Below the pieces are notes generated by a model. The model ran no database searches. It saw nothing but the letters and a program-made list of their open reading frames with translations, and was not told where the DNA came from. The translations under genes were made by a program, and so were the position numbers. DNA of 64,000 nucleotides from Styela clava (taxonomy: Eukaryota), in assembly GCF_964204865.1 (NCBI RefSeq), contig NC_135252.1, positions 17,298,001 to 17,362,000 on the forward strand, read 5' to 3'. Shown here one piece after another: positions 1-64,000 of this stretch (positions within the stretch are counted from its first letter, which is position 1; every line of letters starts with the position of its first letter).

Positions 1-2771
1 AAGGCAGCACTACGACACATTCGGAGTAAAGCAGATACCTAATAGATTTGATTTTATTATGCCAGAACAGTAGCAGCACGTTTTGACTTGGCCATATATA
101 ATACCAAACATAGCGTGTATTCAAACTTTTATAAACAATGCAGACGTAACAAATTTAAAAACGGTTTAGTATTTCAAATAAATTTCCTAGATAATTTATC
201 AAACATCTTTTTCTTTTGGACATACATATATACTATACGTTCATTAAACTTGGAATAAGTTGCGGAAAGTATAAAATACCAAAAAGCATTTTACGTCCTC
301 TTGTGGATATTTTTCAAAATTTTAAAAAATTATCGTAATTGAAATAGCGATTTCTCAAAAACCGCCAATAAAGGCAGCACTACGACACATTTGGAGAGAA
401 GCAGATACCTTATAGATTCGATTTTAATAAGTCAGAACAGTAGCAGCACGTTTTGAGTTGGTCATATATAATACCAAACATAGCGTATAATTTTTAATTT
501 TATCAACCATGTATATGTAACATATTTAAAAACGGTTAGGTATTTCAACTTAATTTACTGGATAATTCATCAAACACTTTTCTCTCTTGGTCATACATCA
601 AAACAGTATGTTCATTAAACTTGGAATTATTGTGCAAATCCTAAAATGCCAAAAAATGATTTGAAGCCCTCTTGTGGATTATTTTCGGAATTTCGAAAAA
701 TTATCGTTTTAGAAAAGGCGATTTCTCAAAAACCGCCAATAAAGGCATCACTACGACACATTCGGAGTAAAGCAGATACCTTATAGATTTTATTTTATTA
801 TGTCAGAACAGTAGCAGCACGTTTTGACTTGGCCATATATAATACCAAACATAGCGTGTATTCAAACTTTTATAAACAATGCAGACGTAACATATTTAAA
901 AACGGTTTGGTATTTCAAATAAATTTCCTAAATAATTTATCAAACATATTTTTCTCTTGGACATACATATATACTATACGTTCATTAAACTTGGAATAAG
1001 TTGCGGAAAGTATAAAATACCAAAAAGCAATTTACGTCCTCTTGTGGATTTTTTTCAAAATTTCAAAAAATTAACGTAATTGAAATAGCGATTTCTCGGA
1101 AACCGCCAATAAAGGCAGCACTACGACACATTTGGAGAGAAGCAGATACCTTATAGATTCGATTTTAATAAGTCAGAACAGTAGCAGCACGTTTTGAGTT
1201 GGCCATATATAATACCAAACATAGCGTATAATTTTTAATTTTATCAACCATGTATATGTAACATATTTGAAAAAGGTTAGGTATTTCAACTTAATTTACT
1301 GGATAATTCATCAAACACTTTTCTCTCTTGGTCATACATCAAAACTGTATGTTCATTAAACTTGGAATTATTGTGCAAATCCTAAAATGCCAAAAAATGA
1401 TTTGACGCCCTCTTGTGGATTATTTTCGGAATTTCGAAAAATTATCGTTTTTGAAAAGGCGATTTCTCAAAAACCGCCAATAAAGGCATCACTACGACAC
1501 ATTCGGAGTAAAGCAGATACCTTATAGATTTGATTTCATTATGTCAGAACAGTAGCAGCACGTTTTGACTTGGTCATATATAATACCAAACATAGCGTGT
1601 ATTTAAACTTTTATAAAAAATGCAGACGTAACATATTTTAAAACGGTTTGATATTTCAACTAAATTTTCTAGATAATTTATCAAACATCTTTTTCTCTTT
1701 GACATACATATATACTATTCGTTCAATAAACTTGGAATAAGTTACGGAAAGTATAAAATACTAAAAAGCATTTTACGTCCTCTTGTGGATTATTTTCAAA
1801 ATTTCAAAAAATTATCGTTTTTGAAAAGGCGATTTCTCAAAAACCGCCAATAAAGGCATCACTACGACACATTCGGAGTAAAGCAGATACCTTATAGATT
1901 TGATTTCATTATTTCAGAACAGTAGCAGCACGTTTTGACTTGGTCATATATAATACCAAACATAGCGTGTATTTAAACTTTTATAAAAAATGCAGACGTA
2001 ACATATTTTAAAACGGTTTGATATTTCAAATAAATTTCCTAGATAATTTATCAAACATCTTTTTCTCTTGGACATACATATATACTATACGTTCATTAAA
2101 CTTGGAATAAGTTGCGGAAAGTATAAAATACCAAAAAGCATTTTACGTCCTTTTGTGGATTATTTTCAAAATTTCAAAAAATTATCGTAATTGAAATAGC
2201 GATTTCTCGGAAACCGCAAATAAAGGCAGCATTACGACACATTTGGAGAGAAGCAGATACCTTATAGATTCGATTTTAATATGTCAAAACAGGAGCAGCA
2301 CGTTTTGACTAGGCCATATATAATTCCAAACATAGCGTATATTTTCAATTTTATTAAAAAATGTAGATGTGACATATTTAAAAAGGGTTTGGTATTTCAA
2401 CTAAATTTTACTGGAAAATTCATCAAATACTTTCTTTACTTGGGTATACAACAAAACTGTACGTTCATTAAACTTGGAATTAGTGTGCAAATCTTAAAAT
2501 GCCAAAAATGATTTGACGCCCTCTTGTGGATGCTTTTCAGAATTTCGAAAAATTATCGTTTTTGAAATAGCGATTTTTCAAAAACCGCCAATAAAGGCAG
2601 CACTACGACACATTCGGAGTAAAGCAGATACCTTATAGATTTGATTTCATTATGTCAGAACAGTAGCAGCACGTTTTGACTTCGCCATATATAATACCAA
2701 ACATAGCGTGTATTCAAACTTTTATAAACAATGCAGACGTAACATATTTAAAAATGGTTTGGTATTTCAAC
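1..2771 (+). repeat. Satellite DNA array, ~370-371 bp monomer, forward-orientation block (about 7.5 monomers, continues beyond the left window edge)
   Basis: Anchor AAGGCA(G/T)CA(C/T)TACGACACATT recurs at 1, 371, 742, 1112, 1483, 1853, 2223 and 2594 (period 370/371). The last monomer is truncated at ~2771. Confidence 0.97.
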
Positions 2772-5700
2772 AAAATCTATGGAGTATCTGCTTTTCTTCG
2801 AATGTGTCGTAGTGCTGCCTTTATTGGCGGTTTTGTGGAAATCGCCACTCCAAAAACGGTATGTTCGAGATATTGAACAAAATTACTATGGGGCGTAAGT
2901 CATTTTTTTGTTGTTTTATACAATTTGCAACTTATTCCAAGTTTAATGAACGTTCATTATTGGTGTACGACCAAAAAAAAAAGATGTTTGATGAATTATC
3001 CAGTAAATTTAGTTAAAATACAACATCTTTTTACAATATGTTACGTGTACATTGTTTATAAAATTGTAAATACACGTTATATTTGGTATTATATATGGCC
3101 AAGTAAAAACGTGCTGCTGTTGTTCTGACATAATGAAATGAAATCTATATGGTATTTTCTTTTCTCCGAATGTGTCGTAGTGCTGCCTTTATTGGCGGTT
3201 TTTGAGAAATCGCCCTTTTAAAAACGATATTTTTTCAAAACTTCAAAAAAACACCACAAGAGAGCGTCAAATCATTTTTTGTTATTTTAGGATTCGCCGT
3301 CTTATTCCAAGTTTAATGAACATACAGTTTTGATGTATGACCAAGAGAGAAAAGTGTTTGGTGAATTATCCAGTAAATTAAGTTGAAATACCTAACCGTT
3401 TTTAAATATGTTACATCTACATAGTTGATAAAATTATATATGGCCAAGTCAAAACGTGCTGCTACTGTTCTGACATAATGAAATCAAATCTATAAGGTAT
3501 CTGCTTCACTCCGAATGTGTCGTAGTGCTGCCTTTATTGGCGGTTTTTGAGAAATCGCGCTTTCAAAAACGATAATTTTTCGAAATTCCGAAAAGAATCC
3601 ACAAGAGGGCGTCAAATCATTTTTGGCATTTTAAGATTTGCACACTAATTCCAAGTTTAATGAACGTACAGTTTTGTTGTAAACCCAAGAGAAGAAAGTA
3701 TTTGATGAATTTTCCAGTAAATTTAGTTGAAATACCAAACCGTTTTTAAATATGTCACATCTACATTTTTTAATAAAATTGAAAATATACGCTATGTTTG
3801 GAATTATATATGGCCAAGTCAAAACGTGCTGCTACTGTTCTGACTTATTAAAATCGAATCTATAAGGTATCTGCTTCTCTCCAAATGTGTCGTAATGCTG
3901 CCTTTATTGGCGGTTTCCGAGAAATCGCTATTTCAATAACGATAATTTTTTGAAATTTTGAAAATAATCCACAAGAGGACGTAAAATGCTTTTTGGTATT
4001 TTATACTTTCCGCAACTTATTCCAAGTTTAATGAACGTATAGTATATATGTATGTCAAAGAGAAAAAGATGTTCGATAAATTATCTAGGAAATTTATTTG
4101 AAATACCAAACCGTTTTTAAATATGTTACGTCTGCATTGTTTATAAAAGTTTGAATACACGCTATGTTTGGTATTATATATGGCCAAGTTAAAACGTGCT
4201 GCTACTGTTCTGACATAATGAAATCAAATCTATAACGTATCTGCTTTACTCCGAATGTGTCGTAGTGTTGCCTTTATTGGCGGTTTTTGAGAAATCGCCC
4301 TTTCAAAAACGATATTTTTTTAAAAACTTCGGCAAAAATCCACAAGAGGGCGTCAAATCATTTTATGTTATTTTAGGATTCGCCGTCTTATTCCAAGTTT
4401 AATGAACATACAGTTTTGATGTATGACCAAGAGAGAAAAGTGTTTGATGAATTATCCAGTAAATTAAGTTGAAATACCTAACCGTTTTTAAATATGTTAC
4501 ATCTACATAGTTGATAAAATTGAAAATTATACGCTATGTTTGATATTATATATGGCCAAGTCAAAACGTGCTGCTACTGTTCTGACATAATGAAATCAAA
4601 TCTATAACGTATCTGCTTTACTCCGAATGTGTCGTAGTGCTGCCTTTATTGGCGGTTTTTGAGAAATCGCCCTTTCAAAAACGATAATTTTTCGAAATTC
4701 CGAAAAGGATCCACAAGGAGCGTCAAATCATTTTTTGACATTTTAAGATTTGCACACTAATTCCAAGTTTAATGAACGTACAGTTTTGTTGTATACCCAA
4801 GAGAAGAAAGTATTTGATGAATTTTCCAGTAAATTTAGTTGAAATACCAAACCGTTTTTAAATATGTCACATCTACATTTTTTAACAAAATTGAAAATAT
4901 ACGCTATGTTTGGAATTATATATGGCCAAGTCAAAACGTGCTGCTACTGTTCTGACCATATTAAAATAGAATCTATAAGGTATCTGCTTTTCTCCAAATG
5001 TGTCGTAATGCTGCCTTTATTGGCGGTTTTCGAGAAATCGCTATTTCAATAACGATAATTTTTTGAAATTTTGAAAATAATCCACAAAAGGACGTAAAAT
5101 GCTTTTTGGTATTTTATACTTTCCGCAACTTATTCCAAGTTTAATGAACGTATAGTGTATATGTATGTCCAAGAGAAAAAGATGTTTGATAAATTATCTA
5201 GGAAATTTATTTGAAATACCAAACCGTTTTTAAATATTTTACGACTGCATTGTTTATAAAAGTTTGAATACACGCTATGTTTGGTATTATATATGGCCGA
5301 GTCAAAACGTGCTGCTACTGTTCTGACATAATAAAATCAAATCTATTAGGTATCTGCTTTACTCCGAATGTGTCGAAGTGCTGCCTTTATTGGCGGTTTT
5401 CGAGAAATCGCCATTTCAATTACCATAATTTTTTGGAATTTTGAAAGTAATCCACAAGAGGACGTAAAATGCTTTTTGGTATTTTATACTTTCCGCAACC
5501 TTTTTCCAAGTTTAATGAACGAATAGTATATATATATGTCCAAGAGAAAAAGATGTTTGATAAATTATCTAGAAAATTTAGTTGAAATATCAAACCGTTT
5601 TTAAATATGTTACGTCTGCATTTTTTATAAAAGTTTAAATACACGCTATGTTTGGTATTATATATGACCAAGTCAAAACGTGCTGCTACTGTTCTGACAT

Positions 5701-7670
5701 AATTAAATCAAATCTATAAGGTATCTGCTTTACTCCGAATGTGTCGTAGTGATGCCTTTATTGGCGGTTTTTGAGAAATCGCCTTTTCAAAAACGATAAT
5801 TTTTTGAAATTTTGAAAATAATCCACAAGAGGACGTAAAATGCTTTTTGGTATTTTATACTTTCCGTAACTTATTCCAAGTTTATTGAACGAATAGTATA
5901 TATGTATGTCCAAGAGAAAAAGATGTTTGATAAATTATCTAGAAAATTTAGTTGAAATATCAAACCGTTTTTAAATATGTTACGTCTGCATTGTTTATAA
6001 CAGTTTAAATACACGCTATGTTTGGTATTATATTTGACCAAGTCAAAACGTGCTGCTACTGTTCTGACATAATGAAATCAAATCTATAAGGTATCTGCTT
6101 TACTCCGAATGTGTCGTAGTGCTGCCTTTATTGGCGGTTTTCGAGAAATCGCCCTTTCAAAAACGATTATTTTTCGGAATTCAGAAAAGAACCCATTATA
6201 GAGAGCGTAAAATGTTTTTTTTTTTTATTTTAAACTTTCCCAATTAATTCTTAGTTTAATAAACGTACAGTATTCATTTGTGACAAAGAGAAAAATATAT
6301 TTGATCAATTTTCCAGCAGCTTCAGTTGAAATACAAATCCCTATTAAATTTGTTACGTCGACAATGTTTATAAAACTGAGAATACACGCTATTTTGGTAT
6401 TATATGTAGCCGAGTCAAAACATGCTGCCACTGTTTTGTTACAGTGAAATCAAATCTATAGGGTATATACTTTTTCCGAATGTGTCGTAGTGCTGCCTTT
6501 ATTGGCGGTTTTCGAGAAATTCCCCTTCCAAAATCGATAATTTTTCGAAATTTTGAAAAGAATCCACGAGAGGGCGTAAAATATTTTTTTGGTATTTTAT
6601 ACTTTTCTTCTGCAACTCATTCTAAGTTTAATAGACGTACAGTATTAATGTGTGACAAAGAGAAAAATATATATTTTATCAATTGTTCAGCAAATTTAGT
6701 TGACATACAATTCCTTTTTAAATTTGTTTCGTCCACATTGTTCATAAAATTGAAGAGTATACGCTATGTTTGGTATTATATATGGCAAAGTCAAAACGTT
6801 CTGCTACCGTTCTGACATAATAAAATTGAATCTATAAGGTATGTGCTTTTCTCTGAATGTGTCGTGATGCTGCCTTTATTGGCGGTTTTTGAGAAATCAC
6901 TAATCCAAAAACGTTAATTTTCGAAATTCTCAAACTAATTCAAGGGGGTGCGCAAAATTTTTATTATTACTTTATACTTTCTGAAACTTATTCTAACTTT
7001 AATAGACGTACAGTATTGATGTGAGACAAAGAGAAAAAGATATTTGATCAATTATCCTGCAACTTTAGTTGAAATACAAACCCTTTTTTAATATGTTACG
7101 TACCTTTGTTTTAAAAATCGAGGAATATACGCTATTTTTGGTATTATATATGGCCAAGTCAAAACGTGCTGCTACTGTTCTGGCATAATAAAATCGAATC
7201 TATAATGTATGTGCTTTTATCCGAATATGTCGTAGTGCTGCCTTTATTGGCGGTTTTCGAAAAATCGCCATTTTAAAAACGATAATTTTTTGTAATCCAG
7301 GACAGAATCCACTAGGAGTCGCAAATGATTTTTTGCTGTTTTATACTTCCCGCAACGTATTCCAAGTTTAAAAGATGTACAGTATTAATGTGTGACAAAA
7401 AGAAAATGATATTTTATCCATTATCTAGCAAATTTAGTTGAAATACAAAATCAATTTTAAATTTGTTACGTCCATGCCGTTATTAAAATTTAGATTACAT
7501 GATATGTTTGGTAATATATATGGTCAAGCCAAAACGTACTGCTACTGTTCTGTTATAGAAAAATTGAATTTATATGGTATCTGCTTTTCTCCAAATGTGT
7601 CGTGGTGCTGCCTTTATTGGCGGTTTTCGAGGAATCGAGGTTCCGAAAAGGATAATTTTTCGAAACTTTG
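2772..7670 (-). repeat. Same ~370-bp satellite in inverted orientation (about 13 monomers), decaying toward the array edge
   Basis: The reverse-complement anchor AATGTGTCGTAGTGCTGCCTTTATTGGCGG recurs about every 370 bp from ~2800 to ~7600. Monomers after ~6130 and the one at the junction are visibly more diverged. The short ORFs listed here are repeat by-products. Confidence 0.97.
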
Positions 7671-8796
7671 TATTTGCGGAATACCTGAAAATTCATTTTT
7701 CGCTTAGTTAGTCTTTTTTTGAACACTATTTTCTTGTTAAATTTAATGTATTCATTCAGTTTAAAGATTTTTCATCTATTTTCGTGACAATATTATATTT
7801 TGATCAGCATTTTCAATTTTCATATTTACCTATAAGTGAACACTATATGCGCGTGGAACCTATATTCAATGTGTAAAAATATTCTGGCTGAAAGTGCTGC
7901 TAGCTTCACAGTGGTCTCACACAGACATCCCATGAAAGATCGCAAAATCTTAATTGTTGCCAGGTTCTGCTGGCTTAAATTATGAAATAACTTTTTTTTT
8001 TTATTATTCCTTGACTTTTGCAGTATTGCTGTGTAAACGAATGTCTTATGCAAGCAATGAATACAGTTTTATATTAGGTTGTATATAAAAAGTCCTTTTT
8101 TAGCTTGGTCAAAACTAAATTTTACCTACTATTCTTTCAAAGCTTACATTCATGTCTTATGACCATTATAAAAGTATTACTGGTATTGTGATATCACAAA
8201 CAAATGTTCTTACGGTTACCTCCGTAGTGTATGAGCCACGTTGGAATTTGCATAACAGGCTTGAGTTTAAAATTGAGGTTTCGTTTTCTGCCTATGAAAA
8301 AATATCCAATGTAGTACAGCAGAGCACATCAAAGTGGATTGTGAAATAAAAGTTCTGCAATAGCTAGAATAGTCCTATCCTTTTTTGAAAAATTCAATTT
8401 CCACTGTCACGTTCTGAATAGGTTGTTCCCATTCACCCAGCCGCGAATGTGTACGTGCCGGTACTGTACTACTTCGTTAGAATAAATAATCTAGCTTAGT
8501 TTATGCTGCAACATACTGTTTATTAGTTTGGTCTAATAAAACATTCGAATCTAAAAATCTGATTTCTATGTTGCCGTTTGGATCCAAAATGTGAGTAGTC
8601 CGCTCATTTATATGGTCTTAACTCTGCTATGCCGTGGCTCTGACCAACTATTTTCGGGTGTGATTTTGAGGCTTACATTTGTCGCATCATTTCTGAAGCG
8701 GACCAACTGAAACTCTGCCAGTCGTGATGGATTTGATAAAGTAAACCAATAAATATCAACATTTGCAAATTAAGCTAAGTTCTACCATGAAAAACT

Positions 8797-8999
8797 GGTG
8801 ACCGTACATTTGAACCCATGTACATTTGAACTCATGCGTATATCCACGGGTTCAATCTATATGCGGGTGCTAAAACCCATGGGTTAGGGTTAGTATGGGT
8901 TTAACTATCCGTGAAACAAAAAAAATTCCATAGGTGCAATAGCATACAGGTGCAATTGTCATGGGTTCAAATGAACGTGGGTTCAAATGTAATGGAACC
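8797..8999. mobile_element. ~200-bp MITE with imperfect TIRs and a 9-bp TSD (Mutator/MULE-like)
   Basis: Left end GGTGACCGTACATTTGAACCCA vs reverse complement of right end GGTTCCATTACATTTGAACCCA (18/22). Flanks TGAAAAACT / TAAAAAACT (8/9). Internal GGGTTAGGGTTAG. Confidence 0.7.
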
Positions 9000-9311
9000 T
9001 AAAAAACTATGTATTGATTTATGTATTTGCTTGACGAAAAAATTCTGATGACTTGCCTAAACTATAGAATTAAGAGATTCGACTGTTTTTTTTTCGTGGA
9101 AATCACATTGGAAAATGCTGTGCCTTACAATACTTTTATTATATATTTATTTTCGAAGCACTTTACTTCGTACCGTTTATGTTACACTTGGGAGATGCTA
9201 AAATTTTAATAAAATCCTCCCTTTAACAAGACCATATTCTTTCGTGACAATAGCGATTCAAGTATCCTATAACTTCTTGAACATTTTAACATATTTTCAG
9301 TTGAATTAAAA

Positions 9312-10910
9312 ATGAAGGCATTTTTAGTCATCATTATATTTTCTATGCCAATACGCGGAGAATGGTTTTCTTCATTTTCCCACATGGAAAAGCTGTTAGG
9401 AAAAGAAGTTGACCTCCTGAAATCTCTGAGCGATTACATCACTTATGAAAATTCAAGACTGAATTATCTGGAAGAGGCATTGAAAATCATGAACACTACT
9501 TCATGTAGTTCTGCAAGTAATGTCAGAGCATGTATGGAAAATCCAATTAATCAGTACGCACTTATGAAGCGGTTAGCATACGTTTGGGAAGGAGTAAGAA
9601 GCGCTGTGAGCGATAGAAACGCATCTGAGAAATTTTTATGGACAATTGACCGCAACCGTCCTACGTTACCAACTTCTCTTGATGTCTTTGGATCGATTAG
9701 CGGATTAATTCGTATTCAGTTAATTTACGGTATCTCTGCACATGATATGGCTCTTGGGATAATTGGGAAATCTGTTTCTGGAATTTCACTTTCTGCGGGA
9801 GACTGTTATGACATCGGTGATGTTGCTTTGGCGAATAACCAGTCTCAAATTTGTGCGGAGTGGCAAGAAACTGCCTTGAATAAAATGAGAAATGGTGACA
9901 ACTCCATAAACGCCGAAAAAGTATTATATCTGTTAGCTAGATGCGTGTATGCACACGGTAACTTACCTATGGCGTATGAAACATTGCGAGAGATTGCCAG
10001 ATTTGCCCCGGATTTTATTGAAATGGCAGATTTTTATCGACATGTTATGGCGCAAGCAGAACAACAAAAGTTGGCGCCATTTCTTGGTAACTTTTACGGT
10101 GTCCTTGAAAAGTATGCCCATGAAAAACCTTTAAAAAATCACAGTCTTTTGGAACAACTTTGCCAAGGGAAGAAACCACTGACCAGAATTCAGGGACCGC
10201 CATTACGATGTTATTTGTGGGACGGAAACAGAAATCCACGCTTGTTGTTTCGTCCAGTTAAAGTAGAGATTGAAAGTGAAAAGCCGTTCGTGGCCCGCTT
10301 GTACAATTTCATAAGTGACGATGAGATCGAGATATTGAAAAAAGTATCTTCGCCTCTGATGTATCGAGCAAAAGTCAGTAACGGCGAAAGCGGGGGAAGA
10401 GAGAGCGACAGCAGAGTTACAAAAACAGTTTTTCTGGAGGAAAAACGTTTCGAAATTGTGGCAAAGATAAACAGAAGGGTAGCCGATGTTACAAAGTTTG
10501 ATTCTCGTTACGTCGAAGAGTTATCAATATCTAATTATGGCGTGGGAGGTCACTACGATTTACACATGGACGCATTCGGTATAAAAGCAAAGGAAGGAAA
10601 GAATTTTGAAAACAAGGGTGATCGAATAGCGACTTTACTGATGTATCTTTCCGACGTAGATCAAGGAGGGAATACTGTGTTTCCAAATCTGAGAATTGTC
10701 GCAAAACCAATAAAGGGAAGTGCAATCCTTTGGTTCAATTTGTTGACGAACGGAACAATCGATCGTGATAGTCTTCATTCTGGCTGCCCGGTGATGACAG
10801 GAGATAAATGGATTATAAATTTGTGGGTTCGGGAAAAGGCAATTTCAACATGTAGTTTGTGCGAATCACGGATTTGCCCGGAAAATACACACAAAATGCG
10901 CTTTTATTAA
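9312..10910 (+). CDS. Prolyl 4-hydroxylase alpha subunit-like (collagen P4H alpha family), single coding exon, 532 aa
   Basis: Signal peptide followed by EWFSS (family N-terminus E-x-F-T/S-S), NPINQYALMKRL, GLIRIQLIY, LCQG, LRCY, HYDLHMD (HxD iron ligands), GDRIATLLMYLSDVDQGGNTVFP, distal His in LHSGCPV and the 2-OG-binding Lys in GDKW. Splice acceptor TTTTCAG at 9294-9300 just upstream of the ATG. Paralogue not assignable. Confidence 0.93.
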   Translation: MKAFLVIIIFSMPIRGEWFSSFSHMEKLLGKEVDLLKSLSDYITYENSRLNYLEEALKIMNTTSCSSASNVRACMENPINQYALMKRLAYVWEGVRSAVSDRNASEKFLWTIDRNRPTLPTSLDVFGSISGLIRIQLIYGISAHDMALGIIGKSVSGISLSAGDCYDIGDVALANNQSQICAEWQETALNKMRNGDNSINAEKVLYLLARCVYAHGNLPMAYETLREIARFAPDFIEMADFYRHVMAQAEQQKLAPFLGNFYGVLEKYAHEKPLKNHSLLEQLCQGKKPLTRIQGPPLRCYLWDGNRNPRLLFRPVKVEIESEKPFVARLYNFISDDEIEILKKVSSPLMYRAKVSNGESGGRESDSRVTKTVFLEEKRFEIVAKINRRVADVTKFDSRYVEELSISNYGVGGHYDLHMDAFGIKAKEGKNFENKGDRIATLLMYLSDVDQGGNTVFPNLRIVAKPIKGSAILWFNLLTNGTIDRDSLHSGCPVMTGDKWIINLWVREKAISTCSLCESRICPENTHKMRFY

Positions 10911-12197
10911 CTCGTATGACTATCTCATTAGGCCTAGGGTACTACCATAACTGACGTACTCAAAATAAACTTTGCTATGACAATTTCCACGGTCTTGGCA
11001 CGAAATTATTTTGGCGTTTAATATTATAGAATTCCCATGACGGGCGGGGGAATTAGGTTAAGATTGCTCAATCATATAGCGATTTATTGTCGGACTAGCT
11101 GGTACGGCATGATCATTGATAAACAGTTGAGCGCTCCAATGGTACGAGTGTGGAAAATCCAAAATCAGCGACCAGAGAAGACGAGGAGTACAGAAATTAT
11201 CATTTCACAAGGAATACGGACCCGCCGGTTTTAATCAGTTATGCGACGAACAGCTACCTTAAGACTTTTGCTTTCAATGTAAGAGCTGTACGTATGTATT
11301 GATACTGTTTGTTGCTGTTAGTTCGTTTTCAATTTGACTATTTTTATTTCGACTTTTTCACTTTTAAGATAGGAGGATAGGAATGCGATTAAATATTTTT
11401 GTAATTCAATTTGTCCTTATTTCGAGACATTCTAATCGACAATCGTTGAAATATTTTGGCTTAGTCTTGATACGCAAATATATATACCGTAGTTTGTATT
11501 TCTGCGTAATTTATTGAAATTAAACCTCTGCCAAACTTGAAAAGAATAAACTAACATGGCCACTGTATTTTAACAAATTCTAGTTTTTTCAATATAACAA
11601 TCAACAGCAGGTAAACCAATTCAGCATATTTATGCCATATGTACCTGCTAGTGGAAAGTTTGTGAACAGAAAGGGCGTTGGTATTTTCAGGTCCGCACAG
11701 AAAGTGTCTGGAATATTTGCCCATTCAAATAGAAGCTCTACCAAAAGCTATAGGTCTAGATTGGCGCTATTTCTCGTACCTAGCGCATGGTCGCAGCAAT
11801 CGTGAGAAGCAAGAGTGCTGCAAGTACACTTGTTCATCATCTATCGAAAGTTGACAACAGCTTTTTTTAAATTTTCCTTGCTTAATTTTCTGGTCTTCGC
11901 ATCGCTGATAGATCAATCAAGCTATCTCGATTAAAACGCTCCTTTAACAAAACAGCAAGCACAAACAACTCAATACTGATACCTAATAAAACAGGAATCA
12001 ATATGCGAGAATGTTTTTACGATTCCAAAAAGGTAACTTTACATAAACTCAATAATAGTTTACATAAGTATACAGGTGACAAGACCAGAAACACATTGAT
12101 CACAACTAGATATCCTATATCGTGCGACCATATCCATATTTAAATCCTTGTAAAAGGTTCAGTAGAAAAAATTGTCCGAGTCCAAATAAGTTAATTT

Positions 12198-23899
<11,702 letters not shown>

Positions 23900-24439
23900 T
23901 CGTTTTTCAAACTTTATTTCAACTCAACTACAGTTATCTGAAGTAAACGCACAAACAATCGTGCACTAGTGTTAGCACCAGCAACTCCGAATATTACATG
24001 GAAAATAAACATGAGTCATCGTTCAAAACCATGACAAGCAAATTTGAAACAAATCATATGGTGGCGTAAAAAAAAGTTTTAACATAAAATTGGGATCCCT
24101 AGAAAATTCTGACCATATAATCAAGGAATTTTGACTTAAAATTCTCATTCTAATTCTGGAATTAATTTTGAATTCCATGAGGACATTTATAAACATTTTC
24201 ACGCCTATTATTATACTGAATATGTACGGGGGTATAAATAAATTAATTTTTTGGAGTTCAATACGACACGTTCGCGATAGAGTTGAGATTCAATTTTGGC
24301 ATTTTAAATTCTAAAAAAATGTTCTAAAATTCTAAAAAAATTTACGTATGACAAAATTGATCCAACCCAAATGTTACGTGTTTTTTCATCACCTGTATAA
24401 TTTTTCAGTATTTTATGTGACGTCTATCTAACTGAAGCC

Positions 24440-24565
24440 ACAAAAGTTGCCACGGGCGCCAGTGCCACCCATGCTGCATCGCGCCTTACTTTCGGTACGA
24501 TTATTTCCAAAGTGACTGTCACTTCGGTTATTTCTAAGGTTTGGATAGGTTTCATAAACAGGTAC
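24440..24565. promoter_or_regulatory. Candidate bidirectional promoter / non-coding first exons of PSMD2 (-) and MRPL12 (+)
   Basis: Locally GC-richer island. Candidate donors GTAAGG (minus, 24489) and CAG|GTACGG (plus, 24562) face outward toward unpaired acceptors before the PSMD2 ATG (~23938) and the MRPL12 ATG (25509). Dyad AAGTGAC-T-GTCACTT at 24510-24524. Confidence 0.4.
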
Positions 24566-24989
24566 GGTAGGCGCTCGTTTCTCAATCAGTTCTCGAAAGA
24601 AATAAAAACATGTGATAAATTTAATGAGGGATAGGGAAATCTGCTTTATGTAGAGATGCCTCTCGCAGTGTGGACGACTTTCTCATTCGAAAACTTGCGA
24701 TATTCTGCTTTCCTGTTAATTGACTAGCTGGAGTTATGAAAAAAAAATTGTTGACAGTTTTAAGCAAAATGGAATTAGCATCACAATTCTCAAGTATTTT
24801 GAAAATTCTATTGATTTTAATAGGGTACGCAAAGTTCTCTTCCTTCTCTTTTCGTTAATTACTAATCAGTAATAGCTTTCTGCTAGTTCACTATAGATTT
24901 GTTTTGTCAATCTCAAGGCAGTAAATGCAGAAGGAAATTTTCTATTATCTTGATCACTTTTTGCTTTTGGGTAATCTTGTCAATTGCTG

Positions 24990-25406
24990 GGGTCTCGTGC
25001 AGTTTCGTACCTAACCTACTTCTACTAGGCGTAGCATATCAATTTTTTCACCTGTCAATCCTAACCCCCACCTGACTACGCCATCCAAAAATTACGTCAC
25101 TACGACATCACAATCACATCATAGAGCTTGCCAAATATACATATGATCGCCCGAAGTGGCATTGGCGCCGACGATAAAGAGCTGACTGACGTCATCGATC
25201 TCTCTCCTATCGGCAAGAAAACGAGAGAAATAGCTTTTCTATTTCGGGTGCTCGTCTGCGCGTCTTGGATGGCAGTTCATATAGTTTGAAGGGCTATATT
25301 ACGTCACTGTGACGTAATTTTTGGATGGCGTAGTCAGGTGGGGGTTAGGATTGATATGTGAAAAAATTGTTATTCTACGCCCACTAGAAGTATGTACACG
25401 AGACCC
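24990..25406 (+). mobile_element. Long-TIR MITE (ends GGGTCTCG...CGAGACCC) with perfect 8-bp TSD
   Basis: TSD AATTGCTG at 24982-24989 and 25407-25414. Roughly 100-120-bp inverted arms. Internal TGACGTCA (25187-25194) and palindrome ATTACGTCAC-T-GTGACGTAAT (25298-25318). Superfamily uncertain (Merlin- or MULE-like). Confidence 0.9.
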
Positions 25407-25537
25407 AATTGCTGCGGTCTTTAGTTTGATAGTTCTAACATAAAAAAAAATATTAGTAGTCTAATTACTGAATTAATAATATTTTCGTAATAATAACCTA
25501 TCATTTCAGCAAGCAATTGCCATAAATCGTGAACAAT

Positions 25538-26095
25538 ATGTTTGCAATTAGACAAACAAGAATACTTTTTAGAACTGATCGATTGCTGAAATGCAATGGT
25601 ATCGTGCGCAGAGGTAAAGATGCAATGTCTACAGCAGCAGCTCAAGGGATCGAGAAAATCCCACCACCACCGCTAGAAGGAAGTAAAGAATTTCCACCAA
25701 AAATTGTAAAAATAGTCGATGAAATCTCAAATCTTACACTCATAGAAGTATCGGAATTAAACGAACTCTTAAAAATCAAATTGAATATCAGTGATATTCC
25801 AATGATGGTTGGTGGAGGTATTGCTCCCGGTGCCAGTGCTGCTCAAGCGGAAGATGAAGCTCCAGCTTCGAAAGAACAAACTGAGTTCACAGTCAAACTT
25901 ACTGCTTTCAAACCAGATTCAAAAGTTAAATTAATCAAAGCAATTAAACTTTTAATGCCAAACCTCAATCTTGTAAAAGCGAAAGGATTTGTGGAAAGTG
26001 TACCACAAATTGTACGACAAGAAATACCAAAAACAGAAGCTGAGGAATTATCAAAAACATTAACGGAGGCAGGTGGAACTGTTGTTATTGAATGA
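25538..26095 (+). CDS. MRPL12: Mitochondrial ribosomal protein L12 (bL12m), single coding exon, 185 aa
   Basis: Arg-rich transit peptide, PPKIVKIVDEISNLTLIEVSELNELLK, EQTEFTVKL...KVKLIKAIK...NLVKAKGFVESVP...EAGGTV. The first ATG is at 25538 (the ORF track starts at a GTG). Acceptor TTTCAG ends at 25509. Confidence 0.96.
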   Translation: MFAIRQTRILFRTDRLLKCNGIVRRGKDAMSTAAAQGIEKIPPPPLEGSKEFPPKIVKIVDEISNLTLIEVSELNELLKIKLNISDIPMMVGGGIAPGASAAQAEDEAPASKEQTEFTVKLTAFKPDSKVKLIKAIKLLMPNLNLVKAKGFVESVPQIVRQEIPKTEAEELSKTLTEAGGTVVIE

Positions 26096-26756
26096 TCTAT
26101 TTATGAATTTTTTTTAAAAAAGCTTTCAAATCATAAAAAGTGGTTATACTTTAGCAAAGGCTTCCAGGAAACTGTTCAGAGAATTACTATATTTCAATTA
26201 TTGATTTATGTATTTGACATCATTTTAAAGCAGGCAATTGGTCTTTATTACCTTTTTTGATCTTTATTAGAAACTGAACCAAACGTGGCAAGGTCTGAAA
26301 ATTGTCCATAGGCAGAGCTATACAGTCATGCTTTCATTGGAGGTTCAAACTGCTGGGTGAAACCGCGGGCCGAACCTTTAACTAAGCATGCTTAACCGTA
26401 TATTGAATGAGGTTTGCAAAATTTTGAAAATCCTAAATTCAGATTTTTTTTCAAACTGGATTTGAATATAATTTTTCCCTTGACACCATAACCCTGGTGG
26501 TAACTTCGGTCAAACATGGACGATTTGATATCAACAACAAAACTTTAAACCTAGCATAGTGTTTCCCAACCAGAGTCCGCAAAGGCATTTGAATGAGTCC
26601 GCAACGAGCCAGAAATTCACTGCGGGCCGCAAACGTTTTTTTTTGCAAAAGTTAACTATCAGCCAAGTAACGATTTACGTTAAAATTCACATAAAACATA
26701 AAAAGCAAGTTTATCCACATAACATTAATCAAGTCAATTATTACTAGTTACTGAGT

Positions 26757-27900
26757 ATGGCTGGGCATATATTCGAATATTCAACTATTAGAATAGCAAT
26801 TCACTATTCGAAAATTTGGTAACAGGTGACGCGACAGGTCAAAACGATTGGATTTCACAACTCACTTGCGAATTTCTGACGAAAACCCGAGCACACGTAT
26901 AGTGTTACTAGCGAGTTCAAACAACGAAAAATTATTTTTTTTAGTAGGTGTCAATGGTGGCAACCCAGATTTTCTGAATTAAAAAGCGGCAATACAAAAA
27001 AACTGAAAATAAAACGGAGAACACGATAACTTTTGTTTTATGATTGTACGCGACCGATTAAAAACGCTTCTTTAGACATCGCAAATCGCAGAATTTCGGG
27101 TGATACTTTAGTATATGTACCAGGGCATTTTCCCTTAGGCCTCCACATTGGTACGTACAGTACTGGAGAGCCGTAAGTGCTTTAGACATCGCAAATCGCA
27201 GAATTTCGGGTGATACTTTAGTATATGTACCAGGGCATTTTCCCTTAGGCCTCCACATTGGTACGTACAGTACTGGAGAGCCGTAAGTGTTGTACGAACA
27301 GCTCAGATTTGTTGAATTCACAAAAATACGAATAAAAACAAAATATAATCGGGCACATTATCACACATTTTTGTGTCCACGGATTGTTATGGTATTTTCT
27401 GATTAGTATTGCTTTTATTTTGTCAACACAACCGCAGATTAAAATGATCACTATTAAATTAATATACCGGTACTTTAAATATATTTTTTAATAAGTACTA
27501 AATCAAGTTGTACTTTCTGGAAATTTATAGCAGATAGTAGGATTTTTCTAACGACGATAACAAATTTGCATGATCTCTAAGAATATATATCAAAACTAAA
27601 TATAATCGGGCAATATGTTAGCAGATTGCTGTGGCATTTTAAAGAAGTACAAGTGATGCTATCATCTTGTAGTAAGTAGACTCAACCTCTAGTTACCATG
27701 AATAGAAAAACATTTTAAATTCTCGTTGTCATGAATTGAATATAGTGCGACCATTATACACTAAAAAAATCGACTCTTTTTACGGACGCGTAATTGCCGC
27801 GAAATTCCGATTTTCAAATTCGTTCGCTTCTTCACACAGAGTATGGTTGCAATAATTCCACCTCGATTCTAAGTTGCTACTTGCGAGAAAGGTAAGGTGT
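26757..27900 (-). mobile_element. Truncated/degenerate relative of the 35344-37490 hAT element, opposite orientation
   Basis: Starts with a TTCGAATA-rich subterminal region. Segments at ~26980-27030, ~27060-27100 and ~27305-27355 are reverse complements of segments at ~37060-37105, ~36990-37030 and ~36650-36700. The right boundary is approximate. Confidence 0.55.
27070..27289 (+). repeat. Perfect 110-bp tandem duplication
   Basis: 27070-27179 and 27180-27289 read identically (CTTTAGACATCGCAAATCGC...GGAGAGCCGTAAGTG). Confidence 0.93.
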
Positions 27901-28660
27901 GTTTTTCAAGTGGGTTCCCTAAGGAGATCAATCTGGATAAGACATCTGCCGAACCACCAACACTAACGGAGATGTTATATCATTTACCTTAAAAAATGTT
28001 CTACTCTTATTGCAAAACTTACTTGCGAGTCTGTGACCCAAAACCGTGAATCGAGTTGTCTTATATGTACTTCTGAGAACCTGTATTTGTATCACAATTA
28101 ATTACAATAATACGATTTAAGTAATACGAGCGTATTAATTTAATTTAGACACCTTCCCACAAGGACACAGAGTTTTGTTACAAGATACAAATTTACATAA
28201 CTCTACAATATTAAACAACAAATACTTAGGTAAAAGCATTCAGACACAGACTTCATTGCTACACATTTTGAGTCAGATTATAGAATCCACTTTTCATTAC
28301 CTTGATTCTCTATTGGGAGAATTTTCAGTTGATTACAATATCTTTGTCAAGAATGATGCGATATTTGGGTCATGTCAAGTTTGTTCAAGGATTGGTTTAG
28401 TTTCTCCAAGTGGTCTTATTTACACTCAGTTGGGACCCATGGCACGTGGCACAATGATTGCAAGCTCATTATCCATGGAGCCCATTAAAAAAAATACCCA
28501 ATACACCAAACATTTACAAACATAATAGGGAACTTTTGTTGACATAGCTTCTATAATTTCATTAGAAAGAATAAAATCTGAAACTTTTATATTGAATAAA
28601 TATTGCTCTTCGGAAGTTGGATTGATAACGGTACAATTATATTGAAACCACGTTAATTCA

Positions 28661-39904
<11,244 letters not shown>

Positions 39905-39949
39905 TGCGCTATTCTGAATGCCGTACAGTTTAAACAAAACGTGTTGCAC

Positions 39950-40221
39950 CGCGAACTGCTACACTCAAATGCAGATTCGGTCAATCCGCAAGGAAATCCG
40001 CTGTGTTGACAGTCCGTAGGTTTGGCTTTTCGCAGCCAATCAAATAATAGAAACGCGGAACGCCCATTTATCGGATCTGCTTCAACTGGGCCTCCCCCTC
40101 CTTTATGGGCCACAGGAATATTTTTAGGTGGGTTAGGAATCTATTAATAATTTGATTGTAGTAGCAATGAATTATCCTGCTGTTTTTTGCTACAGAGTGG
40201 TAGTTTTTATTCAAAGTAAGT
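39950..40221. promoter_or_regulatory. Candidate bidirectional promoter ALDH4A1 (-) / MED24 (+) and non-coding first exon of MED24
   Basis: GC/CpG-richer stretch with AGCCAATCA (CCAAT box, ~40034) and a GGGCCTCCCCTCC element. Consensus donor GTAAGT at 40216 could pair with acceptor TTTGCAG ending at 41311. Confidence 0.45.
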
Positions 40222-41322
40222 GTCTATTTTGTTTTGTTTAGAACTTTTGTTTTTCTCGTACTTTTTCCTTTTAAAAAAATTTGGTGCAACTTAAATGCGT
40301 AACGAGAGAAAAAAAAACTGGCTCACTGGCTCGGACAGATTTTCTTGGACCAATGCCGGAGGTACTAATTATTTGACATGGAAACTTATAAAGATATTTT
40401 ACAGCCACCAACAAAAAATTGAACCAATTGGCTTGGTTTAAAAATTACATACATTTGAATCATTTGTCGTGTATTCCAATTTTAGAAAAAATGTCAAAAA
40501 TATTATTCCGCATGATGGTGCACAGGATTTTTGTTCCCATCTGTACTTTGGAGGATTATCACAAAATATTACGAGTTATGAATGTTGGTCGTACCGTCCA
40601 GTGGTTTTAATTAAGATGGATTATAGCCTAGTGAGATAAAAAAGTTTTTTCAGTTGTATTAAAAATAAACAATTGCGAGTTAAAAAATATTTATAAAACA
40701 TGTATTTTACTAGAACTAAATAATCAGTGTTTTTCACATTTATCATTAATTGAACGTAATGCAGTCATACTTCTTCTGTGTACTGCAAGATATAAAATAT
40801 GGTTAGAAAGTAATGCAGTTATTTTTGAAAATGTTAATCCAAGTGTAAATAGTGTCATAACAAGAATTAGAAAATCCCTTTTAGCAAGGAGAAATATAGA
40901 ACAACTTAGACATAATCCTAGTTTTATAAAAGAACTAGACATAATTTGTAAGATTCTATGACTAATTGTATAAATTTTTATTTTTCTGCTATAAATTAAA
41001 AACATATAAATTAATGTATATTTACTGATAAACATGGGAAACTTTATCTGGAATCAACAATGGAATAATATGAATTGCTGGATAATACTGGATGATGTTT
41101 ACGAATATATTTGTTTATTATATGTAACTATGTTCTATGATTATTATTTTTTCATCATTTATTTATTTTTACAAAACTGTTATGAATCCACAACGTGGAC
41201 CTTTAAAAAAAAAAAAAAAAAGAGATAAAGAAGTTAGTGTTTTACAAAACTCGAATAGAATAGAAGACTTCAGTTTATACATATGTACTTAATTATTTGA
41301 TTTGTTTGCAGGTCAAAAAATT

Positions 41323-44300
41323 ATGCAGGTGTCAGTTCACACCGTTTTCAAAAATGTAGTTCTTAATGCTTGGAAAGAAAGATGGAGTGAACAGAAATGG
41401 ACTTCAACAATGAGAAAATTACTACAGCCAGGGAATGTTGTTGACATGTTTCATATGGCTGATGTTCTCTTCTCTCAAGCATTCATCGGAAGCACACCTA
41501 ATACAGTTCTTCTTAGTTATTTTAATTACGGACTCAAATCGGGGACTTTGTCTTATGCAGCTATATTGACTGCCATTTCTAAACATGAGGATCTTCAAAA
41601 CACTGCTAGCATGGATTATACTTTGAATATACTCATGAAATATATAGAAAAACTAAACAAGGGACAAATTCTAGAAGACAGCATGGGCCTGTGCAAAGCT
41701 TTGCTTGTGATTTTGCAATGGCTTTTGAGAAATATTGAACAATATTTAAAAAGGGGTTCAGGAACTTCTGGAGTTGAAGCTGAGAATTTGCAAATTCAGA
41801 AAAACTGCTCAACTTTGCATTCCTTAACTACATTACCGAGAACTGCATCTCTTCTGACTATTGCAAGATTTGAGGAGAGCAGTGTTTGGAGCCATATTGA
41901 AACTGATCTCGCTGTAATTAAAAATGCTGCTGTTGGACATAACATGCAAAATGATGTTAATGTATCATGTAATAGTGTATCTCAACTTGCTCGCTGTAAT
42001 ACAAAAACATCTGCAGTATTCTGTTTGCCAAAAATACAAGGAAATGAATCTCATCATGGCATGTTGGTGAATATGTTTATCCTCCTAGAAGGTGAATGGA
42101 ATAAAATGACTGATCCTGATACTTTAATTCAACAATTGCTGTTGCTCTCTCAACTTTGTGATCTCAATGTTTCAGAACTGTGTCTGGACTTGATACGAGC
42201 CTGTATGATGGGATTCTTAGGCAGCATTGATGGAGATAGGAAACACAAATGGTCATCTGTACTTTTTCTTTCACTTCCCCAACATCTTAAAAGACTTAAA
42301 TCTGCTATTGTGTCAGGAAATGGTTCAGATTTTAAAAAGCTGTCTTTAGAAACAGATTTTGAAGATGCGACGGCAAGTGCTTTTTCAGAATTATTGCAAT
42401 ATGACAGTCTTCTAGATGTGTTAGACCAAATTACTGGAAATTGTGATTGCCTAAGTTGGCTCATTGATCGTTGCCTATCTTTCGGCATATTAAAAGAAGA
42501 TGCTGCAACAGAGCTGAAAACACGAAGACTCAGCATGGCCAAAGTTTCATCACAGCATCCAACACACGCAGTAGAACCGAGCAAATTGATAAAATACGAG
42601 GCAACTGCCCGTCAGTTACTTTCAGTCATAGACACTTCTGCTGATTATATTTCTAAACAAGAAAATTTGCTTGCTACATTGAGTCAAATGTCAAGTAACT
42701 TTAATATTATCTTGGCAAGTGGCTCAATCACACACAATGTACAAAAGTTTGCTAAAAAATTAATATTGTTTAATGATGTTGTGAAATCCAGCACTGCCGA
42801 AGGCGGTAAAAGTGCACAAATGAGATGTCTTCTTTTTGATTTTACGCATTTTCTAGTCTGCCAAATTGCTGAACAGTATGGAAAAAACGTTGTTTTAGGA
42901 TCTATGGCAGACATGGATTCTAGTAAATACTTTCTATACAACTGGATATCTGTTTACTGGCCTGATGATAGAGGTCAAATATTGAGAAATAGTAAAAGCG
43001 AACTTGATGTTGATGACTCTCGTATTAAAATGTATCTTGAATTGTTACAAAACAAAAGGGAACGAACTCAAGAACAATCGTGCAGTATAAAAAAATGGCA
43101 TGAGATGTGCACCAATTTGCCAAGAGCATTCATCGAATTGGTAAAGGCATGGCAGTACAAAGTTGTGAGCAAAGCAGATGTGTTGGGTGCCTGTGATGTC
43201 ATATGTAATATATTATCATTGTCTATCAGACTGACTTGTCTTGTTGAAGTAGCCAAATATGCTTCAACCGTTCCAAAACTATTCTGGAAGGAATTGAAAG
43301 AAGTCGTTGAAAAACTTTCAACGCATGGATTTATATCGCCACCCGGTCAAGAAATACATGCAGCAAAACGTACAAACATGTTTAAAGGTATATTGGAAGT
43401 GTTGATGCCAAATTCAAACCTACCTGGTGCACAGGATAACGAGCCTGTGAAATTTCCAGCTGATGTTCTTTCCGATTTAATAACAGAGTGCAGAGAGACA
43501 GGCTGGATAGGAAGAAATATGCTCTGTCGACTTGAAGCTGTTTTGAAGCGGTCCGGTGCCAAATGGTTTTGCCATCAACTTGTTTCACAGTTGTTGTCAC
43601 AAACTCGCAAAGATATTGTTGAACGAACAGCTACTGTTGTGGGTGGAATATTTTTGTTAGATGTTGAGAGTTTTGTCATTTGCTTGTTAAGACACGAAAT
43701 TCCGCACTATTTGACTGATGAAGCTGATCACATGATTCTCTCTGCTCCTGCAGGAAATGTTTTAGCACAGCTTGCTGTTAGCTGTCTTGCTATAGTTCTT
43801 CATAATATATCTTTACAACAAAAAGCTTGCCTTTCACAAAAAACAGCAAAAGAAAAGCTATCGCATCAACTTCTAATGTCTGGAAAAGAGTCATTGGCTT
43901 CTCATCAAGTACATTTCCAAGATGAAGTCGGACCCACTAAGTTGCGAAGACTTTTCAGTTCGACTGCAGAGCATGATTTGGCAGCAAGTGCGTTTTCATC
44001 TATACTTGGCCGCGAAAATTCTGCCACAGCTCAGTCTAAGCATTCTCATGTAAGAGAACCAGTATTGAGAGCACTTAGTTACGCATTAGATATTATGAAT
44101 ATGTCGCTTGCTGAACGACAACCCGGTCCTCATATTGACTTTGCAGTTTACTTCGTATATCTGGCATCACTGTGTGGCGAATTGGTTTCTCAAGCTGTTT
44201 TGCAGCTGATGCCATTAACCATGGTCACAGAACTGGCTGCTATGGCTAGTGATGGCACTTTCAAAATTTCCAAGTTTGATAAAGAATTTGATAGTTTTAA

Positions 44301-44388
44301 TTTTGTGTTATCTGTATCTGACCTTGGCCACACTTTCAGCAGAAAAGTGGCTGCAAAGGCAATTTGTCAAATGGTTCTTCCCGAATAA
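41323..44388 (+). CDS. MED24: Mediator complex subunit 24, single coding exon, 1021 aa
   Basis: N-terminus AWKERWS...ADVLFSQAFIGSTPNTVLLSY...SYAAILTAISK, LLFDFTHFLVCQIAEQYG, KWHEMC, C-terminal RKVAAKAI match the MED24/TRAP100 family. The first ATG is at 41323, after an acceptor at 41311. Confidence 0.93.
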   Translation: MQVSVHTVFKNVVLNAWKERWSEQKWTSTMRKLLQPGNVVDMFHMADVLFSQAFIGSTPNTVLLSYFNYGLKSGTLSYAAILTAISKHEDLQNTASMDYTLNILMKYIEKLNKGQILEDSMGLCKALLVILQWLLRNIEQYLKRGSGTSGVEAENLQIQKNCSTLHSLTTLPRTASLLTIARFEESSVWSHIETDLAVIKNAAVGHNMQNDVNVSCNSVSQLARCNTKTSAVFCLPKIQGNESHHGMLVNMFILLEGEWNKMTDPDTLIQQLLLLSQLCDLNVSELCLDLIRACMMGFLGSIDGDRKHKWSSVLFLSLPQHLKRLKSAIVSGNGSDFKKLSLETDFEDATASAFSELLQYDSLLDVLDQITGNCDCLSWLIDRCLSFGILKEDAATELKTRRLSMAKVSSQHPTHAVEPSKLIKYEATARQLLSVIDTSADYISKQENLLATLSQMSSNFNIILASGSITHNVQKFAKKLILFNDVVKSSTAEGGKSAQMRCLLFDFTHFLVCQIAEQYGKNVVLGSMADMDSSKYFLYNWISVYWPDDRGQILRNSKSELDVDDSRIKMYLELLQNKRERTQEQSCSIKKWHEMCTNLPRAFIELVKAWQYKVVSKADVLGACDVICNILSLSIRLTCLVEVAKYASTVPKLFWKELKEVVEKLSTHGFISPPGQEIHAAKRTNMFKGILEVLMPNSNLPGAQDNEPVKFPADVLSDLITECRETGWIGRNMLCRLEAVLKRSGAKWFCHQLVSQLLSQTRKDIVERTATVVGGIFLLDVESFVICLLRHEIPHYLTDEADHMILSAPAGNVLAQLAVSCLAIVLHNISLQQKACLSQKTAKEKLSHQLLMSGKESLASHQVHFQDEVGPTKLRRLFSSTAEHDLAASAFSSILGRENSATAQSKHSHVREPVLRALSYALDIMNMSLAERQPGPHIDFAVYFVYLASLCGELVSQAVLQLMPLTMVTELAAMASDGTFKISKFDKEFDSFNFVLSVSDLGHTFSRKVAAKAICQMVLPE

Positions 44389-44524
44389 GTCGATCATGTT
44401 GGAACATGCTCTTTAAAATATATATGATATCAAAGAATATAAATGGCTTGTGTTTCGAGAGTATATCTGGTTTCAAGCCCTAAATCTCAGCGCAGTTTAA
44501 AATATTTGACATGTCATCCCAATT

Positions 44525-45095
44525 TGAATAGATTTTACATATTTATCCCGGGGAGAGAAAGCCGGTTGGACCATGACCTCCCATCCGTTTACCAGTCCAT
44601 GTCCGGGATCTTGCATCTAGCATTGTTACTTATCGATCTCTAGATCGGCAAGTATGTTGATAGGTATTTGTCTGTTAGATGCACGCGATATCTCACGAAG
44701 TCGTGGTTGAATCTGCTCCAAATTTTGCATATGCATTTATCATATCTCGGACCAGAAGCCTGTTGATTTTGGATGAATTATGTCGTATAATTAGCGAGTT
44801 ATTAATTAATTAGTGATGAGACACGCGGTGTCACTATAGATTCATGAATCGAAACCGCAGTTTCGATCGATAAGTCTTCGATCTCCGATCAATATTCTTG
44901 TTTGCCAGTTATTGGTTTCAGATGCATGGACTTAATTGTGCAGCAAGCTGTAACCGACCAGCGATTATGTGAACAATCCAGCAACGGCGAGGAGTCCAGT
45001 CTCACTCTCGCATATAATTATTATTATCATAGGGATGCACACTCGTGAGAGGTGCGGTGGCGAGCGTATTACCAACGCTTAGCACGAAGCGCCAA
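44525..45095 (-). mobile_element. SINE family A copy interrupted by a Helentron-like insertion
   Basis: Tail GATTTTACATATTTATCCCG at ~44531 and head GAGGTGCGGTGGCGAGCGTATT...TTAGCACGA at ~45049-45088 match 29650-29925. The middle is occupied by 44626-44902. Confidence 0.7.
44626..44902 (-). mobile_element. Helentron-like non-autonomous element, second copy (reverse)
   Basis: Reverse complement of 30337-30636: TTACTTATCGATC..GATCGGCAAGTATGTTGATAGGTATTTGTCTG...TTATGTCGTATAATTAGCGAGTTATTAATTAATT...GATCGATAAGTC. Confidence 0.75.
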
Positions 45096-46474
45096 TCGAC
45101 TGACTGCACTTTCATTTTGAAGGGGGAAGGCCAGAAATGGTGACGTTTTGTGGTGATCGCAATCGATCAAATGACCGCACGAGCATCCAACGCTAATTTT
45201 CTTCATATCGTTTCAATAGATCACGTGGTAGATTCAACGAGTTTCTTTAATAAACGAAGTTGAGAAGAGTGGCAGATAAATATTTTGACTCAGCCTAACA
45301 TTGTGCTGAGCTATATTTTTCGATGTTAAAGCGTGTATTCTTCCATTAATTTAAAGTTTAAACCAAAGCCAATCTGGCCCAGGAGTATGCATCACAAAAA
45401 TGCACTAATCCTTTTTTTGGACTTTTTTTTCTGAAATAATATCATCAACTGTCTTCGGAAGTGTTTCAGTTTTTTTTCTGTAAGCAAAACCAGTCACGAA
45501 AAAGCTAGGATAGAATACAATAAACTGCCAGTACTTTTTCTCGACAGTAGCTGTAATATTTTAAAGCTAAATTGTGTTTTTGAAGAAGTGTACTCGCTTA
45601 CAAGCTCTAAATTGTTGGGAATATTAGTTATTCGGACAACAAACTCACGAAAACTCTCTCAAAATGAGCATCAAAAATTTTACCGTCGCGGCCTGCAAGT
45701 ATAAAAGTCGATATGCCAATCGAGAGGGTTAGGGGCAGGGTCATTTTGCAATTGATTATATTTTACTAATTGATTCAACTTTATAACAGCCAGTACAAAG
45801 GACGTTTGATCAAATTATGTATTTGGCCAAGTAAGGTCTATACAAACATACACACGCAATGCAACATATAGAATAAATTCACTTCCAATGTCTCAGAACT
45901 ACGAAGCTGTATGCTCTTCAACTTTTTAGTTTAGGGAGGTGTTCTCAAATTTAGCGGTGGTTAATATTTTGCTATTCCCGATAAAACTATTTGTAACCCA
46001 TAAAAACGTGTTATGTATTTGACTGACCATATACGCGCCAGGTTCTAGGTACACTTACAATCAAATACAATGTGTTTGAAATTTCAGGCTGGGTGTTCAG
46101 CCTCTGTAGGGGGTGTAGGGAAATCACTGTAACGAAGTGAGATCCGCCATGAGGTACATGACGCCTGCATTTCGAGTCGGATTGTTTTAGTACAATTTGG
46201 AAGGGCTTTATCGCTATAGATATTTGAAATCACGGCCAAGGCTGTAGGTTAAAATAAATACCGTAACTCCCCGCGTGGTATTTGCACCTGAATATAGTGT
46301 GCAAAACGAGTCACATATACCTCAAACTCACCCATCCGAATTATTTATATCGTTGTGAAACTCTAGCGTCTCTGCCTAGTAGAGCGCCCGAGAACAGCAA
46401 ATTACGTTTTGCATTCATAGTTCCATATTGAGTTTTAAACCTCCGGCCCAGTGACCAAGTCTGTTATCCGTAAG

Positions 46475-46958
46475 TAAGGATGCCAAGTATGAGTACTTAA
46501 AAGTATTGGATTCTTATCCGATTCCTAAATTTTCGAATCCGATTCTCGATTCCTCGACATATCTTACCGAAAACACATACCCACCTAAGCAATACCATAT
46601 GAAATCAAACAAGAGCACGATGTTCAAATTTTGGACTGCCAAGAAGGCCGGAACTAAGTAGTATGGGTATCCAATCTGTCACAAGAGACAAAATCGCACA
46701 CAAAAAAACGAATCCCTCGGAACCCACAGAGATTTTAAAATAAATAAACGTTAAAGCCTTCTATCGAAATCAAAGACTAACATACCAATCGAAATATTAT
46801 ATATAGTGAAGTGAAGTTTGCGTCGTCGCAGCAACTAAACATAGCAGTGAAGCAGTTTATACAAATATGTGAAGAAATTGCCACAAAACTTTACACATTT
46901 ATTTCAATCCAAGTTTTAACCTCGAGAATCGAATCCGGACTCATTTCCGCCATCTCTA
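46475..46958. mobile_element. hAT-like MITE, 484 bp, inserted into an older repeat
   Basis: TAAGGATGCCAAGTATGAGT vs reverse complement of right end TAGAGATGGCGGAAATGAGT. Flanks TCCGTAAG / TCTGTAAG (7/8). The flanking sequence matches an uninterrupted copy at ~60272-60335. Confidence 0.6.
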
Positions 46959-49900
46959 TCTGTAAGTGGCCCACTTAGGAAGGTAATACCTCTGCTGTAT
47001 ACGAATTAAATTGAAAAACCTTGAAGGGATGGGTGTGAGAATGGGAAAGTCTGAAGAATGGCGGTTTTGGTGATGACTATTTTTTGCTGCCGCTGTATTT
47101 GACATTGGGATTCCGGTAAATTGTCGGGAAAATTTGGACGTGTTTTGGTTCCGGTCTGGGCACAACGACAATACTGCACGATCGACGCCAAGTAGGCTAT
47201 CGAGCCTTGTTGGTGGTGGATGACCTCGGTCCTATCTTAAATTTGGCCTCGTTCGCATGACTACGAGATTGATGCGTTGTGCTTGATACGAAATGCATTG
47301 CTGAACTAGCAATAAATCCCACTCTTCTGAAACCCTATTCTGCGGCTTACACAATTTGTCTGTTTTTACCACCGGACAGTAGACGGTGATTTCTCAACCT
47401 TTCTTCCATCCTCATTTATTTGTCAAGCCCTCCTGAAGTATCTGAAGCATTGCTATCGACTTTCAGTGAACTTTGTCTACGATGTGACTAGCCTTTTCTG
47501 GATACTTCTCACCAAAAAATGCATGATTATGTCCATGATTTATTTATATGTATGCTCGTACAATGTATTTGTATATATTAGCATAAAAATCTCATGAAGT
47601 CAATTCTCTAACAAATAGTAAATAGATAAACTACAAAATATCCGGATAGTAAAGATTATAGATATCCGAACTAACCCTATTTCCTACTTACTCCACTAGT
47701 TCAGCGAGAGAGGGTGAACTACTATATTGTTATGTCTTATTGATCATTTTTTCATACGTCCATTTAACATCTAACGCTAGCTGCATTGCCGTTAAATTAT
47801 TCAAAATGTCGAAAAGAAACGTTTTCCAATGAGTTGAATTCTACCAAGCCTTTTTTTATGTTTTATAAATAATAATAATTAGAAGCATTGACATAAACTA
47901 AATTTATTCATTAAGCTGAATCAGCATCGTAGTTGTCGTTGCTCGAAGACCTTTCGAGGTGTGCAACTACTAGAAAAGCTATCTTAAATAAAGGTGCAGC
48001 CCGTGGCTTCACCCCGTTAAATGTATATGGCCCTCCTGTAATAAAGGTTGCACACCCCTGGCTTAGAGTCTTAGCCTCTACACATGACATCTTTCCTACT
48101 TGCGAATTTAGAACCGGAAACCATTATTGTGATACAAGGCTGGACTAATTTTGTCCTAAGATATGTCCTAAGATATTGTAAATATATATTCATTGAATAG
48201 TGTGAAGTGTTTTTTTTTTCACAACATTTTAGTGACAGATTTTCCATTGTTCAGCACGAAATGCTATTTTGCGAAGTGCTTTTTATTTCACTTTTTAAAT
48301 AAAAAAATTGTGTATAATAGAATATAGATTAATATTGATTGTGTACTTCGTACGAGGGATTGTGTTTGTGCGATCAAAGGTTTTCATATGTATCACAATG
48401 CCTTTCCAAAGCACGGTTACTTTATACCCAAGAGTAACTATGCGTAGCGACCTGAAAAGTGCTTAAACTATAGTTTTTCGCAGGTATGTTATATCTACAT
48501 CGGCTTAATCGGCTTTTGCCACGCCCAAATAGAATGAACAGTGTTTATGTATATCCAGAAAAGACCTATTAGCTAACATCATGCCATTTTAAAACCTGTC
48601 ATAGGCAATAGGAATCAGTGAAGAGACTCAGTTTAGTCACTAAACTTTACTTAGTGTATGTAGAAAATATGGAATTTGCCGCGAAACAGTCGCGAACGAC
48701 TTTACAAATAGACAATGTTTTTTCACCCTACAAATGTTTACCCGCATAGCATATCATAAAAATACCAAAAAAACGAACAATTGACATTTCGTTTTTTAGG
48801 CGTGTTAGTAAACAAGTTTTAAAAAATCTGCAATATACTATAAGTTAGGCTTCAGATATCAGACTTTGATATCAACATTTTAAAATGGTAGGTGTTTAAA
48901 TGTTTTAAATTAAAATGATGTTAAATAACATGTAAATCAATTTTCAAGCGTCAGTTGACTAAAACACTAAAGATAAGCACATAAAGCATTTTTCATGGTG
49001 TCAAGGATCGGAGAAAAATTTATTCTACCGGAATACCGTATTGTTCTTAAAGGACCTTTAATTTAACTGTTATCGCTTCTTGGCTTCCGTTTGGGTTATA
49101 ATCTAAGTGTAATCTAAATACTGTACAACTGTCTTGTTGCATACTAACGTAAACATATTTCTGCAACGTTTCCCTTGAACGAAGTTTTCCTTGTGTTGGT
49201 GTGAGGCGAGCAACTGTATACTGTACTCCTGCTGCAGCATCTTTATAAGCGTTTATATGCATACTTACATATCCACGAGCGCAAAGACATAGGGAGAGAT
49301 AAGTAGTTAGGACTTGGAACCACAGAAACCAAATCGATAGCGTAAGATCGTTTTGAGTTAGTTTTATACAGTATTGTTTCATTGCACTTTCAGTTTGTGA
49401 CGTAACGTAACAGGCGACGCGAAAAAGGGAATATCATACTCGGAAGGCGAAAAGCCATACCTGTATCATTGGGGTGGGCCTAGCTGCAGTTTCAATTGCT
49501 TACAACAAAAAAGAAGTCTAGTTATTGGAGGAATCATTATCGAAAAAACCTCATCATGGCACAAGAGTTCCGATTGCCCACCATACTGTTTTCTGTTTCC
49601 CGTGCCAGGCTGTGTCGTAACCGTGTCATCGCAGTACATTTGCTAGAGTCTACTTAGACTACCCAAAAGTTGATAAGAAACTTAAATTTTAAGTTGTCAC
49701 AAAACCGACATCTATAGCCATAGGAAGGAGCATCGATTGTCAACAATGTCACAGTATATTGTACCTGTACCATTCTTAAAAGAACCTCAAACTGCTGAAC
49801 TGTTATTGCTCTTTGACTTCCGCGTGGTTTTATCCGTTTCATATTTATTTGTGATTGCTGCACAAAACAATTTTTATGTTTCTTATATTTGTAACTGTAA

Positions 49901-51692
49901 AGTATATTAATACTGCTACTGTTCTCATTCGCCCGTTTTATTATCATATGGCGTGGGGATCTCACCAAGACTCGTTTTTATTTTAATTAACCTTATGCGT
50001 GTGACACCAGGCACGCGACGTAACTGTACTTCTGGGATGGAAATACGCAAAATATAGTTTATTATAGGTTAACACTGCGAAATTGACAAAAATGCATTTT
50101 TTTAGACTTTCACCAGTAGATATTTGATTTAATTTATATTCAAATACTCTTAATTATGAATGGATTGTTCAGAGACGGTGCAGGTTACTAAGATTATTAA
50201 TTGTTAAATCGCGTCTTATAGGAAATAAGATGAATCAGAATACTGACGCGCGTATTATATTTGTTCGCTGTAACGTGATGGCCGACTCATGATCCACGCA
50301 TAAATCGTGGAAAAAACAATGTGATATAACTATGGATTTTGTATTAGCTATCGTCTATTGAGCTAAGATTTTTCGAAAATACCACGGCGATTTGGAAAGT
50401 CCAATTTGCATTGATACCTAAGAAAGCTTGGTGTCTGCAATAATTAGTTTCTCTTTTTTCTGAATCAGAATGGCTGTTAATGGTACATAGATGGCTATAA
50501 TGCCTGAATTGGTACAGAAATAGATTGGGACAAAACTGAGAGACCATACACATTGGAATATTGCGTAAAGGATACGTCCTAAACCTGATTAGTTATGCAA
50601 CTTGGAGCCAATTACAAAATACGCCAAGTAACGCCGGCATTGGCATGTCGTATCAGTAGATAGTTAGATGTTGTCCCGGCGCTTATTTATAGCTCATTTC
50701 CAAGTCCTCTCGGTTTATGGAGAAATTTAAGATGTTTTGGCATTATTTCAAAGTTGCTACTAACGAATTATCATAGCAAGTGGATTATTGTAAGTTAGAT
50801 TCATATTATCAATAAGATGGGCCGAAAGTTCCCAGTACCTGTCGACGCTTGACAGCTAAGGCATCGTGATTTCAAAATAAAAGGTTAAAATCTGTAAGAT
50901 TATCTCAGTAATTCTGTAGTTTGAATAAATGCTAATAAACTGCCATACCACCTGAGTAGGCAAAAAGTTTATCCATTAAGCGCGGATCCGTATCCTGCGA
51001 TTTGTACGTTAGCATGTTGAGAGCGTTGTTAACAAATACTCGAGTAGATGTCGGTTACAACTGAATAAACATAAGTTTATGACGTTTAGATTTTCTAATT
51101 ATTGAAATTTAATCATTTTATGAATATTGATGAATTCCTTATTAGATTGAGCAATACAATCAACAATGAGTAAAATCATTACGATAAAAATTATTGAACG
51201 ATACATCAGAGGTACTTTTACAGATGCTCTGTTTAAATTTAATCGTCAGTGTATTGCCTTGAAAGTAGTTTTGGTTTAATTGTATTTGATATAGACAGAG
51301 AGAAAATGGGCCACGATTTGATCGTTTCAGTTGCAGGGATTAGATGTTGCAGTCACTCGTAGAATAACACCTATTTTATCCATACTTATACTATGTATGT
51401 ATTACTACCCACCAAGAGATATCTCGTGTGTCGGATTTTGTAAGTGTGTAGCAATAAGCACCAAGCAGTACATAGAAAGGACGGGTGCCACTACAAGATA
51501 GCCATCCCTATCCGAAGTTAACCAAACCTCAAAGTTATCGAGTTACGGCCTTTCGGAAAATTATATATATTTTACAGGGCGCCTGAATATATTTCCGGGT
51601 TTTGGGTTCAGCTCTTTGGTGAAACAGCCATTTCAAAGCATACATACTTCGTTGAGTGAATTTATTGCTAATGTGCAAAAGACGATATACGC

Positions 51693-52558
51693 CAGAGGTG
51701 GCCAACCTGCTTTCGACTAAAATCTTTAAAATAGCTCGCGATCGACTGATCGGTAATAAGGTCATACACAAAAACGAATGAGTACTGAATATGCAGATGA
51801 CTAACTACACATATACAAAAATTCCACCGCTGCCAATAAGTCGGCTCAATCTTAATAAAATCGCCACAAAAATTTGTATTTTTTATGCTCTATTTAATTT
51901 GTTAAATTGATTATGTAATTGTACCCGGAGTAAATCTTTGATCATTTATTTTAGCTTTATTCAAACCATACAATTCAGATCTAAAGCCTGTCTAATTTGA
52001 AGTCGTTGAAAATCCTTATAAAACCCTGCCAAGTATCCATGTAAGATCTGAACAGCCAAACATAAATATTTTCAAACCATAAAAGCTTCATGACTGATCA
52101 AACTTCAGTAGAGCCATCTAATTTACAATTTCCTCCAAGTCCGATTCTTTGCTCGCATGAAATGAGAAAAATTGGGCATTTTGATGCCACTGCGAACAAA
52201 ATTGATCACACTGCTCTTGGAGTGAGACAATAACTTCCACATACTGCAGGAGTTATTTTAGGATCGTTTGTCGGTCAAGACACACGATGTTCGGCACGTT
52301 CATTTCCTAACCTTGGCAGCGGCAAAACTTGCATCTGTACATAATAATATGCCCCATGAAACTTGCCTAGACTCAAATAGTGTATGTATATATCGTACTT
52401 TGCGCATGTACAGTACTGTATTCTTTCTGCTTTAAAACACACAACAGACGCTGCATGGAACTGGTTCATAGGAATTTTTTGGGATGTTAATAAATTCACT
52501 CAACATCAGACGCGATCGACTACTCGAGACGTGGCGATCGACGTTTTGGCTACCCCTG
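51693..52558 (+). mobile_element. Non-autonomous hAT MITE (~870 bp), copy 1
   Basis: CAGAGGTGGCCAACC...TTTGGCTACCCCTG with GCGATCGAC subterminal repeats. Homologous along its length to the reverse complement of 60868-61736. TSD degenerate (ATATACGC / ATACACAA, 5/8). Confidence 0.8.
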
Positions 52559-52589
52559 ATACACAAGTCACATACAGTATATGAGTCTA

Positions 52590-52840
52590 AGCAAGCCTGA
52601 TAGAGCACATTGTTACGTGACAAATGAAAGTTTTGCCACTGCCAAGGTTTAGAAATGCACTTGTCGGCACTGAGAAGCTATCCTACAATAACTTTTGCGG
52701 TATCTTTGGCGGAGTAAGTGTGGTAAAGTGTATTCGGTAGCAGTGGCATCAGAATTTTCAATAGTTTCTAATTCAAAGCTAGTAACGAATCGGACTTGGA
52801 GGAAATTGGAAGTAAGAGCTAGTTTTCATCGGGAGTTGTT
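52590..52840 (-). mobile_element. Internal fragment of the same MITE family, inverted relative to copy 1
   Basis: TTACGTGACAAATG..CTGCCAAGGTT, GGTAGCAGTGGCATCA and GAATCGGACTTGGAGGAAATTG match 61040-61310 (+) and the reverse complement of ~52120-52360. Confidence 0.7.
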
Positions 52841-52957
52841 GACTATTTTTCATTGTTATCTTGCTTTTTTGTTATCTTTAGAAAATAGGTATAATATGTG
52901 AAGAGGTCAAAATGTGAGTGCATTTGAAATCAATTTATTGCAACTTAGCTGTGCGGA

Positions 52958-55900
52958 ATGAAGGTTGCTAAAAAACTTCATTATATTAAACGCTATATGA
53001 AAATATGGATAGCTCTTGTTATTTTCATATACTGTATACTGCAGCGTCAGTATATAATATCTGTTTTGAATAACTTAACTTTTCACGAAGATTTTGACTT
53101 GGAATACTTTGATGTAGACGACATCGATAACACTGAAACGATAGAATTGAGCCATTTACCTAACATGGCTAGAATAAAACGGAAAACAATTCTGGATTAT
53201 AAACCAGGCCACCGCCCTTGTCGTCATTATCCTAGGAACTTGAAGGGAAATTTAACATCTAACATCAAGATCAACGTAACTCAAACTCTTCCGTGGGACG
53301 TTATAGAGTCTTCCATTTCCAGGGTTTACGAGGGAAAATTTTCTCCTAGAAATTGTAAATCACGCTACAATGTTGCAATCATAATTCCGTTGCGGAATCG
53401 TGAATCTCAATTAAAAGTATTATTAGCTCATATGCATCCTATATGGCAACGACAAAATCTTGATTACACTGTTTATACCATTACACAAGCAGGGGAGGGA
53501 TTATTTAATAGAGCAAAACTTATCAACGTGGGAGTTTTTGAAGCTACGAAAGGTAAGAATCACTGTATATTTTGATTTTCTAATGATACCAACTTGTGTG
53601 AAATGGGTGGTTTTGGATTAGTACATTATTTTTTAGAAAAGTCATGTATATTGTATGAATTCTTGTTGTTTGTCTGGCCATACAAAAAACACTGCCTTAT
53701 CTTAGGTTTTATTAGAAAATGTAGCCACCATCGTCGCTATCTATAAAAAGTATATTGAATGCTTGTCGATTTCATTTTCAAATAAATTTGTCGCCTTATC
53801 GCCGGTTGTATATGAACGATATTATCTGCCAGGTCCAACTTAAAATATTCAGCCAGCTTCAACAAATAGGTTTCAAAGTTCAATTCCAAACCTGCAATCA
53901 AAATTCAACTTCTTTAGGGAAACAAATATACGATTTATATACCCTTTTACATCCAGTGAAAAAAAATTGATATATATTATTCTTCAATTTTACTTTCCAG
54001 AGCAATCCTACGACTGTTTTGTGTTTCATGATGTTGACTTGTTGTTGGAAGATGACCGGTGTTTGTATTGGTGTGACGAAGAAAATCCTCGTCATATATC
54101 GATGTATATGGACAAATTTGCTTATGAACCACTCTCTTATTCGACAACATGTCGTCCAGCATCATGTAAGTGCTATGGAATTTTATATTGACTGTTTACA
54201 CAATTTGTTAAAAATTACTGCCATTCACGCTCATACAGGGTGAGGCAAACAAACCTCCCATATTCAACTTTTAGAAAAAATACAAGAATAGCCTCTATTA
54301 AATTTTTATTGCACACTCAACAAGGCATTTGATTTCTATTTTGAGTAAACTTCTTTTACAAAACAACCTATTAGAGATGGTCCCTCCATCTGCAATTCAT
54401 AAGCTTATCCTAAAGTTTTCCATCAACCTCTTAGTGATTTCTCGCGGATTTCATTTTCTATTTTGAACAAAAGTGGAAAGTCAGGCGACCGTGCTGGCCA
54501 TTCCATATTACCATGCAAAGAATTCAAATGCGTTGAAACGATTCCCCGCAAAACATTCATTGATTTTTTGCCGTGTGGGCTGTTGCCCCATCTTGTTAAA
54601 ACCATAACTTTGCATGATTTCTAAGATATTTAAGTTTTGGCATGAAAACGTTTTGCAGCATAACGAACTGAAGTAAGCGAAACCGCCTGCTCGAAAAATT
54701 AACGACTCCAAATTGCAAAACTCGCAACTACGCACCACAGCGTACTCGCTTAATATGAAGAGGTCTTCCTGTAGCCTTACAAGGTTTTCTCTGCGTTCTG
54801 CCAAGAAGCGAAAATTTTGCTTATTGACATACCAGATTCGCTGTTAGTTTGTATAAAATTCGTAATAAATCACTTGTTTTTAATAAATCATAAATCACGA
54901 AAATAAAATGGCAGTTCATTAACAACATAAATTTACCTAAATTAGATAAATAACCGCAACAGCTTTGCCATAGTAAGAATTTAAAATGTGGTAACTTTTT
55001 CGCCTCAATATCATTCTTCATAAAATGGCACATATGTAGCAATACTCATAGACCGTTGTAAATAATAATATCAATAGGTTTCAATAGTCTACTGAACTAT
55101 TTCGATAGTCGAATTTGAACAAATGAACTTCACTGATCACCGCCAACAAGTTACATTTCCTAATTAACAAAAATACCTAGAAGTATTAATATTTACCAAC
55201 ACTGTTTTAGTTTTTTTAGAAAATATTATATATTACGGCGGCGTGTCAAGTATGACACCAAAGCAGTTCAACAATGTCAATGGTTTCTCAAACTTTTATT
55301 GGGGATGGGGAGGGGAAGATGATGACATGTATTTCAGATTGAAAACTGCAGGTTTGTGATTTCTTTCATGGATTGAAAATATATTACCGATGTTGAAATA
55401 ATAAATGAGGAATTTAAAAAATGACTTTAGGTTTATGATATCGCATAAAAGACTTCATAAGTATCTTGTTGAAAAATAACTGGTAAATGCTTTCATACAA
55501 AATTTGACTGAATTTGTTTAAATCTTGATTGCTTTATACATTGGGTCTAAAGTTTGCTGAATACCTTAACAGCTCTAACCATCAGAGGCAGCTTGACTAG
55601 AGCACTTTCGGTAGTACGGTTGATCATGCCATGAAATTTGACACAAACAATTTGCAAAATGACGATAAAAAGAAAAGGGCTGAAAGTATCTAAACTTGTG
55701 CCAGCCAAATATGATTACTCAGAATTATGATTTTGGCGCACTGCTGTGCCTGCGATCTAGATCCTCCGCAGTTTAGTCAAATTATTAGATGTATATATGT
55801 TAACAGCTGATTTTGATTCTATATTTTTCAACAACGAAATATGTTATTGCGCTGAGTTATAAACATTGAAGGCTATTCATTTTGATAACAAAATTGTTTT

Positions 55901-58900
55901 GATGGCAAAATAAAGACAGGTTATGACTGCTTTTTTTCTTAGTTTCTCCTCTTGAGTGATTGAGTAGCTAAACGATTTTATGGTGCATATAAAACCACAA
56001 GTTTCCTATTCCCTGTGTATCTTCCCGTTAGATCAGGGATTCCCAACCGGTGGTACGCGTACCACTAGTGGTACGCGGGAGCTTTTCAGGTGGTACGCGT
56101 GCAGCTTTCTGTTGTATTCGATATATATGACATCACAATCATGTTATTTATTGACGCTTTTGCAAGAGTTCTTGTTAGAATAGCCAACTCGTCGCCTGTG
56201 ATTGCTTTGCCAAAGTTTTGGCTGAGTATTTTAAAATGTCGAAGCGAAAGTATAGTGAAAATTATATTGAGTATGGCTTCATTGCTATTGAACATCGAGG
56301 AGATATCTTACCTCAGTGCGTGATCTGTATGAAAACCCTTTCAAATGCAGCTTTGAAACCAAGTTTGCTTAAGCGACACCTTGAAACCAATCATACAGAT
56401 AAGATGAACCGAGATAAGAGTTATTTTGAGCGACTTGGGGAGAACGTGAAGAGACAGCGCATGGATCACACAGGCCAGTTTTACCAAAAGAATGCGGGGA
56501 TTGTAAAGGCATCCTACGAAGTATCTCTTCTGGTGGCCCAACACAAAAAAGCTCATGTCATTGCAGAGTCTCTTATTTTGCCTGCAGCTAAGATATTAGT
56601 CAGAAATTTGATTGGAGAAGAGTCAGCGGCAAAGTTGGATAGTGTTTCGCTTTCTAACAATACCGTGAAACGACGCATCGAGGAAATGTCAGTTGATATT
56701 ACTGACCAGGTGATTGCAGGAGTAAGAAATTCGAAGTTTGGATTTGCCTTACAACTTGATGAATCGACAGATGTCACAAACTGCTGCCAACTGCTTGCCT
56801 ACGTCCGCTTTATTCAGAACGATACTGTAAAAACGGAATTAATGTTGAATCATGAGCTGTCTACTACATCAAAAGGAAAAGATATTTTCAACTCTTTGGA
56901 TAATTTTTTCAAGGAAAATGAATTAGATTGGGGAAATCTTGTCGGATGTACCACGGATGGGGCTCCCTCCATGCTCGGCAGAAAATCTGGATTTCAAGCC
57001 CTTGTCAAAGCAGTGTCACCTCGCGTCGTAAGTGTTCACTGTTTCATACACAGATTTGCTCTTTGCACAAAAGTTCTTCCTGCAAATTTGTTAATGTGCT
57101 TGAACAGGGTCATCAAAATCGTAAATTTTGTTAAAACATCAGCTTTAAATACTCGATTGTTTAAGGTTCTTTGCGAAGATCTCGGCTCTGATCACACGTG
57201 TCTCCTTTATCACACAGAAGTACGTTGGCTCTCTCGAGGAAACACAACTAAACGTCTTTTTGAAATGAGGGATGAATTACTTTTATTTTTCCAACAGAAA
57301 GACCATGACTTTCAAAACGACCTGCAGGATGAGGATTTTATTGCGAAGTTGGCTTATTTGTCAGATATATTTGAAACATTCAATCACTTAAATTTGTCAT
57401 TTCAAGGGAAAAACTGCACAGTCGCAGACTTTGTTTCAAAACTGGGAGCCTTTATCAGAAAGCTGAATTTATGGAGAAAAAATGTGGAAAACAAGCGCTA
57501 TGGTATGTTTAAATTTCTGTCAGCCCTTGAAATAGAAATCAGTGATGACTTGTCCAGAGAAATTACCCAGCACCTCTCGCTGCTAACTGCTGAATTGCAG
57601 CATTACTTTCCAGATACCTCATGCTGCCCATACGTCACAGATCCTTTCTCAGTGGACCCAGCCGACCTACTTGTTGGTACAGGGGAACAAGAGGAACTGA
57701 TAGACATACAGGAGGATCTGGAAGCAAAAAAACAATGCAAAGAATATTCTGCAATAAACTTTTGGCTTAGTATGGCTTCTTCATACCCAACGCTAGCTTC
57801 TCACGCTATTCCACAACTACTGATTTTTCCTTCTACTTGGGAATGTGAGCAGGGATTTTCTATTCTTATGAACATCAAATCAAAAAATCGAAACCGACTA
57901 AGTGCCCCCGGACATGACTTCAGATGTGCTATTAGCAACGTTATGCCGCGCATCGATCAACTGGCGCAAGACAAACAAAAACAAAAATCCCATTAAATTT
58001 AGCCGTGCACTTTTCGTTGTTTATTCTGATTGGTAATTTTGGTACATTCGTTAAATTTACATCCTGATTTATCATGTTATCATAATAAATTGGTTTTGTA
58101 AAATTTGTATCAAATTAGCTGTTTCGAAAATAGTGGTACATGTTGACAAATCGTGGTGCCCAAGTGGTACGAGAACGTAAAAAGGTTGGGAACCCCTGCG
58201 TTAGATGAAGACGTCCAGTAATATACGGGGAATGTTGAGAATATTATTTTAGTCGTAAACTTGTATTTTGGATCTCAAGAGACACTGCATAAAATATTTG
58301 CGTTTGACAAATTTTCTAGTCAGATTTGCATGGATATGTATTTCAAAAACGCCCAAAATTGTCTCGCATTAGTTCTGGCAGTTGATCAAATTTCTTTTGT
58401 TTTCAGGATACGACGTGTCCAATCCATACGGTCAACATTGTTCATTTCGTATGATAGCGCATGAACACGAGTCTTCGAACGCTGAGAATGAAGCAAGATA
58501 TACTCTGTTATATCATGCCGCTTCCAGAATGAGAAAAGAAGGCTCAAACACTTTGAGGTCAGTATCCTGGATACGTGCAATTTGACAGATAGACCCGAAT
58601 CCATCCAAATATTTGCAATCGTATTTCGCCGAGTTAATTAAAAACCATATTCAGAGCATGATCTGTTGGTGCGCTATGATATCGCTTGGCGTCGTTTTAA
58701 AAAGTATATAACAATAACAGATAATATCAGGAAGTTACATAAAACCGAAACCAAATGCTAATAATAAAAAACAAAATATTCTGCGCGCGTTTGCTCAAAG
58801 CGATAATATCCGCGGAAGTCAGGTCAGATGGAGGTAATTACTGTAACGAACGCCTCCGACTATTGTATGAAGGTAAACAGATTATTCATCATTTGTAGGC

Positions 58901-59659
58901 ATACTTGTCAGTAAGTATAAGTCCACCACCGCGCGGTCAGTCGAAAGCCGTCAAATTTGACAGCCACGAACACAAATGCTATACGCTTTCGTTTGTAAGG
59001 ATTTTGAGAGATAGAAAACCCATCCAATTTAACTACAGCACGTCATATGAATTAGAACAAAAAACAATTGTAGAGGTTGAGTATTAGAATCAACAAATAA
59101 TGGGCGCGACTGAACGTGTGGTGTACAATGTATTTCTTTTACTCTGCGTTATATGAAGCGTCTCGACTTTCGATCCACATTTATAAGTATAGGTTTTTTG
59201 GAAACTTAACCAAAACTTTTCCGAAGACAAAATAGCGGAAAAATTATTTCATTTATGCCACTATTTACGACACTACCTAAAACTGCCAAGTAATTGCAAA
59301 TAAAACAACAAAAACGATTCATTGGTTACAACCATGCTTGATATTCTGTCCAAGTAAAAGAGTGTATGAGGGACTGCTGAAATTCCAATTGTTGCGTCAC
59401 TGGTATTACGGGAATTGGCCATTGTTACAGAAATGCACAAGCAAATCGTTGCTCGGAGAAATATATGGTGTACCTTGCTTGTTTAGAATACGTTTATCTA
59501 TTTTTTTTCAGATACAAATTATTGTCTGTGAAGAGATTTCCACTGTACGTTAACATCACAGTTGATATAGGAAGACCATCCATGAAAATGTTAAAGTTTA
59601 TGTCGAGAAAAATGTCTTGGACGGAAATATGCATTGCACGAGTTCCATGGCGAATGTAA
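52958..59659 (+). CDS. Beta-1,4-galactosyltransferase family (GT7) protein, 5 exons, ~399 aa
   Basis: Exons 52958-53552, 54001-54165, 55211-55351, 58407-58557, 59512-59659 (1200 nt, phases compatible). Type II signal anchor, [25 protein letters not shown] (DxD), [24 protein letters not shown] (metal-binding Met/His), [11 protein letters not shown]. Confidence 0.92.
54236..54810 (-). mobile_element. Degraded Tc1/mariner-type transposon relic in B4GALT intron 2
   Basis: TA|CAGGGTG terminal motif at ~54234. Minus-strand fragments [10 protein letters not shown] / WPARSPDF resemble the FQQDGA-P-H ... WPPRSPDL transposase motifs, now frameshifted. Confidence 0.6.
56034..58198 (+). mobile_element. 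Autonomous Buster-type hAT DNA transposon, 2165 bp, structurally intact, in B4GALT intron 3
   Basis: TIRs CAGGGATTCCCAACC / reverse complement CAGGGGTTCCCAACC (14/15). Perfect TSD CGTTAGAT (56026-56033 / 58199-58206) with central TA. GTGGTAC subterminal repeats at both ends. One long ORF, AATAAA at ~58083. Confidence 0.97.
56236..57996 (+). CDS. hAT (Buster/ZBED5-ZBED8/SCAND3-like) transposase, 586 aa
   Basis: BED zinc finger CVIC...LKRHLETNH. Catalytic D in LDESTD, D in TDGA, CxxH in HCFIH, RWLSRG, catalytic E in [11 protein letters not shown]-terminal KSKNRNRL. No stops or frameshifts. First ATG at 56236. Confidence 0.96.
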   Translation: MSKRKYSENYIEYGFIAIEHRGDILPQCVICMKTLSNAALKPSLLKRHLETNHTDKMNRDKSYFERLGENVKRQRMDHTGQFYQKNAGIVKASYEVSLLVAQHKKAHVIAESLILPAAKILVRNLIGEESAAKLDSVSLSNNTVKRRIEEMSVDITDQVIAGVRNSKFGFALQLDESTDVTNCCQLLAYVRFIQNDTVKTELMLNHELSTTSKGKDIFNSLDNFFKENELDWGNLVGCTTDGAPSMLGRKSGFQALVKAVSPRVVSVHCFIHRFALCTKVLPANLLMCLNRVIKIVNFVKTSALNTRLFKVLCEDLGSDHTCLLYHTEVRWLSRGNTTKRLFEMRDELLLFFQQKDHDFQNDLQDEDFIAKLAYLSDIFETFNHLNLSFQGKNCTVADFVSKLGAFIRKLNLWRKNVENKRYGMFKFLSALEIEISDDLSREITQHLSLLTAELQHYFPDTSCCPYVTDPFSVDPADLLVGTGEQEELIDIQEDLEAKKQCKEYSAINFWLSMASSYPTLASHAIPQLLIFPSTWECEQGFSILMNIKSKNRNRLSAPGHDFRCAISNVMPRIDQLAQDKQKQKSH

Positions 59660-60867
59660 TTCACGTTTTATTTCTTCAATCGAACGATAGAAGTCGCAAG
59701 AAAATATTAGAAAATAAAGGAATGACGGAAAGTCAAAATTCAGGAAGAACGAAGCAGATACCATAAAAATTTAAACTAATATTAAATGAAATTGACGATT
59801 ACCGTCTATTTTCACGCTAAGACTTCAAATGTTGTATTACGAAATAAATTTTAAAAAAATATATATTTATTTCATACCACATTCGAGTGGCGATTGAACC
59901 GTATATCTATCCGTATTCTCAATTAGCATAAATTAATTTAATAAATGGATTAACTAGATTTAGTTGCCTTGCATTCAATAATTTGGAGTGTATAAAATAT
60001 ATTTTTTTTATGCAAACTTTTGATTGGAAGAAAAATACTTCATACCGTCAGTGGTAATGATCAGGCTATTCATTCAGATCAGAGCTGGGCAAATTACGGC
60101 TGGAACCGGCCCACTTGTGTGTGATGAAATTACGACTATAGTTTTTATGGATATAAATTTCTGTTGAAAACATCGATGAAAATAACGTCACAATGACGCC
60201 GATTGTTACATTGTGCTTCTAATTGTTATATAAAAGTTGAGCTAGCTGTTGTAAATGAACTGTTTTTTTATTCATAGTCCTTCAAATTGAGTTTTGAGCC
60301 TCCGGTCCAGTAACCAAGTCTGTAACTGGCCCACTCGATTGTAGGACAACAGAACTATCCTTGCTTTTAGGTATGGCTAAAGAAGCCTTCTTTGCCGATA
60401 TTATGCTGTTAAACTTTATATTCATTCGATTACTGTTTTGCACATTTGTACTGTCGATGTCGAGCATGTGTAGTTTTATTAATAAATTAATTTTCAGAAA
60501 TGAAATTGTGTGCTTGGCTCAACCACTGCAGAAAAAATCTGTTGTTATTTTGTCGCACGCGAAGATATTATTGGCCAGTAACGATCAACTTCGCAGATCA
60601 GTATGGCTAAAATCAGATCGTAGGATCATTATGGGCATTTTGAATGTTGCATACCCACTGAAAAGGTATCCAGAGGAGAAAAAATATGGTTTACGAGTGG
60701 CATAAAAGAGTTGGAAAGCTCTACAACCTCAATTCAGATTGTTATTCGGGTACTTGTGAATGTGGGACAGCATTGTATTGAAACAAGTTTAAAAATTAAA
60801 CTTAAAATGCTGATGTAACATTTTTTCAGACTTTTTTCATTGATTCCCTGCTTCGCTTCATATCTAT

Positions 60868-61736
60868 CAGGGGTGCCCTGCGATGGCCACGTCTCGATCA
60901 GTCCATCGCGTCTGATGTTGATTGAATTTTAGTGAAATACCCCCCAAAATTGCCTCAAATCAGTTGTGTGTTTTACAACAGGGAGAATACAGTACTTTAC
61001 ATGTCCAAAATACAATATACACATACGATTTTGGGTCTGACCAAGCCCGATAAAGCATATTATTACGTAACAAATGCAAGTTTTTCCGCTGCCAAGGTTA
61101 AAAAATGAAATGCTGAATATCGCATGTTTAGACTAGAGTTTAGCGAGACTGATCTTACAAAAACTTTTGCAGTATGCGAAACTTACTGTCTCACTCCAAG
61201 AGTAGTGTGATAAATTTTATTCGCAATGGTAGCAGTGGCATCAAAATGCCTAATTTGTTCTAATTCTAAGCAAGCGAGGAATCGCATTTGAAGAAAATTG
61301 TAAATTAGATACTGAAGTTTGAGCAGTCTTGTAACATTTATGGTTTGAGGATATTTATTTTTTGCTGTATAGATAATACATGAATACTTGTAGAGGTTTT
61401 TTAAAAAATTTCAACACTTACGACTAAAAATCAGGCACATCTGAATTGTATGATTTAAATAAATCTTGAAAAAAAAGATGAAACATTTACTCCGGGTACA
61501 ATTAAATGATCGAATCAACAACTTGGATGGAACATAAAAAACACAAATTTTGTGTCGATTTCAATAATAATGTACGCACAAAGCCTTCTTATTGGCAGCG
61601 GTAGAATTTTTTGTATGCGTGTGTGCAGTTATCTGCATATTCAGTTTTTGTGTAGGACCTTATTACCGATCAGTCGATCGCGATCTATTTCGAAGATTTT
61701 AGTCGATCGCGGGCAAAAGCAGGTTGGCCACCCCTG
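60868..61736 (-). mobile_element. Non-autonomous hAT MITE (~870 bp), copy 2, inverted relative to 51693-52558
   Basis: CAGGGGTGCC...GGTTGGCCACCCCTG with TSD ATATCTAT / ATATATAT (7/8). Shares GCGATCGACTGATCGGTAATAAGGTC, CCGCTGCCAATAAG and CTCTTGGAGTGAGACA blocks with copy 1. Confidence 0.85.
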
Positions 61737-62327
61737 ATATATATGGCTTACATACGCCAGACCCTATACTCAACAACTAGTATGTTGTCTCTCTCATAAA
61801 TTTGTAGTAGTTGTCATAGGATTTTAGCTGAAGTCTCTTCGGTATTATTTATGATAGAATATAGATGAATAATAAAAATTGTCATCTGATACCCCCGTTT
61901 AGTTTCATCCCATATATGCGCCTCGGGCGCATTACATCTCATTGAAATTACAGTGTTCAATCGCAACAGATTTCGGCCATTATGCTATCATAACGGAAAT
62001 GTGATTCTGGGGGAAACATGCAGTTAAAATCACGTTTTAATATGTTACAACCATAAGTATTTTCAAACGCAACCCATTGATAAAATCGATGCAGAAAAGC
62101 GTCTCTTACAAGCGAAGTACATTGCACTGTTGTTGAACATGGGACTTGGATTCGTGTACGATTATACTCAACCACATATAAGGTAATATTCTGAGACGGG
62201 TTTCAAAATTCAGGTCGGTTGACAAACAGTAAGTCTCGTTGGTAATATGCAGTCGTGTTACAATTAGTATCTATGGATAAATATGCTGGTGAAGCGTAGG
62301 ATTTACAGGCATTTACTCATCGTTAGA

Positions 62328-63874
62328 ATGAGTACAAGGTGAGACAAAGATTTGTTTTTAGACCGAGATTTGCAAGGTATACAGTCGGTTCAAGTATTCC
62401 GACTAGGTATAATATTTTTTTACAATGACGGCTATTGTGCCTAGGTACAATCCATCACGTGAGAGAGTCTGGCGTTGCGTTATCCTGGTACAACCGATAT
62501 CAAAACTCATTTTGCACTGACCGCCACTGATGTGATTACAAACGTCATGACATAAGTTCTATAATTAACCCAATGTATTTCAGAAAATGCTCGTTTTATA
62601 GGACAATTTTGTCTGTCGCCGTGACTACCCTTTTCTGCTTAACTGCATTGATCAAATTACAATATCACAAGTATTTATACAAGTGAGTTACATCGTTTTA
62701 AATTACTTTTTGTTGTTATGGTAGTTGTTTGTGTTTTTGCATCCTAGAAATTTAGCGCTGTGGTTTATACAAACCAAGAAAGGAAAGGTTCTCATTATTG
62801 TCAGAATTAGCCATGTTTTCTTTTCTTCCTTTGTCTTCTTTTATCTGCGTGAAAAATCTTTTTCGACACTAACTTATGTCGAAACAAAATATCGGTCAAA
62901 TTTGGAACCAGTAGTGCCAAGATTCGATCTTTCATGCGAGGATATGCCAGCACATCGGTCAATTCAAAAGTCTGAGGGTCGCGAAAACGTGGGTCGTGCT
63001 GAAAAAAGTTGGGAGAACACCAAATATACTATCATCCAATAATTTATTTTCGCAGCAGTGTAACTTCGATAGACACAGTTCATATGCGAAAAGGAACACC
63101 AACCGTTTCTGATACTGTCACAAAAGTAGACGTTCATGTTGATATAGAATCAGTTATTCGATGCAAATCACAAAGCATGGGGTGTTTCAATCTAGCGGTG
63201 ATGAAGGAAAAAATTGATAGAAGTGAGCAAAGTTCTCTGATGTCATGTCTTCACGACTGTTCGAAAAGGTTAGTTTCACGAAATCGATCCTTTGGGCATG
63301 TATCAAATACGGCAACACCAGGGTAGTTTTTATTTGATACAAAGTGTTTAAACTATTTTAACATTTCAGTACATAAAGATAAGTCCCTCAAAGCTGTTAC
63401 GCATTATTTTTTTTATATTTCTTCACTTTTCATCATTTGCTTAGCTAACACCTTACCGGTGCCAGTGCGTGATCTTCGCATCCATAAATTTGAGCCATAC
63501 TCTCTTTTTTGATAAGAAAGGTTTAATACACAGGAAATATTTAGATTTTCTGCTATACAAAGCCTTAATGCGAACCAATAACCACGTTTTTTACGAACCT
63601 CGAACAAATTCTATCTATCTATGCAATACAAGTATCAGGGATCACGTTTTCATCTAATAATATTTTAATATACTTCATGATTGAAGTGCATTCTTACTCA
63701 TATTTCATTGTTGTTGCAGTACTTACCGTTACTACGGAAAAATAGAATCAACTTGCTATTGTGCGAATGATTCCAAACATTTGGTGGATATTCAATCATG
63801 GACATATTGCGACAAAACATCAAGACAAGATAAAAGAATCGAGATATTTCATATTACAGAATCGTGCCATAAAG
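62328..63874 (+). CDS. Type II membrane protein with a WSC domain (WSCD-like), 5' part only; continues beyond the window
   Basis: Exons 62328-62338, 62584-62682, 63056-63268 and 63720-63874 splice in frame (GT-AG) to MSTRKCSFYRTILSVAVTTLFCLTALIKLQYHKYLYNSVTSID...SMGCFNLAVMKEKIDRSEQSSLMSCLHDCSKSTYRYYGKIESTCYCAND...: a signal anchor plus the GCF...C-x3-C...YxYxG...CYC pattern of WSC domains. Confidence 0.72.
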
Positions 63875-64000
63875 GTCAGTAGTGAATATATGTAACGACG
63901 ATATAAATTATGGACTTTTCCGATAGCTGAGTCTGGACCAGGACCGCATACGTTTTTTTAATTAACTCTTGTAAAGACAAAACAAGCCTAGATTACTCAA

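What the first reader, a model, noticed from the sequence alone, without database searches (positions are those of the whole stretch)
56026..58206. Apparently intact, potentially active Buster transposon
Seen: compact 2165-bp element with a perfect TSD, 14/15 TIRs, an uninterrupted 586-aa ORF with BED finger, DDE triad, CxxH and RW motifs, and a poly(A) signal. The left end has overlapping perfect palindromes GTGGTACGCGTACCAC (56050-56065) and CGCGTACCACTAGTGGTACGCG (56056-56077) built from the GTGGTAC repeat. Established: the related TcBuster is active in heterologous cells and used for gene transfer, and Buster/SPIN elements are known for horizontal transfer. It is co-oriented with the host gene, so its poly(A) site could truncate B4GALT transcripts before the metal-binding exon.
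Basis: partly seen in the sequence, partly recalled or inferred. Interest (0 to 1): 0.7.

Follow-up and report, generated by a model that had tools for sequence, protein, structure and literature searches.

The report
Recently jumping sea-squirt Buster transposon
An intact cut-and-paste transposon of the well-known Buster type sits in an intron of a sea-squirt sugar-transferase-like gene; the site is filled in this genome and empty in another sample, and near-identical copies sit at other sites in other samples, so it has likely jumped recently, but it is an ordinary new member of a known family and no harm to the host gene is shown.

Summary
Observation confirmed: a 2165-bp hAT element (56034-58198) with an exact 8-bp TSD (CGTTAGAT), 14/15 TIRs and an unbroken 586-aa transposase (BED, D175/D241/E538, CxxH, RW; Hermes-like fold). 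Named Styela clava proteins match it at 98-100%. It is single-copy in G000 but neither fixed nor domesticated. One public run shows the exact empty site. Three runs carry near-identical copies at three other sites, two of which I found empty in G000. All 4 target sites are NNNTANNN, the Buster consensus. It is a low-copy, insertion-polymorphic, likely recently active Buster family; own-enzyme activity is inferred, not assayed. The left-end palindromes are real but shared with two sister families and a MITE in the genome. Host-gene truncation is unsupported: exon 3 joins exon 4 normally in 2 of 3 RNA-like runs, no chimeric joint was seen, and carriers were not tested. Extra: two in-frame GT-AG cryptic introns occur in the annotated models; the first removes CxxH and RW; the second appears weakly in one run. 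Cross-phylum transfer is likely in the wider clade (hagfish vs crabs 89-91% aa) but not shown for this family. New member of a known kind; interest 0.3.

The parts
56026..56033 (+). left target-site duplication CGTTAGAT (NNNTANNN)
   Evidence: single copy at the empty site in run X2 (joint 56025->58199, skips 2173, both=8)
56034..56048 (+). left terminal inverted repeat, 15 bp
   Evidence: the exact 20-base end occurs once in G000
56050..56099 (+). left subterminal GTGGTACGCG repeats (three forward, one inverted) forming two overlapping perfect palindromes; inferred transposase (BED) binding sites
   Evidence: same layout in sister families B and C and a 0.9-kb MITE
56236..57996 (+). transposase ORF, 586 aa
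   Evidence: PF05699 22.0 bits vs cutoff 21.4, zf-BED below cutoff; model pLDDT 88.7, best fold match Hermes E 2.7e-10
56317..56394 (+). BED zinc finger C28, C31, H48, H53
56758..56760 (+). catalytic D175 (inferred from conservation and alignment)
   Evidence: 75 of 78 D; profile aligns it to a Hermes aspartate, weak score
56956..56958 (+). catalytic D241 (inferred)
   Evidence: 75 of 78 D
57040..57051 (+). CxxH motif C269-H272
   Evidence: 76 and 78 of 78
57223..57228 (+). RW motif R330-W331
   Evidence: 78 of 78 each
57847..57849 (+). catalytic E538 (inferred)
   Evidence: 77 of 78 E
57028..57297 (+). cryptic in-frame GT-AG intron 1 (270 nt, aa 265-354, removes CxxH and RW)
   Evidence: missing from named models P0003, P0004, P0022, P0122, P0124; not seen as a joint in 3 of 3 RNA-like runs
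57503..57613 (+). cryptic in-frame GT-AG intron 2 (111 nt, 37 aa)
   Evidence: missing from P0003, P0121, P0008, P0022; one depth-2 contig in run X6; no such joint in the five other-type runs laid (X22, X1, X3, X14, X2)
58084..58089 (+). AATAAA hexamer, possible poly(A) signal; use not shown
   Evidence: contigs of X5 and X6 run through it into flanking DNA
58133..58173 (+). two degenerate right subterminal repeats (GTGGTACATG, GTGGTACGAG)
   Evidence: same as in the other samples' copies
58184..58198 (-). right terminal inverted repeat, 15 bp
   Evidence: exact end occurs once in G000
58199..58206 (+). right target-site duplication CGTTAGAT
52997..53552 (+). host B4GALT-like gene, coding exon 1
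   Evidence: PF13733 E 1.4e-30
54001..54165 (+). host exon 2 (HDVD motif)
   Evidence: exon 2-3 joint as loose end in X5 and X9
55211..55351 (+). host exon 3 (GWGGEDDD motif), upstream of the insertion
   Evidence: PF02709 E 5.5e-18
58407..58557 (+). host exon 4 (RMIAH, aligns to B4GALT1 RMIRH), downstream of the insertion
   Evidence: joint skipping 3055 nt GT..AG in X5 and X9; weak PDB match E 1.4, all 8 hits B4GALT1
59512..59659 (+). host coding exon 5
   Evidence: loose ends in X5, X6, X9 continue into it

Best explanation
This is an intact Buster-type hAT transposon of Styela clava whose near-identical copies occupy different NNNTANNN sites in different samples, likely moved there recently by its own cut-and-paste transposase. 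Shown: the anatomy; the empty allele at this site; three further filled sites, two of them empty in G000; copies differing from the window at only 3-4 internal positions. Inferred from Hermes and other hAT elements: the BED finger binds the GTGGTACGCG subterminal repeats, the DDE core with CxxH and RW cuts at the TIRs, and integration into a TA-centred 8-mer makes the TSD. The window copy is one segregating intronic insertion, likely removed with intron 3 of the B4GALT-like gene (883 to 3056 nt). Part of the transposase RNA is likely lost to two cryptic in-frame introns, which would give catalytically dead isoforms; these sites most likely arose by chance in this lineage.
For: Exact TSD, TIRs and open ORF. 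Catalytic motifs conserved; the window departs from only 5 well-conserved columns, all conservative changes; Hermes fold. Empty site in X2. Other filled sites: X5 flanks are contiguous in G000 at C16:16741401-16741408 around one CCCTAAAT; X6 right flank lies in G000 at C2:24771747-24771754 behind GTTTAGAC with no element; X2 has a third right flank starting TTCTAGGT. In X1 and X2 the element is one contig ending exactly at 58198, depth 64.2 vs 9.3-18.2 and 38 vs 6-12.7 for flanks (the tool warns that depth is no copy number). Named S. clava models from several accession ranges encode the same protein. 5 of 5 ORF differences are synonymous (expected share 0.22-0.28, P 0.0005-0.002), unlike sister family B (15 synonymous, 36 non-synonymous).
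Against: Only 1 copy in G000 and no deletion derivatives with its exact ends. No excision footprint, de novo insertion or assay. The TTCTAGGT flank was not found in G000 with 0 or 2 mismatches. None of the 8 named S. clava models is full-length, and the 586-aa sequence is not in the collection. Named copies carry four single-residue changes and frameshifts, so constraint is not seen on every copy; the five synonymous sites are majority variants of contigs and two are private to the window copy. Sister family B, with 5 of 9 intact copies and similar ends, could supply enzyme in trans.
Confidence: 0.85

Rival explanations
1. The element moved recently, but by the enzyme of sister family B acting in trans; its own transposase is weak or dead, for example through cryptic splicing.
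For: Family B has 9 full-length copies at 99.2-99.8% identity, 5 of 9 with an open 586-aa ORF, and the same GTGGTACGCG left-end repeats. All 8 named models of this family's protein lack part of the ORF. Right-end repeats of this element are degenerate.
Against: TIRs differ from family B at 2-3 of 15 positions and the enzymes are 68% identical. The ORF is unbroken in the window and in the contigs of X1, X2 and X5; differences are synonymous. Unspliced RNA-like contigs cover both introns.
Confidence: 0.09
2. The element is a recently silenced or extinct family; the polymorphism is old standing variation in a very heterozygous species.
For: Single copy in G000; 1.72% heterozygosity is reported for the species (PMC7540406); the filled left junction also appears in X1, so this insertion is likely inherited rather than new.
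Against: Copies at different sites differ at 3-4 of about 2150 bases, whereas the empty-site contig differs from the window at 9 of about 500 flank bases, so insertions are likely much younger than the haplotypes.
Confidence: 0.1
3. The insertion is a functional mutation: its poly(A) signal or splice acceptors cut B4GALT-like transcripts before the exon with the metal-binding motif, or fuse exon 3 to the transposase (a claim about effect, compatible with the best explanation).
For: Co-oriented; AATAAA at 58084; exon 4 holds RMIAH. Six AGs in the first 370 bases of the element would allow a reading of over 60 further residues after exon 3, five of them in frame with the transposase.
Against: Exon 3-4 joint in 2 of 3 RNA-like runs and no exon 3-to-element joint in any; intron 3 already holds two AATAAA upstream of the element, and the hexamer occurs 1.6 times per kb; RNA-like contigs of other copies read through the hexamer; named models start at the element's own ATG. 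Caveat: those runs are not shown to carry this insertion.
Confidence: 0.1
4. A domesticated, fixed ZBED5-like host gene.
For: Single copy in G000; annotated as ZBED5-like; synonymous-only differences.
Against: Intact TIRs and TSD, an empty allele, and copies at other loci.
Confidence: 0.01

Closest known systems
Buster family of hAT transposons (TcBuster, AeBuster, SPIN; AnBT, HvBT, LlBT, CrBT, LcBT of PMC12637253)
   Same: One ORF with BED and DDE domains, 14-16-bp TIRs, 8-bp TSD, near-identical young copies (PMC12637253 passages); TSD consensus nnnTAnnn (PMC3517528); short subterminal repeats with conserved 5' ends (PMC4298943).
   Different: Smaller (2165 bp, 586 aa vs 2.5-3.0 kb, 597-677 aa); one copy in this assembly vs 7-22; activity not assayed; two family-specific cryptic in-frame introns. 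Identity to TcBuster or SPIN was not measured (no reference sequence available in a call).
Marine clade of 586-aa transposases in hagfish (Myxine glutinosa), decapods (Portunus, Chionoecetes, Palaemon), Ciona and Clavelina, annotated as ZBED5-like
   Same: Same length and architecture; 76% aa to the hagfish P0148, 72-76% to Ciona, Clavelina and Portunus records.
   Different: Separate branch; nearest relatives (87-89%) are unnamed ENA records P0006, P0016, P0125. Near-identity across phyla (89-91% hagfish vs crabs in 4 of 9 pairs) is in the sister branch, not this one.
Hermes transposase (Ac-family hAT; PDB 4D1Q, 8EDG)
   Same: Best fold match, E 2.7e-10, TM about 0.5; DDE and CxxH arrangement; the CxxH histidine is part of the Hermes active site (PMC7780238 passage).
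   Different: 12-14% identity; Ac family, not Buster.
[quoted passage not shown]
   Same: In-frame cryptic intron removes functional parts, keeps the dimerisation domain; interference by such a product was proposed there as speculation.
   Different: Here in the native host and in an otherwise intronless ORF; DNA-binding and dimerisation parts are both kept and CxxH/RW are lost.

Membership tests
hAT superfamily | 8-bp target-site duplication | tested here: met
   CGTTAGAT on both sides; one copy at the empty site
hAT superfamily | short TIRs (5-27 bp), element under 4 kb (PMC3517528) | tested here: met
   15 bp, 14/15; 2165 bp
hAT superfamily | DDE transposase with BED finger, CxxH, RW and C-terminal hAT dimerisation region | tested here: met
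   PF05699 above cutoff; motifs conserved in 75-78 of 78; Hermes fold
Buster family | target consensus nnnTAnnn (PMC3517528) | tested here: met
   4 of 4 sites of this family; 12 of 12 full-length elements examined in G000
Buster family | transposase groups with reference Busters (TcBuster, SPIN) rather than Ac or Tip | tested here: inconclusive
   No reference Buster, Ac or Tip sequence was in my trees. Indirect only: named hits are ZBED5-, ZBED8-, FAM200- and SCAND3-like (their Buster origin is recalled), and Hermes is 12-14% identical
Buster family | conserved termini with short subterminal repeats (PMC4298943) | tested here: met
   GTGGTACGCG repeats at both ends, shared with families B, C, D and a MITE; not aligned to published Buster ends
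Active autonomous transposon | near-identical copies at polymorphic sites | tested here: met
Active autonomous transposon | own enzyme excises and integrates own ends | not testable with these tools
   needs a cell assay
Domesticated Buster gene (ZBED5 type) | fixed single locus that has lost TIRs (PMC3517528) | tested here: not met
   TIRs and TSD intact; empty allele; other loci

The most novel reading that the evidence does not exclude
A Buster family that is transposing now in an invasive ascidian after horizontal entry from another marine animal, and that throttles itself by splicing: two in-frame introns found only in this family yield a transposase that keeps its DNA-binding and dimerisation parts but lacks CxxH and RW, a built-in dominant-negative repressor in the manner of the P element (recalled), possibly switched between germline and soma.
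Probability: 0.12. Interest if true: 0.6.

Novelty: new member of a known kind. Interest (0 to 1): 0.3.

Why it matters
Modest. It gives a concrete, PCR-typable set of polymorphic insertions (window site, C16, C2) of a young DNA transposon family in an invasive tunicate, and one more compact native Buster candidate for gene transfer, perhaps useful in ascidians. It also shows that several 'ZBED5-like' gene models in this species are mobile transposons, not host genes. If the in-frame splicing proved regulated and the short isoform repressive, it would be a new control mode for Buster elements; my evidence for that is thin.

Tried and rejected
Single-sequence PDB search: no hit; only the profile and the fold reached Hermes. 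Sequencing runs: no RNA holder listed on record; X5, X6, X9 are RNA by guess, supported by exon joints and no cover of 55388-55982. Organism B (X14, 43% of words) also covers host flanks, so it is likely host DNA in a mixed sample and not evidence of transfer. Hi-C reads X22: about 4.7-fold in the element vs about 1-fold in flanks by my hand count, but about 5-fold is the genome-wide ceiling and cover is uneven; inconclusive. Intron 1 joint: not seen in 3 of 3 RNA-like runs; contigs drop rare forms, so no conclusion. The 18-base gap in the X1/X2 contigs is treated as a likely assembly artefact of the palindrome; its place was not shown. The 75-bp hits are not derivatives of this element: their TIRs and right ends follow family D (20 of 39 other hits fetched, 14 with matched TSD). 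TTCTAGGT flank not found in G000. The careful tree did not finish; only quick trees were used, and the one-clade test group was named after seeing the first tree. My first exon borders were wrong (fusion lengths there void) and were corrected. Earlier findings: none. Two papers were not held.

Full report
OBSERVATION. The element spans 56034-58198 (2165 bp) between two copies of CGTTAGAT, with 15-bp TIRs matching at 14 positions. It holds one ATG ORF of 586 aa at 56236-57996. Pfam gives the hAT dimerisation region above its cutoff and a BED finger just below. In an alignment of 78 sequences (the window plus 77 near-full-length proteins picked from the 120 listed hits) C28, C31, H48, H53, D175, D241, C269, H272, R330, W331 and E538 are kept in 75-78 rows, and the window departs from only five columns conserved at 85% or more, all conservatively. 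The AlphaFold model (pLDDT 88.7) matches Hermes best, E 2.7e-10. Both palindromes are perfect. Named Styela clava proteins match at 98-100%, which gives the host species.

COPY NUMBER IN G000. The full element, its right 202 bases and both exact ends each occur once in 377 Mb. Other hits are sister families at 66-75% nucleotide identity. Family B has 9 copies of 2312-2315 bp at 99.2-99.8% identity, each with its own TSD, 5 of 9 with an open 586-aa ORF; family C has 2 copies at 98% with broken ORFs. All 12 full-length elements examined have TA-centred TSDs. A MITE of about 0.9 kb shares the first 75 bases at about 90% (33 exact left ends), but its TIRs and right end follow a fourth, broken family. 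The palindromic left end is thus a clade trait.

POLYMORPHISM. Of 22 runs listed, 20 hold part of the element; I laid 8 runs in two calls. Run X2 has a contig joining 56025 to 58199 with the 8-mer once: the exact empty site. X1, of the same sample label, has the filled left junction (55733-56062), so that sample likely carries both alleles. In X1 and X2 the element forms one contig ending at 58198 with depth 64.2 against 9.3-18.2, and 38 against 6-12.7, for flank contigs; this suggests several copies, though the tool warns that depth is no copy number. Loose ends give three other sites. The left and right flanks in X5 are contiguous in G000 on C16 around a single CCCTAAAT. The right flank in X6 lies on C2 behind GTTTAGAC with no element before it. 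A third flank in X2, starting TTCTAGGT, was not found in G000. So polymorphism is reciprocal and 4 of 4 targets are NNNTANNN, the Buster consensus (PMC3517528 passages). Copies differ from the window at 3-4 internal positions; all 5 ORF differences are synonymous (P 0.0005-0.002), so the window protein equals the majority protein. Against over-reading: named models show four residue changes and frameshifts in single copies, and family B copies drift neutrally (15 synonymous, 36 non-synonymous). Named models fall in several accession ranges, which fits several loci in another annotation (inference).

MECHANISM. Shown: anatomy, target preference, polymorphism, youth. Inferred from hAT biology: BED binding to subterminal repeats, DDE cleavage with the CxxH histidine in the active site (PMC7780238 passage), hairpins on flanking DNA (PMC5499845 passage), 8-bp staggered integration. 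Buster ends need 100-250 bp beyond the TIR (PMC12637253 passages); this element has 202 bp on each side of the ORF. That its own enzyme did the moving is inferred (0.85); family B in trans is the main rival (0.09).

CRYPTIC SPLICING. None of the 8 named S. clava models is full length. Seven lack one or both of two in-frame stretches with canonical borders, 57028-57297 (GTAAGT...TTTTCCAACAG; removes CxxH and RW) and 57503-57613 (GTATGT...TTTCCAG); the eighth stops at residue 252. The second joint appears in X6 as one contig of depth 2 with a 29-base side, beside an unspliced contig of depth 4.5, and in none of the five other-type runs laid; the first was seen in none of 3 RNA-like runs, and X5 has the whole ORF unspliced. 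None of the four splice sites is present in the family B and C copies shown, and the 89% relatives have Ile where the first donor needs Val, which favours chance origin. I could not see the evidence behind the annotated models. In-frame cryptic splicing is described for Ac, with interference proposed only as speculation (PMC2921059 abstract and section 19).

HOST GENE. Five coding exons give a 386-aa B4GALT-like protein; exon 4 carries RMIAH, aligned weakly to B4GALT1 RMIRH (E 1.4; its metal-binding role is recalled). The element enlarges intron 3 from 883 to about 3056 nt. X5 and X9 join exon 3 to exon 4; no run joins exon 3 to the element. These runs are not shown to carry this insertion, so truncation is untested in carriers, but nothing supports it, and AATAAA is common here.

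HORIZONTAL TRANSFER. The window protein is 76% identical to a hagfish protein but 68% and 71% to families B and C of its own genome. The three families fall in separate supported branches, C with Ciona, B with Clavelina (quick trees; one clade rejected, p-AU 1e-6, group named after the first tree). Hagfish and crab or shrimp proteins are 89-91% identical in 4 of 9 pairs and 86-89% in 3 more. This points to transfer in the clade, a known Buster trait (PMC12637253 introduction; PMC4298943 passages). The nearest relatives of this family (87-89%) are unnamed, so no donor can be given.

LITERATURE SEEN. PMC12637253: part 1 of 6, passages, list of supplements only (mmc4.docx too large; may bear on sequence comparison). 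PMC3517528, PMC4298943, PMC7540406, PMC11184336, PMC5499845, PMC7780238: passages. PMC2921059: abstract and one section. Two papers were not held. Searches for Buster with ascidian, tunicate or hagfish and for Styela clava with transposable elements listed no description of this family, but the survey of 308 intact Busters cited in PMC12637253 was not available and may include it.

VERDICT. A real, intact, insertion-polymorphic Buster family, likely recently active; new member of a known kind; interest 0.3.

Noticed in passing
L013-L021 (G000 C1, C3, C4, C8, C10, C16, C17, C19): Sister Buster family B: 9 full-length 2.3-kb copies at 99.2-99.8% identity, each with its own NNNTANNN TSD, 5 of 9 with an open 586-aa ORF and without the cryptic splice sites; a stronger candidate for an activity assay than the window element.
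   Followed up: partly
L002:1162-3528 and L003:1193-3557: Sister family C, two copies at 98% with broken ORFs; 84-86% aa to Ciona-cluster proteins, suggesting transfer between ascidian orders.
   Followed up: partly
L031-L050; 33 exact left ends in G000: A MITE family of about 0.9 kb (median 90% pairwise identity) with TIR CAGTGGTTCTCAACC and TA-centred TSDs, related to a broken family D that is tandemly repeated on C16 13.85-14.5 Mb with one TSD.
   Followed up: partly
window 31403-31694, 32199-33402, 35344-37490: Three more non-coding elements with CAG-starting TIRs and exact 8-bp TSDs (ATCTAACA, CTCTATCC, CTCACAAA); no ORF of 150 aa or more.
   Followed up: no
window about 51693-52558 and 60868-61736: Two related hAT-like MITEs of about 870 bp, 74% identical, in opposite orientation on either side of the B4GALT-like gene.
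   Followed up: no
proteins P0148 vs P0142-P0147: Hagfish and decapod transposases up to 91% identical, a likely cross-phylum transfer in the sister branch.
   Followed up: partly
window 9273-10910, 25526-26095, 41293-44388: Long single-frame host ORFs resembling a prolyl 4-hydroxylase alpha subunit, mitochondrial ribosomal protein L12 and a Mediator subunit (names recalled from the translations, not searched).
   Followed up: no
window 55300-55334: Runs X2, X6 and X9 hold contigs matching only 35 bases of exon 3 with other flanks: at least one B4GALT paralogue elsewhere, which could buffer any effect of the insertion.
   Followed up: no
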